From a virus: a stretch of DNA of 64,000 bases. Numbering within the stretch: position 1 is the stretch's first letter; each line of letters starts with the position of its first letter. The notes below the pieces were generated by a model. The model was not told the DNA's origin, did not search any database, and saw only the letters and a program-made list of their open reading frames with translations. A program made the position numbers and the translations under genes. Shown one piece after another: positions 1 to 64,000 of this stretch. The stretch is from the IMG/VR virus record IMGVR_UViG_3300042547_000432. The stretch is one strand, 5' to 3'.

Positions 1-184
1 TGTAAATGAAATTGTCCGACTTAAGAAGTTTGGAACATTTATCCTTAAGTTCAACTAATTCATTGATCGTAGCACATTTAAACGTGATAATCGTTCCATC
101 TTCACCTCGGATGACTACCTTCTTATTATAGAGGTCTACTGCGATCTTGTCGAGAGCTTGTTCAGAAGGATTTAAGAAACTCAT
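1..184 (-). CDS. Hypothetical protein, truncated by window start (MSFLNPSEQALDKIAVDLYNKKVVIRGEDG...)
   Basis: Manual translation from ATG at 184, open to position 1, downstream of a consensus promoter. Confidence 0.7.
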   Translation of the reverse strand, partial: MSFLNPSEQALDKIAVDLYNKKVVIRGEDGTIITFKCATINELVELKDKCSKLLKSDNFIY

Positions 185-214
185 AAGACTCAGACCTCAA
201 AGCGTCACATTGCT

Positions 215-243
215 AGTTTACCCGTATTTAGGGATTCTGTCAA
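215..243 (-). promoter_or_regulatory. Sigma70-type early promoter with embedded TAAATA late promoter
   Basis: Minus strand TTGACA-17 nt (gaatccctaaatacggg)-TAAACT. Confidence 0.8.
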
Positions 244-331
244 GGGGGTGAGCTCGACTTTTTTGACCAAAAATTTGCCGAGATTTTTTTTACGACCTTT
301 TGGTAATTAAAGGTCAATTTTGAAATCGCTA

Positions 332-1864
332 TTAATTTAAGAAAATTGCTGGAGCAACTAAATTAATCTTGGCGGCTGTAATACCTATAGTTAGTGCGGT
401 AGGTGGCGTTCCTGGTGTATATGGTCCCGCTGTCATGTAAACTGCTCCTTTGCCAAACATGGCAAGATCAGAAGCATCAGACCCGACATACATTCCTGGT
501 TTATTCATTTTAATTAGAGATGGTGCCAACGTTTTGTCTAGGATGGGTGTTACAATATCAGCTACAACACTCTTGGCATTTCCAGAAGCAAAGTTGCCCA
601 CCTTTGTACTAAACACTATGTCGCCTTTGGTGATGTTGAATGTGACTCCACCATCAGCAGACAATCCATTTTCCACTAGCAACAATGGTTTAGTAATTTC
701 TGGCGTTGAGGTTGTTGCTGGCGTAATATCTTTAAACTTATTGTTAATTGTATACGCCGCCTTCGCTGTTATCATTGGAGGAGTTGCTGATGCTGTTGCT
801 ATAACAGCTGCTAAAGCAGGGTTTGTATTTAAAACTGTAGTTGCTTTCTTGCCGCCAATTGTTTCAAGCATGTCACGAGCGACATTAATATCCAAGTCAC
901 CAGCAGAATTGATGTTCAACGATGAAGCAGCGTTGTCCATTTGAATGGTATATTCTCCATCCACTTTCATAAACTTAGCTGACTCTTGTGTAACCTTTGT
1001 TGATGCTGTATTATTATAAGAACCACATCGCATGTCAATCAATCCACCATATTCCTCTCCTGGCTTTGCTGAACCTGTTTTTTCTCCTGGTCCACCACCA
1101 GCGAGTAATTTGATGTCAGAACCTTTTAACTCTAATGATTTTGCTGCTGCTAAAGTCAGGTTGCCAGCAGATTTAACCGCAACATTTCCACTTCTAACTT
1201 CTATTGCTAAGTCTCCGTTTACAACCAACGAAAATGCTGTTCCCTTTACAGACGGATTCTCTGCTGCTAAGGCATCATTGTCATTGTTTACTTCAATAGC
1301 AAGATATTCGTTGATTTTAATTTGAGATGGTCCATCACTATGAATGGACATGTTGCCCGTGTTTGGGTCGTTTGATGGATTTTTAACTGATGATAAAAGC
1401 AAAGAACCATTTGGTTCTACACGTACTCCAGCTCCTTGTGCTGTTCTCACTTGCCAGAACGCACCACCAGTTAACTCATTATATCCTTCTTGCTTAATTA
1501 AATTACCACCTTGCGATGTTGTTGTTTCTAGTTTTGTTATGTCTGCTACTTTACTTGCTTGAACATCTGATTCTGGATTTAGTGAACCAGAACTTCCAAA
1601 TCCCTGTAGTTCTGGTGGAATCCATGCTCCAATATCTTGAAGCACTCCCATCACTTCAGAACCAAACTGGTCTATCTCATCTTGTATGTCTCCAAGAAAA
1701 CTATTGACACCAGAAGTAGCATCTGCTAAACTTGGAAGGTTTAAATTAGCATCTGGGGTGAAGTTTCTTAATCCAGTACCGCACTTCCCGCTTACAGTAG
1801 GTCTGGGAAGACTACGTGCTCCTGTTCTTAAATCGTTCTGTAATTCTAACCAGTTCTTTGGCAT
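332..1864 (-). CDS. gp5 C-terminal-like baseplate spike/needle protein (second half of split gp5)
   Basis: 510 aa directly after gp5; beta-rich repeats; C-terminal KINLVAPAIFLN typical of gp5/VgrG spike ends. Confidence 0.65.
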   Translation of the reverse strand: MPKNWLELQNDLRTGARSLPRPTVSGKCGTGLRNFTPDANLNLPSLADATSGVNSFLGDIQDEIDQFGSEVMGVLQDIGAWIPPELQGFGSSGSLNPESDVQASKVADITKLETTTSQGGNLIKQEGYNELTGGAFWQVRTAQGAGVRVEPNGSLLLSSVKNPSNDPNTGNMSIHSDGPSQIKINEYLAIEVNNDNDALAAENPSVKGTAFSLVVNGDLAIEVRSGNVAVKSAGNLTLAAAKSLELKGSDIKLLAGGGPGEKTGSAKPGEEYGGLIDMRCGSYNNTASTKVTQESAKFMKVDGEYTIQMDNAASSLNINSAGDLDINVARDMLETIGGKKATTVLNTNPALAAVIATASATPPMITAKAAYTINNKFKDITPATTSTPEITKPLLLVENGLSADGGVTFNITKGDIVFSTKVGNFASGNAKSVVADIVTPILDKTLAPSLIKMNKPGMYVGSDASDLAMFGKGAVYMTAGPYTPGTPPTALTIGITAAKINLVAPAIFLN

Positions 1865-1876
1865 TTACTTCACCTC

Positions 1877-4519
1877 TTACACAGTACAATCATCACAATT
1901 GCCATCGGGACAATCAACAACTTCAGCTGTTCCGAATGGAGCAATACCTTGAGTATATCTATCAAACAATTCTTGCTCTAAGCAAGAGAAAGATGGAATT
2001 GCTAGTGCTCCATTGCCACCACCACCAATGATTTCTATCGTAGGAAACTCATCGAAGGTTTTAATTTTATTTATTATCTTGATGTTACTCACATATCCAT
2101 TTGTAATTTCTGCTTGTGCTACAGTTTTCTCACCATTTACATAGATGATTGGAGATGAAGTGTATCCATATCCTGGTCTGATGACAATGAATCCATCTAT
2201 GAAACAGTTTGTACCTGATGGTTTATTAGGAACATAACCTGATCCAGGGCGTTCAACTTTAACCTTAACGATCTTCCCGTTTTCATCCACAACCGCAGAT
2301 GCTGATGCTCCATTTCCCTCACCATAGATTCGTATGAATGGTGGTTTAATATAATTATCTCCAGGATCAACGATAGGAATATCAAGTATCCTTCCCCTAT
2401 CATCTACAATAGGTGGACCAAAAGTAGGTGGAATAAATTCTCTATCTTCTGGAGTTGTGGGTGTGACTGGAGAATCATTATAGATTGTAAAGTCTACTGT
2501 CACGCCTGGTCCCAAAACACTAAACGTAACTACTTCTTCTGTGGAGACACTAATGTTTTCAGAAATTGTAACTGTAGTAACAGCAACGTTTCCGACCATT
2601 CTCATTTTTCCTACCGTTGTACCACCAACAAAATCACGACTCTCAACATTGCCGAAGAGTAAGAAATCATACTCAGTTCCATCAGGAACTGAACCAGAAG
2701 AAACAGCAAGGGTAAAAGCAATGTTTTCTCTTCTTGTTACTCTTGTTTTGTTAGCGATTAGAGTAAACAATAGTGGATCTGGTGTGCCAGTAGATACGGG
2801 AGAGAATACGTTAGTTGATGAACCAGACATTATAATATCTTCTTCTCTTTTCAAATCAATAGAAACTCTAGCATCTACATTTGTTTCTACTGTTGATACA
2901 CCACTAATTACAATCGTGTCAAATTCATCTTCCTCTACATTCACTGGGGGGAATACTGCCACAGGCACTGGATCTGTTGGAGTGGGCGTTGTTGGTTCTA
3001 CATACTCTGGCACCTCTGGGAATGGCGATGGCGGTTCTGGTTCTGGTGGTATGACAGGTCCAGATGGTGTGCCAGGAATACCTCCACCAGGAACTGCTGT
3101 AGTAGGTTCTGGGCAAGGCAAAGAATACGCTTCCTCACAAGTTGTCTGTAACTCAGAGACACCCTCAGAAGCAATCTTATCTATCAAAGCATCTAGTTTA
3201 GCGAAGTCATCTGCTCCAGGTTTTTTCTTTGCTCTCTTATTACATGCGGATTTCAGTTGCTCTTCTGTTAAACATTTTTCTCCTGCTCCAGAGCAACTGA
3301 TACCAAGGAGTTGAAAGATGAATTGTAGAGCTGCTCCAAGAATATTCAATGGACTTGCTATGATTCCAAGCAACGCCTGTAAAGGACCGAGAATAGATGA
3401 TACAATACTCTCTAGAAAACTTGAGATTTGACTTAAAATTTGTGAGATGATTCCTTCAATAACACATGTTGCTGCGTTAACTGCCTCAAGCAACAGATTC
3501 GTCAATAGATTAGTCAAGAAATCAAATAACTTTTCCTCAAGGTCAGCAATCTGACAGTTTAGTTTTCCTAATTGTTCATTCAACCACTTGGTTAATTTAC
3601 CGAGAACTCCCAACCTTCTCTTCTTAATAACTGTACCAGTCTTAGGGTCTTTGAGCGATTCTGGTGATGGAATACCAAGCAAAAATTTTACAACTACTTT
3701 GACACCTTGCTTTAAAAGAGAATGTAACTTTGCTTTAGCTGCTTCAACATATGTTCTTGCGATGCCATTTATTCTACTGATATATCCCTGTGCTGTTCCA
3801 GCATAGTCAACTACAGTCCCTGTTGTACTACTCAACATTTGTGTGCCAATCTGCCCACCATTTTTCGAGACGCTGCCCAAAAATTCTGTGAGCGTTTGCT
3901 CCATCTTTGTCTTAACTGTGTTTGTTTTCTTACACAGTGGGTCAGCAACACCAACACAGAAGTAAGAACCTGCTGGATTGCCTACAGTTTTTTCTCCATT
4001 TGTTCCAGCAGCAAGAGTTGATGGTGGTAGTTGTGTTGTGGCGGTTCCTGTTGTTTGATTCGCTGCTGCGTCTTGTGCTCCAGCTGGCAACGTTACGGAT
4101 GGGTTTGTTGGTGGAACATAACGTTGATATGATAAACAAGCATCAGCAGGGACTGAAGTTTCAATTGATTTATTTTTCGAAGAATTATATACCTTTGCCA
4201 TCTGCCCCATGATGACGGGGTGTTGTCCAGTAGCACCATCAAGAAAGAATCCCATTACCCAATCACCTTTCTGTAATCTTACAGGAGAATGATTGCTCTT
4301 TCCTTCACTTGATGTGTGTGTCACTGGCATTAGCACAGTAGCCCAAGGCAAATCCTCATAGGGAACAGATGTACAACTCTTTAGATGTTGCCCTACGATT
4401 CTTACTTTATATCTAAAAGATGCCTTTGGGTCTTTGTCTGTTTCAACTTGCCCAATCCACCAATAGAATCCGTCTTTACCTGCGAATCCAATTGGTGTAT
4501 TTAATTCAGGTAACAGCAT
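1877..4519 (-). CDS. gp5: Baseplate hub subunit gp5 (N-terminal OB-fold), no lysozyme domain recognised
   Basis: GFYWWIGQVE...RYKVRIVGQH...LPWATV...GDWVMGFFLDG...QHPVIMG gp5 OB-fold signature. Confidence 0.85.
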   Translation of the reverse strand: MLLPELNTPIGFAGKDGFYWWIGQVETDKDPKASFRYKVRIVGQHLKSCTSVPYEDLPWATVLMPVTHTSSEGKSNHSPVRLQKGDWVMGFFLDGATGQHPVIMGQMAKVYNSSKNKSIETSVPADACLSYQRYVPPTNPSVTLPAGAQDAAANQTTGTATTQLPPSTLAAGTNGEKTVGNPAGSYFCVGVADPLCKKTNTVKTKMEQTLTEFLGSVSKNGGQIGTQMLSSTTGTVVDYAGTAQGYISRINGIARTYVEAAKAKLHSLLKQGVKVVVKFLLGIPSPESLKDPKTGTVIKKRRLGVLGKLTKWLNEQLGKLNCQIADLEEKLFDFLTNLLTNLLLEAVNAATCVIEGIISQILSQISSFLESIVSSILGPLQALLGIIASPLNILGAALQFIFQLLGISCSGAGEKCLTEEQLKSACNKRAKKKPGADDFAKLDALIDKIASEGVSELQTTCEEAYSLPCPEPTTAVPGGGIPGTPSGPVIPPEPEPPSPFPEVPEYVEPTTPTPTDPVPVAVFPPVNVEEDEFDTIVISGVSTVETNVDARVSIDLKREEDIIMSGSSTNVFSPVSTGTPDPLLFTLIANKTRVTRRENIAFTLAVSSGSVPDGTEYDFLLFGNVESRDFVGGTTVGKMRMVGNVAVTTVTISENISVSTEEVVTFSVLGPGVTVDFTIYNDSPVTPTTPEDREFIPPTFGPPIVDDRGRILDIPIVDPGDNYIKPPFIRIYGEGNGASASAVVDENGKIVKVKVERPGSGYVPNKPSGTNCFIDGFIVIRPGYGYTSSPIIYVNGEKTVAQAEITNGYVSNIKIINKIKTFDEFPTIEIIGGGGNGALAIPSFSCLEQELFDRYTQGIAPFGTAEVVDCPDGNCDDCTV

Positions 4520-4521
4520 GA

Positions 4522-4734
4522 TTAGTTATCATAAATTCTACACTCTAAAGCATTTGGATTCTCATCGCAAAATAATTCAAATGGAGTTGGGTCGTGCTGA
4601 GTTTCTGGGTGTCTCTCCAGAAATTTTTCTAGTGCTTCTAATTCTTCTTCAGCATGTCTTCTTGCTTGCGATGACACTAAAGCATCATCAATTATTTTTT
4701 TGTCGTGTTCAATATGTTTGTGAATGTTTTCCAT
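4522..4734 (-). CDS. cp12: CP12 Calvin-cycle inhibitor (auxiliary metabolic gene)
   Basis: C-terminal PTPFELFCDENPNALECRIYD motif with the C-terminal Cys pair. Confidence 0.9.
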   Translation of the reverse strand: MENIHKHIEHDKKIIDDALVSSQARRHAEEELEALEKFLERHPETQHDPTPFELFCDENPNALECRIYDN

Positions 4735-4735
4735 C

Positions 4736-6139
4736 TTAACTACCTAAGTTGTCTCGTATTAATTCCACATTTGAAACGGCAACAAGTCCTACGTTATTAT
4801 CTCTTAGAACTTCATAAGATATTTTACTAATTAAATAAACTCCACTATTAGCTTTATCAAAAAGTTCTTTCTCTCTTTCTGATGCGAGAGATTGATTTGG
4901 TAACTTAACTTTTAACTTATCGCCTGCTCTTAATTCTAAATTCAATGGTATAGTAATATTTAGTACCTGATTTTTCATTATCATACTTCTGCTAATAGAT
5001 TGTGCCATCCATTGTTTTTTGAAGTCTGGATATGGTGTTGCTTGCCCGCCAGAAGATTGTGTTGGGTCAGCGATACCAAAACCAGAATAGAATGTTTCAT
5101 GATCATAGAACTGAAGCATTACTCTCGATGGGTACTGTGAAAAGTTTTTAATCTGATCAGGAATCTTTTCATCAGTGCCGAGATGTTTCATCTGTTGATA
5201 TTCTTTTTCCAAGGAAAATTTATACTCTTCGTATTCTAATGATGATGGATTGAAGAAAGAAATTACAGAACCATACACACCATATCTCATTTTCTGTAAA
5301 ATATTTTCTTGACTGCCGAAAGAATAATTTAGTATTTTGTAAGTGTTGTTTTCGGTATTTGACTCTGGTGTTTGAGCAATTGAATACGCATACTCTTTAT
5401 GTTTTTCTGGGTCCGATACTAACTTATCAATAGATTTAAAAACGTATCCATCGTATGTTTCAAAGAACTTATAACCAGCACTTCCAGAAATTATCTTTGT
5501 TGTATCAGGAACATCGGATTTTATTGCTCCTGGATTATCTGTTTTAGTTGTTTTAGATGCCGCTGCTTTTTGTTGTGGATTAGCAGCACTTGACACACAC
5601 TCGGGGAGTAAAGACGCTATCATGTCAAAAGGTCTTTTCATAGATGGAATTTCTTTTGTCTTATATTTACAAGTTTCAAAGTTGGAAGATTTAATTTTAG
5701 ACCCCGCTTCTAGATAATTTGTTAGTATATCTTTTACAATAGTGTCTCCAGTGCCTTCTACTTTTTTACCAATACGAAGGACTTCATTCTTAAGTGCTTC
5801 CATGGTAAACAAATCTAAGATATACATCTGAGTATTTCTAGAAACAATTCTATTTCTTATGCCATAAATTACAAACTCATACTTGTATTCCGTTTTTGAA
5901 ATTGCTGGAACTTGTATTTTTATGACAACTTTTTCTGTTCCTACAATTGGTGCGGTGGCAATCAAGTTAGTCGCGGTATCAATTAATGTTAATTCTGCTG
6001 CCATGGTAGGCATATCAATTCCTTCATAGATACGAATACTTTCAATCTGAGCTGCTGGTTTCGAACCAGTAAGGATATACTTCTTACCTTTTAATCCTTC
6101 AATGTATACTTCCTTTACTACCGCATTTAAATCGTTCAT
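4736..6139 (-). CDS. Baseplate hub protein (gp27-like)
   Basis: IRIYEGIDMPTMAAELTLID...; C-terminal G.YLISKISY; position between hub and gp5 genes. Confidence 0.6.
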   Translation of the reverse strand: MNDLNAVVKEVYIEGLKGKKYILTGSKPAAQIESIRIYEGIDMPTMAAELTLIDTATNLIATAPIVGTEKVVIKIQVPAISKTEYKYEFVIYGIRNRIVSRNTQMYILDLFTMEALKNEVLRIGKKVEGTGDTIVKDILTNYLEAGSKIKSSNFETCKYKTKEIPSMKRPFDMIASLLPECVSSAANPQQKAAASKTTKTDNPGAIKSDVPDTTKIISGSAGYKFFETYDGYVFKSIDKLVSDPEKHKEYAYSIAQTPESNTENNTYKILNYSFGSQENILQKMRYGVYGSVISFFNPSSLEYEEYKFSLEKEYQQMKHLGTDEKIPDQIKNFSQYPSRVMLQFYDHETFYSGFGIADPTQSSGGQATPYPDFKKQWMAQSISRSMIMKNQVLNITIPLNLELRAGDKLKVKLPNQSLASEREKELFDKANSGVYLISKISYEVLRDNNVGLVAVSNVELIRDNLGS

Positions 6140-6142
6140 TTT

Positions 6143-8590
6143 TTAATTCCCCCAAGGATTAATGGTCAACACAGAAAAAGCTATTCCACTACCAAAAGCA
6201 TCACCAACATAAGAACTTGTTGATTGCCCTTCATCATTTGATACTGGTATAATAGGAGCTGGTCCAGCTTGCTGATATAAATTTATAATGGTAGCAGTAT
6301 CCAAACCATCAAATGGTTGTGCTGTTGGAGTAGGCACAGATTTGGCAGGAGATGATCGTGGTGCTACTGCCGTTGCTGTTGGTCGTGGAATCAAATCATC
6401 CCCAACAACAGTAGGTTGACCAGGAAATTCTTTATCGGTTCCTAATAAGTTTCTTCCTTGTTGTCTCATTTGTGACGCAGTAATCATTCTCCTGATGTCA
6501 CCCACATCATCTGATATGCCTGATTGTTTTACTGACCCACCTTTCTCATAATTTCTACCCATCATTTCTTGTATAGCTTTATTTGTATTTGCTGTTCTAT
6601 CAGCAAGTCTACCCATTGGAGCATCGGAATAGATGCCAGTCTTTCCTTGTTCAACTGACTTCATACCTGTTACCCACCCTAAGAAATCCCACCAAGGTTT
6701 CTTGACAACGCCACCTTCTTTCATTGATGGTTTGATAGTTCCTCCCCTTTCTTGATCACCTCTAACTCTAGAACTTCTTGCGTTGGAGATGTCTGTTTCT
6801 GCTATCCACTTGAAAGTATTTTTAGCACTCTCTGGCATATGAACACGCATAAAAGCTCTCACTTCATTAAAAGCTTCCGTAGCAATAGCACTGTTTTGTA
6901 TATTGCCAGCACCATCTTTCTTTCCTTGGTAAACCATTTTCGGTGCCCAATTAAATATTCCTGGTTTTTCCCAAACTTCAAAAGACCCATTGCCGCTGTT
7001 TAATAATATATGATGACTTTTATTCCACTTTGATTCTGAACGGAATGGTAAGTATCTTTGCTTTACTTCTTTATTTTCTAAATGTTTTCCTTCTTCGACT
7101 GTTAGATCTGGTATAGCCGCGCCCTTTTGACTGGTTGGATCGGAATACTTACCGTCCATTGGTTTTTGATTTCCATTTGAAGGTGGTGGAGATGCTGGAT
7201 TGCCAGATGGATTTGATTGTGGTGGAGTAACTCCTGGTGGAGGTGTAGTTACTGTAGGATTTGGTGTTGTTCCTTCTGTTTTCTCTTCTTTTTTCTTAGC
7301 CCCCAATGCTTCTAAAGATCCAGCAATTAAATTTTCTAAAAACTTATCTCTTGTTTTTTTGGCACCAGCATCTTCTCTAAATCTACCACCACCAACTTTT
7401 ATGTTTGGAAGTGTTTGTGACATACCAAATGTTCTTGCTAAATTAGAAATGTCTGGACCTAGTGCTTGTGCGACTGGAGCACCTAATGGTCCCATACCTT
7501 TGATGAACTGATCAACTACCGCAAGAGTAGAGGCACCTGATGCTTGCATTCCAGGATCAGATTCGCCCTCTGGAGTGGCAGAAGGTTTAGCATTAAACAT
7601 GCTACGAGCAGATCTCGAATTCAAATCAACGACTGCTTCTTTACCTGCTTCGCCTATCATACTATTCGTTCCACCAGTCATGCCACCAGCAAACTTCATG
7701 GTGCCAGAAGAATGTTTGATTATTGCCCCTGAAGATTTATTTTTATCATTTTCTAATTGTTGATTGACGAGTGTAGGAATTAAAAATCCACCAGTCAAAG
7801 GATTTGATGCTTGTTCTATGAGAACTTTTTCCTTTTGTTTTTCTGTTAATGCTTGACCAGATTTCTTTTCTTTTTCAGTTACTACTCTTTCCGCAGTAGA
7901 TTTAGAATCTTGACTGAGTTTAAATGCACTGAGAGTAGTAGCAATTATAGGTATAGTGAGAGGATATTGTATGGCAGTTCTTAATCCACCCATAATACCA
8001 GCACCAATACCCATATCACCAGCACGTTGTAATAAAGCACCAGTAAGTGTGCCACCACCATCTGCGCTGCCACCACCTCTTCCACCACCCGTTGCTCTCG
8101 GTGCACCCGTTGCTCTCGGTGCTTTACCAACACCACCGCCTGGTCTCAATGATTTAACACCAGAAACTATAGAAGATTGATTCTCAAGTTGATCTGATAG
8201 AATACTTGTGATTGCTTGTACACCAGTAGCCGTGAAGGATTGTGCTTGTAACTGCTGATTTAAAATGTTGGTTATGGCAGCAAGACCACCAGCAAGACCA
8301 AGAGTATCTGCTGTAAGAGATCCAAATCCTTCAGTTAAAATTTTAGCAAGACCAGTAGCACCACCAGAAGTTCTTGGTTGTTTACTCTCTACTTCCTCTG
8401 CTTTTCCTTTGTCTGGTTTAAATAAATTAGTAACTGAAGATAGAGCACCTGTCAATAAGTTAGTTGACTGTTGTGGTGTATCTTTCTTGGATTTTTTCTT
8501 CTTGCTTTTATCTTTCTTCTTCGCTGCCTTTCTACTTTGAGTAGCTTTAGATAGTATAAAACCTGTTAAAGTATTATTTTCTGCTGGCAT
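6143..8590 (-). CDS. Large virion protein, tape-measure/hub (gp29)-like or ejected protein
   Basis: 815 aa; helical N-terminus, Gly-rich linkers; TAAATA late promoter upstream at 8616-8621. Confidence 0.5.
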   Translation of the reverse strand: MPAENNTLTGFILSKATQSRKAAKKKDKSKKKKSKKDTPQQSTNLLTGALSSVTNLFKPDKGKAEEVESKQPRTSGGATGLAKILTEGFGSLTADTLGLAGGLAAITNILNQQLQAQSFTATGVQAITSILSDQLENQSSIVSGVKSLRPGGGVGKAPRATGAPRATGGGRGGGSADGGGTLTGALLQRAGDMGIGAGIMGGLRTAIQYPLTIPIIATTLSAFKLSQDSKSTAERVVTEKEKKSGQALTEKQKEKVLIEQASNPLTGGFLIPTLVNQQLENDKNKSSGAIIKHSSGTMKFAGGMTGGTNSMIGEAGKEAVVDLNSRSARSMFNAKPSATPEGESDPGMQASGASTLAVVDQFIKGMGPLGAPVAQALGPDISNLARTFGMSQTLPNIKVGGGRFREDAGAKKTRDKFLENLIAGSLEALGAKKKEEKTEGTTPNPTVTTPPPGVTPPQSNPSGNPASPPPSNGNQKPMDGKYSDPTSQKGAAIPDLTVEEGKHLENKEVKQRYLPFRSESKWNKSHHILLNSGNGSFEVWEKPGIFNWAPKMVYQGKKDGAGNIQNSAIATEAFNEVRAFMRVHMPESAKNTFKWIAETDISNARSSRVRGDQERGGTIKPSMKEGGVVKKPWWDFLGWVTGMKSVEQGKTGIYSDAPMGRLADRTANTNKAIQEMMGRNYEKGGSVKQSGISDDVGDIRRMITASQMRQQGRNLLGTDKEFPGQPTVVGDDLIPRPTATAVAPRSSPAKSVPTPTAQPFDGLDTATIINLYQQAGPAPIIPVSNDEGQSTSSYVGDAFGSGIAFSVLTINPWGN

Positions 8591-8615
8591 TTCTTTACAG
8601 GTCTCCTACTTGTTG

Positions 8616-8621
8616 TATTTA
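8616..8621 (-). promoter_or_regulatory. T4-type late promoter TAAATA
   Basis: tattta on + strand, 26 nt upstream of the 8590 start. Confidence 0.6.
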
Positions 8622-10742
8622 TCGAGCACGTCTCATTCCTAACTCTCTTTTTAACTTATGAGAATTAAAAATTAAATTGGGGATAAAAGTAATCGCACTC
8701 TGAACTTGTTGTACAAAATTTGGTTGACTGGGGGAAGACATATTGTTCACAATAATTCTGTTTGATGATTGCGATTGTGTGGAAGGTGTTCTTGTTTGAG
8801 ATGATATCATCTTAGGAACTGGTGCTGGTTTAGGTAACTTAGCATCATAAAACCATCCATGAAAATTATATCTTGGTCCTCTTGTAACATCTCCAGGTTT
8901 CATATATGGTTTTTGACTTTCTCCCATAAAGTCTGTTCTACCACCAATAAATCTTTGTGCCTCTCTTTGTAATGATGGATTTGTTATTGATTGAGCCGCC
9001 ATATCTACCTTCTGTCCATTTCCAGCAGCAGCAATAGCAGATTTCCTATCTCTTATTGCTGCCCACACGCCAGCGTTATGGAAAGTAGGTTCGAACTGAC
9101 CAGGAGCAGTAATGATAGCACCTATAGATTTACCACCAGGGTATGTTCCTATAGCAGCACGATTATACAACGCTTGGGCTATATCAGCTTGTCCTTGTGG
9201 ATGTAAACTATCTTCCTTTGAAGCTAAAGCAGCAATCTTCCAGAAATCAGCAGAACCACCAGTAGAAAATTCATTCACACGTTGAGTGTTAGATCCCATA
9301 GCAATTTGTCTCCATCTTTTTGATACTCCGAGAGGATCTTTAAAAATATCATATCGTTTATTTTTAACAGGATATACCTGAAATCCTTCACTACTTTCAA
9401 CAACAATTTCAGAACCATGTAGTGTAACTGGCATCCCAAGAATTGTGGTATCATATCCACCATCTGGTCCAGTAATTAAATATGGTGTTCCTGGTGATAT
9501 GTTTTTACCTATACTTGCTCCTTCCTGTAGTTTATATTTTTTCTTTTTCTCTTCTACGTGTGCGTCTAAATCTGATCTAGTAATTTTTCCATCTTGGTTA
9601 TAATCCAGACCGACGTTTGCTTCATAATATCTTTCTCCTTTGACTGTCAAAACATCTTCTTTAATAAATGCTGGTAAAAATACTGCGGCATATATTTGCC
9701 CACCTGTAGCACCTTGAGGTAATTTGTTATCAAAATATTTTTCTACATATTTCATTTGCTGCGCTCTAGTCATGCGAGCAAGTTCATCCGTAGATGTTCC
9801 CAATCCAGCTGCTGTAGAAGGAATGAATTGTATTAATCCAGTTGCTCCGCTTTTGGGGTTTCTAATATCTGGTTTTAATGTTCCACCAGTTTCAACTAAC
9901 ATCACCGCAAGAAGATCATTGGCATTGATATTGAATTTTTTTGCTACTCTGTTTAATTCTGCTGTAAATTCTGGATCGTCCTTCCAGTTTGCTGGAACAA
10001 ATCCTGACGGTCTATTTGGATCGGTTGGATCTATTGTTCTATCAATAAACTTTTTAATAAAATCCTCATCACCTAAAAATTGCCCCCAAGTTTTACCAAA
10101 ATCTCTTTGCTGTTGATTTAAATCAAGCATCGCGGCTTGTACAGGACCACCCACCAAAGAATTAACAACGCTATCAGTAATACCTAGAGCAACTGAAAAT
10201 GGTTTTACAATACTATTCAGATATGGTTTGAAAAATCCCCCCAAAGAACCAGATGATTTTATAAAATCACCGAGCACAGATAGAGCAGCAATACCAGATG
10301 CTTGTAATGGCAGTGATAATGTATCTGCGTATGGTTGTAATTGTTTTTCTTTTCTTTCTTGTTTTGTTTGCCCAGGAACAACACCACCGCTTGCCATTTT
10401 ATTTGGCGATGATGGTGAAGGTGTTTGTGGAGATGGAATATTTAATTCTTCTGGTGTTTTCTTGGGAAACTTAGATATTTTTTCTTCTACTTTATTGTAA
10501 AATAAATTTTCAAGCAATGCGTTCTTAGAAAACATTGCTGCAATAACGCTTACTTTATTGGCAATTTCATTTTCTATTTCAATTGCTTCGTTTCTTAGAT
10601 CAATTTGCTCATTAAGTTTTTCTAAATTTTCTTCCGATTTTTCAGTTAAAGAATCGAATTCTAATTGTAAAGATTGTTCAAAACTTAGTGCTTCCTCTCT
10701 GTTTTGTTTTGCCTTCGCAGCAATTTGCTCATTGAGGTTCAT
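8619..10742 (-). CDS. Virion protein with an SLT-like lytic transglycosylase and a SleB/Hydrolase_2-like domain
   Basis: LLAVMLVETGGTLKPDIRNPKSGATGLIQFIPSTA (SLT); ALASKEDS...ADIAQALYNR...IITAPGQFEP (SleB-like). Confidence 0.75.
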   Translation of the reverse strand: MNLNEQIAAKAKQNREEALSFEQSLQLEFDSLTEKSEENLEKLNEQIDLRNEAIEIENEIANKVSVIAAMFSKNALLENLFYNKVEEKISKFPKKTPEELNIPSPQTPSPSSPNKMASGGVVPGQTKQERKEKQLQPYADTLSLPLQASGIAALSVLGDFIKSSGSLGGFFKPYLNSIVKPFSVALGITDSVVNSLVGGPVQAAMLDLNQQQRDFGKTWGQFLGDEDFIKKFIDRTIDPTDPNRPSGFVPANWKDDPEFTAELNRVAKKFNINANDLLAVMLVETGGTLKPDIRNPKSGATGLIQFIPSTAAGLGTSTDELARMTRAQQMKYVEKYFDNKLPQGATGGQIYAAVFLPAFIKEDVLTVKGERYYEANVGLDYNQDGKITRSDLDAHVEEKKKKYKLQEGASIGKNISPGTPYLITGPDGGYDTTILGMPVTLHGSEIVVESSEGFQVYPVKNKRYDIFKDPLGVSKRWRQIAMGSNTQRVNEFSTGGSADFWKIAALASKEDSLHPQGQADIAQALYNRAAIGTYPGGKSIGAIITAPGQFEPTFHNAGVWAAIRDRKSAIAAAGNGQKVDMAAQSITNPSLQREAQRFIGGRTDFMGESQKPYMKPGDVTRGPRYNFHGWFYDAKLPKPAPVPKMISSQTRTPSTQSQSSNRIIVNNMSSPSQPNFVQQVQSAITFIPNLIFNSHKLKRELGMRRAR

Positions 10743-10743
10743 C

Positions 10744-13338
10744 TTATGCTATCCTCCTCATCTGAGTAGTTGACATGACAGAACTTGTTGGGATGTCAAC
10801 AGACACAAAAGCAACCTGTGATTTAGATGATTGTGGAATTATGGTTGGGGAAGATGTGGAAGGCACAGACATCGAAACAGTTTTTGGTTTTGGTTTATTT
10901 TTTAAGTTGCCATATATATCCATGTTTTGATCAGCGCCTTTCATTCCAGCGTCTCTCATCACATCTCTCAATTTATCATAGTATTGCTGTTGCTTTACAG
11001 CAGTTCTTGCGGCACTGTTAACTAAAGGTTTGTATGCTCCACCACCTGGCATGTTGGTTATATCTCTTGCGTTTTGTATAGCGTTTCTTAATTGTTGATT
11101 GTTGGTTGATGTTATAGCACCCTGAGGTTTAACTTGCCTCTGAGCGTTGGGTGGTGTATACAATCCATGAATGCCTGGTAAATATCCTGGACCAAAATCG
11201 GTAGGAATAAAATACTTACCAGTCTTTTCGTAGTATCTTCTATTTTCTTTTTGAGAATACTCACCCATATTTCCTTTAGGGAACGAAGGCTTGCCCAAAG
11301 GAATGCCAAGTAATTTATTTTGATACCCAGCAAGAGTTTGTCTGATGCCTTGTATATCTTTTGGTCCACTACTCTTTGGTGCCATTACGGTTCCAGTACC
11401 TGGAAGGACTCTACCTAGAGTATTTAAAAATCCACCCTCAGAAAAACTTGGTTTGTTCTGGTGAGTCCATTCTACTGGGTCTATTTGCCCACCGTATTTC
11501 TGTGTTCTTACTTCCCAATGTAGGTGAGGACCAGTAGACCTACCAGTATTTCCTAGTGTACCAATAACTTCACCCGCCTTAACTTTGGAACCTATTTGAA
11601 GACTAGCAGCTACGTCTTGTAAGTGTCCATAGTAAGTAAATATTTTTGGTTGATCGTGTTCGATGCCAATCAAATTTCCATATCCACCACCACCATCAAT
11701 AGGATAATTTCTATTAATATCATACACAGTACCCGCAAATGGGGTGATAATTTTTATACCTGGATCGCCATCTAAATCAATACCACTGTGTTGTCTACCC
11801 CAACGATAACCAAATCCAGATACATAACCAATTTTTTTTGTATCTGCTTTAGAAAAAGGTATCCAAGCGGGAAGTTTTCCTACATTAGTTCCGCCAACAA
11901 ATCTTAAATCTTTCTCAGAAGAAATTGTTCCAATGTCTTTTGCTATTTCTCCCGAAGGCAATCCTGGAGGTCCACCAAATACTCCACTCGCTCCAGGAAA
12001 AAATAGACGATTGTTATTCATATAAATCCGCCAGGATTTATAGAAACGATTTACATCAAATATATTTTCTTCTGTGCCAGCATACCCAGGACCACCAAAC
12101 ATTTCGATAACTTCACTGCGCGACAGACCAAGAATAGAAGAAATTAATTCTATATTTTTTGGAATGTTTACGTTAAAGTAACCAGCAAATGGTCCCAATG
12201 AACGAAGAACCGAACCAAATACTGATACCGCAGCACCAAGTAAAGCATTGATTGGTTTAGTTAATACGTCAGCCAGTGCTTGATTGTATTGTTGATTGTC
12301 ATATTGATTGAGTATTTCCTTTCCATAATTTCTATTCAAAGGAATTACTGCTGTTCCTGGCGCCAATTTACCAACAGTTGGATTATCATATACCCCAGGT
12401 GGTATAACTTTTCCTTGAGATGGAAGCGTTGATACCCCACCCTCTGCTAGTTTTGTAGTTGGTTGTGTGGATTGTTTCTTGCCAGTAAATGGAGATGTTA
12501 ATTTCTGGAAGAATTGTTTTCTTGCTTCTCTTTTTCTTTCTTCAGTTTCAATATCATCAAGTGCTTCTTGATAGTTCTCACCCATCTGTTCGAGTAAGAA
12601 CTTAACATCATTTAAGTCTTCATCTATTCTTCTTAGGTAACCTAGACTTCTTTGTAGTCTAAAGTTTTGTCTTGATAATTCATTACCTATTTTATCCAAC
12701 ACCATTCCATATTTTGTCATGGATCTCATGACATTAGATGGCATTTTATTGGGAGGAATGAGATCCTCATCTCTCAATGGAGTTGGTTTAGGTTTCTCTG
12801 GTTCTGGTTGAACAACTGGTACTGGTATTTCTGGTATTAATTCTACCTTTGGTTCTTCAGGAATTTCTGGTATGAGATCTGGCGCTGGTTGTGGTTCTGG
12901 CGCTGGTGGTTTCGTTGCTGGTATAAGAGGAGTTGCTGGCTTGATCTTAGTTTCTCTTCGCTGATTAACCAAACGATCTACTTCAGCTTCTTCTATCTTC
13001 GCATCTACTTTCTTGCGAAATGGTTTCTCAAGATACTCTTCAACTAACCACTCTTGATATTTCTGCTGCCTCTCCATCCACTGAACAGGAGTACCACTTT
13101 CTTGATCCAAAGAAGGATACCCACGAGGATCCTTCTTTAAATTTTCAATCAGCTTATCGGCTTCTGCTTCTGTTATGTTTACATAGGAAGAATAATGTTC
13201 ACCATCTGTTGGTCTTCCAGTAAGACGAGCTTTTAAAGTTACCCACAAACGAGATTTTGGACTAACATAAGACCAGGGTATCTTGGGATCAAGTACCCCC
13301 TCAGGCGGCTGTGGTAAATCTAAGTCTTCGGGATTCAT
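10744..13338 (-). CDS. Virion protein with M23 (LysM/lysostaphin-type) metallopeptidase domain
   Basis: HSGIDLD...YYGHL...GEVIGTLGNTGRSTGPHLHWEV M23 motifs. Confidence 0.85.
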   Translation of the reverse strand: MNPEDLDLPQPPEGVLDPKIPWSYVSPKSRLWVTLKARLTGRPTDGEHYSSYVNITEAEADKLIENLKKDPRGYPSLDQESGTPVQWMERQQKYQEWLVEEYLEKPFRKKVDAKIEEAEVDRLVNQRRETKIKPATPLIPATKPPAPEPQPAPDLIPEIPEEPKVELIPEIPVPVVQPEPEKPKPTPLRDEDLIPPNKMPSNVMRSMTKYGMVLDKIGNELSRQNFRLQRSLGYLRRIDEDLNDVKFLLEQMGENYQEALDDIETEERKREARKQFFQKLTSPFTGKKQSTQPTTKLAEGGVSTLPSQGKVIPPGVYDNPTVGKLAPGTAVIPLNRNYGKEILNQYDNQQYNQALADVLTKPINALLGAAVSVFGSVLRSLGPFAGYFNVNIPKNIELISSILGLSRSEVIEMFGGPGYAGTEENIFDVNRFYKSWRIYMNNNRLFFPGASGVFGGPPGLPSGEIAKDIGTISSEKDLRFVGGTNVGKLPAWIPFSKADTKKIGYVSGFGYRWGRQHSGIDLDGDPGIKIITPFAGTVYDINRNYPIDGGGGYGNLIGIEHDQPKIFTYYGHLQDVAASLQIGSKVKAGEVIGTLGNTGRSTGPHLHWEVRTQKYGGQIDPVEWTHQNKPSFSEGGFLNTLGRVLPGTGTVMAPKSSGPKDIQGIRQTLAGYQNKLLGIPLGKPSFPKGNMGEYSQKENRRYYEKTGKYFIPTDFGPGYLPGIHGLYTPPNAQRQVKPQGAITSTNNQQLRNAIQNARDITNMPGGGAYKPLVNSAARTAVKQQQYYDKLRDVMRDAGMKGADQNMDIYGNLKNKPKPKTVSMSVPSTSSPTIIPQSSKSQVAFVSVDIPTSSVMSTTQMRRIA

Positions 13339-13502
13339 TGCTTGTTCTTACGGTTTTGTTCTTCTATGTACTGATTCAACATAGTAACATAAACAATTCT
13401 TTCCCAAGGTAGCATGTTATCCAATTCACTCAAAGAAAATTTATGAATGTACATCAGATTAAAATTTGACTGATAATGATTAGCCAAATTATCATGGAAC
13501 AT
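13335..13502 (-). CDS. gp51: Baseplate hub assembly catalyst gp51-like (55 aa, absent from ORF track)
   Basis: Manual translation MFHDNLANHYQSNFNLMYIHKFSLSELDNMLPWERIVYVTMLNQYIEEQNRKNKQ; follows gp26. Confidence 0.8.
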   Translation of the reverse strand: MFHDNLANHYQSNFNLMYIHKFSLSELDNMLPWERIVYVTMLNQYIEEQNRKNKQ

Positions 13503-13504
13503 GC

Positions 13505-14221
13505 TCACCCGAAAAAATTTACAAGACCCTCAATGGTGTACTCAGATTCAACTTCTGTCTTTGGATTCTTAACAGTAAAAGTATGAGATAGTTTTGGCAT
13601 CGTAGCAAAGAAGTCTTTGACTTTTTCAAACTGCTTTGATGTAAGACCACCAATCCATTCTTCTATTTCTTTCTTGGAAGTATTTTTTGCTTCGTAAACA
13701 TCTTCACCAACAAAAATTTGATCTACAGAATCAACAATGATATCAAAAACTTCTTCGGCGTTCAAACTCTTCATCATGATTTGTGTCTTGATGAACTGAT
13801 CCATTCCAGGATACTTCATTATTAATCCAGTAGTATCATCGAGTAGGATTGTGTTTGTATGTTCTGGTGTTTTTTGTACTTTAACTTCGTTTAGATCTAA
13901 AGTATAATTTACTTGAGTTTCATTATCATCACTACAAGTAATCTTCATCTGAACTTCTTCACCAACAGACTTAGCACGAATGTTGAGAAACAAATATTCA
14001 ATATCAAACGATGCCAAATCTGATACTTTAATGCCTCTAGTAAGTACACAAGACTTCACGATGTTAACTACAGCATCTTGAATTTGTTTCTCATCCTCAG
14101 ACTCCATTGCCATCAGTAAAACTTTTTCTTCACTGACTAAGAATGGTCTGAACTTAACTGGTTTTTCCGTTGATGGTAGTTCCAATTCATATGTTGGGAC
14201 TGGTGGTTTTGGTAAAGCCAT
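13505..14221 (-). CDS. gp26: Baseplate hub subunit gp26
   Basis: MALPKPPVPTYELELPST...FRPFLVSEEKVLLMA...YLFLNIRAKSVGE. Confidence 0.9.
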   Translation of the reverse strand: MALPKPPVPTYELELPSTEKPVKFRPFLVSEEKVLLMAMESEDEKQIQDAVVNIVKSCVLTRGIKVSDLASFDIEYLFLNIRAKSVGEEVQMKITCSDDNETQVNYTLDLNEVKVQKTPEHTNTILLDDTTGLIMKYPGMDQFIKTQIMMKSLNAEEVFDIIVDSVDQIFVGEDVYEAKNTSKKEIEEWIGGLTSKQFEKVKDFFATMPKLSHTFTVKNPKTEVESEYTIEGLVNFFG

Positions 14222-14257
14222 GATTACTCCAAAAGAAATAATATTATTACAATTTAT

Positions 14258-14911
14258 TTATCGGTTAGGCCAACGTAATCCATTTTCAGATTTATCCCAA
14301 GAACTATAATAAAAATTAGCAGTACACTTTACTAATTGTGAAGAACCATATGATAATGGGATAGCATCTACTGAATAAGGCCAAGCATTATTTAAAACAT
14401 AACCAAGTGTAGCTACACCAATCTCATCATCTTTGTTTCTTTCTCTTTTTTCTATATTAATTTGACACTGGTAATCTTTAGGATACTTCAATCTTCTAAC
14501 TTTTTCTCCAGATCTTGATGCCGATGTAGTATTATAAATTGCTCCATGCCAATCCAACAAAAATTTAAATGCCTGCATTTCGGCATCACACATAAATGAT
14601 AATTGTATGTCACTATAAATTGGTGAAGTTGGATAGTAAATTGGACCCTGCCCCTGATATCTTCCAGCAATTGATCCAGTATTTGATTGAATACCAGGGA
14701 GAGAAACTTCATCACACATTAATAATATTCTTTCACCAACTTTAGATACTCCCTTACTTCCAAATACAGGTGCTTCTAGTCCACCAGAACGACCAGTTCC
14801 AGTCAACAAACCTCTAAGTGAATCAGTGAGAGTAAAGTATACGGAATAGGTATTACTCCTTGCCATTCCCCTACCATTAACAATAGCGGTAAGGTAATTC
14901 TTAACACCCAT
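14258..14911 (-). CDS. Tail tube-like protein (gp19/gp54 family)
   Basis: LMCDEVSLPG...NAWPYSVDAIPLSY tube-fold motifs; synteny. Confidence 0.7.
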   Translation of the reverse strand: MGVKNYLTAIVNGRGMARSNTYSVYFTLTDSLRGLLTGTGRSGGLEAPVFGSKGVSKVGERILLMCDEVSLPGIQSNTGSIAGRYQGQGPIYYPTSPIYSDIQLSFMCDAEMQAFKFLLDWHGAIYNTTSASRSGEKVRRLKYPKDYQCQINIEKRERNKDDEIGVATLGYVLNNAWPYSVDAIPLSYGSSQLVKCTANFYYSSWDKSENGLRWPNR

Positions 14912-14914
14912 CTA

Positions 14915-14948
14915 TAAATACCTTTGAGTAGTTTTATATTTATATTTA
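14915..14948. promoter_or_regulatory. Divergent pair of TAAATA late promoters
   Basis: TAAATA on + at 14915-14920 and on - at 14943-14948, between divergent late genes. Confidence 0.7.
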
Positions 14949-15382
14949 TGGCGTACTCGGGATTTTATCGCCCAATAAATCCCACGAAGTATAGGGGCAA
15001 CCCTATGAATATAATCTATCGCTCGTTATGGGAAAGGAAATTTATGATTTTCTGTGATAGAAATAATAGTGTGATTGAATGGGGCAGTGAGGAAGTTGTG
15101 ATACCTTATCGTTCCCCAGTGGATGGTAGAGTACACAGATACTATGTGGACTTCTATATTAAAGTTCGTACCAAAACAAATGAAATTAAAAAATATCTTG
15201 TTGAAATCAAACCAAAGAATCAAACATCTCCTCCACCCCCAGCAAAGAAACAAACTAAATTATACAAAGATAAAGTCCTGACGTTTCTAAAGAACCAAGC
15301 GAAATGGGAAGCCGCAAGTGACTGGTGTGAGGATAGACAGATGCAGTTCCTTATTCTCACCGAAGATCACTTGGGGGTATGA
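14948..15382 (+). CDS. gp4: Head completion nuclease gp4
   Basis: MAYSGFYRPINPTKYRGNP..IIYRSLWERKFM...YYVDFY...LVEIKP. Confidence 0.9.
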   Translation: MAYSGFYRPINPTKYRGNPMNIIYRSLWERKFMIFCDRNNSVIEWGSEEVVIPYRSPVDGRVHRYYVDFYIKVRTKTNEIKKYLVEIKPKNQTSPPPPAKKQTKLYKDKVLTFLKNQAKWEAASDWCEDRQMQFLILTEDHLGV

Positions 15383-15385
15383 CGT

Positions 15386-16063
15386 ATGGCAAAAGGATTC
15401 AAAAAAGAATCAAGAGGAAAATCAAAAGGATACCAAACACTCTTTGAAAGAGTAAAAGAAAAAACTGATGGAGAAGAACAGACTTGGCAGTGGTATAGAA
15501 AGACTGTTCGTTCGATGGCACTTGAATACAAACAGAATCCAGACAAAACAATAAGAGATGAACGCAGAGATAGAAATGATGATAGTGATGCTCAAGATCA
15601 AAATAGATTAAGAAGATATGCGAGACAGGGTAGACTGTTTCTTTTTGAATACAAAGCAAAGATGAAGTATCTACCATACTACGATACTTTTCCTCTAGTC
15701 TACGTCATCAAAGCCAACACAGATCATTTCTTTGGTTTCAATCTTCATTATCTAGAACCAAGAAAAAGAGTAATAGCAATACAAAAACTAAAAGATGATA
15801 GAATAGACTTGCCTCGATCATGTCTTCATAAATATATTTTAGACCATGTAGATGGATTCCTTTTAGATCTTTCTATCAATGAATGGGATACTGCTATTAC
15901 ACTACCAGTAGAACACTTTGTTAGAGAAAGAAGTGGGGTACTAATTCCATATAAATCATCTGATGTGTGGAAAGAAACCAACGAAAAATATAATGATCGC
16001 ATCAAAGCCAAGCGTATCATAAAAGGATACGGAAGCCCAGAAGATATCACAGACGTAACGTAA
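15386..16063 (+). CDS. gp2: DNA end protector gp2
   Basis: LFLFEYKAK...LPYYDTFPLVY...GFNLHYL. Confidence 0.8.
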   Translation: MAKGFKKESRGKSKGYQTLFERVKEKTDGEEQTWQWYRKTVRSMALEYKQNPDKTIRDERRDRNDDSDAQDQNRLRRYARQGRLFLFEYKAKMKYLPYYDTFPLVYVIKANTDHFFGFNLHYLEPRKRVIAIQKLKDDRIDLPRSCLHKYILDHVDGFLLDLSINEWDTAITLPVEHFVRERSGVLIPYKSSDVWKETNEKYNDRIKAKRIIKGYGSPEDITDVT

Positions 16064-16951
16064 ATGGCAACTTTAAAGTATCCAGAAAATATTAATGGTA
16101 GTTCCGACTATATAAAATTTAAATTTTTTGAATACAAGGCACCGTATAGTGATGGAGCGATTACTGGTGCTGCTTCTGGTGTATTATACAACAAAAGTGC
16201 GATAGCACTAACACCAGCTAAACTTGATGAAATAATAATAACTATGCCAAATGATATTGGCAGTTCTATCGTTGGAACCTGGGGCGATAGATCTTTTTCT
16301 GGATTGGCAGCTGCTGCTATTGGTGCGGTTGGTGGCATTACCAATTTAGACAAAGTAGGAAACAACATTGGAGAGTTTGTAAGTAAAATGACAGCAGGTG
16401 CTGCTACGGGCGTGCTGGAAGATGCATTAAAACTAGCAGCAGAAAAATTATCAACTGCTCCAGGAGTTGGTTCAAATCTACAACTCAACGATTATCTAGG
16501 ACTTGTTAGTGGATACATTACAAATCCAAATACAGAATTGTTATATCAAGGTACTCAACTAAGAAATCATGGTTACACATTTAAGATGATTGCTCAAACT
16601 GAAACAGAAGCAAAAGCGATAGATAAAATTGCTACAGTATTCAAACAAGCAGCAGCACCAAAAGGGAATACTGCTAAAATTTTAAATGCCAATGTAAGAA
16701 ACTTTATTGGCATTCCTAATGTATGTAGAGTTTCTTTTCACCAAGGAGGAGAGACATCAGAAGAACATTTATATCTTCCAAGATTTAAAACATCTGCCAT
16801 AACAAGTGTAAGTGTTGATTATATTACCGAGGGACAATACATGACATTTGAAGATGGAAGACCAATAGGACTAGGACTACAAGTTAATTTCAGAGAACTC
16901 AAACTACTCTTTGCTGATGAAATTGGTGAAGGTAACACTAAGTTTAGATAA
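16064..16951 (+). CDS. gp48: Baseplate tail-tube cap gp48
   Basis: LKYP...YIKFKF; NPNTELLYQG..LRNHGYTFKM; synteny with gp53. Confidence 0.8.
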   Translation: MATLKYPENINGSSDYIKFKFFEYKAPYSDGAITGAASGVLYNKSAIALTPAKLDEIIITMPNDIGSSIVGTWGDRSFSGLAAAAIGAVGGITNLDKVGNNIGEFVSKMTAGAATGVLEDALKLAAEKLSTAPGVGSNLQLNDYLGLVSGYITNPNTELLYQGTQLRNHGYTFKMIAQTETEAKAIDKIATVFKQAAAPKGNTAKILNANVRNFIGIPNVCRVSFHQGGETSEEHLYLPRFKTSAITSVSVDYITEGQYMTFEDGRPIGLGLQVNFRELKLLFADEIGEGNTKFR

Positions 16952-16953
16952 TC

Positions 16954-17658
16954 ATGGCATACTTCAACAGACTACCTAACGTAGAGTACGATAAAAAACC
17001 TTTGACGTTTCCATATTCGGAAACAGAATATGTTCTTGTCAAAAATTTCTTTCGTCGTTACAAGTTATCCGAATCATCTTTCAACTACAATACTTTGTTT
17101 GATAAGTATGCCATGATTGATACTGATAGGTTGGATGTTTTAGCAGATAAATTTTATGAGAATCCAGAGTATGATTGGATTATCGCCATCACCAACAACA
17201 TCTTAAATACTTATTCTGATTTACCAAAACCAGAGACAAGACTATACGATATGGTAAACGAAGCATACAAAGATGCTCCTGGTAATCAGTCTGTACTTCC
17301 TGCTGATAGAATTCATCACTACGAAACCAGAGAAGTGAAAGATAGTGCTGGTAGAGTTGTGCTACAATCTGGATTAAAAGTTGAATCTACTTTCTCTAAC
17401 AGTCCACTTAAACCTAGCGATGGAAAATTCTATTATTATGATAGCGGATCAGGTGCTACTATGAAAGTAAATGGCAGTAGTGTCATCACGGCAATCACGA
17501 ACTATGAATATGAGTTGAAATTAAACGATGTGAAGAGAGAAATTTATATTTTAAAACCTCAATTCGTTCAAGAATTTATTTCGCAATTTGAAGCTGGCAT
17601 GGAATACTCTAGATCATCAGCTTACGTTGACAAAACGACAAAACTTTCGGGTAAATAA
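16954..17658 (+). CDS. gp53: Baseplate wedge subunit gp53
   Basis: MAYFNRLPNVEY...KNFFRR...DRLDVLADKFY...YDWII; TNYEYE..LND.KREI. Confidence 0.9.
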   Translation: MAYFNRLPNVEYDKKPLTFPYSETEYVLVKNFFRRYKLSESSFNYNTLFDKYAMIDTDRLDVLADKFYENPEYDWIIAITNNILNTYSDLPKPETRLYDMVNEAYKDAPGNQSVLPADRIHHYETREVKDSAGRVVLQSGLKVESTFSNSPLKPSDGKFYYYDSGSGATMKVNGSSVITAITNYEYELKLNDVKREIYILKPQFVQEFISQFEAGMEYSRSSAYVDKTTKLSGK

Positions 17659-17680
17659 AAGGGGGCAGATGCCCCCAACT
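17655..17680. terminator. Intrinsic terminator between convergent gp53 and gp32
   Basis: GGGGGCA-GA-TGCCCCC hairpin with adjacent A tract. Confidence 0.7.
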
Positions 17681-17682
17681 TA

Positions 17683-18600
17683 TCAGTCTTCTTCAGCGAG
17701 ACGAGCAAAGTAACTTAGAGCATCGTCATCATCGTCAGTTCCAGCAGCAACTGCTACCTTAGGTAGGGCAGGTTCACGGCGAGCAACGGGAGCGGGAGCA
17801 GAGAACTCTTCATCCTCTTCCTCATCCATCACGCGAGTCACCTGAGCGGCGCGGGCAGCAGCAGGAGTCTGGGTGATACCCAGCACCAGATTCAAACGCT
17901 CCTCCAGTTCTTCATAGCTCTTGAAGTTATCAGGAGATACGAATGCTTGGAGGGAGTGTGCCTGACGCCAAATGTTTTCCAGTTTGGAATCATCAGCGGC
18001 GAGAGCAGAAGGAGCAGCGAACTCAGACTTGTCGTAGTTCCAGTAACCAGCAACGTTGGTGATCTTCAGTTTGAAGTTAGCACCTTCCCACAGATCGAAA
18101 GGATTCACGGGAGTCTCATCTTCAAACTCAGGTTGCATAGCAGCGGTAATCTTATCAAAGATTTTCTTACCGAACTTATACAGGAACACTTTGCCTTCAT
18201 TATCGGGGTTTGCTTTATCGCTCACCACATAGATGTTAGCGTAGTAAGTCAGTTTACGCTTCTGCTTACGGGCAGTTTCTTTATCAGCATCACGACCACT
18301 ATTCCACAGGCGACGATTCACCTCACCCACAGGATCTTTCTGACCCAGAGTGGTGAGAGAGTTCTCGATATACCAACCACCATCACCTTGAAAGGCGTGG
18401 GAATAGAGTTTCACGAACGGGATTTCCTCACCATCAGGAGCAGGAAGGAAACGAATAACAGCAAAACCATTGCCAGCGGCGTCAACGCTAGGTTTCCAGA
18501 AACGGTCATCGGAACTGGAAGTGGAGTTTGCTTTCTCAAGTTCCTTAGTCAGAGAAGCAAAGGAGTTTTGAGATTTGCGCTTGAGATCAGCGAAAGACAT
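17683..18600 (-). CDS. gp32: Single-stranded DNA-binding protein gp32
   Basis: DDRFWKP...AVIRFLPAP...WYIENSLTTLG; acidic tail DDDDALSYFARLAEED. Confidence 0.97.
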   Translation of the reverse strand: MSFADLKRKSQNSFASLTKELEKANSTSSSDDRFWKPSVDAAGNGFAVIRFLPAPDGEEIPFVKLYSHAFQGDGGWYIENSLTTLGQKDPVGEVNRRLWNSGRDADKETARKQKRKLTYYANIYVVSDKANPDNEGKVFLYKFGKKIFDKITAAMQPEFEDETPVNPFDLWEGANFKLKITNVAGYWNYDKSEFAAPSALAADDSKLENIWRQAHSLQAFVSPDNFKSYEELEERLNLVLGITQTPAAARAAQVTRVMDEEEDEEFSAPAPVARREPALPKVAVAAGTDDDDDALSYFARLAEED

Positions 18601-18680
18601 AGGATTACCTCGGATTGTTTTGGATTTGGTCTGTGTGACACCTCATCACTTAGTCATCATACCACGGGCAGAGGTCGGTG

Positions 18681-19025
18681 TCAACCCTCTGCCTCGATCT
18701 CTTTTTCAAACTCGTCGAGCTTGTCAAGCATGTTACGCATCAAGGAGAGAACATCTTGCGTTTCCCACCATCCATAAAGCATCTTGGCACCTTGTTCAAT
18801 CTGCTCACACATTTCTACTGCGCGAGGATCATCAGAAAGTTTGAGACGAGTGTAAAAGATTTGTTGTTTTTCAACTAGAGAACGAACAACATTAATATAT
18901 TCAAGTTGATCTTCCTTGCTTCCTTTCATGGGAGAAGCAAGTGTGAGTTCCATTGCTTTCATTTGTAGGAACTCCATTTCTTTCGCCTCGTTACGGACGA
19001 TATCTGAATCAAAGAAGTCGCTCAT
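18681..19025 (-). CDS. Conserved cyanophage hypothetical protein (DUF1825-like)
   Basis: FFDSDIVR...LVEKQQIFYTRLKLSDDPRA. Confidence 0.6.
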   Translation of the reverse strand: MSDFFDSDIVRNEAKEMEFLQMKAMELTLASPMKGSKEDQLEYINVVRSLVEKQQIFYTRLKLSDDPRAVEMCEQIEQGAKMLYGWWETQDVLSLMRNMLDKLDEFEKEIEAEG

Positions 19026-19270
19026 ACTAACATTAATTTTGCTCTAGATGTTTTTTTGATGAAGTTCAATTGTTGAGCTTCATGTTTTAGTTTTTCTTTT
19101 AGTGGTTTTGAAATCAACTTGGGCACAGTCTCCAACTCAATATCGTTGATATCACAATAATGAATGATAGCATCAATATAGCTCATTGAATCACTGTTCA
19201 CAAGCGTCTCCACTTCTGAAGAGAATCTTGCAACTGTCATAAATTTTTCCTGTAGTATATTATCCTCCAT
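19022..19270 (-). CDS. gp33: Late-transcription coactivator gp33
   Basis: FSSEVE..V....MSYIDAIIHYC....IELE.VPKLISKPLKEKLK.EA. Confidence 0.9.
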   Translation of the reverse strand: MEDNILQEKFMTVARFSSEVETLVNSDSMSYIDAIIHYCDINDIELETVPKLISKPLKEKLKHEAQQLNFIKKTSRAKLMLV

Positions 19271-19934
19271 AGATTTCCTGGTAGAGTGCGCGTAGTTCGA
19301 TTAGTCTATCGAGATATTCTTTTTTTGGTTGCTTGATAACAACTTGCGTATTGCCATCTTCGCAAGCAACGATAGTTACAAGTTGTTTGATGCGTGTATT
19401 ATATAGTTCGTAAAACATACAACCATATGCTGTTTCTTGAATATAATAATCTTCCATCCATTCTTCACGCTTCTCTTCCTTTGAGGTTTTGAAGTCAATG
19501 ATGGATGGAATACCATCAAACTCACCAATACAATCAACTCGCCCAGCTACTTCTAGGTGATCTGAGTATAATGCTGCTTCTTGTAAATAGACCTTAGTGA
19601 TTCTATTGAGTGTTGGCACAGCATTTTTGAACATCAAAAGGGGGAGGGGATTCCCTTTGAAGTTGCTTTCATTATAGCAGTTATTCAGAAAATCTTCAAC
19701 TATTTTGTGGAAGTGAGTACCACGAGTAGCAGAGCGATTAGAAATTGCCTGTGCTTTATCAGCACCCACACGCTGTCTCCACTCATTGAGTTTCTTTTTC
19801 TTCTTCGGGCACACCCCAAGAACTGTAGTAATAGATGGATACTTACCACCAGAAGGAACAGGGTAAACCCTGCGACCATCTACCATAATAGGTTCCAATT
19901 CAATGGGGGCGAATGACGAAGAATGAATAAACAT
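19260..19934 (-). CDS. PD-(D/E)XK exonuclease
   Basis: YPSITTVL...RGTHFH...VAGRVDCI...IIDFKTS...YYIQETAY. Confidence 0.85.
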   Translation of the reverse strand: MFIHSSSFAPIELEPIMVDGRRVYPVPSGGKYPSITTVLGVCPKKKKKLNEWRQRVGADKAQAISNRSATRGTHFHKIVEDFLNNCYNESNFKGNPLPLLMFKNAVPTLNRITKVYLQEAALYSDHLEVAGRVDCIGEFDGIPSIIDFKTSKEEKREEWMEDYYIQETAYGCMFYELYNTRIKQLVTIVACEDGNTQVVIKQPKKEYLDRLIELRALYQEIYGG

Positions 19935-20693
19935 TTAGAATCCCAAATTAATTTTACTAATCAGATAAGAACGAACAAGTCCAGAACGAACAATGTCTTG
20001 AACACCAAACTCAACAGAAGCAAACTCTTCCATTGTACCAATGATACGCTGGAAGTCAAGGATACCGTTGCGTTCATTAGTGCGAACTAAGTCAGTCTGT
20101 TGAACGTCACCAGAGAAGATGATCTTACAATCCTGACCAACACGGGTAATGATAGAGTCGAGTTCATGGAAGTTTAGATTTTGCATTTCGTCAACAAGGA
20201 TAATACAATTATCCATTGTGGTTCCGCGAAGGAATGATGTAGACCAGAAGCTAATAGTTCCCTGAGTTTTTAGATTACCATACAGTAGTTCAAACTCCTC
20301 ATCAGTGGGAAGTTCAAACATATACTTCACCATATTCTTATAAGGAATTTGGTAAAGCGATGACTTATCTTCATGGTCTCCAGGTAGGAAACCAATCTCA
20401 CGGGTTGCTACAAGAGAGCGAACAATGTATACCTTTTCGTATGGAGTATTCTCATTAAGAACATCCTTGAGTGCTAGGTAAAGTGCCACGAATGTTTTAC
20501 CAGTTCCAGCAGCACCATAAGCAAATAGATGCTTATCATTTTCCCACTCTTCAAACATCTTGCGTTGTGCTTCAGTAAGTGGTTCAATATCCTTAGCGAA
20601 ATAATCCATGTTTAATGGTTTCTTGCGCTTCATTTGTTTGACGCTCATTCCCGATGGAACAGCTTGCTTTGTTTTACGAGTTCTTACAGGCAT
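19935..20693 (-). CDS. phoH: PhoH-family ATPase
   Basis: GAAGTGKT Walker A; IGFLPGD; FLRGTT; VDEMQN; start refined to MPVRTRK. Confidence 0.95.
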   Translation of the reverse strand: MPVRTRKTKQAVPSGMSVKQMKRKKPLNMDYFAKDIEPLTEAQRKMFEEWENDKHLFAYGAAGTGKTFVALYLALKDVLNENTPYEKVYIVRSLVATREIGFLPGDHEDKSSLYQIPYKNMVKYMFELPTDEEFELLYGNLKTQGTISFWSTSFLRGTTMDNCIILVDEMQNLNFHELDSIITRVGQDCKIIFSGDVQQTDLVRTNERNGILDFQRIIGTMEEFASVEFGVQDIVRSGLVRSYLISKINLGF

Positions 20694-20694
20694 A

Positions 20695-20925
20695 TTAGAG
20701 ACGGTTAATGTTAGATCCAGGTGTATCTGCGGCACGATTGATGATGTGTTTCCAATCGCTATCGGTTTTGTTTTGCCAGTTTCCTACTTCAGATACCGCG
20801 TGTAGTATAGTGGGCATCTGAGTAATATGAGGATTAGCTTCAAGATAAGGTTCTCTTTCTGCCATCATCATCCACTTTTCAAACTCTTCACCTGTATTAT
20901 TATCTTTGAATTTGTAAGTTGGCAT
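20695..20925 (-). CDS. Conserved small protein (MPTYKFKDNNTGEEFE; FmdB-like N-terminus)
   Basis: Start refined within the 92-aa ORF. Confidence 0.6.
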   Translation of the reverse strand: MPTYKFKDNNTGEEFEKWMMMAEREPYLEANPHITQMPTILHAVSEVGNWQNKTDSDWKHIINRAADTPGSNINRL

Positions 20926-21463
20926 CTTCAGTAAACCATGATGGAGTGGTGGAAGGAGATTTCCATTTCGCAAATGAAATTTTATCTCCGATATAATAGT
21001 TACGATATGACTGGATGGTATCTCCAGGCACTTTATATTTATCTGGCATTGCGGGGGGCGGATCTATCCATCCTGCTTCTGGTATGTTAAATGGAGCAAC
21101 CCAAAGATAACTAATCAAACTTTCTGTGCTATGATAATTTTTATAGCGACGGGTATACTCTACACAACAGTGCTGAAACAAATCGAATAACCAACGATAG
21201 TGCGAGCGAGATTGTCTAACCCATACAGCAGATGGATGGTTGATGTGACAAGCTTTATAAAGCACATCTTCCCGTGGTTTTTCTAATCGGTAACGCTTAA
21301 CTGTTTTACCTTTGGGAGATTTTTGCGTATAAGGAATGCCGTCGAGCACACGATGAGCAGTGGAAAGAAGCTGAGCGTACTCAACAATCATTTTAACCAC
21401 ATGCTTATCGCAATGCTCGGCGGCACAAGTACGAGGGTCGTAACTGAGGTAGAAGATATTCAT
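20900..21463 (-). CDS. Pyrimidine-dimer DNA glycosylase (DenV-like)
   Basis: MNIFYLS.DP..CA..HCDKHVVKMIVEYAQLLST...HINHPS..WVR...PPPAMP. Confidence 0.75.
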   Translation of the reverse strand: MNIFYLSYDPRTCAAEHCDKHVVKMIVEYAQLLSTAHRVLDGIPYTQKSPKGKTVKRYRLEKPREDVLYKACHINHPSAVWVRQSRSHYRWLFDLFQHCCVEYTRRYKNYHSTESLISYLWVAPFNIPEAGWIDPPPAMPDKYKVPGDTIQSYRNYYIGDKISFAKWKSPSTTPSWFTEDANLQIQR

Positions 21464-21490
21464 GGGGTCTTCGTGGTTGACCCCATTATA

Positions 21491-22123
21491 TCACCATTCC
21501 ATGGCTTCCGCAACCGTTGGGAACTGGGTTTTAAAAACCTCTTTACATCCCTCAGCAATCTCCATGTGTTCCCTTTGAGTACCATGGGCAGAGCGAAGGT
21601 CAATGTAATGAATCCATGAGCGACATGAGCCCGTCATGTAGATCCTTGTGGGCGTTGCCAGGGGCAACACAAAGCGAGCACACTCCTTAGCGACTCCCGC
21701 CTCTAGGAGACGCTTATAGAGGTTGTTGGCGGCGGTGAAGTGCTCAGCAATCTCTGCTTGAAACTTCAGTTTCACATAGTCTCCAAGGTCGTCAGTGGAG
21801 TTCTGACGATTCTTAGTATCCTGACGACGAAGATCAGGTACAGGAATATTTTCAGTAATTAGATTTGTATCAGCATAACGCTGTGAAAACTCTTGGAATG
21901 TGAAGCTCCTGTGACGAAGCACTTGTGCCGCGATGCCACGAGTTGTTTCAATCTCAAGTGTCATATGAGATTGTTCAAACACAGACCAATGATTATGCTC
22001 AATACAATAACGAAGTAACCCCGCATAGTTTTCGTTATCTTGATTACTAGGGTTAGACACTCTAGCAATATATGCCATTGTCTTTTCCGCATCTGGTGTC
22101 ACCGAAATAAGTTTAACCGTCAT
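21491..22123 (-). CDS. thyX: FAD-dependent thymidylate synthase
   Basis: HWSVFEQ...QVLRHRSFTFQEFSQRY ThyX motif. Confidence 0.97.
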   Translation of the reverse strand: MTVKLISVTPDAEKTMAYIARVSNPSNQDNENYAGLLRYCIEHNHWSVFEQSHMTLEIETTRGIAAQVLRHRSFTFQEFSQRYADTNLITENIPVPDLRRQDTKNRQNSTDDLGDYVKLKFQAEIAEHFTAANNLYKRLLEAGVAKECARFVLPLATPTRIYMTGSCRSWIHYIDLRSAHGTQREHMEIAEGCKEVFKTQFPTVAEAMEW

Positions 22124-22379
22124 TAGATTCATCCTTCACTTGTTGTTTTAAGTCCATCATTTGTATTTGAAATAATGGATTTTTTTCTAGGCGACGAAGA
22201 CGTTTTACAGACTCGCGTATTTGTAGATACTTTCTTTTATCAATTTCAGAAGCATCTGGTGGCGGTGGTTTCAACGCATCATTAGCATAGAACATATTTC
22301 TTTGTACGATAGGAGACTCGTAGTTCTCATCGTTTAAAATTTCTTCTTCACTATTCAATTCAATATTATCTTCATTCAT
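22113..22379 (-). CDS. Hypothetical protein
   Basis: 88-aa ORF in the co-oriented gene run. Confidence 0.55.
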   Translation of the reverse strand: MNEDNIELNSEEEILNDENYESPIVQRNMFYANDALKPPPPDASEIDKRKYLQIRESVKRLRRLEKNPLFQIQMMDLKQQVKDESNDG

Positions 22380-22382
22380 ATA

Positions 22383-22778
22383 TCAAGTAAGACGCAAGGA
22401 TAAAGTTACTGAAATAACATCACCACTGGTCTGAACATTGTATGGACCAGTAGAAAATTTTTCTGCCAAAAGTAAAATACCAGAAGCGTTAGTTACATAG
22501 TAACCATAGATATTTCCTTTTGGTGCTGTGAATGTCCAAGTTTGTTGTGGATATGAAGCTGAAGGAGGAGGACCAGCACTAACTGTCCACGAAGAACCAG
22601 TTAATACTTTAGGAGTATATCCATCTCCAGTAGTAACTTCAGTTACAGAAGCAACAACAGTGCTATCAGTGATAGCAGAGTTATTAGAAAACAACCTTAG
22701 TGTTAATGCCTCTACGGTTGTATCACTTCCAACAAGATAAGACAACGCTTGTGTCTTTGCTGATTGATTAATAATCAT
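22383..22778 (-). CDS. Putative small virion structural protein
   Basis: Thr/Ser/Gly-rich beta-type sequence (LRLFSNN...GYTPKVL...YGYYV). Confidence 0.5.
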   Translation of the reverse strand: MIINQSAKTQALSYLVGSDTTVEALTLRLFSNNSAITDSTVVASVTEVTTGDGYTPKVLTGSSWTVSAGPPPSASYPQQTWTFTAPKGNIYGYYVTNASGILLLAEKFSTGPYNVQTSGDVISVTLSLRLT

Positions 22779-22779
22779 T

Positions 22780-23034
22780 TTACCTCTTTTTCTTTTGTTC
22801 TTTTGACGGGGAATCCCAAAGCTTTGGATTAACTCTCCCCTCAGATTGTTTCCAACCCTTCAAACCCTCTCTATATCTATCCCAGTAATAATCAAAAATT
22901 TCGATTTGTTTATCTGGAATAACTAAATCATATGCGAGTGCTCCATCAATTTCATAGGTAACTAGATAAGCATTATAAGGTAAACCACGATCTTTGGCAA
23001 TACTAGGATCACAGTTTTGATGGAGAATTTTCAT
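22780..23034 (-). CDS. Conserved cyanophage hypothetical protein
   Basis: MKILHQNCDPS...LPYNAYLVTY...FDYYWD.Y; tight gene spacing. Confidence 0.65.
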   Translation of the reverse strand: MKILHQNCDPSIAKDRGLPYNAYLVTYEIDGALAYDLVIPDKQIEIFDYYWDRYREGLKGWKQSEGRVNPKLWDSPSKEQKKKR

Positions 23035-23483
23035 TAACTACGTCCTCCCCATTGAATTTGTGGAAATGTTTCTTGTACTAATGCTTTTGAAATTCTATTG
23101 TATTTTGTTTGAAGCTTCTTATCTTTCACCAAGCAAAGAATCTCTGCTTCATCAGGATGAAGATTTTCAAGCATACCTAAAAAGATTTGTTCTCTTTTAC
23201 TTTGGGTAATATTAGATCCACCTTTGACAAAGTGGAACATTTTCTTACCTTCATTTTCAAGTAACAGATGATCCGTTCCTTCTGGTGCTGGATTAGTTAC
23301 ATACGGAACTTCTCCCTCAGGTAGCATAGAAACTACACTATCATCAAAGTTCCAGATGAAAAGAGAACGAAGAACTTGCGTGTTATTTTCTAACAAAATT
23401 CGTTTCTTTTCTTCTTTAGTCTTTGCGTTATTGGTTTTGCGTAGCACCTCTGAAATTAGAGGGCGATATGTTTTAGTTGCCAT
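23034..23483 (-). CDS. Conserved T4-like hypothetical protein
   Basis: LISEVL...KTKEEK...LPEGEVPY...REQIFLGMLENLHPDEAEIL. Confidence 0.7.
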   Translation of the reverse strand: MATKTYRPLISEVLRKTNNAKTKEEKKRILLENNTQVLRSLFIWNFDDSVVSMLPEGEVPYVTNPAPEGTDHLLLENEGKKMFHFVKGGSNITQSKREQIFLGMLENLHPDEAEILCLVKDKKLQTKYNRISKALVQETFPQIQWGGRS

Positions 23484-23489
23484 GTCAAT

Positions 23490-24380
23490 TCAAAATGGTT
23501 GTGTGTTACGAAATACGAAATCTTCCATCAACTTGGTAAGTTGATGTTCTTGGAAGTATTCCAATGGAACTTTCCTTTCGTTGCTATTTAGTGACTTGTA
23601 ATAATTAACAATTTCTGTAGCAAGGTGTTCTGGAATACAAGAAAGATCAATCAATTTTCGATTGCGCTCATAGTTTTCTCTCGCTTGTTGATCAAGACAG
23701 AATGCAGATGGATCTTGCTTTACCCACTTTTCTAAGTTTTTCTTACTTATAGGTTTCTGTCTTTTACCTACCACAAATGTATCAGCATCAGATAGGAAGT
23801 TAGGTATGCCATCTGACTTATCTCCCTTAATGATATGCTCTCTAGCATATGCTTTTGGGTCCGCATGTTTAATCTCCTTTTTTAAAATAGGATTGTATTG
23901 CTTCACAAAAGGATATTTTTGTAGTTGAATAAAATCTTTATCGCCAGACAAGATTAAAACTTGTTCAGCATCTTCTCCTGCTTTCTGGAGTTTAATATTA
24001 CGATAGGCTTGATAGGTGGTGAGAGTACTGATAACATCATCAGCCTCAGCTCCATATACCTCAACAACTTTATACGGAAAAAAGTTTTTAATTTCATCGC
24101 GTATCTTATTCAAGACTTCGAAGATAGCATTCCAATCTAGATCAGATGCTTCTCGGTCTTTCTTTCTATTCTGTTTGTAATAAGGAAATGCTTCCTTTCG
24201 CCAGTAGTGCTTACTGTCATACGCAAGAACAACCTCACCATACTTAGGAGAGTATTGTTTTTCAAATGCGCGAAGGGCAGTAAGCACCATATGACGAACA
24301 AGATTTTCATTCAAAGCATCGCCTTTCAGTTGCACCATCAGATTACTAATCATAATCTGATTCATATCAATTAGAATCAT
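23490..24380 (-). CDS. rnh: T4-type RNase H (5'-3' exonuclease)
   Basis: MILIDMNQI...YWRK..FPYYK.NRKK.R...EADD...SGDKDFIQL...GDKSDGIPN. Confidence 0.95.
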   Translation of the reverse strand: MILIDMNQIMISNLMVQLKGDALNENLVRHMVLTALRAFEKQYSPKYGEVVLAYDSKHYWRKEAFPYYKQNRKKDREASDLDWNAIFEVLNKIRDEIKNFFPYKVVEVYGAEADDVISTLTTYQAYRNIKLQKAGEDAEQVLILSGDKDFIQLQKYPFVKQYNPILKKEIKHADPKAYAREHIIKGDKSDGIPNFLSDADTFVVGKRQKPISKKNLEKWVKQDPSAFCLDQQARENYERNRKLIDLSCIPEHLATEIVNYYKSLNSNERKVPLEYFQEHQLTKLMEDFVFRNTQPF

Positions 24381-24623
24381 TTAATCCTCTTCGTCGTACT
24401 CCTCAAAATCTTCAGAATTCTCAAAGCGAACCGCTACGATCTCATCAGGAATCAGTTGACCATTTTCATCAAACATTTCAGGATGCATAGGAACAATCCT
24501 GTTCTTGTTTAAAAATGAATAGACGATATCGTTTCCGAACCATCCGATCATCAGTCCAATCATAAAAGACCCTACGATACCTATTCCACTAAAGAATAAG
24601 ATATATGGTGTTGCTGACTCCAT
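24381..24623 (-). CDS. Small membrane protein
   Basis: Hydrophobic N-terminus; HPEMFDENG...VAVRFE. Confidence 0.6.
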   Translation of the reverse strand: MESATPYILFFSGIGIVGSFMIGLMIGWFGNDIVYSFLNKNRIVPMHPEMFDENGQLIPDEIVAVRFENSEDFEEYDEED

Positions 24624-24627
24624 CTTA

Positions 24628-24762
24628 CTACTCCCTTGTTGGTTTGTCAACCTCCCAGGAAAACTCCAGATGAAAATGGAATGTTCTGCGTAGGAGGTGA
24701 AAAGTGTTACTTAAATTTAATCCATGCTTAGGTTTGACTTTATCAACCCTCCTACGCAACAT
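24628..24762 (-). CDS. Small hypothetical protein (MLRRRVDK...)
   Basis: Start refined within the 71-aa ORF. Confidence 0.45.
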   Translation of the reverse strand: MLRRRVDKVKPKHGLNLSNTFHLLRRTFHFHLEFSWEVDKPTRE

Positions 24763-24775
24763 GAATTCTATACCT

Positions 24776-25126
24776 TTATTTATTTGAAGTTTTTGGTTTT
24801 CTTCCAGGTCGTTTTGATTTTTCATACTGTTTAGCATCTTCAATAATTTTATTCAAAAAATCTCTGGTTTTTATTACTCTCTGTTCGCCCATCCATTCAT
24901 AAGCTTCTTTTAATAAAGCATTATCAATTAAATATAAATTTAATTCATTAACTTGATCAACAAGAGATGTATACAAGTATGATTTAATAAATTTTTTTAT
25001 ATCATTTCTTGAGATTTTTTGAGACGAAAGATAAACAAAAAAATCTAAATCATATTTGTCTTCAGAAAAAACAAGATTGATTGCTTCGTTTACTACATCA
25101 TACAATGTTTCAATTGCTGCCGCCAT
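24776..25126 (-). CDS. Hypothetical protein
   Basis: 116-aa ORF, co-oriented, typical spacing. Confidence 0.6.
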   Translation of the reverse strand: MAAAIETLYDVVNEAINLVFSEDKYDLDFFVYLSSQKISRNDIKKFIKSYLYTSLVDQVNELNLYLIDNALLKEAYEWMGEQRVIKTRDFLNKIIEDAKQYEKSKRPGRKPKTSNK

Positions 25127-25379
25127 TTTTATTCTTGGAGCTTGTTACTAGTCCTTCTTTCACAAATAATTTAACCGCGTCAACAAGTCCTCCAATCTGT
25201 CTTCCATCCACAACAACAAAAGGAAACATATTGACTCCTGGAAATAATGATTCAAATTCATCTAAAGGCATGTCTCTCTTTACAACTACCTCAGTATAAT
25301 CTGTCTTTGCTCTCTTAAAAAGTTCTTTAAGGGTTTTACAATGAGAACATCCTGGCAAAGTATATGCTACTATTTCCAT
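25110..25379 (-). CDS. Glutaredoxin
   Basis: YTLPGCSHC CxxC; FPFVVVDGRQIGG. Confidence 0.9.
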   Translation of the reverse strand: MEIVAYTLPGCSHCKTLKELFKRAKTDYTEVVVKRDMPLDEFESLFPGVNMFPFVVVDGRQIGGLVDAVKLFVKEGLVTSSKNKNGGSN

Positions 25380-25729
25380 CAAATACCTCTCAAATATACG
25401 CGAATGTTTGGTTTTACACATTCTAGCACCTGAATCATATATTCGCAAGCCTTGTGAGGCATGGTATGGTCACCACACGTAAAGATATCTACAGCAGCAT
25501 ATCCTTTCTCAGGCCAAGTATGAATACTGATGTGACTTTCTGATAGTAAGCAAACAGCAGTGATTCCCTGTGGCGTGAATTCGTATTTGATTTCTTCTAG
25601 TAACGTTGCGTTCGCGTGTTCTACTGCTTGCCTAAGGGAAGTGCTAATAAATTCTGAGTTGTTTAAAAGGTCAGCATTACACTCGCATAACTCTGCGATG
25701 TGATGAACCCCCAGCACTTCATCCATCAA
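25379..25729 (-). CDS. speD: S-adenosylmethionine decarboxylase proenzyme family (pyruvoyl-dependent)
   Basis: FTPQGITAVCLLSESHISIHTWPEKGYAAVDIFTCG. Confidence 0.92.
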   Translation of the reverse strand: MMDEVLGVHHIAELCECNADLLNNSEFISTSLRQAVEHANATLLEEIKYEFTPQGITAVCLLSESHISIHTWPEKGYAAVDIFTCGDHTMPHKACEYMIQVLECVKPNIRVYLRGI

Positions 25730-25760
25730 TGTGTCTCCAATAACGTTATATTTATTACCG

Positions 25761-26474
25761 TTATTTGTATCTTTCTAAAGAATATATTCCATTCTTTTCT
25801 ACAATTGCCGAGCAAGTGTCACACCAATCCCCACAGCACATATAAAGAAGTTTATTGAAGTAACGAATGTTTGCGTGATGAATATGACCACAAATCACAC
25901 CATCATATTTCTTATCTCTCTGTATACAATATGATGCCACATCAGTCTCATATTGATTGATGTATCTCTTTCCACGAATGGTATTTTTCAAAGCATACAC
26001 CAATGAGAAACGAAAGAATCTTTCTAGAAACAAACTCAATGGTGTGATAAATTCATATCCCTTGTTGAATATCAATTGCTTCCAAGACCCAGAAGAATAT
26101 TCTGAATACTTATCACCGTGTACACAAAGAAACTTATTGCCTTTTGAATCTTTATGTGTGTATTCATCCACCATTTTAAAATTCTTGTGCTCAAAATCAC
26201 AGTAACGACGAATCTGACCTTCGTGATTTCCTAGAATATAAACAATTTCTGTGCCTTTCTTGGCGAGATTTAAAATCTGATGAACACATTCAGTGTGTTC
26301 TTTTTTCCAATGTGTATGATATGTTTCTAAGCAAGCGATGTCAATAATATCACCTACCAATACTAACTTTTTTGTTTTAAGTTCTTTGATAAATTTTAAA
26401 AATTTCTGAGTGTTACACCTATTGGTGCCCAAATGAACATCAGAAATAAAAACTGTATCGTAAGTCATAATCAA
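25761..26474 (-). CDS. Calcineurin-like metallophosphoesterase (LpxH-like)
   Basis: SDVHLG, GDIID, GNHE, HGD, GHIH, GDW motifs. Confidence 0.85.
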   Translation of the reverse strand: MIMTYDTVFISDVHLGTNRCNTQKFLKFIKELKTKKLVLVGDIIDIACLETYHTHWKKEHTECVHQILNLAKKGTEIVYILGNHEGQIRRYCDFEHKNFKMVDEYTHKDSKGNKFLCVHGDKYSEYSSGSWKQLIFNKGYEFITPLSLFLERFFRFSLVYALKNTIRGKRYINQYETDVASYCIQRDKKYDGVICGHIHHANIRYFNKLLYMCCGDWCDTCSAIVEKNGIYSLERYK

Positions 26475-26632
26475 AATCTTGTTGGAGTATAATTCATATC
26501 TTCAAGTAACTGGTCTAACATTTTTCCATATTCTTTAAATCTTCTGTCACCAGCAATAAAACATCTTTGTCTCATCCACACAGCATCTGCTAAAAGTTTT
26601 ATTTCTTTTTCTGTGAGTGTTAAGGTTTTCAT
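26471..26632 (-). CDS. Small hypothetical protein (MKTLTLTEKEIKLLADAVWMRQR...)
   Basis: Start refined within the 91-aa ORF. Confidence 0.55.
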   Translation of the reverse strand: MKTLTLTEKEIKLLADAVWMRQRCFIAGDRRFKEYGKMLDQLLEDMNYTPTRF

Positions 26633-26673
26633 TTTTGTATGACATACCTCTCTATGTAGGTTAGTTTCTAGAC

Positions 26674-26698
26674 AAAAAAAGACCCCCCGAAGGAGGTC
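26674..26698 (-). terminator. Intrinsic terminator of psbA
   Basis: GACCTCC-TTCG-GGGGGTC followed by T7 on minus strand. Confidence 0.85.
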
Positions 26699-26717
26699 TG
26701 TGATGTATTGAAAACAA

Positions 26718-27800
26718 TCAACCGATAGCAGGTGCTGTAAGAGCAACAGGTGTCATATCAGCAGCAGCAAGGTCAAGAGGGAAGTTGTGAGCGTTACGCT
26801 CGTGCATCACTTCAAAACCGAGATTAGCACGGTTAAGGATGTCTGCCCAGGTGTTGATCACGCGACCGTTGTTATCAAGCAGCGACTGATTAAAGTTGAA
26901 TCCGTTGAGGTTGAATGCCATGGTACTAACACCAAGAGCAGCAAACCAGATGCCAACTACAGGCCAGGCAGCAAGGAAGAAGTGAAGACTACGAGAGTTA
27001 TTGAAGGAAGCGTATTGGAAAATAAGGCGACCAAAATAACCGTGAGCAGCTACAATGTTGTAGGTCTCTTCTTCTTGTCCGAACTTGTATCCGTAGTTCT
27101 GAGATTCAGTTTCAGTTGTTTCGCGGACGAGGGAACTAGTGACCAAAGATCCATGCATAGCAGAGAAAAGAGAACCACCAAATACACCAGCCACCCCAAG
27201 CATATGGAAGGGGTGCATGAGGATGTTATGCTCCGCCTGAAAAACAAGCATGTAGTTAAATGTTCCGCTAATGCCGAGCGGCATACCATCAGAGAAGGAA
27301 CCTTGTCCAAAGGGATAGACGAGGAAAACTGCAGTAGCAGCAGCAACGGGTGCGCTGTAGGCAACACAAATCCAAGGACGCATACCAAGTCGGTAAGAAA
27401 GTTCCCATTCACGACCCATGTAAGAGAAGACACCGATAAGAAAGTGGAAGACCACCAGTTGATAAGGACCACCATTATATAGCCACTCATCGAGCGACAT
27501 GGCATTCCAGATGGGATAAAAGTGAAGACCAATAGCGTTGCTTGAAGGAACAACAGCACCAGAGATGATGTTGTTTCCATACATTAGTGAACCAGCGACA
27601 GGCTCACGGATGCCGTCAATATCCACGGGGGGTGCGGCGATGAAAGCGACGATGAAGCAGATGGTTGCTGCAAGGAGGGTAGGAATCATAAGAGTTCCAA
27701 ACCAACCAACATAAAGACGATTGTTGGTAGAGGTAACCCACTCGCAGAAGCTTTCCCAAATGTTTTCACCACCGCGACGTTGTGCGATAGTTGCAGTCAT
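26718..27800 (-). CDS. psbA: Photosystem II D1 protein, 360 aa, uninterrupted
   Basis: Canonical D1 sequence ([33 protein letters not shown]). Confidence 0.99.
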
Positions 27801-27843
27801 TGAAATACTCCGAGTAGTTGAGGGTAAGTATTGTGAAGAAATG

Positions 27844-27895
27844 TTTCCATTTCTTAACATTTATTTATAGTAGCACGGTTCCCCGCCCCTGTCAA
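27844..27895 (-). promoter_or_regulatory. psbA sigma70 promoter with TAAATA late promoter and HLR1-like direct repeat
   Basis: TTGACA-17-TACTAT; TAAATA just downstream; + strand TTTCCATT-tc-TTAACATT. Confidence 0.75.
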
Positions 27896-27954
27896 GCCCC
27901 CCAGTCCCACCATTTATAAATATAACTAAATAGGGCACTCATTGTAGGTTACGA

Positions 27955-30072
27955 ATGGCAAATAGATACCCATTAATTGCCAACGCTGTTACAAGACAAT
28001 TAGAAGAAGTTAAAACAGGTGATAGTTTAAATCTCGCACAAACTGGAATTTTTGATGGAACCAGTACAGGATTGGCTGGTTATGTTCTAACTTCAACTGG
28101 TTCAACTGTATCATGGCAGGCACCATTATCAACGGAACAAGTCCAAGATATTATTGGTGACATGGTTTCTGTAAACACAGAAACTAATATATCAGTAACT
28201 TATGATGACGCAAATGGAAAACTAAATTTTTCTGTTCCAACAGCAACAACAACAATCGCTGGAGCAGTAAAACCAGATGGTTCAACGCTAAGTATAGCAC
28301 CTGATGGAACTCTCACCGTAATTGGTGGTGGCGGAAGTAATGTAACAAACTTAGATAGTCTAACTGATGTTCAAATCGGTGGTGTAATCACTGGTCAAAC
28401 TCTACGTTACAATGGCACACAGTTTGTAAACGCAAGCTTATCGTATAATGATTTATCAAACAGACCAGCACTTGCTACAGTAGCGACATCTAGTTCTTAC
28501 AATGACCTGACATTCAAACCTTTCATTCCATCTCTCATCAATGATCTCGCTGATGTGGATGGCACACCTTCAGTTGGTCAAGTTCTAAAATGGAATGGTA
28601 CTGTATGGGCACCAGCAGCTGATTTAACTGGTGGTGGAGGTGGTGGTGGTATCACACTAACAGACCTTTCGGTAACTACAAACGCAGCGGTTGGTGGTGG
28701 TTCATTGTCATATGATAATAATAATGGCACATTCACGTTCACCCCACCAAATCTTTCTGTTTATTTGACAAGTGAAACAAATGCTGATTGGAATGCTACA
28801 ACTGGTGTTGCTCAAATTTTAAACAAACCCACACTATCTGCTGTAGCAACATCTGGTTCATACAATGATCTCTCAAATACACCAACAATTCCAGCAGCAC
28901 AAGTTCCATCTGATTGGTCAGCAACGACAGGTGTTACACGCATCTTAAATAAACCAACTCTTGCTACTGTAGCAACATCTGGTTCATACAATGATTTAAC
29001 GAATAGACCAAGTTTAGCAACCGTAGCAACCAGCGGTGAATACGCTGATTTGGCAAACAGACCAAGCCTAGCATCCGTTGCTATCTCAGCATCATACAAT
29101 GACCTTGTAGATCAACCAGTTATCCCAGCAGCACAAGTTCCTTCTGATTGGAATGCTAATACTGGTGTGTCGAGAATCTTAAACAGACCATCACTATCAA
29201 CCGTTGCCACAACAGGAGATTATTTTGATTTAGCAAATCGCCCAACACTATCCACTGTATCAGCAACTGGTTCATATAACGACTTATTGAATAGACCAAC
29301 ACTATCAACTGTTGCTATCACTGGTTCTTATAATGATCTGACAAATAGACCAACATTAGTTACTGCCCTCAGTGCTCTAACAGATGTAACAATAACATCA
29401 CCAATATCTAATCAAACCATTCGTTACAATGGAATTCGCTGGGTAAACGTCACCGATAACTTTATTGGAAGAGATGGAGTATCTGTATCAACTGCAACTG
29501 CTTCTGGTGGCGGCAGTTTATCATACAACAGTACAAATGGTGTATTTACCTTTACACCACCCAACTTAAGTAGTTATCTGACTGGTATTGGTTCATTATC
29601 AATTGACGCTCTGAGTGATGTACAAATTGGCACACCACAAGTTGGACAAACACTAAAATGGAATGGAACTAACTGGTCTCCAGCTGATTCTGCTGGCGGA
29701 AGATCAACAGTATTTGCCAGCACTTCTTCAATAGTAAACGGAGCATCTGAAAACATTACAATTGTCGGATTTAAGTCTTATGCTTTACTGAAGATTCAAA
29801 CTTCAGAAGCAGCATGGGTAACATTATATTCCGATACTGGCAGTAGATTATCCGATGCTTCACGTTCAGAAAATACAGATCCAGCACCAGGAGCAGGTGT
29901 AATCGCTGAAGTTATTCACACGGCAGCTCAAACAACAATCATAACTCCTGGCACAATTGGGTGGAATAATGACACAATACCATCCACGAATATCTACGCT
30001 AAAGTTGTCAATAAAAGTGGTTCAACCACAGCAATTACAGTAACGTTAACAGTTCTACAATTAGAAACCTAA
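27955..30072 (+). CDS. Repeat-rich tail fibre protein
   Basis: Two TAAATA boxes upstream (27917, 27927); L..L.DV...GQ.L.WNGT.W modules and 17-aa repeats. Confidence 0.75.
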   Translation: MANRYPLIANAVTRQLEEVKTGDSLNLAQTGIFDGTSTGLAGYVLTSTGSTVSWQAPLSTEQVQDIIGDMVSVNTETNISVTYDDANGKLNFSVPTATTTIAGAVKPDGSTLSIAPDGTLTVIGGGGSNVTNLDSLTDVQIGGVITGQTLRYNGTQFVNASLSYNDLSNRPALATVATSSSYNDLTFKPFIPSLINDLADVDGTPSVGQVLKWNGTVWAPAADLTGGGGGGGITLTDLSVTTNAAVGGGSLSYDNNNGTFTFTPPNLSVYLTSETNADWNATTGVAQILNKPTLSAVATSGSYNDLSNTPTIPAAQVPSDWSATTGVTRILNKPTLATVATSGSYNDLTNRPSLATVATSGEYADLANRPSLASVAISASYNDLVDQPVIPAAQVPSDWNANTGVSRILNRPSLSTVATTGDYFDLANRPTLSTVSATGSYNDLLNRPTLSTVAITGSYNDLTNRPTLVTALSALTDVTITSPISNQTIRYNGIRWVNVTDNFIGRDGVSVSTATASGGGSLSYNSTNGVFTFTPPNLSSYLTGIGSLSIDALSDVQIGTPQVGQTLKWNGTNWSPADSAGGRSTVFASTSSIVNGASENITIVGFKSYALLKIQTSEAAWVTLYSDTGSRLSDASRSENTDPAPGAGVIAEVIHTAAQTTIITPGTIGWNNDTIPSTNIYAKVVNKSGSTTAITVTLTVLQLET
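28455..29355 (+). repeat. Coding tandem repeats of about 51 nt (xLxTVATSGSYNDLxNRP, about 8 copies) plus xDWNATTGVxxILNKP linkers
   Basis: Visible in translation of 27955..30072. Confidence 0.85.
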
Positions 30073-30073
30073 T

Positions 30074-32344
30074 ATGAACTTAGAAGATATTCTCTTAGAA
30101 AGAGGGTCACGAGAGTCAAATTTAAACACAAATACTATTTCTTGTCACACAAAAGAACAAGATGATAGTGATGCGTTAAGAGAATATGTTGTAACTCTAC
30201 ACAACTTTGATGACTTAGATAACTTTTATGATGAGATGAGAGATGCTACTGGCAACGATTATGTTCCTGATAGATCAGTAGAAAGAACAAACAAAAGACC
30301 CTTGAGTAGAAATACACACTATCTACTGACTAAAGAAGAAGCAGAAAAATTAAAAGAAGATCCCAGGGTATGGGATGTGGATCTTACGATGGAAGAAAAG
30401 GGAGTTGTAGCAGTTCCCCTTGGATCAACATTCATAAACAATGGAGTGTTCGCAAGAAAGTCTGCTGGGTTTTCAAACACTGATTTGAACTGGGGGTTAT
30501 TAGCACACTCAAATCCAGGAGCAGTTTTGGATTTAGATGACGCAGGAACTGATTTTTTAAATAGTTTAGGCGAAGCAAGGTATTCTACTTGGGGTAGTGA
30601 TAGAACTGGAAACGCAACAGCTTCAACAACGATACCTTTCAATGGAGAGAACGTTGACGTGGTTATTGTTGATGATGAAATTCCTATCAATCATCCTGAG
30701 TTCGCAGTAAATTCTGATGGCACTGGTGGCAGTAGAGTTAATCAAATTAACTGGTGGAGTTTATACAGAAATGCTGTTCAGAATATTGATAACGATGTAG
30801 TAGACGCATCCGTTCCAACAACATATAATTATGGAGACTATGGAGATCACGGAACACACGTAGCTGGAACTTGTGTTGGCAATAGATTGGGGTGGGCAAG
30901 AAAAGCAAACATTTATAATCTGTACGCTTACAGCACAACAAAGGTTCCTCCATCATTAATGTATGATCTGCTAAGAGCATTTCATTTAAACAAACCAATT
31001 AATCCAGCAACTGGAAGAAGAAATCCAACCATAACCAACCACAGTTATGGTTATGTTACACTACTTCCCATCACTCAAATAACGCAAGTTAGATATAGAG
31101 GATCAAATATAAACGTTTCTTTTACAAATACTCAATCAGATTTAAATATCCTAAGAGGAACGTATGGTCTTTGGGGAGGATTATATACCACCTTCATATA
31201 TAATAACTACCCAACACAATCATCACAATGGTGTGTTTGGTTGCCAATTAGAGGTGGAATATCGCATCAAGCAGATATTGAAGATGCGATATCAAATGGT
31301 ATTGTTTTTGTATCCGCTGCTGGAAATTACGGTGATACCAGTGTGAGTTCTACGCACCCAGATTATAATAATTCGTTAGTTTATAATTACCAAAGTCAAA
31401 ACAGCACCCAAGTCTATACTGGATTTATAGATTTTTATAAGAGAGGAACAGATCCCGCTGCTGTTCCAGCAGGAATAACCGTAGGAAATATAGATTCAGT
31501 TGCTGCCCTAAAAATGAGCACAACATCACCAGATTCCGAACAAGTGTGGGTAGAATTCAAAGCAAACTCTTCATCCCATGGCAACACATGTGATGTGTGG
31601 GCAGCAGGAACAAATATTCTGTCTTCAGTATACACATCACAAACACTGAAAGATCCAAGAAACAATTCGTTCTCTTTGAATGTGTTGAGTGGGACAAGCA
31701 TGGCATCACCACAAGTAGCTGGTATGATTGCTTGTCTGGCAGAAAGATATCCAAGATTTAAACAATCAGACTTTCTAAATTTATTAAGATACTATGGTTA
31801 TACAGGACCAAATTATAATTATTCAAGAACGTTTCCTGGTTTCTATCACAAACATTATGTTACAAATACAGGGTCAACTTCGTATGAATTTACATCAAAC
31901 GCAGATAGATTGTTTGGGAGAAATGGATCCAATCAAAACTTTGATGTGAGAGTTGGTGAGATCATGGAGTTTTCGGTAAACACTCCTGGTCAACCATTTT
32001 GGATTAAAACATTACAAATTATTGGAACTGGTAACGTAGTGACAACTGGCATTACAAATAATGGAGCAACATCAGGCAGTATCATTTGGGACACCACTAA
32101 CGTTGCTCCTGGAACTTATTATTATATTTCACAAAACTCTTCTATCATGACAGGAACTATCACCCTAAGATATTCTCAGATTGATAGATCTTACACTGCG
32201 GTTGATGCTAGAACTCAACCATATGTTTTATTCCCAAAAACACTAAGAAAAACTACAGGTTACGTTACTCCAGATGCTACGGCAACACCAAGACCTTCAT
32301 CTGGGTTGACATTTCCACGAAGAATAATTTATCAATCAAAATAA
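30074..32344 (+). CDS. Subtilisin-like (S8) serine protease, probably virion-associated
   Basis: Triad VDVVIVDD / HGTHVAG / GTSMASPQVAG; oxyanion AAGN. Confidence 0.9.
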   Translation: MNLEDILLERGSRESNLNTNTISCHTKEQDDSDALREYVVTLHNFDDLDNFYDEMRDATGNDYVPDRSVERTNKRPLSRNTHYLLTKEEAEKLKEDPRVWDVDLTMEEKGVVAVPLGSTFINNGVFARKSAGFSNTDLNWGLLAHSNPGAVLDLDDAGTDFLNSLGEARYSTWGSDRTGNATASTTIPFNGENVDVVIVDDEIPINHPEFAVNSDGTGGSRVNQINWWSLYRNAVQNIDNDVVDASVPTTYNYGDYGDHGTHVAGTCVGNRLGWARKANIYNLYAYSTTKVPPSLMYDLLRAFHLNKPINPATGRRNPTITNHSYGYVTLLPITQITQVRYRGSNINVSFTNTQSDLNILRGTYGLWGGLYTTFIYNNYPTQSSQWCVWLPIRGGISHQADIEDAISNGIVFVSAAGNYGDTSVSSTHPDYNNSLVYNYQSQNSTQVYTGFIDFYKRGTDPAAVPAGITVGNIDSVAALKMSTTSPDSEQVWVEFKANSSSHGNTCDVWAAGTNILSSVYTSQTLKDPRNNSFSLNVLSGTSMASPQVAGMIACLAERYPRFKQSDFLNLLRYYGYTGPNYNYSRTFPGFYHKHYVTNTGSTSYEFTSNADRLFGRNGSNQNFDVRVGEIMEFSVNTPGQPFWIKTLQIIGTGNVVTTGITNNGATSGSIIWDTTNVAPGTYYYISQNSSIMTGTITLRYSQIDRSYTAVDARTQPYVLFPKTLRKTTGYVTPDATATPRPSSGLTFPRRIIYQSK

Positions 32345-32347
32345 TAA

Positions 32348-32953
32348 TTAGTTGAATGATATATTAAAAGATATTGCGATTTTTTCTTCTTCCGATCCTC
32401 TTCTAGGATTTCCATGTAATAAATCACTATTCCAAATCAATAATGTTCCAGGAAAACATTTATAAGTTGTCTGTGAACAAGAAATTCTAGTGGGACTATT
32501 TGCTTTATAAATATTGCTAATCAATTTTTGTGTATTGTAAAATATTATAGAATCTTCTTGACTTGTTTTTACATAAAAAACTCCAGATAACATAGATCCT
32601 GAATGTGTGTGTGGAAATAGGAAACTTTCTTTTTCACATACATTACACCACATATCAATACTTAATTTTGTATCATCATTGATATTATATCCTTGAGCAC
32701 CAAGCATTATTAAAGAATAATGGTTTATATATTCTCCCAAAGAATCAAATGGATATGTATTTAATTTTTTAAATGAAGTATGAGTTGAATCAACGTAGAG
32801 AATATTGTTTTTAAATGAATATTCTTCAACTTCTTTTTTACAAGATGTTTCCAAATCTGCCAAAAGATGATTACAGCAATCATCAACTATCAATATTGGA
32901 CAAGGAAACAACTCATCTATGACATAATTTTGATTAACATATGAGTCTGACAT
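32348..32953 (-). CDS. 2OG-Fe(II) oxygenase (TIGR02466-like)
   Basis: W.N......FPHTHSGSMLSGVFYV...GTLLIWNSDLLH...KIAISFN. Confidence 0.85.
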   Translation of the reverse strand: MSDSYVNQNYVIDELFPCPILIVDDCCNHLLADLETSCKKEVEEYSFKNNILYVDSTHTSFKKLNTYPFDSLGEYINHYSLIMLGAQGYNINDDTKLSIDMWCNVCEKESFLFPHTHSGSMLSGVFYVKTSQEDSIIFYNTQKLISNIYKANSPTRISCSQTTYKCFPGTLLIWNSDLLHGNPRRGSEEEKIAISFNISFN

Positions 32954-33014
32954 TAAAAAAAAGATGTAAGCAATTGCTTACATCTTATCAAAGATATTTT
33001 ATTTTGTCAAGTTA

Positions 33015-33134
33015 TCACCAAATGCCAGGAATAATCTGACCAGTAGTAGCGTATGTTCCAACAGCAATGACGAAACCGAGCATTGCCAGACGAGCGTTGA
33101 GGATCTCTGCCTCAGGGGTGAATCCGAATTTCAT
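33015..33134 (-). CDS. hli: High-light-inducible protein (39 aa, absent from ORF track)
   Basis: MKFGFTPEAEILNARLAMLGFVIAVGTYATTGQIIPGIW; ExxNxRLAMLGF motif. Confidence 0.92.
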   Translation of the reverse strand: MKFGFTPEAEILNARLAMLGFVIAVGTYATTGQIIPGIW

Positions 33135-33145
33135 AGTAGTTCTCC

Positions 33146-33232
33146 TTAATAAGTTTCAGCGAGTTGTTCTACAGCATAGCACAGGGTTACGAAAAAAGCA
33201 ACCGCAGTAAAAGTAAAGATTACTTCAGTCAT
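33146..33232 (-). CDS. 28-aa single-helix peptide between hli genes
   Basis: MTEVIFTFTAVAFFVTLCYAVEQLAETY; overlaps the upstream hli stop. Confidence 0.6.
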   Translation of the reverse strand: MTEVIFTFTAVAFFVTLCYAVEQLAETY

Positions 33233-33435
33233 CAGAAGACTCCGAAGAAGAGTTTACCAGTGAGAGCATAAGAAATAGCACCAGCAATAATACCGACCAT
33301 TGCCCAGCGTCCATTGTACATCTCCGTAGTTTGCATAGGAGTCAGAAGACCCTTGCGATTGTATTCTTGGTAAACCATAGTGGGCTCCTTTGCCCACATG
33401 TTCTGTTGACCACGATCATTCGTTGTTACAGTCAT
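33232..33435 (-). CDS. hli: High-light-inducible protein
   Basis: NMWAKEP...EMYNGRWAMVGIIAG...TGKLFFGVF. Confidence 0.92.
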   Translation of the reverse strand: MTVTTNDRGQQNMWAKEPTMVYQEYNRKGLLTPMQTTEMYNGRWAMVGIIAGAISYALTGKLFFGVF

Positions 33436-33491
33436 GTTACATTCTGTTGTAAATCTTTACATAGTATATAGCATCCCAGCGCCCCTGTCAA
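33436..33491 (-). promoter_or_regulatory. hli operon sigma70 promoter with HLR1-like repeats
   Basis: TTGACA-17-TATACT; + strand GTTACATT-ct-GTTGTAAA-tc-TTTACATA. Confidence 0.8.
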
Positions 33492-33690
33492 GCCCCCGTT
33501 TGTCAGCAAATCTTAATAAGTATATTGACTCATCTAAATAGCTCGTTATACTACATGTGTATGAGATACATTCACATCTGCCTTTTACTTTGGAATGGAA
33601 AAACTGAATGGAGGGTGATACCTTGGGGCAAAAAGCACCTTGATTTTCACAGACAACATGGCGACATAATAATGTATAGAGAGTAACCAT

Positions 33691-33903
33691 ATGTATAACC
33701 TATCAAGCAGAGATGTCAATCGAATTATCACAGCATGTAAGCACTATGCCTATCACGAAACTGGTAGCGAATGGATGCATGATGAATATCTAAAAATCAT
33801 TGAGAAACTTTGTGTTTACTTAGATCAAAACTTTGACGCAGAGACACAAAAACCACTTGAGTGTTACATCCATGTAAAGAAAAATGACTCACATAATAGT
33901 TGA
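33691..33903 (+). CDS. Hypothetical protein
   Basis: 70-aa ORF with upstream GAGAG. Confidence 0.55.
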   Translation: MYNLSSRDVNRIITACKHYAYHETGSEWMHDEYLKIIEKLCVYLDQNFDAETQKPLECYIHVKKNDSHNS

Positions 33904-33983
33904 AATCTTAAATAACCCTATCAGTTTGGGCATCCTATGCTTTGCCCTTGTTATGTTTCCCATTATTGGTATCGCTAAAATTC

Positions 33984-34172
33984 ATGACACAAGTAACCAA
34001 AGAAGAAGTGAAGGAGATGATAGATGATGCAATACGACAACATAATCGTAATGCTTCAATTATCTCAATGTGTGTTGGCTGGGTTGTTTTGTCTCTTTTT
34101 GCTGAAGGTTTGCTTCGACTTATTGGAGTAATTCCCCCACTACTACCATGGCTCAACATTACCCTGAAATAA
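33984..34172 (+). CDS. Small membrane protein (MTQVTKEEVKEMIDDAIRQHNRN...)
   Basis: Start refined; one TM helix. Confidence 0.6.
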   Translation: MTQVTKEEVKEMIDDAIRQHNRNASIISMCVGWVVLSLFAEGLLRLIGVIPPLLPWLNITLK

Positions 34173-34327
34173 TAGGAATAGCATCCCTTCTAGTGTTTGC
34201 TGCCACCATGTTCTATCAAGGAACATGTATTATGAAAGGGCAGCGTGGTTATTCTTTGAGAGATTATCTCAAGCAAGATAGCACAAACATGCGTAAAAGA
34301 GTAGAAGAATTATTAAAAGACAAATGA
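34148..34327 (+). CDS. 59-aa membrane peptide
   Basis: Manual translation MAQHYPEIIGIASLLVFAATMFYQG...; ATGA overlap with next ORF. Confidence 0.5.
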   Translation: MAQHYPEIIGIASLLVFAATMFYQGTCIMKGQRGYSLRDYLKQDSTNMRKRVEELLKDK

Positions 34328-34434
34328 TTGTTTTAACGGAAGAAGATTTACAAGAACTAAGAGAAAGAGTTTACCAACAAAAGATGGATGAGTTATTTGA
34401 AGAACCATCTACTTACGAGGATGAACATGAGTAA
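34324..34434 (+). CDS. 36-aa acidic peptide
   Basis: MIVLTEEDLQELRERVYQQKMDELFEEPSTYEDEHE. Confidence 0.5.
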   Translation: MIVLTEEDLQELRERVYQQKMDELFEEPSTYEDEHE

Positions 34435-34552
34435 CTTACCTTGGGGAGTTATCACTATTCTTGGTATCGGATTAGCAGGCACTGTTTATATCATCTATTA
34501 CATTCTCAAACTAGCAAACGAGGAAATGAAAGATGAATCACATAAGCACTAG
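34427..34552 (+). CDS. 41-aa membrane peptide
   Basis: MSNLPWGVITILGIGLAGTVYIIYYILKLANEEMKDESHKH. Confidence 0.55.
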   Translation: MSNLPWGVITILGIGLAGTVYIIYYILKLANEEMKDESHKH

Positions 34553-34766
34553 TCCATATGATTGGAGAGAGAAGAATGACAAGTGGCAAAAAAGACATTT
34601 CCTTTTGTCGTCTTTTGTTAGATTAGGTCTGCCAATCAAAGCAAATGTTTATGAGTTCATAGATTATCTTATTAGTCAAGGATACAAAGCTCCCTTGAAT
34701 AGTTTAACTGATGTAGATAAAGATATCAAAAAAATGTATCACGAGTATGTCGAGCACCAATTATGA
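34533..34766 (+). CDS. Hypothetical protein
   Basis: 77-aa ORF in overlapping chain. Confidence 0.55.
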   Translation: MNHISTSPYDWREKNDKWQKRHFLLSSFVRLGLPIKANVYEFIDYLISQGYKAPLNSLTDVDKDIKKMYHEYVEHQL

Positions 34767-34852
34767 CTCGTTTAATTCTTAGTAGTATTTGTTTGTTTGG
34801 TTCTATTGGTCTTTTTATTGTTTGGGGATTGACTCACGCATATCCCTCTTGA
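34763..34852 (+). CDS. 29-aa membrane peptide
   Basis: MTRLILSSICLFGSIGLFIVWGLTHAYPS; ATGA overlap. Confidence 0.5.
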   Translation: MTRLILSSICLFGSIGLFIVWGLTHAYPS

Positions 34853-34877
34853 CAAATTTACATATATATCTTATAAT
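34849..34877 (+). promoter_or_regulatory. Perfect consensus sigma70 early promoter
   Basis: TTGACA-17 nt-TATAAT. Confidence 0.9.
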
Positions 34878-34900
34878 TAGCCACATATATCTGTTTTGTC

Positions 34901-35101
34901 ATGACACACTACAAACCATATTCACCCGAGTGGCACCGTAAACGCTATCTAAAAGAAGCGTTAGACAAATATCTGGATGAATACATTGACAATGATGTAA
35001 TCCTTGATGATATTTCTGATATTCTATCCGAAAGGTCTGAGCGAGCATACGAAGAGTTCAGTAGAATCAATGATTTGGAATCAATGATTAATGCTAAATA
35101 A
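34901..35101 (+). CDS. Conserved cyanophage early hypothetical protein
   Basis: YKPYSPEWHRKRYLKEALDKY; follows consensus promoter. Confidence 0.7.
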   Translation: MTHYKPYSPEWHRKRYLKEALDKYLDEYIDNDVILDDISDILSERSERAYEEFSRINDLESMINAK

Positions 35102-35120
35102 CCCTATATGGAGACTACAT

Positions 35121-35447
35121 ATGCTCTCTACACAATATCGTCTACGCTTAGAAGAAATCTGCAGAAAGATTATCTTACACGAAGCGGTAGGTTTAGAAGA
35201 TATGATTTGGGCAGAAAAACTAGCTAAAGCAAATCGCACTGCTGGCACAATGCTTCGTCAAGCAAGACGGAAGGCAGAAAATCCAGACATGCAAGATGGT
35301 GACATGGATGATTTTCTAAATCAACTTGATATCGGTGGATTGGGTAACGAAAGATTTGGTGTCAGAAGATTTGATTCTGTAGATGACATCGTTGATTTCT
35401 TCTCTGAAGGTAGAGACAAACCAGAAGACTGGAGACAAAGAGATTAA
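35121..35447 (+). CDS. Conserved cyanophage hypothetical protein
   Basis: MLSTQYRLRLEEIC...DWRQRD. Confidence 0.7.
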   Translation: MLSTQYRLRLEEICRKIILHEAVGLEDMIWAEKLAKANRTAGTMLRQARRKAENPDMQDGDMDDFLNQLDIGGLGNERFGVRRFDSVDDIVDFFSEGRDKPEDWRQRD

Positions 35448-35475
35448 AAAAAGGGGGCATATGCCCCCTTTAAAA
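35446..35475. terminator. Bidirectional intrinsic terminator
   Basis: A-tract-AAGGGGGCAT/ATGCCCCCTT palindrome between convergent genes. Confidence 0.8.
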
Positions 35476-35562
35476 TTATCCAAGAGTTGCCATATGATAT
35501 TGAGCTTCTTGAAGTTTTCTTTGCTTTTCAATTTGTTTGCGAATAACTAGTAACCAATTCAT
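35476..35562 (-). CDS. 28-aa peptide
   Basis: MNWLLVIRKQIEKQRKLQEAQYHMATLG; GGAGG SD and ATGA overlap. Confidence 0.6.
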   Translation of the reverse strand: MNWLLVIRKQIEKQRKLQEAQYHMATLG

Positions 35563-35720
35563 TGTGTTACCTCCTTGTTATTATTACAAGGGCGATACTC
35601 AACACCACGATATTTATTGGTTGGGTGAGCTGGTGCGTGAGTTTGCAAATACCAGCGTTGATATTCTTGCTTGGCGGTATCAGTATTATACTGACAACCA
35701 CGATAAGTTGCTTGTGACAT
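35559..35720 (-). CDS. DUF4278-like YRG peptide (53 aa, absent from ORF track)
   Basis: MSQATYRGCQY...NKYRGVEYRP: two YRG motifs; AAGGAG SD. Confidence 0.8.
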   Translation of the reverse strand: MSQATYRGCQYNTDTAKQEYQRWYLQTHAPAHPTNKYRGVEYRPCNNNKEVTQ

Positions 35721-35751
35721 TAGGTTTTCTCCTTAATGGTTTAGGTTAAAG

Positions 35752-35835
35752 AGCGTTCCTTCGGTCGTTTGCGTTCGCTATAGCGAATGAACGTTCCGTT
35801 CCGCGACTTACTTCCGTCCCATAGGGATGAACGTA
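35752..35835 (-). ncRNA. Glutamine riboswitch-like RNA (glnA / Downstream-peptide family)
   Basis: CGTTCA...GGAAGTAAG...CGAAGGAACG consensus elements directly upstream of a YRG peptide. Confidence 0.75.
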
Positions 35836-35875
35836 TTTTATATATGATATTGAGATTGTAACATTCAATACCAAA

Positions 35876-35950
35876 CACTCTCTGTAGGATTCGAACCTAC
35901 GACACCTTGATCCGTAGTCAAGTGCTCTATATCCACTGAGCTAAGAGAGT
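35876..35950 (-). tRNA. trnR: tRNA-Arg(ACG)
   Basis: Anticodon arm CTTGA-CTACGGA-TCAAG; T-loop TTCGAAT. Confidence 0.9.
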
Positions 35951-35951
35951 A

Positions 35952-36026
35952 GGCGAAGGGCCAGAGACTTGAACTCTGAACTTTGGTTTTGGAGACCAAG
36001 ATGTTACCAATTACACCAACCCAACA
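35952..36026 (-). tRNA. trnW: tRNA-Trp(CCA), weak acceptor stem
   Basis: TTGGT-CTCCAAA-ACCAA; acceptor TGTTGGG/CCCTTCG has two U-U mismatches. Confidence 0.7.
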
Positions 36027-36028
36027 CA

Positions 36029-36100
36029 TTCTGAGGGTAGGATTCGAACCCACGAATGGCGGGACCAAAACCCGCTGCCTTACCGCTTGGCGACCTCAGA
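36029..36100 (-). tRNA. trnQ: tRNA-Gln(TTG)
   Basis: GCGGG-TTTTGGT-CCCGC. Confidence 0.9.
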
Positions 36101-36172
36101 AGCCCTCAGTCGGATTTGAACCAACGACCTACTCATTACTAGTGAGTTGCTCTACCACTGAGCTATAGGGGC
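36101..36172 (-). tRNA. trnT: tRNA-Thr(AGT)
   Basis: ACTCA-CTAGTAA-TGAGT; canonical D and T arms. Confidence 0.85.
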
Positions 36173-36174
36173 GG

Positions 36175-36246
36175 GGTGTCGTGAGGGAATCGAACCCTCA
36201 TGTAGAGAACCACAATCTCCTGTCTTACCATTAGACTAACGACACA
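36175..36246 (-). tRNA. trnH: tRNA-His(GTG)
   Basis: GGAGA-TTGTGGT-TCTCT; C73 discriminator. Confidence 0.88.
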
Positions 36247-36247
36247 A

Positions 36248-36320
36248 GGCAGTAGGTAGATTTGAACTACCGACCATAGGAATATGAGACCCGTGCTCTG
36301 CCAGACTGAGCTATACTGCC
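36248..36320 (-). tRNA. tRNA-CAT (elongator Met or Ile2), imperfect anticodon stem
   Basis: CGGGT-CTCATAT-TCCTA; perfect acceptor GGCAGTA/TACTGCC. Confidence 0.7.
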
Positions 36321-36324
36321 AAGT

Positions 36325-36414
36325 TGGGAGAGGGTGGAATCGAACCACCATTGCCAATGAACGGAATCGAACCGTCTCTGATACCGTCGTACCCACCATC
36401 CAAGGTGCTCTCCC
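36325..36414 (-). ncRNA. tRNA-like RNA with two T-arms and no anticodon arm
   Basis: Acceptor GGGAGAG/CTCTCCC+A; GGTGG-TTCGATT-CCACC; internal ACGG-TTCGATT-CCGT. Confidence 0.65.
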
Positions 36415-36417
36415 AAG

Positions 36418-36489
36418 TGGAACCGACAAGATTTGAACTTGTGACCGCTCGGTTATCAGCCGAGTGCTCTACCACTGAGCTACGGTTCC
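36418..36489 (-). tRNA. trnI: tRNA-Ile(GAT)
   Basis: CTCGG-CTGATAA-CCGAG. Confidence 0.92.
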
Positions 36490-36493
36490 AAGG

Positions 36494-36566
36494 TCGAAGA
36501 GGGTGGAGTTGAACCACCGACACCATGTTCTTCAGACATGTGCTCTACCAACTGAGCTACTCCCCG
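36494..36566 (-). tRNA. trnF: tRNA-Phe(GAA)
   Basis: CATGT-CTGAAGA-ACATG. Confidence 0.88.
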
Positions 36567-36569
36567 AGA

Positions 36570-36643
36570 TAGTCCCAACGGGATTCGAACCCGTGTCTAC
36601 ACTGTGAAAGAGTGTTGTCCTAGGCCGACTAGACGATGGGACC
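36570..36643 (-). tRNA. trnE: tRNA-Glu(TTC)
   Basis: ACACT-CTTTCAC-AGTGT. Confidence 0.92.
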
Positions 36644-36645
36644 AG

Positions 36646-36742
36646 ATGGGAGGGGTATCCCACACGAAGTTGCTTACGGATTACGCTTCGTAGCCTTATG
36701 AATCCTGCCATCATCCGATGGTGGTTAGAAATCCCTCCCCAA
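36646..36742 (-). ncRNA. Putative structured RNA closed by a 7-bp acceptor-like stem
   Basis: GGGAGGG/CCCTCCC+A closing stem; internal CCATC/GATGG, GGATT/AATCC, ACGAAG/CTTCGT helices. Confidence 0.45.
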
Positions 36743-36821
36743 TTCCAGTTGTTGCTACAACATTTCTCTACACACTGGCAAACTCTAAGAAATGCGTGAG
36801 AGTTAGAATACTGACTCTCAA

Positions 36822-36895
36822 CGACCCATACGGGATTCGAACCCGTGATCTCCACCGTGACAGGGTGGCGTCATAGACCGCTAGACTAATGGGTC
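36822..36895 (-). tRNA. trnD: tRNA-Asp(GTC)
   Basis: CCACC-CTGTCAC-GGTGG. Confidence 0.92.
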
Positions 36896-36899
36896 AAGG

Positions 36900-36990
36900 T
36901 GAGAGAGGAGGGAATTGAACCCCCGATGGTTCTTATGTAACGGTTTTACAGACCGCAGCCACACGTATTGCCAACAGTAGCCACTCTCTC
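36900..36990 (-). tRNA. trnY: tRNA-Tyr(GTA) with enlarged D-arm
   Basis: GCGGT-CTGTAAA-ACCGT; acceptor GAGAGAG/CTCTCTC; D region GGCTACTGTTGGCAATACGTGTGGCT. Confidence 0.8.
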
Positions 36991-36993
36991 ATA

Positions 36994-37065
36994 TGGGTCT
37001 GGCGGGATTCGAACCCACAACTTGCTGGTTAAAAGCCAGTTACTCTACCGTTGAGTTACAGACCC
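36994..37065 (-). tRNA. trnK: tRNA-Lys(TTT)
   Basis: ACTGG-CTTTTAA-CCAGC. Confidence 0.92.
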
Positions 37066-37112
37066 AAGAGTTAAATTGTCAAGGTGCTGGTGGGTCTCCC
37101 ACCGATGTATCT

Positions 37113-37150
37113 ACAATAAAATAGGGGGGCGGTTTTGTCAACTGCCCCCC
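37113..37150 (-). promoter_or_regulatory. Sigma70 promoter for the main tRNA run, -35 inside a terminator-like hairpin
   Basis: TTGACA-17-TATTGT; GGGGGGCAG-TTGACAAAA-CCGCCCCCC then T-rich tail. Confidence 0.8.
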
Positions 37151-37181
37151 TGATAAATCTTGCTTATGTGTCAGATGTCGG

Positions 37182-37283
37182 TCATCGTTTCCACTTATGA
37201 GCAAGCACGGGGGCCTGAGCAATATGCCAATAACGGCAATCGCTTTCCATAAAAATCTCAATTTGCTTGCTGAAGTTAGTCAT
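37182..37283 (-). CDS. 33-aa peptide
   Basis: MTNFSKQIEIFMESDCRYWHIAQAPVLAHKWKR; TAAATA upstream. Confidence 0.4.
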   Translation of the reverse strand: MTNFSKQIEIFMESDCRYWHIAQAPVLAHKWKR

Positions 37284-37319
37284 GATGTTCGACCTTTAGT
37301 GTTTATTTATAAGAGTTTA

Positions 37320-37415
37320 GATGGAGTAAGCGTAATACACCTCAAGGATGTAACAGAGGCTTACCCTCTATCTCGCTACGGCATTCTGGATTATCAGCTC
37401 CAGCGCAAGTAGCAA
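37320..37415 (-). ncRNA. 96-nt structured tRNA-trailer element, copy 1 (after tRNA-Asn)
   Basis: 93/96 identical to 40924-41019; differences preserve pairing. Confidence 0.75.
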
Positions 37416-37488
37416 CTCCCCCACCTGGACTCGAACCAGGAACCCCAGAGTTAACAGCTCCGTGCTCTGCCAATTGAGCTATAAGGGA
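37416..37488 (-). tRNA. trnN: tRNA-Asn(GTT)
   Basis: CGGAG-CTGTTAA-CTCTG; G73. Confidence 0.9.
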
Positions 37489-37494
37489 ATGAAA

Positions 37495-37665
37495 TCAGGA
37501 TTGCTTACAATCCATCATGTATTCTACAGTATTTGCTATGTCATTCATAGCATCACGTAGATGTGGTTGTTGACCACTTTCTTGTCTAACCATTGGGCGA
37601 TGGTTATCGGTAAGAGACCAGCGCCATTGCTTTACAATAGCACAATACCATAGATTAATTTTCAT
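37495..37665 (-). CDS. Conserved small hypothetical protein (MKINLWYC...WRWSL)
   Basis: Start refined within the 94-aa ORF. Confidence 0.6.
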   Translation of the reverse strand: MKINLWYCAIVKQWRWSLTDNHRPMVRQESGQQPHLRDAMNDIANTVEYMMDCKQS

Positions 37666-37825
37666 GTTTGAAATATTCAAGTCTAATCCAGTTGAGAAGG
37701 GCATTGATTTCAAATGACGAATGATTTGGTGTGCCCAGATAATACTCAGTATTCTCTGCGTCGGCAACATATTTTTCAAGAGCTGCTATGGCAACTTCTC
37801 TGTCTCTTTGTGAAATAAGTGACAT
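37655..37825 (-). CDS. Small hypothetical protein (MSLISQRDREVAI...)
   Basis: GAGG SD upstream. Confidence 0.6.
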   Translation of the reverse strand: MSLISQRDREVAIAALEKYVADAENTEYYLGTPNHSSFEINALLNWIRLEYFKHEN

Positions 37826-37847
37826 GTTATTTATCCTCAAGGATAAG

Positions 37848-37919
37848 AGCGGGGTATCGGAATCGAACCGACGACATCTAACTTGGAAGGATAGCGTTCT
37901 ACCGCTGAACTAACCCCGC
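37848..37919 (-). tRNA. trnG: tRNA-Gly(TCC)
   Basis: CTATC-CTTCCAA-GTTAG; acceptor GCGGGGT/ACCCCGC; U73. Confidence 0.9.
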
Positions 37920-37920
37920 A

Positions 37921-38157
37921 GATGCTCTCTGCTACACTATGTATCTGCTACGATACCATGTAGTTTTGAGCAAACCCAACATATTGGGTTGCAATCTCCA
38001 GTTTTTCATGCCTTTGATTGCGTGATAGAGGCTTGATTGCGAAAGGCAATCTGTTTGAGCATATCATAACGACCGTGCCAATCTCGGACTAGGCTAACTT
38101 AATACTACCTGGCCAGATAGTTGGCGTCTTTCTAGGCTATCTGCCTAACGACTACCA
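37921..38157 (-). ncRNA. Putative 237-nt multi-hairpin RNA between tRNA-Leu and tRNA-Gly
   Basis: Hairpins at 37973-37990, 38035-38051, 38133-38147 and a loop-complementary segment at 38115-38120. Confidence 0.5.
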
Positions 38158-38158
38158 A

Positions 38159-38239
38159 TGTCGCTGAAAGGACTTGAACCTTCACGTTAAAAACACTGGA
38201 ACCTAAACCCAGCGCGTCTACCAATTCCGCCACAGCGAC
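38159..38239 (-). tRNA. trnL: tRNA-Leu(TAG)
   Basis: CTGGG-TTTAGGT-TCCAG; class II variable arm. Confidence 0.9.
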
Positions 38240-38243
38240 GTGG

Positions 38244-38317
38244 GGGCGGGAGTGGGATTTGAACCCACGACCTGCGGCTTATGAGACCGCTGAACTACCA
38301 GACTGTTCCATCCCGCG
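38244..38317 (-). tRNA. Initiator-like tRNA-Met(CAT)
   Basis: 5' CGCGGGA with unpaired C1; GCGGT-CTCATAA-GCCGC (third G-C pair of the initiator stem replaced by U-G). Confidence 0.8.
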
Positions 38318-38328
38318 TTGACCCCCAT

Positions 38329-38365
38329 ATTATATATGAGGGAAGTGGGGGTTGTCAATCCCCCC
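38329..38365 (-). promoter_or_regulatory. Sigma70 promoter, -35 inside G/C hairpin
   Basis: TTGACA-18-TATAAT; GGGGG-ATTGACAA-CCCCC. Confidence 0.7.
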
Positions 38366-38495
38366 GTTGCTCGGCTCGCCACCTGCCCTTTGACCAGAGG
38401 CAGGAAACTGGGCGGGAGTAACCCCATCCGCACCACCAGTTTTTGAGAGAAACTGGAAACTCATGAAGGGGGACTTCACCCGACCAGGGCAAGTT
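38365..38495 (-). ncRNA. Structured RNA with two repeated subunits, possibly manA-motif-like
   Basis: GTTTC-CAGTTT..AAAAACTG-GTGG and GTTTC-CTGCC..AAAGGGCAG-GTGG units; family name from memory, unverified. Confidence 0.55.
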
Positions 38496-38500
38496 TAGTG

Positions 38501-38695
38501 TCATTCCGAGACAGGTTGAGGAATCAAATCCTCGTATGCAGCTTCTACTGCTTTTTCAAAATCGTCGAAAGGTCCGTGGTTTACTTCATTATAGACATAA
38601 TAATATTTGTCTTCCACTTCCAAAACATCGAAGTAAGTAATAACTTCATCATCGTTGTCAAGTTTTTCAACAATTCTCATCTTAACAGGATTCAT
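38501..38695 (-). CDS. Hypothetical protein
   Basis: Start refined (MNPVKMRIVEK...). Confidence 0.5.
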   Translation of the reverse strand: MNPVKMRIVEKLDNDDEVITYFDVLEVEDKYYYVYNEVNHGPFDDFEKAVEAAYEDLIPQPVSE

Positions 38696-38705
38696 ACCTA
38701 AGCAT

Positions 38706-39071
38706 TCAAAGGGTAACATTGACTCCACCAGTACTGTTATAGTCCGTCCGTGACTCTGTATAATATGTATAAGGAGCAAATACATTCATATGCTCATTAA
38801 ACTTTACAGGAGTGCTGGCATACTTAAAATCATATTGTACTTTGCCATCTTCTCTTTTGGTTTTGTCAATAGAAATCAAACCTTCCACTGCGGAACCGCC
38901 CCTTTCTTTAGCAGCTGCTTCAATGCGCTCAGCAAACATCGTATTGTCAATTTCAATCAATGCTTTAGAAATCGCAGAGATTACATAAACACTTTCTTTA
39001 TCAGCAAACTTAAGTGCTGTGCGTAGAGCATCTTCTGCTCGCTCAAGTTGATACTTTACTGAGTCATTCAT
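38706..39071 (-). CDS. Hypothetical protein (MNDSVKYQLERAEDALR...)
   Basis: Start refined; overlaps upstream stop. Confidence 0.6.
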   Translation of the reverse strand: MNDSVKYQLERAEDALRTALKFADKESVYVISAISKALIEIDNTMFAERIEAAAKERGGSAVEGLISIDKTKREDGKVQYDFKYASTPVKFNEHMNVFAPYTYYTESRTDYNSTGGVNVTL

Positions 39072-39333
39072 CTTCATCATCGTCATCTCCTTTAATATAG
39101 CATGGAACTGTATCTGGGTCAAGCCACTTAGTATACTCAAAATCCTCAATCGCTGTCATAAACTGCATTTCGTTATCACAGAGATACATGTCACGGTAAC
39201 GACCAGTAAACGAACACATCTTCTGAATTCGATAATCTGGTTTGCCGTTAATCTCCAGGATGCCTGCTTGAACGTAGCGATAAGGGAAACGATCAAGAAT
39301 GGTCTTCACGCGGTTTGGGTTTGTTACACTCAT
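39064..39333 (-). CDS. Conserved cyanophage hypothetical protein
   Basis: DRFPYRYVQ.G.LEING.PDYRIQK...YLCDN.MQF. Confidence 0.7.
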   Translation of the reverse strand: MSVTNPNRVKTILDRFPYRYVQAGILEINGKPDYRIQKMCSFTGRYRDMYLCDNEMQFMTAIEDFEYTKWLDPDTVPCYIKGDDDDEDE

Positions 39334-39508
39334 TACAGTAGTAGGAGAATCCTGTGCGAAAGTATTTTACCACTTGGTAGTGGTCCTTGTCAAGGGGTTG
39401 CTCGGTGTGGCACTTGGAACAGATTCTAGTCCCACCACCAACAGAGATTTGTGAGCGTTGCGAGGAACTGTTCGTGATAGACTGTACGACTCGGATTGGG
39501 TTTACCAT
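39293..39508 (-). CDS. Small Zn-finger-like protein, start uncertain
   Basis: CSKC...CNEC; 83-nt overlap with upstream gene. Confidence 0.45.
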   Translation of the reverse strand: MVNPIRVVQSITNSSSQRSQISVGGGTRICSKCHTEQPLDKDHYQVVKYFRTGFSYYCNECNKPKPREDHS

Positions 39509-40013
39509 CTTTCATGTCTTGTAGATACTGGATTATACCACGAACTACTGGGGTGTCTTGGAAGTATTCGTGCATTCGGTAACAATCAAACTTCTCATTG
39601 TATTGAATGAAATCGTGAAGTGGATCCATGTTACGACGGTATCCCCAAATGAATACATCTTCATCTTTGATGCCATGTTTGTTGATGATTTCTAATGGAT
39701 AAAACTTTTGTCCATCTTCATCTTTCACAGCATCTTCTTCCCTTTCTTCTGTATCAAACTTGAAATGAAGACCATCATAATACTTTTCATGTAACTCTTC
39801 ATCTGGTGCTACACGAACTCGCTCATTCTTTGCCATGATATATTCCATGCGACCTTTGGCATCCTCGTTAGTCAAACGGAATACAATATTGCCAATGTAG
39901 TAATGTACGGGACCACCATAGAGGTGAGAAGATTCCCGTCTCCTGAATGATAGATGAGTAATCTCAAATCCAGGGTCTTCGTGTTCAGTTTCAACTAATC
40001 CTTGTGAAATCAT
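39426..40013 (-). CDS. Conserved cyanophage hypothetical protein
   Basis: 195 aa ending LCWWWD. Confidence 0.7.
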   Translation of the reverse strand: MISQGLVETEHEDPGFEITHLSFRRRESSHLYGGPVHYYIGNIVFRLTNEDAKGRMEYIMAKNERVRVAPDEELHEKYYDGLHFKFDTEEREEDAVKDEDGQKFYPLEIINKHGIKDEDVFIWGYRRNMDPLHDFIQYNEKFDCYRMHEYFQDTPVVRGIIQYLQDMKDGKPNPSRTVYHEQFLATLTNLCWWWD

Positions 40014-40213
40014 AGTTCAAAATTGTCGAGGTCTTTACCAGATTTGATATGCTGCTTGCGAAGTTTTTTTAGTTCCTTCATCATGTCTTTAATCTCTTTG
40101 TATGCTTCATCAGCATTCATTTTACCACCAACTTCTAAACCAACGATAAGTTCTACTTTGTCACCGAATCTAGCAAGGGCTCGCTCAAATTCAGTAAGTG
40201 TTTCGTAACCCAT
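40010..40213 (-). CDS. Conserved small hypothetical protein
   Basis: FERALARFGDKVE...EVGGKM.A.EAYKEIK. Confidence 0.65.
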   Translation of the reverse strand: MGYETLTEFERALARFGDKVELIVGLEVGGKMNADEAYKEIKDMMKELKKLRKQHIKSGKDLDNFEL

Positions 40214-40237
40214 AATAACCTCATGTGTTTGTTTATA

Positions 40238-40330
40238 TAGGGGCGGAGGGACTCGAACCCCCAACCGCACGGTAATCTGCCGTATACGAAAGGTATAAGC
40301 TTTCCGCTCTGCCAATTGAGCTACACCCCC
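40238..40330 (-). tRNA. trnI: tRNA-Ile(TAT) with long variable arm
   Basis: GAAAG-CTTATAC-CTTTC; variable region GTATACGGCAGATTACCGTGCGGTT; A73. Confidence 0.75.
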
Positions 40331-40337
40331 GTAAATA

Positions 40338-40410
40338 TGGAGAATAGCGGACTCGAACCGCTGACATTCGCCTTGCAAAGGCGCTACTCTACCAACTGAG
40401 TTAATTCCCC
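40338..40410 (-). tRNA. trnA: tRNA-Ala(TGC)
   Basis: GCGCC-TTTGCAA-GGCGA; G3-U70. Confidence 0.92.
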
Positions 40411-40557
40411 TTGTATTCGCTCATAGTATGAATATGGAAGAAGCATAACATCAGAACCATTAGCAGTCGTAATAATAAAACTTTCTTTATTGAGCATCAC
40501 AGCATCCATAATCTCATCAAAGTCGTGGCAAAAAGTTTCTTCTGTAATCGTTTTCAT
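40384..40557 (-). CDS. Phd/YefM antitoxin-like protein
   Basis: MKTITEETFCHDFDEIMDAV...ESFIIT.ANG.DVMLLPY fits the Phd N-terminal pattern. Confidence 0.6.
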   Translation of the reverse strand: MKTITEETFCHDFDEIMDAVMLNKESFIITTANGSDVMLLPYSYYERIQGELTQLVE

Positions 40558-40826
40558 ACCATACACTCCATGTCTTTTTCTTCTTGTAGGCAACCGATAC
40601 TAGTTAAATATTCGATGGTTTCATTACATCCTCCCATCAGATGACCATCAAGAGTCACACGAGGAAAAGTAGCACCTTCACCAAACTTATTATAGAATGC
40701 TTCCCTATTGAAGTCAACATCCAGTTTATACTGCGTGTATTTGACAGTAAAACTATCAAGGATGACCTTGAGCTTACGACAATATTCACAGTTATCTCTT
40801 GTGTAAATAACCAGTTGCGAAATCAT
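40554..40826 (-). CDS. Glutaredoxin
   Basis: YTRDNCEYC; ATFPRV...LMGGC. Confidence 0.9.
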   Translation of the reverse strand: MISQLVIYTRDNCEYCRKLKVILDSFTVKYTQYKLDVDFNREAFYNKFGEGATFPRVTLDGHLMGGCNETIEYLTSIGCLQEEKDMECMV

Positions 40827-40847
40827 TAATGTCTCCTAAAAGAAGAA

Positions 40848-40921
40848 TCGGCGTGGCAGGATTTGAACCTGCGACCTTCTGCTCCCAAAGCAGTTGCGCT
40901 ACCAAGCTGCGCTACACACCG
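40848..40921 (-). tRNA. trnP: tRNA-Pro(TGG)
   Basis: ACTGC-TTTGGGA-GCAGA. Confidence 0.92.
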
Positions 40922-40923
40922 TT

Positions 40924-41019
40924 GATGGAGTAAGCGTAATATACCTCAAGGATATAACAGAGGCTTACCCTCTATCTTGCTACGGCATTCTGGATTATCA
41001 GCTCCAGCGCAAGTAGCAA
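40924..41019 (-). ncRNA. 96-nt structured tRNA-trailer element, copy 2 (after tRNA-Ser-TGA)
   Basis: 93/96 identical to 37320-37415. Confidence 0.75.
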
Positions 41020-41104
41020 CGGAAGTGGTAGGATTCGAACCCACGATGGCTTTCACCATGCTTGTTTTCAAGACAAGTTCCTTCAACCACTCGGACACAC
41101 TTCC
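41020..41104 (-). tRNA. trnS: tRNA-Ser(TGA)
   Basis: CTTGT-CTTGAAA-ACAAG; long variable arm; G73. Confidence 0.92.
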
Positions 41105-41119
41105 ATTTGTTGACCTCCA

Positions 41120-41157
41120 TATTATATAGGAGGTCTGGGGGGTCTGTCAACCCCCCA
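41120..41157 (-). promoter_or_regulatory. Sigma70 promoter, -35 inside G/C hairpin
   Basis: TGGGGGG-TTGACAGA-CCCCCCA; TATATAAT downstream. Confidence 0.7.
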
Positions 41158-41163
41158 CGGTCA

Positions 41164-42042
41164 TCAGAATTTGATGCCGAGACCCGTGGTAAACACAGGC
41201 GAGTAGGTGCCGTTGGTAGCACCGTAGCTGTTAGCAGCGTTGGTGGTAGGGAATTTCAGATCAGCAAAACCAACGAGGGAGTTGGTGATACGACCTTCAA
41301 GACCAATAGCAAGCACAGCTTGTCCACGATTACCAACTGCCGATTGGAAGTTAGCATCAGAGTTGTTAACAAAAGGCACTTGATAACCAGCAGCAGCATA
41401 GATGTTAGCGGCGCTTACACCTGCCTTGCGAGCGATAGACCAGTCATAAGAGACGAGAGCACCACCAGCAGTGCCAATGTTGCCAGAGGGACCAGCAACG
41501 GCATTCAGATAAGGACGAATAGACACAGCATTCTGGTTGCTGAAGTTTTTCACAGCATAGCGAGCCTGGAGGGTAGCACCACCCACAGTCTTCTGAGCGG
41601 TCTGACCAGCACCAGCAACGCCTTGCTGATTCAGCAGCACACCGAGACCAACGTAGTTGCCAACGCCCTGTGCCTTGCGAGCAGCAGCGACCTCAAGGGC
41701 GCTCACGCGGGTGTTGGTAGCAGCAATCTCCTTAGCAAACTGAGCGCGTAGAGCAGCAGCCAGAGCAGCGTCAGCGGCGCTCTGATACTCGCTGATACGG
41801 TCAAGGCAAGCGTTAGTGAGAGCGGCGAGCTCAGCACGAGAAGCAGGTTCACCAGGCTTGAAAGTGCCGTTAGGATAACCAGCGACACAACCGTAACGAG
41901 AGATCAGGTTAGAGATAGCTTGATAAGACCAGTCAGTAGGTTGGACATCTTTCAGTTGAGTCACACTGGTAACTTGTGCCATGGCAGGAGCAGCAATAGA
42001 AGCAGCAGCAACACCAGCAGCAATAAATGAACGAATCATCAT
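41164..42042 (-). CDS. SLH-domain outer-membrane protein (cyanobacterial Som/porin-like N-terminus, short beta-barrel)
   Basis: Signal peptide; DVQPTDWSYQAISNLISRYGCVAGYPNGTF; coiled coil; alternating beta strands; terminal Phe. Confidence 0.8.
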   Translation of the reverse strand: MMIRSFIAAGVAAASIAAPAMAQVTSVTQLKDVQPTDWSYQAISNLISRYGCVAGYPNGTFKPGEPASRAELAALTNACLDRISEYQSAADAALAAALRAQFAKEIAATNTRVSALEVAAARKAQGVGNYVGLGVLLNQQGVAGAGQTAQKTVGGATLQARYAVKNFSNQNAVSIRPYLNAVAGPSGNIGTAGGALVSYDWSIARKAGVSAANIYAAAGYQVPFVNNSDANFQSAVGNRGQAVLAIGLEGRITNSLVGFADLKFPTTNAANSYGATNGTYSPVFTTGLGIKF

Positions 42043-42086
42043 AGTTTCTTAATGTTTAAACGACATGTCATGCCCGTAATGGGCAA

Positions 42087-42175
42087 CGGAAGTGGTTGGA
42101 TTCGAACCAACGGATGCCCATAAAGACATCGGCGGTTTAGCAAACCGCTGCTTTAGACCTCTCAGCCACACTTCC
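42087..42175 (-). tRNA. trnS: tRNA-Ser(GCT)
   Basis: GCGGT-TTGCTAA-ACCGC; long variable arm. Confidence 0.92.
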
Positions 42176-42177
42176 AA

Positions 42178-42525
42178 TCACTCAATCACTTCAACATCAA
42201 CTTGGTCAATTGATTCATCGAAGTCTTGAACAAACTCGGATGGAGAGAGATCAACAAATTCTTGTTTTAATTTTCTTTCTTCAATTTCTTTTGCTGCTTT
42301 ATCAATCGCATCCCAATCAGGAGCAGATTTCAATTCAACAACATCTGGAAGGGCAGAAGAATATTCTACCACTTCCATGTTGTTTCCACTGTCAACAATT
42401 TTTTGTGGATCTTCTTTGTTGTCAAATTGTTGAGCTTCTTCGATATTAGTTGACCACAATTTTCCTGGTTCGGTATTACCAGTCCAGTATCCATTATAAC
42501 CAACAACACGAACAATATATGTCAT
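42178..42525 (-). CDS. Acidic hypothetical protein (paralog of 42542..42832)
   Basis: MTYIVRV...YWTGN...EEAQQF. Confidence 0.6.
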   Translation of the reverse strand: MTYIVRVVGYNGYWTGNTEPGKLWSTNIEEAQQFDNKEDPQKIVDSGNNMEVVEYSSALPDVVELKSAPDWDAIDKAAKEIEERKLKQEFVDLSPSEFVQDFDESIDQVDVEVIE

Positions 42526-42541
42526 AATAAATTCCTCCAAA

Positions 42542-42832
42542 TCAAGAAGCTAGTTTTCTTAGATCTTCTACTGATAGTGGTGATTCTTCTACCACAGTTT
42601 CTTCAGATACTTCTTCTGTTTCTACTACAGGAAGTTCTACCGAGAGAGCATCCTCAGACTTTACCGCATTAAGAGTCGAATATCCATGAGACTCAGCAAT
42701 TTCCTTGAGTTCTTTTTCTGCTTCTTTCTTGGTAGCGTACTCTTTTGCTTCCGCAGCTTGATTTACAAAAACAGCTTCTGGATTGCCAGACCAGTAAGTT
42801 GGGTTTTCTCCTACTCTAATTAGATAAGCCAT
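42542..42832 (-). CDS. Acidic hypothetical protein
   Basis: MAYLIRV...YWSGN...AEAKEY. Confidence 0.6.
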   Translation of the reverse strand: MAYLIRVGENPTYWSGNPEAVFVNQAAEAKEYATKKEAEKELKEIAESHGYSTLNAVKSEDALSVELPVVETEEVSEETVVEESPLSVEDLRKLAS

Positions 42833-42876
42833 ATTTTTATTTAAACAATACGTTTATTCTATCCTATTTATACCAA

Positions 42877-43134
42877 TCAACGAATTTCAAAATCCAATTT
42901 CCTTGGTATCCTTTTAGTATAACCTGATGCCAAAGGAATGTCAAGCTTCTTTTCTTTCGGTTTTCCGATCCCATCAATAGCAGTTACTAATGAAAGGTCG
43001 TTGCCTGTAATGATAGGAAGACCATTCCTATCTAGCCTCAAAAGCGTATGATTATCACAACCACACGCTTTACTTTTATTTGCTTGGTATACTTCTATCT
43101 CTACGCCACATGCGTTACATCTTATCTTTGCCAT
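42877..43134 (-). CDS. Zn-binding hypothetical protein
   Basis: CNACG...CGCDN. Confidence 0.6.
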   Translation of the reverse strand: MAKIRCNACGVEIEVYQANKSKACGCDNHTLLRLDRNGLPIITGNDLSLVTAIDGIGKPKEKKLDIPLASGYTKRIPRKLDFEIR

Positions 43135-43342
43135 TTTCTTTTAACCATTCCATCATTTCTTTTTGCATTTTCTTTGATTCCTTATCAAGTTGTCGTTTCA
43201 TATTCCTTGCCATGTTCCAACGAATGAAGTTAATATGGAGTAATTTTAATCTAAGATTAATATACTCTGGAACATTTGGATCCTGCCATATGATATAAAT
43301 CATGGCACAGATTAGTATTAAAGAAATATAATATGTATTCAT
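43115..43342 (-). CDS. Small membrane-anchored hypothetical protein
   Basis: N-terminal TM helix. Confidence 0.55.
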   Translation of the reverse strand: MNTYYISLILICAMIYIIWQDPNVPEYINLRLKLLHINFIRWNMARNMKRQLDKESKKMQKEMMEWLKENGKDKM

Positions 43343-43350
43343 AGTTTATA

Positions 43351-43422
43351 TGGGCGATACTGGAATCGAACCAGTGACAGCTTGCTTGTAAGGCAAGAGC
43401 TCTACCGCTGAGCTAATCGCCC
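43351..43422 (-). tRNA. trnV: tRNA-Val(TAC)
   Basis: CTTGC-CTTACAA-GCAAG. Confidence 0.92.
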
Positions 43423-43721
43423 TGCCTAAGTTCTACGTGAACTTCACGATGACAGTTAGCACAAAGTATAGCACATTTGTCTAGTTCTGTCATTATCTTT
43501 TCCCAACTCCAAAGACGCATCTTATTCCAAGCTGCTTCTTTTTGTGTAGGGTCGAGATGGTGGAACTCTAAAACCTCTGAGTATTTATCATACCCACAAC
43601 GTTCGCACTTTCCACCTTTGTATTCTACAGCATCAAGTTTGCGTTGTTGCCATCTTTGAATACAATACTGATTGAAAGATGATTTCTCATCTTCGGTCAT
43701 CAGTTTATAAGGTTTTCCCAT
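43413..43721 (-). mobile_element. Free-standing HNH endonuclease gene
   Basis: CERCG...LEFHH...KCAILCANCHREVH; lies between two tRNA genes. Confidence 0.8.
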
Positions 43722-43761
43722 TTGCTTAGACCAAATAATTCTAATCTATTTATACGGGAAA

Positions 43762-43833
43762 CAGGCTCACCTGGAATCGAACCAGGGACGACCGCTTAGA
43801 AGGCGGTAGTTATATCCGCTTAACTATGAGCCC
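43762..43833 (-). tRNA. trnR: tRNA-Arg(TCT)
   Basis: ACCGC-CTTCTAA-GCGGT. Confidence 0.92.
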
Positions 43834-43851
43834 GTGTGTAGGATTATTATA

Positions 43852-44253
43852 TCACTGCTGAGGGCAGTTGTCAAGCCATGGAGCACAGAGTCTCATTGGA
43901 GGGGCGAGTGCTTTACACTCATCACTGTAGCATAATGTTTCGTCATTTGCTTCTTCTATATAGCGTGGTTTGTATACTTCTGCTTTTGATAAACCAGATT
44001 GTCTCCAATAATCATTGATAGCATTGGTGACATCTCTTTCTACTCTACGTTTTACTTTGTCAGGGTCTTCAGTAATAACCCTGTTAATAGAAGTTTGTGG
44101 GAAATATTTTCTTTGAATCTCGTCAAATAAATCCCAAAGATTGTTTTCATGGATTCCTGTACATTGTGAAAGTGCTGCGATAATAGAAGATAATACTATA
44201 CTGGTTGTTATAATAGTTTTTTTAGAGGGCTTGCCAATGTGAAAGTTAAACAT
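43852..44253 (-). CDS. Exported/lipoprotein-like hypothetical protein
   Basis: Hydrophobic N-terminus ending ALSQC; Cys-rich C-terminus. Confidence 0.55.
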   Translation of the reverse strand: MFNFHIGKPSKKTIITTSIVLSSIIAALSQCTGIHENNLWDLFDEIQRKYFPQTSINRVITEDPDKVKRRVERDVTNAINDYWRQSGLSKAEVYKPRYIEEANDETLCYSDECKALAPPMRLCAPWLDNCPQQ

Positions 44254-44295
44254 AAAGGGGAGTTCTGCAGCACTCCCCAATATTTATTCAGTTAT

Positions 44296-44658
44296 TCAAA
44301 CCCGTGAATAGCAGACGCTGGCAACGCCTTGACCTGGGTGAGCGATAGAAGAGAAAGCACCATAAGACAAGTCAAGATCTCTACCTCCAACGTAGGGACC
44401 GCGATCATTTACACGCACAATCACTGTCTTGCCATTTCGTTGATTTGTAACCCTTAATCTAGTTCCGAAAGGAAGCCATTTGTGTGCGACTGATTTGCCA
44501 TAAGCATTGTATCTTTCGCCGTTTGCAGTCGTCTGCCCATGATATCCGTCACCAACTCCATAATGTGATGCGAGGGAACATCCGCTCGCTGCCTTTGCCT
44601 GTAGGGGTGCCAGTCCTGAAATAGCAACGGCAAGAATCGAAAGTGATTTAAGAAGCAT
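44296..44658 (-). CDS. rlpA: RlpA-like (DPBB) lytic transglycosylase with signal peptide
   Basis: ASHYG...TTANGERYN...AHKWLPFGTRLRVTN..NGKTVIVRVNDRGPY. Confidence 0.9.
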   Translation of the reverse strand: MLLKSLSILAVAISGLAPLQAKAASGCSLASHYGVGDGYHGQTTANGERYNAYGKSVAHKWLPFGTRLRVTNQRNGKTVIVRVNDRGPYVGGRDLDLSYGAFSSIAHPGQGVASVCYSRV

Positions 44659-44666
44659 TAATTTAC

Positions 44667-44737
44667 ATTGAACTCTACATCCCAATAGAGAAAGCGCACT
44701 TCCCCTTTCTCAAGGGGCAATCTCCTGGGCTCTAATT
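44667..44737 (-). ncRNA. Candidate cis-regulatory RNA in rlpA leader
   Basis: Nested helices CCCAG/TTGGG, GAGA/TCTC, CCCCTT-GAGA-AAGGGG. Confidence 0.45.
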
Positions 44738-44785
44738 TTCATTCACGTTATAATGACGAATGATCCCCAATTGTGAGGAATTCAT

Positions 44786-44814
44786 AATATAACATTTATT
44801 TAGGATTTTGTCAA
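44786..44814 (-). promoter_or_regulatory. Sigma70 promoter with embedded TAAATA
   Basis: TTGACA-17 (aaatcctaaataaatgt)-TATATT. Confidence 0.75.
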
Positions 44815-44853
44815 GCCCCTCCTAAATACCAGTGGTGTCGGGAAACCGAATGT

Positions 44854-45045
44854 ATGCCAAGAGAGTGGAATACTCCAATCAGGGAGCCATGGAATGCTCC
44901 CATCCATAATACTTTAAAAGCAATAGACAACCACACTCAAGAGTATTTCAAGAGTGGCGACATTTGGCACCTACAAAAAGCAGATCAACTCAGGCAATAT
45001 CTACACGAGTTAAAAACCTGGATACATAGGCAGGAAGGAAGATGA
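44854..45045 (+). CDS. Conserved cyanophage hypothetical protein
   Basis: MPREWNTPIREPWNAPIH..LKAIDNH; TAAATA at about 44823. Confidence 0.65.
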   Translation: MPREWNTPIREPWNAPIHNTLKAIDNHTQEYFKSGDIWHLQKADQLRQYLHELKTWIHRQEGR

Positions 45046-45281
45046 AACTCAATCTAAGCAAACTGATCTTTATTGTTTGTATATCAGCCGTTGGTTTTGT
45101 TGGATTGAATTTTATTGCCTGTAACTTTATGATACCAGGATCTATTATTAGTGCTAATGTATTGGGTGGATTAAAAAATCCTCCTCCCTTGGATTGTAAA
45201 GAATCCGAGAGAAGAGGATATGAAACTTTATTGGCAATTCTAACAACAGTAATTGCTTTAAGAACTAAAGTCGAAGATTAA
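45042..45281 (+). CDS. Small membrane protein
   Basis: Two hydrophobic segments; ATGA overlap. Confidence 0.55.
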   Translation: MKLNLSKLIFIVCISAVGFVGLNFIACNFMIPGSIISANVLGGLKNPPPLDCKESERRGYETLLAILTTVIALRTKVED

Positions 45282-45736
45282 GAAACCCAGAGTTTACCTT
45301 CTGCTTTTCTTCTTCTGAGTAATCCTGCTTCAACTTTGCTACCAGGATTACGATACATCTCTAATGTTTTTGGGATGAGTCCCCAATTCTTCTCACGTAG
45401 ATGGCGAGAGATAGTACTGAAATTATATGCACCGTAAAACCCAGCACCGAGATTATAAGCAAAGGATAAAAGTGCTCCGCGTTGGTTATCATTCATTTCA
45501 CTCCAATAAGGTATTTTAGATAGGGCAGGAATAAACTCCTTCTTAATCTGATTCATCAAGAGATCATCAGCAACCTTCTGCGAAATCTTATCACCAAGTT
45601 TAAATGGTTTGCCGTTGAAATCTCTGGTGCTTCCCCAACCAATAGTGATGGGCAAACTACCTGTATGTGGATCTGGGTATGCTGTCAGTTTACAACCTTC
45701 AAACTCTTTGATTAACTCTACTCCCTCCACAGGCAC
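45278..45736 (-). CDS. Phage lysozyme (GH24) endolysin
   Basis: LIKEFEGC.L.AY.DP...TIGWG...ALLSFAYNLG...GLLRRRKAE. Confidence 0.92.
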   Translation of the reverse strand: MPVEGVELIKEFEGCKLTAYPDPHTGSLPITIGWGSTRDFNGKPFKLGDKISQKVADDLLMNQIKKEFIPALSKIPYWSEMNDNQRGALLSFAYNLGAGFYGAYNFSTISRHLREKNWGLIPKTLEMYRNPGSKVEAGLLRRRKAEGKLWVS

Positions 45737-45768
45737 ATCATATTTGCTCGCTGAAGGAGTAGAGTTGT

Positions 45769-46470
45769 CTACTTTTTTACGTCAAAGATTCTCCCCCATC
45801 CATCATTGCGATTGGGGCACCAGCGACGCATGAGATCTGTCTTCTTATATACGGCGCCCTTACCGTTGGTTACAGCGCCCGTATAACCGTCGTTAAGACT
45901 GCCGTAAGGGTCGTTAACAACATAATCACCTGTAGGGGTCTTGCCGATGATTACAACCATGTGCCCCCCAGTAGGAGCAGATAGAGGGCCGCGATGGAGA
46001 ATGCCAGCAACCACGGGTCTCCCAGCAGCAAGCTCACGGTCAAGGTCATTAAAAGATAGACCATAACTAAAGTGTGACTTAATACCATAAGATGCCAAAA
46101 CTTTGGTTTGAACCACATGGTCAGTTGTGTCACCGATTGAGAAAACTTTTTGAACGTAAGCATCGTCGCCTTTCGCTCCCTTGAGTGTGCCTGGCTTAAA
46201 ATATTCTAACACCATAGCACAGGCAGATGAGTTACAAGTGCGATTAGCATCTCTGTAGTTATCTGTCTGTGGAAAGAAAGGCACGTCAAGTATATTTGAT
46301 TTTGGTTTTTCTGGTTGTGCTCTAAATGTTTTAACCCACCCAGAAGAATCTTCCATTTCTTCTGGTGTTTTTTTATTGAGAGCATCTTCAAAATATCCAA
46401 CAGCTTCTACATGCTTTGGATTCTTTTCGTCGTAATGTTTAAAAAAGTTGTGTAAATCAATCTTTGCCAT
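45769..46470 (-). CDS. C39-like cysteine peptidase
   Basis: VPFFPQTDN...RTCNSSACAM...GGHMVVIIG...YVVNDPYG. Confidence 0.85.
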   Translation of the reverse strand: MAKIDLHNFFKHYDEKNPKHVEAVGYFEDALNKKTPEEMEDSSGWVKTFRAQPEKPKSNILDVPFFPQTDNYRDANRTCNSSACAMVLEYFKPGTLKGAKGDDAYVQKVFSIGDTTDHVVQTKVLASYGIKSHFSYGLSFNDLDRELAAGRPVVAGILHRGPLSAPTGGHMVVIIGKTPTGDYVVNDPYGSLNDGYTGAVTNGKGAVYKKTDLMRRWCPNRNDGWGRIFDVKK

Positions 46471-46804
46471 CTTTGTCTCCGAATAGTTGAATGTAATACT
46501 CTGCGTCTACTACGACCAGTGGTTTTTTGCCATTCTTTTTCATGACAACAATAGGCTCATAGTCACCACAGTTGGCAGATGCTTGCTCGTAAGCATCCCA
46601 GATATTTAGCTTCTCTACATTCTTACATTCAATGCTATGAGGAAACTTTAATCTAGCAGCACGAGCCATGATAAGGTCTTCACCACCTGCCCCCATAGAG
46701 CGTGATTCAATATCTTCTGGATGAATATTGAGACACTCTACCAGTTTATCTCTCACCCATTGTTGCAGACGGCGACCTTTTGCTTTTGCTGATTGTGGGC
46801 GCAT
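46457..46804 (-). CDS. PD-(D/E)XK nuclease, Holliday-junction-resolvase-like
   Basis: SAKAKGRRLQQ...GAGGEDL...SIECKN. Confidence 0.75.
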   Translation of the reverse strand: MRPQSAKAKGRRLQQWVRDKLVECLNIHPEDIESRSMGAGGEDLIMARAARLKFPHSIECKNVEKLNIWDAYEQASANCGDYEPIVVMKKNGKKPLVVVDAEYYIQLFGDKDGKD

Positions 46805-46835
46805 AATAAAAAACCTCCAAGATGGAGGTATTTAT

Positions 46836-46973
46836 CTATTCAGTTGAACCAGGGATCTGGAATTTTTCCATTAGAATCTTTAGTATCCACCTTTGTTGAT
46901 GATTTAAATTCTCTATATTTTGTTCCTGCTCCCTGAGTTTCTTTTGAATCTTTTCTATTTTTTTCTTTCTCAC
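46836..46973 (-). CDS. 45-aa coiled-coil peptide (GTG start overlapping nrdB stop)
   Basis: VRKKKIEKIQKKLREQEQNIENLNHQQRWILKILMEKFQIPGSTE. Confidence 0.45.
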   Translation of the reverse strand: MRKKKIEKIQKKLREQEQNIENLNHQQRWILKILMEKFQIPGSTE

Positions 46974-48151
46974 AGTTTAAAACCAGCGAAAGTATCTTTC
47001 TTAACATCTTGTTTAATGCCTCCAATGACATAACTCTCAACCTCTGTTTCCTGTGGGGCAACTTGAAGACCCTTAGAAGATAACCAATGCTGAGTCCAAG
47101 GCAGTGGATTATTTGACATAGGAGTATCAAACACAGGCTTCAAACCAATCGCTCTCATGCGACGGTTGGCGATATACTCAACGTAAGAGTTGAGTAGTTT
47201 ATCATTCAATCCAATGATGCTACCATCCTTGAATAGATACTGTGCCCATGCTTTCTCTTCGTCAACCGTCTTTTTAAACTGCTCTACTGTCCACGCTTCT
47301 TCTTCTTTAGCGATTTGAAGAATGTCTGGGTCATCTCCATTAAGCCAGTTTTTGATAATGTTTTGCGTAAGGACAAGATGCTGGCTTTCGTCTCTGGCGA
47401 TGAGAGAGATAATTTTAGCGGATCCCTCCATAAGTTTAAGTTCGCCAAAAGCGAACGAGCACGCGAACGAAACATAAAATCTAATCCCCTCTAAGATGTT
47501 AACGTTGACTACGGCACGATAGAGTTTACGCTTCAACTCATAGAGAGTCTCCTTCGCAGCAGGCACACCTTCAAGTTGATGTTGCCACTGATTACCCGAC
47601 GAGTAATCTTGTGCTGCTTGAATGAAGTCATCGTATGCTTCAGTTACACTCTTCGCCCTATCAAGGATATTCTGGTCATCAAGGATAGTATCAAATACTT
47701 CTGATGGATCAGAATAGATATTCTTAATAATGTATGTATAAGAGCGGGAGTGAATCATCTCCATCGTTTCCCAGATAGTCATCGCTGACTCCAACTCTGG
47801 GAGAGAACAATAAGGAATAAATGCCATGCCTGGACCACGACCCTGCACAGAGTCAAGCATAATCTGATACTTCAAATTAGAAGTATAGATATGCTTCTGC
47901 TCTGGGCGAAGGGTAGCATAGTCAGCACGATCCTTCTGAAGAGAAACCTCTTCAGGTCTCCAAAAGTATCCGAGTTGCTGTTGAGTTAGTTTATCGAAGA
48001 TAGGATACTTGTAGGTATCATATCTCTGAATGCCCAAAGGAGCACCGAAGAACATCGGTTGCTTTTTAATATCAACATGTTTGGTGTTGAATACCGTCAT
48101 ACCTTCTACGCTAGGTGTGTTTTCGGTTAGTTTAAATCTTACAGCTGTCAC
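46970..48151 (-). CDS. nrdB: Ribonucleotide reductase class Ia beta subunit
   Basis: FWRPEEV; EMIHSRSY; EGIRFYVSF; DESQH. Confidence 0.97.
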   Translation of the reverse strand: MTAVRFKLTENTPSVEGMTVFNTKHVDIKKQPMFFGAPLGIQRYDTYKYPIFDKLTQQQLGYFWRPEEVSLQKDRADYATLRPEQKHIYTSNLKYQIMLDSVQGRGPGMAFIPYCSLPELESAMTIWETMEMIHSRSYTYIIKNIYSDPSEVFDTILDDQNILDRAKSVTEAYDDFIQAAQDYSSGNQWQHQLEGVPAAKETLYELKRKLYRAVVNVNILEGIRFYVSFACSFAFGELKLMEGSAKIISLIARDESQHLVLTQNIIKNWLNGDDPDILQIAKEEEAWTVEQFKKTVDEEKAWAQYLFKDGSIIGLNDKLLNSYVEYIANRRMRAIGLKPVFDTPMSNNPLPWTQHWLSSKGLQVAPQETEVESYVIGGIKQDVKKDTFAGFKL

Positions 48152-50447
48152 AGTCTTCCTCCTCTTGTGCTCCTTCTAGAATTGAATTAAGTAGATTCTC
48201 TACTGACTTTTTCTTTTCTTCATCCTCAACATCATCTTTCTTAATATCATATGTGTTCTGATAATAAGATGTCTTCCATCCATATTTGTAGGTGTTGAGG
48301 AGATCTTGTGCCATTACCGACACAGGTACTTCATTATCGGCATAATGCTCTGGATTATACGACCAGTTACCTGAGATTGCCTGATCAAAGAACTTCTGCA
48401 TAACAGCAACAATATTGATATAACCAGTATTGTTAGGCATATCCCAAAGAAGCGTATAAGCATTCTTAAGAGTTTGATACTGAGGGACAATCTGCTTAAG
48501 AACCCCTTTCTTGGACTTCTTAACGGACAGGAAGGCACGGGGAGGTTCGATTCCATTTGTCTCATTTGACACAACGGAACTGCTCTCCGATGGCATCTGT
48601 GCGGACAATGTTGAGTTCCTAAGACCGTGCTGTTTAATAGATTCCCTGAGCTTATCCCAATCATAGTGGAGAATGTTTGGTACGATTTCGTCTACGTCTT
48701 TCTTATATGTGTCAATGGGAAGAATGCCATCAGCATATTTGGTGCGATCAAAATAACCACACTTACCTTTCTCGATAGCAAGTTGATTAGAAGCCTTTAG
48801 TAGATAATACTGAAATGCTTCAGTCAGACCATGTACAAGATGAGCAGCAGCTTCATCAGAATACTTAACCTGATGACGAGCCAACCAGTGTGCCAGTCCG
48901 ATGTAACCAATGCCCAGCGAGCGGCGGTTGCGAGTGGATGCTTCAGCAGCAACCACAGGATACTCTTGGTAATCAATCAACTCGTCCAGCGCCCTCACAG
49001 AGAGGTCACAGAGTTCTTCTAGGTCATCAAGGTTCTTAATCTTACCTACGTTAACCGCAGAAAGAATACAGAGAGCAATCTCACCATTGATATCATCAAT
49101 GTGCTGTAGAGGATTAGTGGGTAGCGTAATCTCCTGACAAAGGTTACTCATCCAAACTTTATCCTTAAAAGAAGAGTGCTCGTTACAATGATCAATATTC
49201 ATAATGTAAATACGACCAGTTTCTGCCCTCTCTTTCAGAAGTGAAAGAAATAGTTCTTGAGCGCCAATAGTTTTTCTTGGAATAGAGTCATCTCGTTCAT
49301 AAACATTGTATAGCTCGTCAAATCCAGCAAGACCAAAAGCATCAGACAAACCTGGAACGTCGTGTGGAGAGAAGAGTGAGATGTCTTCGTTACGGATGAA
49401 TCGTTCATAGAAGAGTTTGCTGATTTGAATGCTGTAGTCTAACTTACGAACTCGGTTGTCTTCAGTTCCCTTATTGTTTTTTAATACAATGATGTCTTCG
49501 ATTTCTTTGTGCCAGATTGGGAAGTGGACTGTCGCGCTTCCTCCTCGTATACCATTTTGCGTACAGCAACGGACAGTTGCTTCAAACTTTTTGAGAAACG
49601 GTATAACGCCAGTGTGGCTGACTTCGCCGCCTCTAATTTTGCTGTTGAGAGCACGGATTCTACCTGCGTTGATACCGATGCCCGCCCTTTGAGCAACATA
49701 GCGACCAATAGCCATGTCGCTACTGAAGATGCTATCAAGGGTGTCATCAGAATCAACCAGCACACAACTAGCGAACTGTCGCAGAGGCGTCCTAACTCCT
49801 GCGAGGATGGGAGTTGGCACGTTGATTTTGTGCTTGCTGATTGCGTCGTAGTATCGTTTGACATAAGATAGACGATTTACCTGAGGGTAGTTTGCAAAGA
49901 TGGTTGCAGCAACCAACATATAAGCGTATTGTGGTGTCTCAAAAACACTCCCACTGCTTCTATCTTGTACCAGATATTTATCTACTACTTGACGAAGACC
50001 AGCATAAGTGAAGAGATAGTCACGGTCATGATCAATGAAACTATTAATCTTATCCCACTCTTCATCCGTATACTTACCAGCAAGTTGCTTGTCGTAAATA
50101 CCCTTAAAGATACCTTTAGTAAGATGCTCTCCTACTGTGGGAAAACCGTGCTTCCAATCATTTCCAAAGACTTGCTTATATAGACCGAACAAAAGAAGAC
50201 GAGCAGCAACATACTGATAATTTGGAGTGTCAAGGTCAATGAGGTCACTAGCTGACCTAACCAGGATTTCTTGGATTTCATTGGTCGTGATACCATTATA
50301 AAATTGAATACCAGAGTTGATTTCTACTTGCGATGGGGACACTCCCGCGAGACCACCACAAGCACATTCTACCATGTTATGAATCTTATCAAGGTTAAGA
50401 GATTCTGTAGAACCGTCACGCTTTTTAACTTTGATTCCGTTGCTCAT
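48132..50447 (-). CDS. nrdA: Ribonucleotide reductase class Ia alpha subunit with ATP cone
   Basis: VKKRDG ATP cone; FASCVL; SNLCQEI; MPSESSS; C-terminal CDSC. Confidence 0.97.
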   Translation of the reverse strand: MSNGIKVKKRDGSTESLNLDKIHNMVECACGGLAGVSPSQVEINSGIQFYNGITTNEIQEILVRSASDLIDLDTPNYQYVAARLLLFGLYKQVFGNDWKHGFPTVGEHLTKGIFKGIYDKQLAGKYTDEEWDKINSFIDHDRDYLFTYAGLRQVVDKYLVQDRSSGSVFETPQYAYMLVAATIFANYPQVNRLSYVKRYYDAISKHKINVPTPILAGVRTPLRQFASCVLVDSDDTLDSIFSSDMAIGRYVAQRAGIGINAGRIRALNSKIRGGEVSHTGVIPFLKKFEATVRCCTQNGIRGGSATVHFPIWHKEIEDIIVLKNNKGTEDNRVRKLDYSIQISKLFYERFIRNEDISLFSPHDVPGLSDAFGLAGFDELYNVYERDDSIPRKTIGAQELFLSLLKERAETGRIYIMNIDHCNEHSSFKDKVWMSNLCQEITLPTNPLQHIDDINGEIALCILSAVNVGKIKNLDDLEELCDLSVRALDELIDYQEYPVVAAEASTRNRRSLGIGYIGLAHWLARHQVKYSDEAAAHLVHGLTEAFQYYLLKASNQLAIEKGKCGYFDRTKYADGILPIDTYKKDVDEIVPNILHYDWDKLRESIKQHGLRNSTLSAQMPSESSSVVSNETNGIEPPRAFLSVKKSKKGVLKQIVPQYQTLKNAYTLLWDMPNNTGYINIVAVMQKFFDQAISGNWSYNPEHYADNEVPVSVMAQDLLNTYKYGWKTSYYQNTYDIKKDDVEDEEKKKSVENLLNSILEGAQEEEDCDSCKI

Positions 50448-51430
50448 ATTTTCTTCCAAAGACTAAGTTTTACTTTTGCTTCTAAACCATTATAGGTGTT
50501 ACATTCTACCATGGATTGTACGTCATGTCCAGCCAAGACCATATCGTTGATATCTTTTTCCTTAACTGACTCTGGCCAAATTACAATGCTCTCTCCTTTG
50601 TCAATACACCTTTCGTATCGTTCAACGATTTGTTTGTTTCTTGGTTCGTTGTCGTAAACAAATGTCCGACTAGGATAACGTACCCCGTCAAGTACAACAT
50701 CAGCGCCACACATCGCCAGTCCATTAGACAAGAAAAGAGAGTCGAACGGACCCTCTGTAACGTAGATATTTTCATTTGTGTTTATACGATCAAGTCCAAA
50801 TAGTTTAGGATATTGCTTATCCAAGATGGTAGTGATATAGCGAAGGTTTGAATTTTTGTTAAGAGACCTTGCTTGATATCCGAATACATTTCCATCTTCC
50901 GAGATTAGTGGGAGTATAATTCTAGGTTCTTTAATTGTATTTTTATTATTCTCCCAAGCGTTAAAATTCTCTGCGTAATAGAAGTTTGAGAAATAAATCT
51001 CTGGTATCTTTCGTGCGAGCAGATATTGTTTTGCTGGGTGTGTAGTATTTAGCGATTCGATAATTGGTAATTCGCTAAAAATATTTTTTTTAAAAACTGG
51101 AGTGGAAACAAATGGTTTAAAATCTGGAGTTTCTACCTGATAATTCTTGCCAGTCATGCCTTCCTTATAACGCTCCAACACATACTCATCATGGAGCATA
51201 GTGTTCTGGTCCTTCAGAAACTGTGAGAAGTTACGAGTGACTCCACAGTTATGACACTTATACACAAAGCTATCTCTCATCGAGAAGAGATATCCTCGTG
51301 CCTTATTCTGCTTCTTCTCCGAGTCACCACAATAGGGACAACGGAAATTGTAAGTTCCTTTCTTTTTCTCAGTAAACTTAAGGAGTTGTGAAGAGACCAA
51401 ACCAATATACTTGGTGTCAATGTAGTTCAT
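50444..51430 (-). CDS. gp61: DNA primase gp61
   Basis: FRCPYCGDS...CHNC Zn finger; TEGPFDS TOPRIM; YDNEPRN. Confidence 0.95.
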   Translation of the reverse strand: MNYIDTKYIGLVSSQLLKFTEKKKGTYNFRCPYCGDSEKKQNKARGYLFSMRDSFVYKCHNCGVTRNFSQFLKDQNTMLHDEYVLERYKEGMTGKNYQVETPDFKPFVSTPVFKKNIFSELPIIESLNTTHPAKQYLLARKIPEIYFSNFYYAENFNAWENNKNTIKEPRIILPLISEDGNVFGYQARSLNKNSNLRYITTILDKQYPKLFGLDRINTNENIYVTEGPFDSLFLSNGLAMCGADVVLDGVRYPSRTFVYDNEPRNKQIVERYERCIDKGESIVIWPESVKEKDINDMVLAGHDVQSMVECNTYNGLEAKVKLSLWKKI

Positions 51431-51852
51431 TATCTAGTGTAGGTTTGCTGACTACCCCCATTATAGTGCGATCCGAGCATGTTGTCAACAAAGGGAACGA
51501 CCAACCCCACAAGCAAAACAGCAGCCCCAACGAGAGCTGCTGCCTGCCATTTGAATTTTGATAACTCGTTAACATTGTTTTCAACTGTCTCTAGTCTTTT
51601 GATGACCGAAGCATGTTCGATTGAGTTTTGGTGCTTGACATCCTCAATCATTTTGATAATGAGTTCGTCTGTCTTTATGCTTTGCTCAATACGCTCATCA
51701 TGTTTTGTCAGAATGTTAGCAATACGCTGATTCGCATCAGAGATTTTATCTACTGCTGTTTCCAACTTGTCGAGCATCTCCCTTGAGAGTGATTCGTAGA
51801 TGTTTAATTTAGATTCCAATACATCTAATTTCGATGAGTTTCCGTTAAACAT
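51430..51852 (-). CDS. Coiled-coil protein with C-terminal TM helix
   Basis: LDKLETAVDKISDAN...FKWQAAALVGAAVLLVG. Confidence 0.65.
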   Translation of the reverse strand: MFNGNSSKLDVLESKLNIYESLSREMLDKLETAVDKISDANQRIANILTKHDERIEQSIKTDELIIKMIEDVKHQNSIEHASVIKRLETVENNVNELSKFKWQAAALVGAAVLLVGLVVPFVDNMLGSHYNGGSQQTYTR

Positions 51853-51865
51853 CTTTTCCTCTTTA

Positions 51866-52645
51866 TCAAACGTTACGAACGGCGAAGTCAAGTGCCTTTT
51901 GATATGAAGATGCGCTCATGTTGAGCATTACACGGAACTTGTCTCTATTCTCTGGGGATAAACCTTCATAAGTTGCTAGAATTCTTTTGGCATCAAAGAC
52001 ACCAATTCTTCCACCAGTGCCGTCTTGGAATACAAGATTAGCAAATGATGTCTCTGGATCTCTGCCATATGCCGAACCTTCTTCAGCAACCTTTAAAGCA
52101 GTGGTGAATACATCTACACCACCAGCAGAACCAGTTCTAGGTACGCTAATCATTTGATCCATCTCCGAAATAACATTACCTTGTGGATCAAAAGAATTCT
52201 TTTGAACTACTTGCTTCTGTGCTTTTTGTTGCTTCGATGCTGCTTTTTTTCTAAAGTCTGACATACGTGCCTTAAGCAAAGTATTCATTTCATCAGACTT
52301 GTCTTGTGCTTGCTGCTTCGCTTCTCCGCGCTTCTTTTGAAGTTCTTTCTTAGCTCTCATCTGCTTGGCAGCTTTAATTTGCTTTTGAGCCTTCTCAGTT
52401 TCAGATGTTACTTCTGAGATCATTTCCATATTTTCTTCAGACATTTTAGTTTTCCTCCTTGACATAACTCGTTGGATTAATTTTCTAGCACTTTTTTTAC
52501 GACCATCAATCTTTTCATCTTTGGTCTTTTTCAGATTTTTCTTTTTCTTTGCTGTGTTAACAAAGACAAAGGCAGGAGGAAGTGCTAGTCCAGATCCATC
52601 ACCTGCCATCATTTCATTCACAGTAGTTTGAGAAGTTTCAGACAT
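51866..52645 (-). CDS. Conserved hypothetical (probable head-associated) protein
   Basis: LPPAFV...IDGRKK; Lys-rich helices. Confidence 0.6.
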   Translation of the reverse strand: MSETSQTTVNEMMAGDGSGLALPPAFVFVNTAKKKKNLKKTKDEKIDGRKKSARKLIQRVMSRRKTKMSEENMEMISEVTSETEKAQKQIKAAKQMRAKKELQKKRGEAKQQAQDKSDEMNTLLKARMSDFRKKAASKQQKAQKQVVQKNSFDPQGNVISEMDQMISVPRTGSAGGVDVFTTALKVAEEGSAYGRDPETSFANLVFQDGTGGRIGVFDAKRILATYEGLSPENRDKFRVMLNMSASSYQKALDFAVRNV

Positions 52646-52977
52646 TGTTCGTCTACATCTGTTGTGTCTACGTTTTCTGGCAATCTATCCAAGAATAACA
52701 TATATGCTTTTAAAATTGACCAGTATTGCGATTCTATTTTATAGAATAGAAGCAGCGTTGCTGCGTCATTGAATACATTATATAATGTAATTATATGATT
52801 AAGAATTAAGTGATGTTTCAATTCACCCGTAGTTTCATAACGTCGAAGTAATCTTTTGATATATTTGAACTTTTGTAAGTCCTCTTCGAAGTCATCATAT
52901 GTAACAGATAACGGATTGTTGTAGTTTTTTATCGCAAACAACAACCAGTTATCTGGTGTCAACTCATGAAAGATCAT
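52618..52977 (-). CDS. Conserved T4-like hypothetical protein
   Basis: LFAIKNYNNP...FEEDLQKFKYIKRL...LILNHII. Confidence 0.75.
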   Translation of the reverse strand: MIFHELTPDNWLLFAIKNYNNPLSVTYDDFEEDLQKFKYIKRLLRRYETTGELKHHLILNHIITLYNVFNDAATLLLFYKIESQYWSILKAYMLFLDRLPENVDTTDVDEQCLKLLKLL

Positions 52978-52983
52978 ACATCA

Positions 52984-54102
52984 TCAAGCAAAATTATTAT
53001 TATCAACTGTTAGGGTTGCTGTATTAGAAATAACTTCCTCGCCTCCAGCAGATCCACCAATCTTGACACGATATTTCTTACCGCTGTCACCAACGAGAAG
53101 ACCAGTGAGCGCAAGTGAAGATGATGTAGCACCAGTGATGTTGCTCCACTTAGTTGTCTGCGAAGCATTTTGAACTTGCCACTGATAGATGAGAGTTCCA
53201 GTTCCAACCGCAGCAGTTACCGAGAAGGTAGCAGCAGCAGTTCCAACAGCAGTTACAGTGAGTACCAAATTATCAGTTACATCAACACCACCAATTAGAG
53301 AACCAAGAATAGTAATGGTTTCGGCAGCAGCAAATCCAGTACCAACAGCAGTAATAGCAACACTGCTTACTGCTCCACCAGCACCTCTGGTTACAGTGAA
53401 TGCTGCTCCAGTTCCAGCAACTGATCCAGCAAGACCAGTTAGAGTATAAACTTGATTTGCTTGACCAACAATAGTTGTAGTTGTTCCAGCTGTGTAATTG
53501 GTAATCGAACCAGCAGGTGTGAAAGCAGTGGCGTTAGCAGGTTGTCCAGAAATTGTAATAGCAGATGCTACATCAGCAGCAGGATTATCTTCGGTTCCAC
53601 CCTGAGCGGTGCCATAGTCACCAGCGTTAGCAGCGGTCTGATTGGCAAACGCAATACACTCTGCCTTGTGACGAGTGTTGCCGTCGCCATCAGTGTAGGT
53701 TCTATATAACCACCAACCTGGCCACTTGAGACCACGAATCTTATTCTCTTCTAAAGCAGCTTCGGTATCATCAACGAAAATAAAATTAGTGCCGCTTGGA
53801 TAATGACTTTCATGTAGAAGACGAGCTGCTACTTCTTTTGGAGGAGTTCTGCGAATAGCATTAGCAGCAGTAACGGTTCCAGTTGTGCCTGCGTATGCTA
53901 CTTTAAGTTTGAGTGTGGTTGCCGAAACTACAGACTCAACAGTATACTGAACACCAGATAAAGAAAGAACGTCTCCGTTTTGAACAAAATCGTTGGTTGT
54001 TCTATCAGTGAAGTCGCCAGTTGTAGTAACAGTTGTGCTACCATTAGTAACACTAACATTATTTGCTAACGCCTTTGCGTCAATTGTTCCGAAAATTGCC
54101 AT
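52984..54102 (-). CDS. Virion structural protein with C-terminal Ig-like domain
   Basis: ITISGQPA...FSVTA...LIYQWQ...GATSSSL...YRVKI; TAAATA at 54140-54145. Confidence 0.75.
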   Translation of the reverse strand: MAIFGTIDAKALANNVSVTNGSTTVTTTGDFTDRTTNDFVQNGDVLSLSGVQYTVESVVSATTLKLKVAYAGTTGTVTAANAIRRTPPKEVAARLLHESHYPSGTNFIFVDDTEAALEENKIRGLKWPGWWLYRTYTDGDGNTRHKAECIAFANQTAANAGDYGTAQGGTEDNPAADVASAITISGQPANATAFTPAGSITNYTAGTTTTIVGQANQVYTLTGLAGSVAGTGAAFTVTRGAGGAVSSVAITAVGTGFAAAETITILGSLIGGVDVTDNLVLTVTAVGTAAATFSVTAAVGTGTLIYQWQVQNASQTTKWSNITGATSSSLALTGLLVGDSGKKYRVKIGGSAGGEEVISNTATLTVDNNNFA

Positions 54103-54145
54103 CGGTTTCCTCTATACAATATTTGCTTTTCTAAAAAGTATTTAT

Positions 54146-54170
54146 AAAAAAAGGGATGCCTAAGCATCCC
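54146..54170 (-). terminator. Intrinsic terminator abutting a late promoter
   Basis: GGGATGC-TTAG-GCATCCC then T tract, followed by TAAATA. Confidence 0.75.
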
Positions 54171-54191
54171 CAAGCACATATGATTTGATTA

Positions 54192-54362
54192 TCAGCAACC
54201 CTTCATAAGGGCAACTCTTACTGTTGATGCGATTACGTTGTCAACATCGTTGTCTGTCTTCTCAACATACTTGTCAAGTAGATCACAAACGAGTTTCTTG
54301 GTATGGCAGCTGTTAAGTGCTGCAAAAATAATTGGTTTTACTAGTTCTACGAGTGCGCCCAT
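54192..54362 (-). CDS. 56-aa hypothetical protein
   Basis: MGALVELVKPIIFAALNSCHTKKLVCDLLDKYVEKTDNDVDN...; TAAATA at 54391-54396. Confidence 0.65.
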   Translation of the reverse strand: MGALVELVKPIIFAALNSCHTKKLVCDLLDKYVEKTDNDVDNVIASTVRVALMKGC

Positions 54363-54393
54363 GGTTATATCCTCTAAGAGAGTTTACAGCTAT

Positions 54394-55014
54394 TTAGGCT
54401 GATTTTTTTGCCATTGTGGTAGCAGTTCCATACATCACTTCTTTTGCTCTGTCGCCATACTTTGTCTTGAAGGAACCAAACTTCTTCTTCATACCTTTAA
54501 CAAATTTTTCTTTCTTTGCTGCTTCTGCCTTAGAAAGTTTTTTCTCGTCAAGAATTTCCACTTCTTCTTTCTTTAGTTCTTTTTCTTTCTTTGCTTTCTT
54601 ACCAGTTTCTTTTTCTGGATCATTGGGAATATCAACATCTGGCATTACTTCAATCTCAACTTTCTTTCCCTCAGCAATTTCTGCTGCCTTCTCCCACATT
54701 TCTTTTACTGATTTCTTAGCTTTCTTTGCGCGAAGAAGAGCAAAGTCATGAGCATCTACTTTACCATTCTTGTTGGCATCAATCTTTTCTTGATTGCCAG
54801 GCATATCTTTTCTTTCGGATAGTTCTTCGCCCCCATCCATTTCATACCCTGCCTTCACGCACTTATCTTTACCATTCTCAGTGCCAGCATACTTATAACC
54901 TTTCCAACAAGCTTTGCCGTCAGCACCTTGTTCCTTGCCTTCTTTGTTTTTTGCTTCATCTAATTCGGCAATTGCCCTTTCAATTAGACTTTTTGAAAAC
55001 TCATCAATTGTCAT
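54394..55014 (-). CDS. Late protein, charged, with CWKGY motif and EF-hand-like loop
   Basis: ACWKGYKYAG; DANKNGKVDAHD; TAAATA at 55036-55041. Confidence 0.6.
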   Translation of the reverse strand: MTIDEFSKSLIERAIAELDEAKNKEGKEQGADGKACWKGYKYAGTENGKDKCVKAGYEMDGGEELSERKDMPGNQEKIDANKNGKVDAHDFALLRAKKAKKSVKEMWEKAAEIAEGKKVEIEVMPDVDIPNDPEKETGKKAKKEKELKKEEVEILDEKKLSKAEAAKKEKFVKGMKKKFGSFKTKYGDRAKEVMYGTATTMAKKSA

Positions 55015-55291
55015 TGGTCTTTTGTCGTTTATTTTTATTTATAAATGACTTGACCTTATCCTTAGCACTCATCTCTTTTTCATCACATCCACAATGTTCT
55101 TTAATATCTTTCACCCAAGCGCGAAACATCTTACCTTCATTAGTAACAGCAATAACATAATTAACTCCACGGCGATGAATTCTTCCTGCTTCACCATTAG
55201 AATTTTGAACCCAATCACCCTCAGCAAATACATTACCGAGCATGTAAGATTTTTGTTTCGATTGTGCTAATAGTTCTTTAAGTGATTTCAT
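55004..55291 (-). CDS. Small SH3-like protein linked to the nucleotidyltransferase gene
   Basis: FAEGDWV...GRIHRRGVNYVI...FRAWVKDI. Confidence 0.6.
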   Translation of the reverse strand: MKSLKELLAQSKQKSYMLGNVFAEGDWVQNSNGEAGRIHRRGVNYVIAVTNEGKMFRAWVKDIKEHCGCDEKEMSAKDKVKSFINKNKRQKTNDN

Positions 55292-55842
55292 TTAATTCCC
55301 AATCCTTCTCTAACTTCTGTCATTAATTTCATCATTTCTTTGTCATCTAAAGTTGTTGGAATTCCTTGACGAAATACAGCAATGTTTCCATTTGTTGCTG
55401 CCTCTCTCATTTTACTAGCTGACATTCCAGTTGCCCCATCAGCATCAGGATCTCGTTCACCAGCAGATTTTGTTTCAAGAGATCTAAATGTATACTCTGT
55501 TCCATTGTAACGCTGGATCAAAGTATCCATTTCAGACACACGATCACTACCAACCACAAGAGTAAGATCAGAATATTCACCTTGTAAACTTTGAAGAACT
55601 TTAATAATAGTCTTCAAATCTGTATCTAACATAATATGATCCTTATGTCTTGGAAACATTTTTTTCATGTAACCAACTTTCTGTTCAGAAGATAAAGGAT
55701 TCTTCTTCTTGTCTTTTGTATGACTGGTATAGATTTTATAGTCATCGGTTCCAGCAATCCTCGCCACAGCATTGATCAATTTTTCATGACCGATTGTGGG
55801 AGGATTGAAGCGACCGAAAGTAATGACTACTCTCTTAAACAT
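55288..55842 (-). CDS. HIGH-superfamily nucleotidyltransferase (cytidylyltransferase-like)
   Basis: FGRFNPPTIGH; KNPL; VVGSDR; MSASKMR; TAAATA at 55852-55857. Confidence 0.88.
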   Translation of the reverse strand: MFKRVVITFGRFNPPTIGHEKLINAVARIAGTDDYKIYTSHTKDKKKNPLSSEQKVGYMKKMFPRHKDHIMLDTDLKTIIKVLQSLQGEYSDLTLVVGSDRVSEMDTLIQRYNGTEYTFRSLETKSAGERDPDADGATGMSASKMREAATNGNIAVFRQGIPTTLDDKEMMKLMTEVREGLGIK

Positions 55843-55854
55843 TTTTATTAGTAT

Positions 55855-57066
55855 TTAGTTTCCTTTCACCCAGTTCTTTTGAAGCGTGAAGTTTGCCTGA
55901 CTGAACTCAAGGCGGTCAACTAACTTGGTAGCAGAACCATCCTTGATAGCCACAAATCCTTCAGGAGCAGTAACTTTAAATCCATCATCAGTGCGAAGGA
56001 AAGTGCGAGTGCTATCAGCAGATTCCAGTTTCTTCACAAACAGATTCTTGGCATTCTGAAGAATAACATAGAGGGTGATCGTTGCCTTGAATCCAGCGAT
56101 GTTGGAATCCACGAACTCGATACCATCATAGAGTTTCTTCAGTTTAGCAGCTTTGGTTTTCTCCTGCTTCACTTTGTTAACTTCCTTCATCATCGTTTCG
56201 TGATAAGCATTCTTGAAGTCGCTGATAAATTTGTTAACATTATTGATACGTTTGCCTTCTCTTACATAGGTATTGAAGTAAGTTTTTAAACGAGTGCCAA
56301 CGCTAAAGTTATCGTTGGAATTAATTTGAGCAGATACTTCACCCAAGAAAGAACCAGCATTGCGAAGAGCAACAGGAGCAGTTCTCTTCATGTTATTAAG
56401 ATTCCTCTTCTCAGTTGCGCTAAGAATCATATTACTACCAAGAGTGTCAACCTCGGCACTAATTACAAACACATCATCAGTCTTGTTAAACTTACTGATG
56501 TCAACTCCAAAGGTAGCATTAGAAGTTGCGATGCTGGAACCAACATAACGAGTGTGAAATACTACGCCGATCTTAGCTCGCTTTGCTTTTTTGTATGCGT
56601 CAGTTCCTTTGGGGATGGCATAGGTAATCGTGTTAGGAGTAAAGGTGAGATAATCTACACCATCAATCTTCTCCTCTTTGGCATCATCAGTGAACAACAA
56701 GTCACCTTGAATGATCCCTTTGATGCCAAGTTTAGGAAAATGCTCCAATGCGACTTTTAACTTCTCAACTAACCCAGGAGAGTTGCCGTGGTTTGCTTCA
56801 ATAAAAGTATCATTATAATTAATTTTAGGTTCGGTCTTATTAAAAACAGATTTAGTTCCAACAAAAAATTTGTTGGTTTCTGGATCAATACCACAGATCA
56901 CAGCAGGAGCACCATCCCACTTGGTAGTGATTTTAAAGTTGCTGGTTTGAGTGCCACTAAAAGTTTTAGTAAGAGCATCAAGAAACGCAAACGCATCCTT
57001 AGCTCCCTCCTTACCATCAAAAAGGATGCTGTCTTCTAAGTGTTCGAGGTGAGTGTTCTTACTCAT
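55855..57066 (-). CDS. Conserved T4-like protein with ATP-dependent ligase/covalent nucleotidyltransferase motifs
   Basis: TKWDG (motif I), FVGTKS (Ia), IQGDL (III), PEGFV (IV), KLVDR (V). Confidence 0.6.
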   Translation of the reverse strand: MSKNTHLEHLEDSILFDGKEGAKDAFAFLDALTKTFSGTQTSNFKITTKWDGAPAVICGIDPETNKFFVGTKSVFNKTEPKINYNDTFIEANHGNSPGLVEKLKVALEHFPKLGIKGIIQGDLLFTDDAKEEKIDGVDYLTFTPNTITYAIPKGTDAYKKAKRAKIGVVFHTRYVGSSIATSNATFGVDISKFNKTDDVFVISAEVDTLGSNMILSATEKRNLNNMKRTAPVALRNAGSFLGEVSAQINSNDNFSVGTRLKTYFNTYVREGKRINNVNKFISDFKNAYHETMMKEVNKVKQEKTKAAKLKKLYDGIEFVDSNIAGFKATITLYVILQNAKNLFVKKLESADSTRTFLRTDDGFKVTAPEGFVAIKDGSATKLVDRLEFSQANFTLQKNWVKGN

Positions 57067-58346
57067 GTTACTGGATGCATTTGGTAGTTTCCTTTGCGGT
57101 CTTTCGACACGATGAATTTTGCGGCGCGACTCGCCCTCGGTTGAACCACTACTCTAGCACCTTGGATGCCATACTGTCGCCTATCACCTTTGTTAATAAG
57201 CATTAATACTGGTTCATAATCCCCCGTCATAGGAGTTGGATTCATAATTAAATGAGCAGACATTTCTAATTTATATTTACTTCCTATTTTTCTTAATGAT
57301 GGTGTTCCTTGTAAAACTCCCGTACAATTAGATATTCCGTATGTGGAAGTTCCAAAATTTTTCCCATAAACAGATTCCATTTTTAAAGCAGTATCTTCAA
57401 TTTCCATCATGGCGGTAAAACCTCTTCCACTGGATTGCTGAAAATCATACTGCATTCCAGCACCGCAAAAATTAGAAAGGTATTTCGCAAAAGCTCTAAT
57501 CTCTGGAAACTTATCTAAGGTTTCATCTGCTCCATCCTTATCATTTGCATAATGACTAACGCCACCCCATTGCTGAAAATGACTGGCACGAGATCCTTGC
57601 TTATGAGAAAACCAAGCAACATCTACAAGTTTTCTATTTTCTAAAGCAACAAAGGCAAGATCTGCTTTGACCTTTCCTTCAACTTTATTAACCCCAACAA
57701 TATTAGAAAAAGTTTTATTTCCTATTTGTAAGTCTATAGATGGAACACCAAGATTATCAAGTTCTTTATTAAAGGTGTTTATAAAATCTGCTTCTCCTTG
57801 TTCGGTTGCTGATGGGTCATTCAGTGAATATGAAGAGTCAATTGTATTCACATAAAATCCTAATTTGCCCCAATACATTCCAGGTTTACTTCCACCAGAA
57901 ACTTTTCCACCAAAACCAACATCCATTCCCATTCCATTATCTTTTAAAATTTTTCCACTATTAATAGAACTAGCAGTTGACTTTGTTGTTGTTGTATAAA
58001 AATTTACACGAAAAGGAGCTTTATCTAAATTTGGAGTATTTTTAATTGAATTTTCTATTGTTTTCAATATACCATTTTTCCCAGAATAAAAATTTTCAAA
58101 TGAAGTAAATTTTTTTGGTTGAAATTCTATAAACTCTTTACTTTGTTTCCACCTGCCATTTACTTTTTCTGGTATGCTAATGCCAACCATTTTAAAATAA
58201 ATTTCCACGCCATTATCTTCAGACAATCTATTTTTATCCAACAAAATAAATGGTCTGTCGTTTTTAATTCTGTCGTATATAACCTCAAAACACTGTTTGT
58301 ATCTTTTGGTTATTTCTCCCCAAGTTAGTCCTTTACCGCCTGCCAT
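57063..58346 (-). CDS. Putative restriction-endonuclease-fold protein
   Basis: KADLAF...WFSHKQG (D...SxK variant of PD-(D/E)XK); TAAATA at 58366-58371. Confidence 0.5.
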   Translation of the reverse strand: MAGGKGLTWGEITKRYKQCFEVIYDRIKNDRPFILLDKNRLSEDNGVEIYFKMVGISIPEKVNGRWKQSKEFIEFQPKKFTSFENFYSGKNGILKTIENSIKNTPNLDKAPFRVNFYTTTTKSTASSINSGKILKDNGMGMDVGFGGKVSGGSKPGMYWGKLGFYVNTIDSSYSLNDPSATEQGEADFINTFNKELDNLGVPSIDLQIGNKTFSNIVGVNKVEGKVKADLAFVALENRKLVDVAWFSHKQGSRASHFQQWGGVSHYANDKDGADETLDKFPEIRAFAKYLSNFCGAGMQYDFQQSSGRGFTAMMEIEDTALKMESVYGKNFGTSTYGISNCTGVLQGTPSLRKIGSKYKLEMSAHLIMNPTPMTGDYEPVLMLINKGDRRQYGIQGARVVVQPRASRAAKFIVSKDRKGNYQMHPVT

Positions 58347-58384
58347 ATAAAAATACCTCCCCAATTATTTAGGGGAGGCAAGCA

Positions 58385-58789
58385 TCAAAGGTCGTTGGCG
58401 ACTCTGTTTTCACTTCGTTCAATACTGAAGGTTCCTTCTGGATATCGAGCAGTCAGTTTCTCAAAATTCATTTGAGCAATTTCTTCAAACGAAATATTAA
58501 GAGCAATACATGCTTGAGCAACATACCACAGAATGTCACCGAGTTCACGTTTCATATGGAAGATGTTATCTTCGTTATAAGGTTTACCTTGGAAAGCAAT
58601 CTTTTTCACAATCTCAGTAAACTCCCCACCCTCAGCTGTAATACCACAAGCAGCAGTCATGAGACGCTGAATATCAGCACCTTCATCTCTAAGTTCTACA
58701 ATACGAGCAACAAACTCACTAGTATCGCGTGATGCTGGACTGGTGACGGCACCAACAAACTCAACATACTTATTAAAATCAATTGTCAT
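58385..58789 (-). CDS. mazG: MazG-like nucleotide pyrophosphohydrolase
   Basis: GITAEGGEFTEIVKK...KRELGDILWY...NFEKL..RY. Confidence 0.9.
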   Translation of the reverse strand: MTIDFNKYVEFVGAVTSPASRDTSEFVARIVELRDEGADIQRLMTAACGITAEGGEFTEIVKKIAFQGKPYNEDNIFHMKRELGDILWYVAQACIALNISFEEIAQMNFEKLTARYPEGTFSIERSENRVANDL

Positions 58790-60168
58790 AAAATAAAACT
58801 GGTAAATTTACTTTGCGTGTTTCTACTTTGCTCTGCTGCCATTTCTTCAAAGTCATATTCTTCTTCTTTATCTGAAGAAAGGTCAACAGCATTGTCAACA
58901 TTATACAACTTCATACGTGCTCTGTCAACCCCAACAAGGAAACGCTTATACATGGTGGGATCGTTATATCGGTTCTTCAACTGCTTAACCATAATCTTAC
59001 CATCCTTCTCTAGATCCTCTGTAGCAATAAGAGCAAACATGAAGTCAGCAGTAGCGGGTAGACCAAAAGATTCAGAAGTATCAGTGAGGTCAACATCAGA
59101 GTTGCCGAATCCACTTCTAGTAGTTTGAGTAGCGGAGACAAGAGGAACGTTATGTTCAACCGCCAATCCCCTAAGTTCTTCAGCAATCGCTTTAACATAG
59201 GTGTAAGAGTTTACAATAGCTCCTTTGTATCTAGCCGAAGCACAGATGTTAAGATAATCAATAAAAATAATATCTGGTTTGAATGTCTTCTTCAGTTGTA
59301 GTTCGTTCAGCAGAGATTTGAAATGACCGACATGCGCTGATGCTGTTGGATATTCTTTGATGATAAGACGACCTTGTGTTTTACGCTTCAGTTCATTGAT
59401 GCGACTTTGAAAGATTGTCTCAGGCAAATCTACAAGGTCTTTGATGTTGACGTTGAATAGATTAGCATCAATACGTTCGGCAATCTTCTCCTCTGCCATT
59501 TCCATAGTGATGTAGAGAACGTTACGACCCATTGATAAACAATGAGCGGCAAGGTCACACATGAATAGTGACTTACCTACACCAGTGCCAGCAAGAGCTA
59601 CATTAAGAGTCTTGTTTGGCAGACCACCTTTTGTAATCTTATTGAAGTATTCGAGGTGGAAAGGAATCTTATCTTCTTCACGATGGTAGAACTCATATCG
59701 CTCTACGCTATTCTCTAAGTAATCGTGACCTACATGTTCATCGAACGATACTGCCAGGGCCTCTTGAAGGATTGCGGGAATCGCATCCTTTGATATTTTT
59801 GGATTACCTCCATCCGCGACCTTGATTGACTCAAGCAAGGCGAGGTAGATTGCTCTGTCTTTACACCACTTCTCTGTGGTGTCGAGCAACCAGTTATATT
59901 CAATTGGATCGGTAGACAACTCAGCAATTGTTTTAACTGCGTTTTGATATACTTCCTCATTTAAATCTTTTCTTGCTTCAAGGTTAATAGTTAATACTTC
60001 TTTGGTAGGCACCAATTCATATGTGCTTGCGAAGTTCCAGACTTCTTCATAGATCACACGTTCATGAATCTCATTGAAGTAATCTGGTTTTACAAAAGGA
60101 ACAACCTTCCTATAGAACTGTTCGTTACACAGGAGGTTGCGTAAAATAGTCGTTTCAATTCTCTCCAT
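58786..60168 (-). CDS. gp41: Replicative DNA helicase gp41
   Basis: LAGTGVGKS; ITMEMAEE; IDYL; SATQTTR; SESFGLP; KNRY. Confidence 0.97.
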
Positions 60169-61180
60169 CCACTACTCCATACAGAAACTCTTTGCGGGCA
60201 CATTCATCAAGGGCTTGCATTACTTCTGGCGTGAAATACTTCTCAGGATCGGCAAGGATAACAGAAGGATAAACGGAAGATTCCCCAACAACAACCCGAT
60301 TGCCCTTGCGTTGGAATACTCCGTATTTCTCACCCAACTCCAGTAATCCATAATATTTGTCCAATCCCCGTGCGTCATAGAAGAGCCTCGTTTCGATGTC
60401 TGAGTTTTCTTTAGTGAAGCGCGACTTCTGTGCCTTCACCTTGATAATGTTACCAACCACTTCAGTGCCATCTTTTTCTTTCTTCTTAGAGAGGAAGAGA
60501 ATAGTCGAGGCAGAATATTTCAGACCACTACCACCACCCATCTCTTTGGTTGGCACATAAGCACCGACCACTTCATATGTATGGTTGGTAACAATGAGAG
60601 GAATACCTGCCTGCCCAAGTTTGAGTGACAGAATACGGAAGATAGATTTGATTACCTGAGCACGAGTCATGTCTCTGGTTTCTTTGCCGTCCGTAGCATC
60701 CTGCACTTCCTTAGAGGTTGAGAGCATCCCCAAAGAGTCTAGCACAAAAAGCAGCGGAGGTCTATCCTCCTTCTTAAGTTTCATATACTCATCCACTACC
60801 TTGATAGACTGAGTGCGAAACTCTTGCACGGTAGTAACAGGAACCAAACCAACACGTTTCACATCAATACCACGCGAAGTCATCATATCTTTTGAGATAG
60901 CTGACTCTGTTTCAAAATAGATTACCTGAGCGTCTGGGTTGTTGAGAAAGTTCCTGCATATTGAGAGAGCAAAAAAAGTTTTGCCAGTTGAGGATTCGCC
61001 CGCGAGGGCTGTGATTTTATTCGCGGGAAGTCCACCATAAATGCTCCCAGAAATAAGAGCATTGAGAATGAAACTACCAGTATCAACAAACGATTCACAG
61101 TCACCAGCAGCGACTCCATCTTCAACAACACTTGCGAATTCATTATCTAACTCCTTAATAACAGATTGTAGGAAACTCAT
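60155..61180 (-). CDS. uvsX: RecA-like recombinase UvsX
   Basis: AGESSTGKT; VLDSLG; [12 protein letters not shown]. Confidence 0.95.
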
Positions 61181-61186
61181 AATACC

Positions 61187-63679
61187 TCAAAAGAAAAAAC
61201 TAGTTAAATTGCCTTTACGTTCCGCTTGCCATCCGATACATTCTAGCACGTTCTTCAGCGGTTCAAAGAAACTCTTCTCAAATTGTAGCGTGTAGTCAAT
61301 GTATTTGTCAAGGTTCAGTTCCTTCGGCAGTTGTTGAAAGAAAGAAATGACATTCTCGCGGATAGGATTTGGTGTCTTCAGATAGATGAACTTGATCTTT
61401 TCACCTTCTTGAATAAGTGGATACTTGTGTTCCAAATTGTTTTTACGAACGTAATAGTTGTAGAGTAATGCTCCTCTTACTTGAATAGGAGTGCCTTTAG
61501 CATAAATGTCAGCAGCACTGCGATACTTCTTCAGACCATTACAACCGCGAGGGAAAGCAATGTTAAGATAGTTCTGTTTCTTGGTGTCTTCCTTGATCTC
61601 GTTAATGAAATCAAGAACATCATCGTTAGTTTTGGTTACAATGATACGATACGCCTGTTCCAGTTTGTCGCGGTAGTAAGCTGGCGTAGAAGAACGTGCT
61701 GTTTCCATACCACAGATTTTCATCTTCGGTTTGGCATAACGCACACCTTCACTATCCCATACGTTGAGAACATAGCGTTTCTTGGCGGTCCAGAAACCAC
61801 GCTCAGCAATGTTCTCGCGTTTCATCTTCATTTTCTGGTCGTATGCTTTGAGATAGTCGGCCAGTTCTTGGTAAGAACTTTCAATATATTGCTCAAGTTC
61901 CAGTGAAGCGACCTTATCAAGGAACGTAACAATGCTTTCAGGAGTTTTCTCTCGTACTCCGTATACACGTTCAACCAGAGGACCAAGGTTAAGATACATA
62001 GAGTCAGTATCAGAAGCAATAACATAATCAACATCCTGTGTCTTTAGAACTTTGTTAAGATAAGCATTCATCTTTCTCTCAATCCAGCGAATAGATAACT
62101 GACCAGAAAGAGTGATTGCCTCAGCGATTTCAAGTTTATAATAACGGAAGTGCTCGTTACCGATAGCACCATAAGCAGAGTTGAGTTGGATCTTACGTGC
62201 CATCTGAATGTTATTACAGCGGGCAATCTCTTTCTTCAACTCAATCGTTGGAGTCTTTTCGTATTGCTGTTTGGCAGCAAGCATCTTCTTTTTGTAGATG
62301 GTTCGGTCTTCGTAGATCTTCTCCATCAGCTTGGGCAGGAACCCCTGAAACTTGGTGGTGTAGTGCGTCCCATTGGCGCACAGGGTCTCCCCTACGAGGT
62401 CGCTGGTATCAAATGCCTTATCCAGCAGCATATCCACGTTGACGCTGCTGCGGCGCGGCAGGAGGGTCTCTGGGGACAGGTTATACTGCATGATCAAGTG
62501 AGGATACAGTGAATTTAAGTCGAAGTTCACAATCCAATCATACATACCAGGCACAGGTTCCTTCACATAAGCACCAGCATACTTAGCATCCTTGACACTA
62601 TCTTTCTTGGGAGGAATCACAACGCCCATCTTCGCCAGATAGATGAAGATGATGTTATCCCACATACGCACCTGAGAATAAACATCTTCGTAGTTTACTT
62701 TGGCGTCGTATGCCATAGTAAATGCCAATTCAAGCAACTTCATCTTGTCTTCCAGATGATCAACAAGGCGAACGTCGTGGATGTTATACAGCACGAACTT
62801 ATTCCAGTCCTTAGTGTAAAACTCTTTGAAAGTATCAAACTCAGAGTGGTCAAGTTTCTTGGCATCCAGTTCCACAGATGCGATATGGTCTAGGCGATAT
62901 GATTCTTGGTTGGTGTACGTAAACTTCTTATAAAGTTCAAGGTAATCCAACGTGGCGATGCCAGGAATATCATACGCAATCTGTTTGCGACCCTTGATGA
63001 AAATCTCACGCGATGAGATTAGTTTCCAAGGCGATAGAAGTTTGGTGTGATCTTCACCCAGCACTCTATCCATACGTCGGCAGATGTATGGCATATCGAA
63101 TAGCTGAACGTTCCAACCAGTGATTACGTCGGGGGTATTCTCCTGCCACCATCTGAGGAAGCACGAAAGGAGTTTCGTCTCATCGTTACAATGGATGTAA
63201 TCAACCTGTCTGTCTTCATTCTGGAAACTCTTGCTTCCCCAGACAGTGATACGATTTGTAAAAGAATCACGGATAGAAATGAGTAGAATCTCTTGGTCTG
63301 CCGATTCAATATCAGGGAAACCGTTTTCTGCTCCAGTTTCAATATCCAAAGTAAATGTGCGAATGAGGGAAGAGTCGAAACGAATCTCATCATCGGGATA
63401 TGCTTCGTTTATGTACTGATACAAGTATCTAGTATTTCCGTGAATTTCAAATCCCTCAACACCTTCATACTGATTGATAAATTGCCTACAATCATTAATA
63501 GAGCCTGGAGAGACTTCCTTGAGGAAGCGCCCATCCAGACTCTTATGATCTGTTTGCTTATTGCTAAGCACATACAGTTTGGGATTGTAGTTTACACGAT
63601 ACTGAACACGCTCACCATTTTCATAACCACGAACGAGGATACGATTCCCCGCCTGTTCAATGTTCGTATAAAACTTCAT
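61187..63679 (-). CDS. gp43: Family B DNA polymerase gp43
   Basis: DIET exo I; DLNSLYP motif A; KIQLNSAYG motif B; DTDS motif C. Confidence 0.98.
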   Translation of the reverse strand: MKFYTNIEQAGNRILVRGYENGERVQYRVNYNPKLYVLSNKQTDHKSLDGRFLKEVSPGSINDCRQFINQYEGVEGFEIHGNTRYLYQYINEAYPDDEIRFDSSLIRTFTLDIETGAENGFPDIESADQEILLISIRDSFTNRITVWGSKSFQNEDRQVDYIHCNDETKLLSCFLRWWQENTPDVITGWNVQLFDMPYICRRMDRVLGEDHTKLLSPWKLISSREIFIKGRKQIAYDIPGIATLDYLELYKKFTYTNQESYRLDHIASVELDAKKLDHSEFDTFKEFYTKDWNKFVLYNIHDVRLVDHLEDKMKLLELAFTMAYDAKVNYEDVYSQVRMWDNIIFIYLAKMGVVIPPKKDSVKDAKYAGAYVKEPVPGMYDWIVNFDLNSLYPHLIMQYNLSPETLLPRRSSVNVDMLLDKAFDTSDLVGETLCANGTHYTTKFQGFLPKLMEKIYEDRTIYKKKMLAAKQQYEKTPTIELKKEIARCNNIQMARKIQLNSAYGAIGNEHFRYYKLEIAEAITLSGQLSIRWIERKMNAYLNKVLKTQDVDYVIASDTDSMYLNLGPLVERVYGVREKTPESIVTFLDKVASLELEQYIESSYQELADYLKAYDQKMKMKRENIAERGFWTAKKRYVLNVWDSEGVRYAKPKMKICGMETARSSTPAYYRDKLEQAYRIIVTKTNDDVLDFINEIKEDTKKQNYLNIAFPRGCNGLKKYRSAADIYAKGTPIQVRGALLYNYYVRKNNLEHKYPLIQEGEKIKFIYLKTPNPIRENVISFFQQLPKELNLDKYIDYTLQFEKSFFEPLKNVLECIGWQAERKGNLTSFFF

Positions 63680-63685
63680 GCGTCG

Positions 63686-64000
63686 TCAACCCAGGGTCTT
63701 CTGGTAGTATTCTAACACAGAATACGATGGATCGCAAATGGTGAGGATGTCATCTGCTCGCATGTAGATTTGTGTTTGATTTGTATACTTGGGAAATTTC
63801 TCCAAAAGAATATAATCAGACTGAGTAACTGTTATTTCATTACCCTCCCTATCAATTTCTTTATCCGTGCTTTCACTAATAAAGAGAGCATCAGGATTAC
63901 GAACGCTTTTATAATCTACGTTGGAATGATCCCAATAAGTTAAATCAAGAATCCGATACGGATTCGTCAGAAGACACTCTGGACTTTCTTCCCTTTCTTC
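63686..64000 (-). CDS. Hypothetical protein upstream of gp43, truncated by window end
   Basis: Manual translation EEREESPECLLTNPYRI...DDILTICDPSYSVLEYYQKTLG*. Confidence 0.65.
   Translation of the reverse strand, partial: EEREESPECLLTNPYRILDLTYWDHSNVDYKSVRNPDALFISESTDKEIDREGNEITVTQSDYILLEKFPKYTNQTQIYMRADDILTICDPSYSVLEYYQKTLG

Follow-up and report, generated by a model that had tools for sequence, protein, structure and literature searches.

The minus strand between positions 35875 and 43834 of the 64,000-nt stretch of phage DNA analyzed here (the window) carries 22 canonical tRNA genes, an atypical Tyr(GUA) tRNA and a tRNA-shaped RNA without an anticodon (Table 1), in a gene order shared with related IMG/VR contigs and with the Synechococcus phage S-CREM1. 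ARAGORN called 24 genes and Rfam 22 tRNAs, every one of them on the minus strand. We rejected the ARAGORN call Arg(gcg) at 36898-36990, whose anticodon loop reads CUGUAAA and which fills the Lys-Tyr-Asp slot held by tRNA-Tyr in relatives; this Tyr tRNA has an abnormal D region and scores below the Rfam tRNA level. We likewise rejected Ser(cga) at 36325-36398, a part of the tRNA-shaped RNA E4, which has no anticodon loop. Because the two extra calls are the odd Tyr tRNA and E4, the 23 genes for 19 amino acids counted in an earlier sequence-only reading are reproduced, provided that the Tyr tRNA is functional, and the array described there is real in both the ARAGORN and the Rfam tRNA sets. The lack of tRNA-Cys noted in that reading extends across the whole 85.7-kb contig, which has three further tRNAs beyond the window; Cys(gca) is present in the same cluster of the relatives L051 and L062. 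The further claim that no gene encodes a 3' CCA holds for the array except for tRNA-Met at 38241-38317, whose 3' end reads C-CCA. In the genes for Tyr, Phe, His and Trp the terminal NCC is followed by a base that is not A.

The array had been proposed to be polycistronic. It is not one polycistron, because three perfect and one weaker (10/12) sigma-70 promoters each lie just 5' of a tRNA, giving at least four promoter-driven units, and about 16 small ORFs are found between the tRNAs. The two PeSL-like modules are 81% identical, the hairpin around their -10 box covaries between the copies, and such a module also lies 5' of tRNA-Leu in L075. Known riboregulators are interleaved as well. A wcaG RNA lies about 50 nt 5' of tRNA-Met, with a G6-TTGACA-C5 hairpin/promoter module between the two; wcaG keeps this placement in 7/7 relatives scanned with Rfam and at 28 loci found by BLAST. 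A glutamine riboswitch follows the last tRNA after a 39-nt gap that is conserved in relatives, and precedes a small ORF starting at 35720; it lies just beyond the stretch that the earlier reading had delimited.

Table 1. Features of the tRNA array and its surroundings.
Feature	Position	Strand	Remarks
tRNA array	35875..43834	(-)	ARAGORN, Rfam
Array order, first half			Arg(UCU), Val(UAC), Ser(GCU), Ser(UGA), Pro(UGG), Ala(UGC), Ile(UAU, long variable arm), Met(CAU, C-CCA encoded), Leu(UAG), Gly(UCC), Asn(GUU), Lys(UUU)
Array order, second half			Tyr(GUA, atypical), Asp(GUC), Glu(UUC), Phe(GAA), Ile(GAU), [E4], Met/Ile2(CAU), His(GUG), Thr(AGU), Gln(UUG), Trp(CCA), Arg(ACG)
Sigma-70 promoter, perfect (12/12)	43846..43874	(-)	just 5' of tRNA-Arg(UCU)
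HNH endonuclease ORF	43413..43721	(-)	PF01844; phrog_2255, E 7e-28; between tRNA-Arg and tRNA-Val, stop codon overlaps tRNA-Val 5' end
PeSL-like module	41109..41156	(-)	G6/C6 hairpin with TTGACA, 18 nt, TATAAT (12/12) in second hairpin; just 5' of tRNA-Ser(UGA)
E1 copy B	40922..41018	(-)	exact fill of Ser(UGA)-Pro spacer
NrdC-like glutaredoxin ORF	40554-40826		PF00462, E 5e-10; beside Phd/YefM-like ORF
Orphan Phd/YefM-like antitoxin ORF	40384..40593	(-)	PF02604, E 1.3e-5, below curated cut-off
wcaG RNA (RF01761)	38368..38464	(-)	93.5 bits, cut-off 42
Second PeSL-like module (12/12)	38317..38364	(-)	just 5' of tRNA-Met
M38 hairpin, 38 nt, three helices	38121..38158	(-)	begins at first base past tRNA-Leu(UAG)
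E2 core	37920..38120	(-)	fills Leu-Gly spacer beyond M38
E2 hairpin CUAUCU/AGGUAG	38105-38120	(-)
E2 permuted abiF unit 1	38023-38067	(-)	AUGAUAU-GCUCAAACA-GAUUGC-loop-GCAAUC-AAGCCUCUAUCA
E2 second unit, more diverged	37920-37971	(-)	ends at tRNA-Gly
E1 copy A	37320..37415	(-)	begins at base after tRNA-Asn
Promoter-like site (10/12) in G6/C6 hairpin	37113..37141	(-)	5' of tRNA-Lys
E3	36645..36820	(-)	exact fill of Asp-Glu spacer
E4, tRNA-shaped RNA, 92 nt	36324..36415	(-)	between tRNA-Ile(GAU) and tRNA-Met
Glutamine riboswitch (RF01739)	35750..35835	(-)	41.9 bits, cut-off 35

Conserved RNAs at tRNA ends

The 23 tRNA genes share the array with six or more non-tRNA RNAs that are conserved and folded, so that the earlier claim of at least five structured RNAs flush with tRNA ends was correct and indeed understated. 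Spacers of 97 nt (Ser(tga)-Pro), 239 nt (Leu(tag)-Gly), 176 nt (Asp-Glu) and 92 nt (Ile-Met), and a 96-nt element after Asn, meet the tRNAs with gaps of -1 to 4 nt inside the window. Four families, namely the M38 hairpin, the E1 leader, E3 and the tRNA-like E4, have no Rfam counterpart. The number of viral contigs in which each recurs, with covariation, ranges from eight to over 118, and the position is mostly 0-9 nt from tRNA ends. For the E1 hairpin E1h2 a tRNA 5' end follows 3-9 nt downstream in 82/132 instances.

M38 is built of an outer stem that varies, a GUC/GAC or CUC/GAG middle stem and a UAGGC/GCCUA inner stem, with the loop AGAUA. Its core pattern, found in more than 118 viral contigs, begins 9-17 nt past a tRNA 3' end in 92 of the 94 instances having an upstream tRNA, and also occurs at 52 places without an upstream tRNA called by ARAGORN; in other viral contigs the core takes the anticodon-arm position of a tRNA-shaped RNA. 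Paired cells make up 95.3% of the M38 alignment and 9/14 pairs changed on both sides, with a covariation score of 0.363 against 0.121 in shuffles (reached by 0/500). Since the sequences compared are related, shuffle counts of this kind cannot be read as probabilities, and the search patterns for M38 and E1h2 themselves fixed parts of each element. E1 comprises E1h1, a hairpin with the loop GCUGAUAA, and E1h2, a 55-nt leader hairpin that in copy B stops 2 nt short of tRNA-Pro. More than 119 viral contigs contain the E1h2 pattern, with 99.4% of cells paired and GUAAGC/GCUUAC alternating with GUAAGU/ACUUAC in 11 sequences, but its instances are 92% identical to each other and therefore give little covariation to judge. 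Copy A matches copy B at 97% identity and differs from it by, among other things, a single compensatory change from C-G to U-A; what follows it is a 33-codon ORF and a promoter, not a tRNA.

E3 has a conserved core, GUUUGCCAGU ... AACUGGAAUUG, between two covarying helices, and each of its eight homologues lies 5' of tRNA-Glu or tRNA-Pro. As read by eye from the alignment, helix Pa varies among AUUUCU/AGAAAU, CAUCAUC/GAUGAUG and CCUUCC/GGAAAGG, and helix Pd between GGGGAGGG/CCCUCCCC and GGGAAGAAUA/UAUUCUUCC. In E4, an acceptor stem of 7-8 bp is joined by a D-like hairpin and two T-arm hairpins, and a short hairpin of loop GACG takes the place of the anticodon arm. Viral contigs contain seventeen distinct homologues, most with flanking tRNAs, and 97.4% of cells are paired; seven pairs changed on both sides and 3/5 pairs of the GACG hairpin covary. 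Rfam gives no tRNA match for E4, with tRNA-Sec at 21.5 bits against a cut-off of 47. Thus M38, E1h2, E4, P1 of E2 and the E3 helices are conserved and covary. Because these conserved, covarying RNAs lie exactly at tRNA ends, tRNA processing would define their ends.

A permuted abiF motif in E2

Judging from sequence comparison, E2 contains a circularly permuted form of the abiF motif (Rfam RF03085; AbiFr / RCd22), the antitoxin of the AbiF type III system, an assignment based on short conserved words and P1 covariation in 9-11 related sequences of one clade. When eleven homologues were aligned and folded, P1 covaried at columns 180:196 and 182:194, and P1 covariation is seen across nine distinct instances of the E2 unit. 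Computational de-permutation brings the unit into alignment with 18 canonical abiF motifs from phages, with which it shares UC-AAGCCU.U ... GCUCAAACA-GA; in unit 1 the words AAGCCU.U and GCUCAAACA abut the covarying P1 in the same register, in permuted order, and the GCU/AGC pairing (P2) and CAAAC bulge are also in common. E2 differs in that P1 is loop-capped and the P2 loop open, and because of this permutation the Rfam abiF model finds no match in the window. E2 also holds variable hairpins.

The canonical motif is present in S-CREM1 and in 5/5 related phage records, at 50.7-55.8 bits. Across viral contigs of relatives it lies 4-9 nt 5' of a tRNA in 41/42 cases, and in 28 cases that tRNA is tRNA-Gly(UCC), the same tRNA that E2 adjoins, so that the two occupy equivalent sites. 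Whereas the AbiF antitoxin RNA lies in a toxin-gene leader, E2 is fused to tRNAs, and no Abi_2 gene was found near E2, elsewhere on the contig or in five phage records with abiF, among them one of 88% completeness. Abi_2 occurs in 15-16 of the 301 genomes (~5%) sampled from the host-type family. In three of the five picocyanobacterial loci examined, an abiF-type RNA lies about 120 nt upstream of Abi_2, with the same loop hairpin insertion as one phage variant.

Discussion

The phage is best explained as an uncultivated T4-like cyanomyovirus of the Kyanoviridae, S-CREM1-like, and the region as its tRNA hyperplastic region. It is probably a freshwater-type cyanophage infecting freshwater or estuarine picocyanobacteria. 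The window has a GC content of 39.6%, compared with 65% at host-type loci, and 11/23 anticodons start with U. Thus, the tRNAs most likely offset this gap in codon usage, and the proposal that they replace damaged host tRNAs is the less economical one.

We favor, with confidence slightly better than even, a model in which codon-compensating tRNAs are made together with spacer RNAs that are released, at least E2 serving as an antitoxin mimic. Strong early-type sigma-70 promoters would drive several short units, each beginning with a tRNA or a leader RNA and co-transcribing the spacers, and the tRNAs would mainly supply anticodons for A/U-rich codons in a phage of 40% GC growing on a host of 65% GC. 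M38, E1, E2, E3 and E4 are discrete folded modules abutting tRNA ends rather than junk. Host RNase P would cut at each tRNA 5' end and RNase Z past the discriminator base of the tRNAs, most of which lack an encoded CCA, and these cuts would free the modules as stable small RNAs with defined ends, comparable to T4 RNAC and RNAD. M38, E1, E3 and E4 presumably have functions of their own.

For E2, the P1/P2 junction with its CAAAC bulge would form the structure that neutralizes the AbiF HEPN RNase. AbiF (Abi_2), the abortive-infection toxin of a type III toxin-antitoxin system, is on sequence grounds its most likely target. The abiF RNA is an antitoxin of AbiF for which the structure of the stem matters and its sequence does not (PMC12373285, PMC12737573). 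Most likely, as its motif suggests, at least E2 acts in trans as an antitoxin mimic or decoy, which would bind host AbiF and keep it inhibited during infection. The sequence-only reading had also proposed decoys against toxin defenses; since E2 appears to derive from a known RNA antitoxin, this idea gains a concrete target, while no anticodon-nuclease decoy is supported and no element could be tied to PrrC, RloC or PARIS-type nucleases. That interpretation is therefore supported in part, by the conserved spacers at tRNA ends and the antitoxin-derived E2, and not in its polycistron, anticodon nucleases or replacement tRNAs.

Alternatively, the spacers may act only in cis, as leaders and trailers with a guiding or protective part in tRNA maturation (entry sites for RNase P, RNase Z or RNase E, exonuclease blocks, or terminator/antiterminator elements, for instance), and are then degraded without a function of their own. 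It would make sense of M38 as a 3' trailer with few exceptions and of E1h2 as a 5' leader, of the AU-rich linker before many E1h2 copies, of the free exchange of modules among different tRNAs, and of the regulatory elements (wcaG and the hairpin/promoter modules) interleaved here. Nevertheless, host tRNA genes have no need of elements like these, E1 copy A has no tRNA after it, and E2, E3 and E4, at 90-240 nt with multiple helices and invariant single-stranded blocks, exceed what a processing signal needs; the abiF core, moreover, has a known antitoxin function in trans (PMC12373285). We regard a purely cis role as unlikely, though a serious contender.

Phage tRNAs are known to counter tRNA-cutting defenses (10.1101/2023.03.15.532788), a precedent for the idea that the tRNAs here replace ones cut by anticodon nucleases (PrrC, RloC, PARIS AriB, retron effectors), with E4, M38 and E1h1 as decoy substrates. 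E4 retains an acceptor stem and T arms without an anticodon, the E1h1 loop holds CUGAUAA, the 7-mer anticodon loop of the phage's own tRNA-Ile(GAU), and M38 has both its AGAUA loop and its occurrence at an anticodon-arm site to suggest it. These loop resemblances span few bases, however, the anticodon set fits codon compensation, and our analysis linked no such system to these phages or hosts, which leaves this idea improbable. More doubtful still, and in our judgment very improbable, is a reading of the modules as PeSL- or MITE-like DNA cassettes, selfish or recombinational, that move between the tRNA regions of phages and bring about shuffling, their hairpins being important as DNA and their RNA having no role. 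PeSL motifs do mediate shuffling in T4-like phages (PMC2839356, PMC4122927), the same modules appear in mosaic arrangement among related phages, E1h2 is near-identical over more than 119 contigs, and the array contains PeSL-like G6-loop-C6 modules with perfect promoters as well as an HNH endonuclease gene. Yet the modules strictly follow the orientation of the tRNAs and lie within a few bases of their ends, E2 is homologous to a functional RNA antitoxin, and the transcribed strand tolerates G-U pairs, which points to selection at the level of RNA.

Our preferred model of released RNAs has parallels in other phages. T4 RNAC and RNAD are cut from tRNA precursors. These species 1 and 2 RNAs are stable small RNAs with a function still unknown (PMC9697503); like the modules here they are non-tRNA RNAs that a T4-type phage encodes between its tRNAs, a likeness of kind with no sequence relation expected, whereas the present array has at least five families, some in more than 100 viral contigs. 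The tRNA regions of S-CREM1 (PMC9964418) share the order Lys-Tyr-Asp-[175-nt spacer]-Glu-Phe ... His-Gln-Trp-Arg, wcaG 5' of tRNA-Met, E3 and E4 homologues and orphan antitoxin genes, but have a manA RNA in the Leu-Asn spacer and a canonical abiF 5' of tRNA-Gly in place of M38 and E2. In the published annotation the RNAs are cis-regulators and the E3 and E4 homologues are unannotated (PMC9964418). The PeSL cassettes of T4-like phages (PMC2839356, PMC4122927) resemble our modules in a G-run/loop/C-run hairpin with a near-perfect TTGACA-N17/18-TATAAT, repeated in the hyperplastic region; here, by contrast, the modules lie directly 5' of tRNAs, the -35 box is in the hairpin loop and the -10 box is enclosed by a second hairpin, which covaries.

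Phage PhiTE encodes pseudo-ToxI, which mimics the antitoxin RNA of a type III system. By analogy, E2 may be a toxin-less phage copy of an RNA antitoxin that would neutralize a host abortive-infection RNase, the toxin being ToxN in that case and AbiF for E2. An orphan Phd-like antitoxin ORF in the same array also speaks for the favored model.

Conserved RNA elements between the tRNA genes

Codon usage is the usual sole explanation for large phage tRNA arrays, and the inter-tRNA DNA is disregarded. In the array studied here, this DNA contains four RNA families that are absent from Rfam, with occurrences ranging from eight viral contigs to more than 118, as well as a rearranged version of the RNA that acts as AbiF's antitoxin. 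The structured spacer RNAs proposed by the sequence-only reading proved to be conserved and covarying, as seen in the counts for M38, E1h2 (the 3' half of E1) and E4 and in helix P1 of E2.

RNA features in and beside the tRNA array (positions in the window)
Feature	Position	Strand	Description
tRNA-Ile(UAU)	40238-40330	-	93 nt; long stem-forming variable arm; Rfam 54.8 bits
E1, two copies	40922-41018 and 37320-37415	-	97% identical, differing by one compensatory pair
wcaG RNA (RF01761)	38368-38464	-	93.5 bits; gathering score 42
M38, three-helix hairpin	38121-38158	-	begins at first base past tRNA-Leu
E2	37920-38120	-	directly 5' of tRNA-Gly; eleven homologues
Tyr(GUA)-like tRNA	36898-36990	-	ARAGORN label Arg(gcg); anticodon loop CUGUAAA; below Rfam tRNA score
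E3	36645-36820	-	fills Asp-Glu spacer
E4, tRNA-shaped RNA	36324-36415	-	partly called Ser(cga) by ARAGORN; without anticodon loop
Glutamine riboswitch (RF01739)	35750-35835	-	41.9 bits; gathering score 35; small ORF from 35720

The core pattern of M38 was found in more than 118 viral contigs, and in 92 of the 94 instances that have an upstream tRNA it lies 9-17 nt past the tRNA 3' end, with twelve tRNA species represented; 52 further copies sit in other settings. As for all of the spacer RNAs, the M38 alignment is of related sequences, in part chosen by pattern: across 29 distinct sequences, 95.3% of cells are paired and 9 of 14 pairs show changes on both sides, with a covariation score of 0.363 against 0.121 in shuffles (0 of 500 reach the observed score) and at most 0.118 with partners slid. 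In six other loci (L138, L139, L145, L161, L162, L176), an E1h2-like element of diverged sequence (GAUAGAGGUGCAGUC...) comes directly after M38, and no upstream tRNA is called by ARAGORN.

E1h2 is present in more than 119 viral contigs; a tRNA 5' end follows 3-9 nt downstream in 82 of 132 instances, and another tRNA lies 21-60 nt upstream in 86. Pairing holds in 99.4% of cells and the closing pair shows C-G/U-A alternation in 11 sequences, covariation being limited because the instances are 92% identical. In the 5' half of E1, the outer stem reads UGCUAC/GUAGCA in the window and CUAUCA/UGAUAG in two related loci (L031, L033). Some E1h2 loops contain a hammerhead-like CUGAUGAG, which was dropped as not conserved. 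E3 has eight homologues, every one 5' of tRNA-Glu or tRNA-Pro, and two of its helices, as read from the alignment without a formal count, vary in sequence yet remain complementary; an invariant GCCAGU in one hairpin loop could pair with an invariant downstream ACUGG.

E4 combines a 7-8 bp acceptor stem, a D-like hairpin, a GACG-loop hairpin replacing the anticodon arm and two T-arm hairpins, and fails the Rfam tRNA (RF00005) score. Most of its seventeen distinct homologues have tRNAs a few bases away on their flanks, and one stands behind a canonical abiF motif in the exact position of a tRNA. With 97.4% of cells paired, 7 pairs changed on both sides and 3 of 5 pairs covarying in the GACG hairpin, the alignment indicates that E4 is under selection for structure. 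A decaying pseudogene is excluded by the compensatory changes in the acceptor stem and GACG hairpin. We also rejected tRNA-Sec, YrlA and tmRNA as identities for E4, all scores being below threshold: the tRNA-Sec model reaches 21.5 bits over E4 (gathering score 47), and the YrlA matches (at most 28.7 bits; gathering score 69) fall on ordinary tRNAs.

A permuted abiF RNA beside tRNA-Gly

In the type III toxin-antitoxin, or abortive-infection, system whose toxin is the AbiF HEPN RNase, the abiF motif (RF03085) serves as RNA antitoxin, and neutralization depends on the structure of the abiF stem rather than on its sequence (PMC12373285, PMC12737573). E2 shares with abiF its core words and an in-register P1 helix, and differs in their circularly permuted order. 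The linear order in the covariance model is P1 5' strand, AAGCC, loop, GCUCAAA, P1 3' strand; E2 carries these words as GCUCAAACA, GAUUGC-loop-GCAAUC, AAGCCUCUAUCA, with a loop capping P1 and the loop of the second helix, P2, left open. With E values of up to 5 allowed, canonical abiF has no match in the window, and the best abiF score on the whole contig, 10.5 bits, falls elsewhere; in its permuted arrangement E2 cannot be seen by the Rfam abiF model. Computational de-permutation allowed nine distinct E2 units to be aligned with 18 canonical phage motifs, and the alignment takes in the UC...GA pairs that close P1. P1 complementarity is kept in all nine variants and its inner pairs covary, so that abiF core words and a covarying P1 abut in register.

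The eleven E2 homologues have common invariant blocks with variable hairpins between them, and a second, more diverged permuted unit lies at 37920-37971. Scanning IMG/VR for the permuted words without the P1 requirement gave 44 matches, mostly chance occurrences in coding DNA, and genuine E2 copies were restricted to one clade. In two related loci, a weak tRNA (35-39 bits) sits mid-E2, straight after the permuted unit (L019:11757-11827, L030:12077-12140); ARAGORN labels the former His(atg), an odd call that it also makes in several other loci.

Canonical abiF was found in five of five related phage records (50.7-55.8 bits), and Rfam places it 4 nt 5' of tRNA-Gly in Synechococcus phage S-CREM1. 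A pattern scan of 330 viral loci returned 42 canonical copies in 42 loci; all but one of these lie 4-9 nt 5' of a tRNA, which is tRNA-Gly(UCC) in 28 of the 41. E2 adjoins this same tRNA, tRNA-Gly. The Leu-Asn spacer of S-CREM1 is filled by a manA RNA (96.6 bits). We rejected manA as the identity of the Leu-Gly spacer, which has no Rfam match: the S-CREM1 manA does not align with E2, and manA (RF01745; gathering score 55.2 bits) has no match in the window or contig.

AbiF is a proposed ancestor of Cas13. Its toxin domain, Abi_2 (PF07751), has no match on the contig or in the five abiF-bearing phage records, and a complete phage-borne toxin-antitoxin pair was rejected, the toxin gene being found neither on the contig nor in these relatives. 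On the host side, Abi_2 occurs in 15-16 of 301 genomes of the host-type family, and an abiF-type RNA lies about 120 nt upstream of the Abi_2 gene in three of the five picocyanobacterial loci examined; this host RNA has a hairpin inserted in its loop, as does one phage variant. For a lytic phage that carries an antitoxin RNA but no toxin, the simplest reading of that RNA would be a decoy.

Known RNA families, promoters and interleaved genes

The wcaG RNA was found in all seven relatives scanned (93.6-102.6 bits), about 50 nt 5' of tRNA-Met or tRNA-Leu. The published view of wcaG is that of a 5' UTR riboswitch candidate. In every relative examined, as in the window (38318-38464 (-)), it precedes a hairpin/promoter module and tRNA genes and not a protein gene, and because of what comes next, its placement does not fit the 5' UTR riboswitch reading. 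The glutamine riboswitch stands 39 nt past the last tRNA, a gap that is kept in relatives.

The earlier proposal that the array is a single polycistron does not hold, as there are several promoters, each directly 5' of a tRNA. Perfect TTGACA-N17/18-TATAAT promoters stand directly 5' of tRNA-Arg(UCU), tRNA-Ser(UGA) and tRNA-Met, with a promoter-like site (10/12) 5' of tRNA-Lys. Two of the perfect (12/12) promoters, at 41150-41121 and 38358-38329, belong to a 48-nt module present in two copies (repeat family D12), whose G6/C6 hairpin carries the -35 box in its loop and whose second hairpin encloses the -10 box. With the PeSL promoter/stem-loop cassettes described in T4-like phages (PMC2839356, PMC4122927), this module shares a G-run/C-run stem-loop joined to a near-consensus sigma-70 promoter and its repetition in a variable region. 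Between E1 copy A and tRNA-Lys, 37067-37283 (-) holds a predicted 33-codon ORF, a G6/C6 hairpin and a promoter-like site, and is retained at 73-96% identity in five relatives.

About 16 small ORFs lie between the tRNAs, among them an HNH endonuclease, a glutaredoxin, a Phd/YefM-like orphan antitoxin and a porin-like protein. The HNH ORF (43413-43721 (-)) stands between two tRNAs with its stop codon overlapping tRNA-Val, reminiscent of SegB, a homing endonuclease encoded in the tRNA region of T4. The Phd/YefM-like ORF (40384-40593 (-)) has no toxin partner; three orphan antitoxins have reportedly been noted in S-CREM1.

tRNA genes and likely host

Together, ARAGORN (24 tRNA genes) and Rfam (22 tRNAs) reproduce the earlier count of 23 tRNAs for 19 amino acids, all on the (-) strand at 35875-43834, when the Tyr(GUA)-like gene is counted and E4 excluded. 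The 22 Rfam tRNAs score 45.3-77.7 bits (gathering score 29). As claimed, Cys is absent, with no tRNA-Cys anywhere in the 85.7-kb contig, which has 3 more tRNAs beyond the window; Cys(gca) is present in the same cluster of 2 relatives. The statement that no gene encodes CCA applies to every gene except tRNA-Met (38241-38317), which ends in C-CCA; four further genes end in NCC. The Tyr(GUA)-like gene, with its enlarged, non-canonical D region, occupies the Lys-Tyr-Asp slot where relatives have tRNA-Tyr. Near-identical copies occur in L015 and L036, and an ordinary 82-nt tRNA-Tyr in the same place in L014 and S-CREM1. About 15 related loci share the long-armed tRNA-Ile(UAU), with 86-100% identity.

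With a mid-array protein (39426-40013) as query, we retrieved 64 related viral loci, many of which follow the order Arg-Val...Ser...Ser-[spacer]-Pro...Ala-Ile(UAU)...wcaG-Met-Leu-[spacer]-Gly and then Asn...Lys-Tyr-Asp-[spacer]-Glu-Phe-Ile...Arg(ACG)-glutamine riboswitch, with spacers that are mosaics drawn from a small set of modules.

The IMG/VR contig is about 45% complete, and its nearest cultured relative across the array stretch is S-CREM1, a T4-like cyanomyovirus of the Kyanoviridae. The porin-like ORF (41164-42042 (-)) has an SLH-domain N-terminus that shares 55-60% identity with porins from Cyanobium, Synechococcus lacustris and Vulcanococcus, and because this domain resembles picocyanobacterial porins, the host is probably a freshwater or estuarine picocyanobacterium. 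The ORF is GC-rich with host-like codons, and the full protein is 83% identical to one from a contig binned as Acidimicrobiaceae that is probably phage DNA. GC content is 39.6% in the window versus 65% in host-type loci, and U is the first anticodon base in 11 of the 23 array tRNAs; the array tRNAs fit codon compensation in a 40% GC phage with likely 65% GC hosts.

Possible release and roles of the spacer RNAs

Building on the genes, promoters, conservation, covariation and adjacency to tRNA ends that our analysis establishes, we infer that each unit would be transcribed from its own promoter, that RNase P would cleave at tRNA 5' ends and RNase Z past the discriminator of CCA-less tRNAs, and that these cuts would release the spacer modules with defined ends. 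T4 releases RNAC and RNAD from tRNA precursors in this way, and a comparable release is suggested here by the flush position of the modules. The function of RNAC and RNAD is still unknown (PMC9697503). In the literature searched, we found no earlier description of tRNA-flanking motifs in cyanophages.

It is conceivable, though in our judgment unlikely, that cyanophage tRNA arrays are delivery platforms for anti-defense RNA decoys, namely AbiF-antitoxin, anticodon-arm and tRNA mimics excised by RNase P and RNase Z. The toolbox would then comprise canonical or permuted AbiF-antitoxin mimics, M38 and E1h1 (the 5' half of E1) as anticodon-arm mimics with GAUA-type loops, and E4 as a two-T-arm tRNA mimic; each RNA would be excised with exact ends by RNase P and RNase Z of the host, and the tRNA genes would serve as punctuation and translation aids. 

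Should the spacer RNAs be released as predicted, phages would have in tRNA processing a general route to small RNAs with exact ends, among them antitoxin mimics that lack a toxin and counter abortive infection. Such a role, if true, would provide a first clue to the function of the abiF RNA annotated in S-CREM1 and a reason for the clustering of wcaG, manA and abiF RNAs with tRNAs in cyanophages.

In other viral loci, the M38 core, UAGGC-AGAUA-GCCUA, is found at the anticodon-arm position of tRNA-shaped RNAs uncalled by ARAGORN (L131, L141, L152, L167, L171), and a second, unrelated two-T-arm RNA family, with hairpins 17-19 nt apart, is present in further viral contigs (such as L500, L502, L505, L423 and L472).

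Follow-up and report, generated by a model that had tools for sequence, protein, structure and literature searches.

A conserved RNA gene with two T-arms in cyanophage tRNA arrays, a likely non-decoding tRNA mimic

Introduction

Phage tRNA genes work in counter-defence against tRNA-cleaving systems; the retron-Eco7 and Septu defences cut tRNA-Tyr, and phage tRNA arrays matter in that arms race (PMC13096335). The non-tRNA RNAs that lie in such arrays have been without an assigned function since the species 1 and species 2 RNAs of phage T4. What, then, is a 90-nt gene that sits in a cyanophage tRNA operon, has the acceptor stem and the T-arm of a tRNA, and carries a second T-arm inside and no loop for reading a codon? 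In the present study, this question was addressed by computational analysis of a window, that is, the whole 64,000-nucleotide stretch of viral DNA under study (IMG/VR record IMGVR_UViG_3300042547_000432). The window belongs to a T4-like cyanophage fragment of 85.7 kb; the nearest cultured relatives of this phage are the Synechococcus phages S-CREM1 and S-PM2 of the family Kyanoviridae.

Results

Genomic setting of the element

The minus strand of the window holds 23 tRNA genes, a wcaG RNA and a glutamine riboswitch between positions 35875 and 43834. The element (36325-36414, minus strand) is located within a tight run of 12 tRNAs that extends from Lys to Arg, where the upstream tRNA-Ile(GAU) (36417-36489, minus strand) ends 3 nt from it and the downstream tRNA-Met(CAU) (36247-36320, minus strand) starts 4 nt from it. 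A preliminary description of this DNA had stated that the element is spaced like a tRNA gene between the Ile and CAU tRNAs, and the gaps of 3-4 nt bear this out. Upstream of the 12-tRNA run, a sigma-70-like promoter (TTGACA-17 nt-TATTGT, 10/12) was found at 37113-37141 (minus strand), and on the same strand the nearest strong terminator-like hairpin downstream, a 9-bp stem followed by a T run, lies at 35450-35471. The element is thus placed inside a promoter-to-terminator tRNA run, both ends of which are consensus matches only. A U precedes the gene at position -1 in 35 of 37 loci, and the neighbouring tRNA genes likewise have no encoded CCA.

Several other features of the array were observed. 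Three perfect 12/12 matches to the sigma-70 consensus are present on the tRNA strand (38329-38358, 41121-41150 and 43846-43874, minus strand), and these matches suggest several strong early transcription units. The gene at 36898-36990 (minus strand) was called tRNA-Arg(gcg) by ARAGORN, but its Rfam alignment gives the anticodon loop CUGUAAA, that of tRNA-Tyr(GUA); this tRNA-Tyr has a large D-arm (5-bp stem and 14-nt loop with UUGGCAAU) and a long variable region, and it scores 34.7 bits. The 176-nt spacer between tRNA-Glu and tRNA-Asp (36645-36820, minus strand) is conserved in S-CREM1 (L001:2340-2513) and short in S-PM2. Its first hairpin shows a compensatory change (GAGAG/CUCUC versus GGAGA/UCUCC), and the words GGGGAGGG and CCCCUCCC occur near its middle and near its 3' end, respectively; the spacer is probably another unannotated structured RNA. 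Finally, tRNA-Ile(UAU) (40238-40330, minus strand) has a long variable arm with the stem ACGG/CCGU, which is also the stem of hairpin H3 of the element (see below), and with CAGAUUA as its loop instead.

Sequence and predicted fold

Read on the minus strand, 36325-36414 is a tRNA-shaped RNA gene of 90 nt, and both the reading and the minimum free energy (MFE) fold (-35.8 kcal/mol) agree with a layout of five helices, namely the acceptor stem, H1, H2, H3 and the T-arm, followed by A73. The acceptor stem is formed by the 5' strand GGGAGAG (36408-36414) and the 3' strand CUCUCCC (36326-36332), a pairing found in the MFE fold and in the comparative analysis alike. H1, a D-arm-like hairpin (CACC-UUGGAU-GGUG, 36394-36407), follows with zero connector nucleotides. 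At the position of the anticodon arm stands H2, a 5-bp stem with a GACG tetraloop (GGUAC-GACG-GUAUC, 36380-36393). A junction (36377-36379), which reads AGA in 24 of 33 sequences and is missing in the B3 group, leads to H3 (GACGG-UUCGAUU-CCGUU, 36360-36376), an internal replica of the T-arm at the variable-arm position. The 10-nt linker CAUUGGCAAU (36350-36359) carries a D-loop-like UGG(C/U)AA motif and contains UUGGCAAU, an 8-mer that also lies in the D-loop of the tRNA-Tyr of the same phage. The true T-arm (GGUGG-UUCGAUU-CCACC, 36333-36349) is flush with the 3' strand of the acceptor stem, and the gene closes with the discriminator A (36325), CCA not being encoded. An exact 11-nt repeat, GGTTCGATTCC, is present inside the element.

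The stem lengths of 7/4/5/5 bp are those of the canonical acceptor, D, anticodon and T stems, and the number and order of the hairpins are those of a class II cloverleaf. In this layout, H2 corresponds to an anticodon stem that has been sealed by a tetraloop. Four departures from a tRNA were observed: the 4-nt GACG cap, the copy of the T-arm in place of the variable arm, the D-loop-like UUGGCAAU strand in front of the true T-arm, and the missing connector nucleotides 8, 9 and 26. The preliminary description was right about the acceptor GGGAGAG/CTCTCCC with A73 and the canonical T-arm, which the minus-strand reading and the MFE fold both contain, and about a second internal T-loop hairpin, which takes the place of the variable arm of class II tRNAs. 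Its "short GTAC/GTAT stem" does exist, but it is actually 5 bp long and capped by GACG. The statement that there is no anticodon arm holds for the codon-reading loop and fails for the stem, since a 5-bp, tetraloop-sealed equivalent occupies the right place. Thermodynamic support for the fold taken alone is modest to weak (z = -2.2; 7 of 200 shuffled sequences were equally stable). A CAUUG/CAAUG mini-arm in the linker was rejected because the pairing is lost in relatives; the proposed CAUU/AAUG pairing is not kept, for example, in CUUUGGCAAU and CUUCGGCAAU.

Comparison with known RNA families

The Rfam tRNA model (RF00005; cut-off of 29 bits) matched all 23 real tRNAs of the window, and it gave no match on 36325-36414 even at E values up to 10. 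At the Rfam gathering thresholds nothing was reported on the element, and at E values up to 10 only a tRNA-Sec match and fragments of YrlA appeared. ARAGORN called the element in 10 of 41 loci, inconsistently as Ser(cga) or Leu(cag); in the window it reported a truncated tRNA-Ser(cga) in which H3 was used as the anticodon arm. A 7-bp acceptor stem, a 5-bp T-stem with a T-loop and a single discriminator are present, as in a tRNA. The arm after the D-like arm has the 4-nt GACG loop where a tRNA has its anticodon loop, and the only 7-nt internal loop, UUCGAUU, has U at the would-be position 37, a position occupied by a purine in 414 of the 429 distinct tRNAs from these arrays.

Individual families were rejected as follows. 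For tRNA-Ser, the base-paired long variable arm is absent, and the discriminator is A, C or U in 32 of 33 sequences, where the real Ser tRNAs of the arrays have G. The tRNA-Sec model (RF01852) reached 21.5 bits (E = 0.13) against a cut-off of 47; the acceptor stem is 7 bp, where tRNA-Sec has an 8+5 or 9+4 acceptor/T helix, and the UCA loop is absent. ARAGORN, which also searches for tmRNA, reported none, and the element is only 90 nt long with G-C at pair 3:70, where alanine charging calls for G.U. The YrlA model (RF02553; cut-off of 69) gave a maximum of 24.7 bits in the stretch and 20.7 bits on the match touching the element, and all of these matches lay on tRNA junctions; a TROVE/Ro60 gene (PF05731) was absent from all five carrier genomes, and the control genomes were positive. 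As for the rnaC type of T4, the element is likewise a non-decoding structured RNA in a phage tRNA operon with a T-arm and a terminal stem at its end; homology to T4 rnaC or rnaD was ruled out, as these score at most 13 bits with the family covariance model R1, and the fold of rnaD is unconvincing (z = -0.8). No description of the element was found in the literature searched. The S-CREM1 genome was annotated with tRNAscan-SE and Rfam, and the element is absent from the listing in that paper (PMC9964418); one large screen contains unnamed tRNA-like candidates from IMG/VR (PMC10690425).

Members and distribution of the family

A search of viral contigs for pairs of T-loop words separated by 8-30 nt, with BLAST as the next step, gave the first homologues, and later pattern scans were anchored on the linker and T-arm, on H2, H3 and linker, or on H3, linker and T-arm. 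Pattern scans of viral contigs, BLAST and a metagenome scan together yielded at least about 50 loci, comprising 27 distinct close sequences and 6 distant ones. The metagenome scan gave at least 6 further members among the matches listed, most of which were chance matches. Some members were retrieved with patterns that fixed the H3 loop, and an unbiased measure of how invariant that loop is comes only from the members of the linker/T-arm-anchored scan, among which the loop deviates only in phage B3. With the covariance model R1, the element of the window scored 113.7 bits, the close members 86.9 bits or more, and ordinary tRNAs 33 bits or less. The six distant members (the L054 type, L308, L046, L312, L040 and the second copy in L309) scored 45-68 bits; each folds independently into the same five helices, and all stem sequences differ. 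In a scan of bacterial genomes with a 21-mer, only unrelated ordinary tRNAs were found (Gemmatimonadota and a few other MAGs). The homology search thus disposed of the idea, put forward earlier as a refutation, that the element might be unique to this genome as a recent fusion remnant, and it found a conserved, covarying family in its place.

The element was identified in the cultured phages S-CREM1, B3 and B23, in unannotated gaps of their tRNA arrays; the S-CREM1 gene occupies 44482-44571 of OP535465. It is present as a single copy in the genome record of the window, in two complete UViGs (234 and 249 kb), in S-CREM1 and in B3; no family member was found at the syntenic locus of S-PM2. In myovirus arrays the element always stands flush between tRNA genes with spacers of 2-4 nt, and the neighbours vary (Ile/Met in the window, Ile/Phe in S-CREM1, Ser/Ser in B3 and many contigs). 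Close copies (87.6 bits) also occur in contigs L303 and L304. The portal and terminase region of L303 matches siphovirus S-CBS4, which shares its host with S-CREM1, and no tRNA is adjacent to the element in L303, L304 or L308. Such copies without adjacent tRNAs, including that of the S-CBS4-like contig, indicate that the gene is retained in its own right and has been transferred among unrelated cyanophages. The L304 element is bordered by two endonuclease VII-type genes, and phosphoesterase and ribonucleotide reductase beta genes lie nearby (L304:3514-5690, minus strand); the flanking genes may be homing endonucleases, and the region may be a mobile hot-spot. No RNA-binding candidate was found among the ORFs neighbouring the stand-alone copies, and no clear promoter was found upstream of the L304 element.

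Some related loci showed further peculiarities. Contig L309 carries tandem paralogous double-T elements, with 691-779 adjoining 569-657 (both minus strand); in the second copy, a 2-nt connector follows the acceptor stem, the internal T-loop reads UUCAAUU and the linker reads UAAGGUCAAG. Related arrays also contain an odd tRNA-shaped gene (L022:10513-10585, L072:1706-1778, L147:8890-8962 and L169:5859-5930) with the anticodon region GGCAGACAAUGCACUUGG, which ARAGORN called inconsistently as His(atg) or Leu(caa) and which is absent from the window. A variant tRNA-Asp(GUC) with the loop CUGUCUA, and hence a pyrimidine at position 37, was observed at L019:3397-3472, L084:5415-5489, L127:3630-3704 and about seven more loci. 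ARAGORN also reported a tRNA with a four-base anticodon (attg) at L306:3088-3175 (plus strand) and one with the ochre stop-reading anticodon (tta) at L093:1311-1383 (minus strand), and both loci carry distant double-T elements.

Covariation and sequence conservation

In an alignment of 19 close relatives, 99.8% of the cells were paired and 12 of the 26 base pairs showed changes on both sides; none of 500 shuffles matched this result, and slid controls gave only 0-2 pairs of that kind. When the distant members were included (33 distinct sequences), 99.3% of the cells were paired and 22 of the 26 pairs covaried, again with none of 500 shuffles matching. The 33-sequence alignment was fitted to the model and leans towards it, and slid controls of it reached only 49-61% pairing. 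A MAFFT alignment had placed H3 out of register in L079, L128 and B3, and model-fitted alignments were used instead. Among the 33 sequences, covariation extended to all five helices: 7 of 7 pairs in the acceptor stem changed on both sides, and 3 of 4 pairs covaried in H1, 5 of 5 in H2, 4 of 5 in H3 and 3 of 5 in the true T-arm. A G.U pair is conserved at the second pair of H2 (28/33) and at acceptor pair 7:66 (21/33), indicating that the selected molecule is the RNA of the tRNA strand.

The unpaired segments differed in their conservation. The H1 loop contains UUGG or UGG in 31 of 33 sequences and a GG doublet in 32, B3 being the exception, and the H2 loop is GACG in 28. The H3 loop reads UUCGAUU in 31 sequences, and its closing G-C pair, a signature of T-arms, is present in all 33. 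The linker contains GGCAAU in all 27 close members, and UGGYAA was found in four of the six distant ones. The terminal T-loop drifts as in ordinary tRNAs (UUCGAUU in 19 sequences, UUCGAAU in 8 and others, including UUCGACU and UUCAAAU, in 6). The discriminator is A in 20, C in 7, U in 5 and G in 1, and the acceptor sequences of the distant members are unrelated. The element of the window shares 87.8, 77.2, 91.1 and 86.7% identity with its counterparts in S-CREM1, B3, L129 and L084, respectively, and the median identities of tRNAs with the same anticodon in these comparisons were 79, 67, 72 and 70%. The element thus exceeded the tRNA median in all four comparisons and every matched tRNA in three of them. 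Both of its T-arm sequences are absent from all other tRNAs of these arrays, and the comparison therefore points to no recent donor tRNA. Since the element is conserved above the adjacent tRNAs and is also present in an unrelated cyanophage, these sequence comparisons indicate that it is almost certainly a functional RNA.

Discussion

Alternative explanations

One alternative is that the element is a working, if aberrant, tRNA, in which H3 is the anticodon arm, H1 and H2 form an expanded D region and the linker is a long variable loop. The anticodon would then be CGA (UGA in B3), reading the serine codons UCG/UCA or serving another amino acid. The segment that runs from H3 to the 3' end does have exactly the geometry of a tRNA, with a 5-bp stem, a 7-nt loop with U33, a 10-nt stretch, the T-arm and the acceptor strand, and ARAGORN called Ser(cga) in 5 loci. 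The only change in the H3 loop of B3 falls on the would-be wobble position without leaving the codon box of serine, tRNA-Ser genes often adjoin the element, and the syntenic slot in S-CREM1 and S-PM2 is a tRNA-Ser. Other tRNAs of this array also show odd expansions, and the tRNA-Asp variant has U37. Against these points, the H3 loop agrees with a T-loop at seven of seven bases and has an invariant closing G-C pair, and U37 together with U38 would be unusual for an anticodon loop. The UUCAAUU loop of the L309 paralogue shows the exchange of purines that is usual at T-loop position 57; taken as an anticodon, it would instead be a switch from Ser to Leu. SerRS needs a variable-arm stem. The linker contains none, and the discriminator is variable, with the G of the real Ser tRNAs in only 1 of 33 sequences; lacking both a paired variable arm and G73, the element lacks serine identity. 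In addition, connectors 8 and 9 are absent, an extra hairpin is present at the hinge, the Rfam tRNA model does not match the element, and the phage already encodes Ser(UGA) and Ser(GCU). We consider it unlikely that the element is a working odd tRNA, and just as unlikely that it reads serine codons through such an anticodon.

Three further readings leave decoding aside. Paired T-loops are a known universal motif for docking on the tRNA elbow, as in the Stem I of T-boxes, RNase P and the L1 stalk, and the two T-loop motifs here, only 16 nt apart and with the internal one nearly invariant, might interdigitate and so form a stacking platform for the elbow of a second tRNA; host or phage tRNAs would thereby be held or sequestered. 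Both T-loops, though, are full 7-nt loops on 5-bp stems with G-C closure rather than the pentaloop or bulge form, two conserved GG segments could provide each of them with a D-loop partner of its own, and the changes in B3 link the H1 loop with the H3 loop; a tRNA receptor of this kind is improbable. The constant position of the myovirus copies, flush between tRNA genes with 2-4 nt spacers, and the occurrence of other non-tRNA structured spacers in the same array would agree with a cis element of the polycistronic transcript, which would punctuate its processing, folding or stability and have no function once released. The stand-alone copies and the mobility of the gene argue against a purely cis-acting role: the L303, L304 and L308 copies lie far from any tRNA, the neighbours differ among phages (Ile/Met, Ile/Phe or Ser/Ser), and the element is better conserved than the tRNAs that it would serve. 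We accordingly give this explanation little weight. Least probable by far is that the locus is a decaying fusion of two tRNAs, or a DNA-level target of a homing endonuclease or of recombination on the GGTTCGATTCC word, even though that 11-nt word is exactly repeated, endonuclease VII-type genes flank the L304 element, and SegB-type endonucleases recognise a T-arm word (PMC2330249). Such a reading is contradicted by the 22 of 26 compensatory pairs, by conserved G.U pairs that are meaningful only in this strand of the RNA, by loops and a linker that are invariant across genera, and by conservation above that of real tRNAs.

Proposed mechanism

The explanation that we favour, with a modest degree of confidence, is that the element is a conserved non-decoding tRNA mimic, which is matured by tRNA enzymes and binds a factor that recognises the tRNA body. 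It would be transcribed together with the tRNA operon. By analogy with known tRNA maturation, RNase P would cleave at the 5' end, where a U at -1 and the acceptor/T-arm minihelix are present; host enzymes would trim the 3' end and add CCA, as for the neighbouring tRNA genes that lack it; and m5U54 and pseudouridine-55 might be formed in both T-loops. Each T-loop would then dock one GG segment, that of the H1 loop or that of the linker, and give a rigid body with two tRNA-like elbows, for which two T-loops and two GG segments are enough to form two D-loop/T-loop contacts. In B3 alone, the second G of the H1 loop is changed to A and the C of the H3 loop to U, and the nearest relative, L247, keeps both original bases; these paired changes, a single event, suggest a contact between the H1 and H3 loops. 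From the conservation of the motifs and this one covariation event in B3, the element may form two elbows.

Codon reading would not be possible for such a molecule. Charging by a specific synthetase probably does not take place either, as the variable discriminator and acceptor sequence argue against it; variability of the discriminator alone is a weak argument, because the discriminators of phage tRNA-Gln, tRNA-Glu and tRNA-Phe vary as well. The mimic would instead act in trans by occupying a protein or ribonucleoprotein that recognises the T-arm, the elbow or the acceptor of tRNAs, most likely as a decoy or competitor of a host factor directed at tRNAs in the course of infection. The preliminary description had likewise conjectured that the product should be processed and CCA-tailed and could be a decoy for tRNA-targeting toxins, RelA/SpoT or EF-Tu. 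Among the genes that accompany the element, no candidate partner was found: Ro60/TROVE is absent, and the siphovirus flanks encode endonuclease VII-type proteins, a phosphoesterase and ribonucleotide reductase beta. A role as a trans-acting decoy would fit the counter-defence function of phage tRNAs (PMC13096335).

Significance

It is possible, and we put it forward tentatively, that the family represents an undescribed class of phage RNA, which has no anticodon, contains two elbow modules with a T-loop and a GG segment each, is matured like a tRNA, is exchanged between unrelated cyanophages and serves as a tool of anti-defence or host take-over. If so, two-elbow RNAs could jam a host enzyme that senses tRNA shape, such as RNase P, the CCA-adding enzyme, a stringent-response factor or a defence that cleaves or modifies tRNAs; alternatively, they could dock other tRNAs by their elbows. 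The family is sharply defined and strongly covarying, and it is common to Synechococcus myoviruses and a siphovirus. Three cultured phages carry it (S-CREM1, B3 and B23), one of them with the model host CB0101, which makes deletion, tRNA-seq and pull-down experiments feasible. A recurrent gene class of this kind is missed by tRNA finders and by Rfam, indicating that the non-coding content of phages is under-annotated.

Comparison with known systems

Among cellular RNAs, the class II tRNAs (Ser, Leu and Tyr) share with the element a five-way cloverleaf with a hairpin between the anticodon arm and the T-arm, stems of 7/4/5/5 bp and a length of 85-93 nt. The element differs from them by a 4-nt loop at the anticodon position, a replica of the T-arm as the variable arm, the absence of connectors 8, 9 and 26, a 10-nt linker and a variable discriminator. 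Y RNAs of the YrlA type are, like the element, non-coding, have a tRNA-like module (a T-arm and a D-arm mimic) and also occur in phage tRNA regions, but they end in a Ro-binding helix and not in an acceptor stem. The tRNA-like RNAs of murine gammaherpesvirus 68 are virus-encoded, tRNA-shaped, processed and CCA-tailed by the host, and not known to be aminoacylated; they belong to a eukaryotic virus, are transcribed by RNA polymerase III, are linked to miRNAs, and have a four-arm shape with a single T-arm. The double T-loop motif of T-box Stem I, RNase P and the L1 stalk also places two T-loops in one RNA. In that interdigitated motif, pentanucleotide T-loops in bulges or distal loops are interlocked to bind the tRNA elbow, whereas in the element both are complete T-arms of the tRNA type, each with a possible GG partner. 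The nearest known kind of RNA is that of the stable RNAs of the T4 tRNA cluster, of which RNA species I and II are mentioned in PMC2330249. Like the element, T4 species 1 RNA (rnaC) is a stable non-tRNA RNA in a phage tRNA operon, where it lies at the operon end, and it ends in a T-arm (CCGGG-UUCGAAU-CCCGG) enclosed by a terminal stem. Unlike the element, it is 139 nt long, has another body and a single T-arm, and is not homologous (13 bits with R1).

Follow-up and report, generated by a model that had tools for sequence, protein, structure and literature searches.

Two conserved RNA hairpin modules among the tRNA genes of cyanophages

What is a 96-nt sequence that occurs twice in a viral tRNA array, each time fused to the 3΄ end of a different tRNA? 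We addressed this question in the window (the whole stretch of viral DNA analyzed here, 64 000 nt), in which the tRNAs lie on the minus strand in 24 out of 24 cases. Both copies of the sequence, at positions 37320–37415 (copy 1) and 40924–41019 (copy 2), are on the same strand, and their 5΄ ends are the bases following the discriminator G of tRNA-Asn and tRNA-Ser(UGA), which according to Rfam end at 37416 and 41020, respectively. The gap between copy 2 and the following tRNA-Pro (40921) is 2 nt. The repeat search, which matched 37320–37416 with 40924–41020 (97% identity; a unit of 97 nt, 1 nt beyond the 96), and the tRNA ends agree with the initial annotation, which had described two 96-nt copies after a discriminator G with 3 nt differences. 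On the plus strand, these differences (copy 1/copy 2) are 37338/40942 C/T, 37350/40954 G/A and 37374/40978 C/T. Positions 37350 and 37338 pair in the RNA, and the C-G pair of copy 1 is replaced by U-A in copy 2, a compensatory change; position 37374 (G in copy 1 and A in copy 2 on the RNA) pairs with U2, giving U-G and U-A, respectively. The features around both copies are listed in Table 1.

Table 1. Features at the two copies of the repeat in the window and the basis of each assignment
Feature	Position	Strand	Basis or remark
Predicted sigma-70-type promoter (TTGACA, 18-nt spacer, TATAAT; 12/12)	41121–41150	−	Consensus match only
tRNA-Ser(UGA), discriminator G at 41020	41020–41105	−	ARAGORN/Rfam tRNA calls
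M1 copy 2 (RNA nt 1–43)	40977–41019	−	CM R2, 64.0 bits over 40975–41021; covariation; fold
M2 copy 2 (RNA nt 44–96)	40924–40976	−	CM R1, 81.1 bits over 40924–40978; covariation
tRNA-Pro(UGG), begins 2 nt past M2	40848–40921	−	ARAGORN/Rfam tRNA calls
tRNA-Asn(GUU), discriminator G at 37416	37416–37489	−	ARAGORN/Rfam tRNA calls
M1 copy 1, G at 37374	37373–37415	−	CM R2, 61.9 bits
M2 copy 1, inner pair 37350/37338 C-G; outer helix 37366–37359 with 37331–37324	37320–37372	−	CM R1, 79.9 bits
Putative 33-codon ORF with AAAGG Shine-Dalgarno-like site	37182–37283	−	Begins 36 nt past M2 copy 1

Two independent, conserved and folded non-coding RNA modules make up the 96-nt repeat: a rod-shaped hairpin of ∼43 nt (M1, nt 1–43) and a hairpin of ∼55 nt (M2, nt 44–96). 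Among the matches listed, M2 followed M1 in 27 out of 77 unique M1 instances by the strict motif, and in ∼35 of the 77 when visual inspection also admitted variants like ACGAGGG and ACAGAGG, and M1 was present in 11 out of 106 unique M2 upstream contexts. The two modules were thus found apart more often than together in these matches, and the single 96-nt RNA family envisaged initially is replaced by two. The fold of the 96-mer consists of two rods, with its first base paired (z = –2.7).

In copy 2, the outer helix of M1 pairs 41019–41013 with 40983–40977, and a junction (UUGCG/AAUGCC) leads to an inner hairpin (CUGGA/UCCAG) with the loop GCUGAUAA; 6 out of 7 outer pairs covary, with 3–5 pair types each. 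M2 of the same copy opens with the 5΄ sequence GAUAGAG, followed by an outer helix (40970–40963 with 40935–40928), an internal loop (CUCUGU/UUAC), an inner helix (40956–40951 with 40945–40940) closed by the loop CUUGA, and a 3΄ tail, CCAUC. For the outer helix (columns 9–16 with 46–53), 7 out of 8 pairs were compensated and 99.7% of the cells were paired; the M2 covariation score was reached by 0 of 500 shuffles, and slid controls collapsed. Covariation in this helix was seen again in a sample that is unbiased for M2 because it was collected through M1 (A3). The initial annotation had read the C-G/U-A swap and the G-U/A-U change between the window copies as selection on structure, and since both helices covary across the homologues, this reading amounts to far more than chance. 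G-U pairs dominate at four positions across the M1 and M2 helices, and the opposite strand scores 8–9 bits with the M2 model (CM R1), as compared with ∼80 bits for the tRNA strand; the tRNA strand is therefore the folded strand. Covariation and this strand-specific fold also uphold the proposal of an unannotated structured non-coding RNA selected for structure on the tRNA strand. The plus-strand ORFs over the repeats (37197–37412 and 40894–41016) were rejected as protein coding because their homologues differ by 1-nt and 2-nt loop indels.

Among the unpaired bases of M2, GAG, CnCUGU, AC and CCAUC are invariant, and columns 16, 18, 43 and 46 show co-variation that the helices do not account for. 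A natural 40-nt mini-version (contig L167:3375–3414) has lost the inner hairpin and keeps the invariant bases and the outer helix. The inner loop has 5 nt (CUUGA) in approximately one quarter of the copies, including both in the window, and occurs in 7-nt forms (CUUAUGA/CUGAUGA). A pseudoknot had been predicted for this region, of which one part stands: the GUAAGC/GCUUAC pairing is real (7/8 compensated), and it forms the nested outer helix of a long hairpin. The AGAGG/CCUCU hairpin required for the knot (columns 4–8 with 18–22) is not conserved: 54 of the 73 distinct homologues have a mismatch at its central A-U pair (8–18), no double changes occur, and it was unused in the RNAalifold and MFE folds; the knot topology is consequently unsupported. 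Several other structural candidates were also rejected. For a GAU/AUC pairing that closes M2 in the MFE fold, changes on the 5΄ side were never compensated and CCAUC was invariant; a reading of the inner loop as a hammerhead core or a mimic of an anticodon loop does not suit the 5-nt loops and the natural variant without the hairpin; a kink-turn would lack its tandem G-A signature; and HDV-like and pistol-like layouts, tried by hand on the 96-mer, did not fit the strand order and had no Rfam match.

We compared the element with the Rfam 15 covariance models, and no match was obtained over it at E ≤ 1 (12 kb) or E ≤ 10 (111 nt), or in contig L043. A match to a described Rfam family and homologues without covariation had been named beforehand as refuting outcomes; the search returned no family, and the homologues covary. 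Novelty is stated here relative to Rfam 15 and may not extend to the viral candidate RNAs of PMC10690425, which number 10 006. By pattern scans, M2 was found in at least 120 and M1 in at least 116 stretches, counts that represent non-independent events since the samples include related metagenomic contigs. The carriers are lake and marine cyanophages, including Synechococcus myoviruses (five with M2 and three with M1), and ∼90% column identity with compensatory changes is maintained over well above 100 contigs of freshwater, estuarine and marine phages. Cellular genomes lack M2: in the 185 579 species genomes searched for this module, the sole carriers were three tiny MAG contigs. Among contigs of four metatranscriptome runs compared with 37000–41200, a few carried an M2 variant with the 7-nt loop; these were set aside as evidence because ends, strand and level are unreadable in them and DNA carry-over is possible.

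The modules occupy characteristic positions relative to tRNAs. Among the matches listed, M1 started 0–2 nt past a tRNA discriminator in ∼57 of 77 unique instances, and it was found behind at least 10 tRNA identities. M2 was followed within 0–8 nt by a tRNA in 88 out of 152 unique contexts listed and by a tRNA-shaped module in a further 15, the spacers between M2 and the tRNA consisting of A/U only; an ORF lay downstream in 8 out of 152, as is the case for copy 1 in the window, and other non-tRNA modules were also found there. The strand of M2 was that of the neighbouring tRNAs in all 127 elements listed (127/127; opposite, 0). A predicted promoter (TTGAC-N16–18-TAnnnT) preceded M2 in 33 of the 106 unique contexts listed, with 7–8 nt (3 nt in four cases) between the end of the predicted –10 element and GAUAGAG, so that M2 would often be the first thing transcribed from a predicted sigma-70 promoter. 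Other trailer hairpins in these arrays likewise open with UU directly past the discriminator. tRNAs in the window array are often only 0–3 nt apart, with no module between them, and odd tRNA-like genes occur in the arrays.

We favor, with somewhat better than even confidence, a model in which M1 and M2 of T4-like cyanophage tRNA operons share a transcript with the tRNAs and are excised from it as stable small RNAs that bind a partner in trans. Transcription would start at early sigma-70 promoters; in the window, the predicted promoter upstream of tRNA-Ser(UGA) would drive a unit of this tRNA, M1, M2 and tRNA-Pro. Host RNase Z would generate the 5΄ end of M1 by its cut past the discriminator of the upstream tRNA, and RNase P would generate the 3΄ end of M2 by its cut at the next tRNA. 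Release by tRNA processing, already raised in the initial annotation, is plausible because the repeat abuts tRNA ends precisely. The window product would be a tRNA-sized RNA of two hairpins, which we infer to be stable because its 5΄ base is paired and its 3΄ overhang is short. The invariance of the unpaired bases suggests a specific partner in trans, whereas the location of M1 at tRNA 3΄ ends and of M2 at 5΄ ends is equally compatible with a cis role in the maturation of tRNAs, and the 0–3 nt spacing of tRNAs without modules argues neither way on a trans role. A bolder and, in our judgment, unlikely extension is that cyanophage tRNA operons serve as production lines for a repertoire of small, folded RNAs with ends set by tRNA punctuation, in which M2 binds and modulates a particular host or phage factor, e.g. 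a tRNA-acting ribonuclease or a defence nuclease. If M2 does bind such a factor, this would provide a first handle on the purpose of the T4 RNAC/RNAD-type RNAs.

The cis interpretation, which we consider possible but rather unlikely, takes M1 as a 3΄ trailer and M2 as a 5΄ leader that adjust how RNase Z, RNase E or RNase P cleaves or that shield precursor ends against exonucleases, with the excised pieces as by-products. It accounts for M1 starting right past discriminators and M2 stopping right before tRNA 5΄ ends, for the trailer hairpins that share the UU opening, and for the CCAUC tail in the part of the leader closest to where RNase P cleaves; moreover, RNase E shares in cyanobacterial tRNA maturation (PMC10939160). 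However, many tRNAs of the same array do without such a module, M2 also stands before ORFs and non-tRNA modules, and it was not found in cellular genomes, the home of the host enzymes' own substrates. Alternatively, the modules could be conserved DNA-level linkers for recombination and shuffling of tRNA cassettes, similar to PeSL (promoter-early stem-loop) motifs, and have no role as RNA. Depending on the contig, the same composite follows tRNA-Ser, Asn, Arg or Leu, at 90–99% identity, the block tRNA-Ser(UGA), X, M2, tRNA-Pro contains differing X modules, and M2 is flanked by promoter and hairpin motifs that resemble PeSL (PMC4122927). Plain recombination linkers, however, require sequence identity and not base pairing, whereas the helices here are kept by compensatory changes while the sequence varies, G-U pairs make the fold strand-specific and the orientation is always that of the tRNAs in the elements listed; we thus regard this explanation as improbable. 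The proposal of a tRNA-targeting mobile RNA is unsupported, as target-site duplications and terminal repeats are lacking, the flanks are unrelated and M1 and M2 also occur apart.

Invariant unpaired bases, their exact retention with the outer helix in the 40-nt mini-version and the co-variation of columns beyond the helices speak for M2 as a novel small ribozyme, or an RNA that senses a ligand, with the loop and tails as an active core, possibly pseudoknotted. This seems highly improbable to us: neither M1 nor M2 matched a ribozyme or riboswitch family of Rfam 15 (hammerhead, HDV, twister, pistol and hatchet included), M2 and the tRNA are 0–8 nt apart, a variable distance at which self-cleavage could not yield exact tRNA ends, an expression platform has no room, and the knot hairpin is mismatched in most homologues. 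The ribozyme suggested initially is unsupported, given the lack of a match to an Rfam ribozyme family and the variable spacing to the tRNA. It is scarcely credible that the modules are decayed tRNA genes with no present function, although the unit is approximately the size of a tRNA, GAUAGAG is similar to the D-arm of neighbouring tRNAs and odd tRNA-like genes are present, because no cloverleaf was detected in M1 or M2 by ARAGORN or by the tRNA model of Rfam (RF00005), even at E ≤ 10, and the conservation and compensatory changes described above extend over so many phage contigs.

The closest precedents for tRNA-punctuated small RNAs are T4 rnaC (species 1) and rnaD (species 2), stable RNAs that have been known for decades and whose biological role is unknown (PMC3014915). 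rnaD begins 1 nt past tRNA-Arg and rnaC 6 nt past rnaD; like them, M1 and M2 are non-tRNA elements that lie within the tRNA cluster of a T4-like phage, share the strand of the tRNAs and directly abut a tRNA, and the T4 RNAs are roughly tRNA-sized, as is the M1–M2 unit. However, M1 and M2 share no sequence or structure similarity with them: in T4 69500–74500, the best M2 match (R1) was 11.7 bits on the other strand, with none in or near rnaC/rnaD, and M1 (R2) gave a 16.2-bit partial match outside these genes. They are also single hairpins of 43 and 55 nt rather than RNAs of 119 and 139 nt, and are modular, with several copies at many positions. Small RNAs from tRNA-operon spacers exist in E. 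coli (10.1101/2021.04.25.441314); as with 3΄ETS-leuZ and the ITS sponges, M1 and M2 occupy transcribed spacers or trailers of a tRNA operon, from which tRNA-maturing RNases would release them, although the E. coli RNAs base-pair with sRNAs that depend on Hfq and do not form strongly structured, conserved hairpins. In MHV68, tRNase Z frees pre-miRNA hairpins from the tRNA-like TMERs (PMC4838037), where a hairpin likewise directly follows a tRNA-type structure; a host tRNA 3΄ endonuclease would similarly set the 5΄ end of M1, but the TMERs belong to a eukaryotic Pol III and Dicer pathway and have no homology to it.

A T4 rnaC/rnaD-like arrangement is thus present in cyanophages in the form of conserved, modular and widely distributed RNA families, and the placement rules make M1 and M2 clean, testable candidates for the role of non-tRNA passengers in phage tRNA operons, with carriers available in culture as hosts and phages (S-SRM01, S-CREM1, S-SZBM1 and S-RIM32). 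For annotation, these spacers are not empty intergenic DNA, and both motifs could enter Rfam. PeSL of T4-like phages combine a sigma-70 early promoter with a stem-loop and recur between genes in plastic regions subject to modular shuffling (PMC2839356, PMC4122927). Many M2 copies have similar promoter and hairpin motifs immediately upstream; unlike PeSL, M1 and M2 have no internal promoter, lie downstream of the predicted start site and have helices that covary as RNA. That the modules are shuffled among tRNA contexts agrees with the modular shuffling by recombination known for T4-like phages (PMC2839356, PMC4122927). Gene conversion between the two window copies was considered and set aside, the identities not being decisive: a copy in contig L207 matches copy 2 at 99% identity, and the nearest relative of copy 1 is copy 2 (96.9%).

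The 96-nt repeat comprises two modules on the minus strand, M1 (RNA nt 1-43) and M2 (nt 44-96), which are structured RNA families under purifying selection and tied to tRNA ends. The two copies showed 97% identity in a repeat search of the window (37320-37416 and 40924-41020), and on the minus strand the first base of each directly follows the discriminator G of tRNA-Asn or tRNA-Ser(UGA). A 33-codon predicted ORF lies downstream of copy 1 after a 36-nt gap, and tRNA-Pro begins 2 nt past the end of copy 2. The initial annotation had correctly described both copies, their start after the discriminator G and their three differences: sites 37338/40942 and 37350/40954 pair with each other (C-G versus U-A between the copies), and site 37374/40978, in the outer helix of M1, is U-G versus U-A. 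Covariance-model searches of the window and of the entire contig both detected each module exactly twice. The window belongs to a lake-water viral contig of 85.7 kb in IMG/VR. The 24 tRNA genes of the window all lie on the minus strand, and the closest cultured relatives of the array region are Synechococcus myoviruses (Kyanoviridae). The wcaG RNA and glutamine riboswitch listed below are typical of T4-like cyanophages.

Features of the tRNA array and its surroundings
Feature	Coordinates	Strand	Remarks
Repeat copy 1 (M1, M2)	37320-37415	-	behind tRNA-Asn
Repeat copy 2 (M1, M2)	40924-41019	-	behind tRNA-Ser(UGA)
Predicted sigma-70 promoter	41150-41121	-	12/12 consensus match; ahead of tRNA-Ser(UGA), M1, M2, tRNA-Pro
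Promoter block	41156-41109	-	directly precedes tRNA-Ser(UGA)
Promoter block	38364-38317	-	directly precedes tRNA-Met
wcaG RNA	38368-38464	-	Rfam, 93.5 bits; just upstream of tRNA-Met promoter
Glutamine riboswitch aptamer	35750-35835	-	Rfam, 41.9 bits (gathering score 35); shortly behind the final array tRNA
tRNA-Asp/tRNA-Glu spacer	36645-36820	-	176 nt
tRNA-Ile(UAU)	40238-40330	-	93 nt (ARAGORN)
tRNA-Arg(GCG)	36898-36990	-	93 nt (ARAGORN)

The repeat had been proposed to be a single 96-nt RNA, which was not borne out, as M1 and M2 are separate and are found apart more often than together. In blastn comparisons with phage records, the match was limited to the 3' 55 nt of the repeat, always within or beside tRNA genes (S-RIM8 (KX349286), S-RIM32, S-SRM01, S-SZBM1 and S-CREM1). 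Pattern scans of IMG/VR yielded at least 120 stretches for M2 and at least 116 for M1, most of the latter on contigs other than those of M2. Among the matches listed, M2 follows 27 of the 77 unique M1 instances under the strict motif; adding, by eye, M2 variants outside that motif raises this to about 35. Of the 106 unique contexts listed upstream of M2, only 11 contain M1. S-SZBM1 has M1 as the sole element filling its tRNA-Ala/tRNA-Asn spacer, and in S-RIM8 M1 lies behind tRNA-Thr with M2 250 nt further on. The full composite occurs at about 50 other loci among the matches listed, behind tRNA-Ser, Asn, Arg and Leu.

In the alignment of M1 (56 sequences among the matches listed), six pairs of the 7-bp outer helix each showed three to five pair types. 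This helix surrounds a conserved junction, UUGCG / AAUGCC, where three more pairs are possible, and the loop of the inner hairpin contains GAUAA. Four positions in the alignments of M1 and M2 are dominated by G-U pairs and the opposite strand scores just 8-9 bits; the tRNA strand is therefore the folded one.

For M2, we aligned 74 sequences among the matches listed (57 columns, mean column identity 90%). The outer helix (columns 9-16 with 46-53) was the best supported, with changes on both sides in seven of eight pairs and 99.7% of cells paired; no shuffle reached its score, and slid controls collapsed. The inner helix (columns 23-28 with 36-41), which was partly fixed in this alignment by the search pattern, contains one G-U/A-U pair and one covarying pair, the latter being the same pair that differs between the window copies. 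In the sample found through M1, which is unbiased for M2, the inner helix was 99.4% paired, with one double and three one-sided changes. RNAalifold and single-sequence folds gave a nested rod, in which the outer helix leads through an internal loop (CnCUGU / U(C/U)AC) to the inner helix, capped by either 5 or 7 loop nucleotides. Of the pseudoknot predicted initially, the long-range pairing thus stands, since the outer helix covaries, whereas the knot topology finds no support: the middle pair of its AGAGG/CCUCU hairpin is mismatched in 54 of 73 aligned sequences, with no covariation. The invariance of G7, G9, C17 and C19 would be compatible with a knot in M2, but no covariation supports one. 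A natural 40-nt variant (L167:3375-3414), with tRNA-Ala beginning 1 nt on, lacks the inner hairpin and retains GAUAGAG, the outer helix, CnCUG...CAC and CCAUC, an indication that the core of M2 lies in its junction and tails. The 16-46 base pair co-varies with two unpaired columns, 18 and 43 (columns 16, 18, 43 and 46 correspond to 40963, 40961, 40938 and 40935 in copy 2). Together the four columns show one of two states, C,U,U,G, seen in the window, or U,A/C,C,A; this could reflect a tertiary contact or mere lineage.

All 127 M2 elements among the matches listed share the orientation of neighbouring tRNAs, and no opposite-strand tRNA was found near them. Among the 152 unique M2 contexts listed, a tRNA lies within 8 nt of CCAUC in 88, the tRNA-shaped module M3 (GUAGGAA...UCCUACCA) is downstream in a further 15, another module, M4, in 9, and a Shine-Dalgarno sequence with ATG in 8; 31 were classed as others, several of them atypical tRNAs or ends of contigs. 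Between M2 and the downstream element, the spacers consist of A/U only. Upstream of M2, a consensus sigma-70 promoter was present in 33 of the 106 unique contexts listed and a tRNA with a small hairpin in 27, and some copies directly follow an ORF stop codon. The -10 box ends 7-8 nt before GAUAGAG (3 nt in four cases), so that transcripts there would open with M2. M1 starts 0-2 nt past the discriminator in about 57 of the 77 instances listed, covering at least ten tRNA identities. As judged from sequence, both modules are transcribed in the tRNA direction from predicted consensus early promoters. The two promoter blocks in the table are 81% identical, with perfect sigma-70 matches and G/C runs on either side; at other loci, promoters behind tRNA-Leu bear a palindrome (GACAATC...GATTGTC) across the -35 and -10 boxes.

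The real existence of a structured RNA is strongly supported, and the expectation that it was unannotated held: no family matching M1, M2 or M3 was found in Rfam 15, even at permissive thresholds, and nothing is annotated at M1/M2 sites in the phage records. The literature searched, which did not extend to a 2023 compilation of viral RNA candidates without names, gave no description of M1 or M2. The M2 pattern, the only one used in a cellular scan of 185,579 prokaryote species (one genome each), matched six contigs. Three carry true M2, on MAG contigs of 505-802 nt that are probably mis-binned phage fragments; the other three were chance partial matches.

RNase Z cleaves CCA-less cyanobacterial precursors after the discriminator. 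This enzyme would generate the 5' end of M1 and RNase P the 3' end of M2, and the window product would be a two-rod RNA of 96-98 nt. Its predicted paired first base and 4-6-nt 3' overhang would be expected to confer resistance to 5'-end-dependent RNase E/J and to 3' exonucleases (for cyanobacterial RNase E, see PMC10939160). The chief alternative is that M1 and M2 act in cis, in maturation or protection of the adjoining tRNA, and the strict placement of M1 as trailer and M2 as leader fits it equally well. The occurrence of several unrelated leader and trailer modules in these arrays argues for a repertoire of separate small RNAs rather than one generic processing signal, and the invariance of unpaired bases argues for a specific partner. 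We consider it unlikely that the modules are DNA-level linkers for shuffling or dead tRNAs; a ribozyme or riboswitch is likewise improbable, and the earlier ideas of a ribozyme or mobile RNA were not supported.

M1 and M2 are two new families of a known, poorly understood kind. The closest system, T4 rnaC/rnaD, resembles them in architecture and has an equally obscure role, but covariance-model searches revealed no homology. Functional analogies are provided by E. coli tRNA-spacer sRNAs and by MHV68 TMERs, hairpins released by tRNase Z. The promoter and hairpin motifs upstream of the modules resemble PeSL shuffling cassettes and, by analogy, may explain module movement between tRNA contexts.

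Other elements were observed in these arrays. M3 (L043:2585-2677 and many other loci) is about 90 nt long and runs from GUAGGAAGUGCAA to CCCUCCUACCA. It is closed by an acceptor-like stem, encodes a CCA-like end and begins 3-6 nt past M2 in at least 15 contexts. The tRNA-Asp/tRNA-Glu spacer, which may hold further modules, has UU and a hairpin (UUGAGAGU...ACUCUCA) right behind the discriminator, and its far end, close to tRNA-Glu, reads ...CCCCUCCCAUC; a CAUC ending ahead of a tRNA is thus seen outside M2 too. A tRNA-Asn trailer hairpin (UUAGAAGGUCUGGAAAUGUCUGG.UCUUCUAA; L002:1625-1660, L097, L067, L080, L110) lies right behind the discriminator in several contigs and in S-SRM01. The tRNA-Ile(UAU) and tRNA-Arg(GCG) genes are unusually long, and the former appears to have a long extra arm. 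Three tRNA-shaped genes with a normal T-arm (L001:1352-1423, L005:1553-1625, L003:1436-1505) have an anticodon region unreadable to ARAGORN ('tRNA-???'); such genes are conserved in S-RIM8, S-RIM32 and S-SZBM1, and the S-RIM8 locus-tag numbering omits _027 here.
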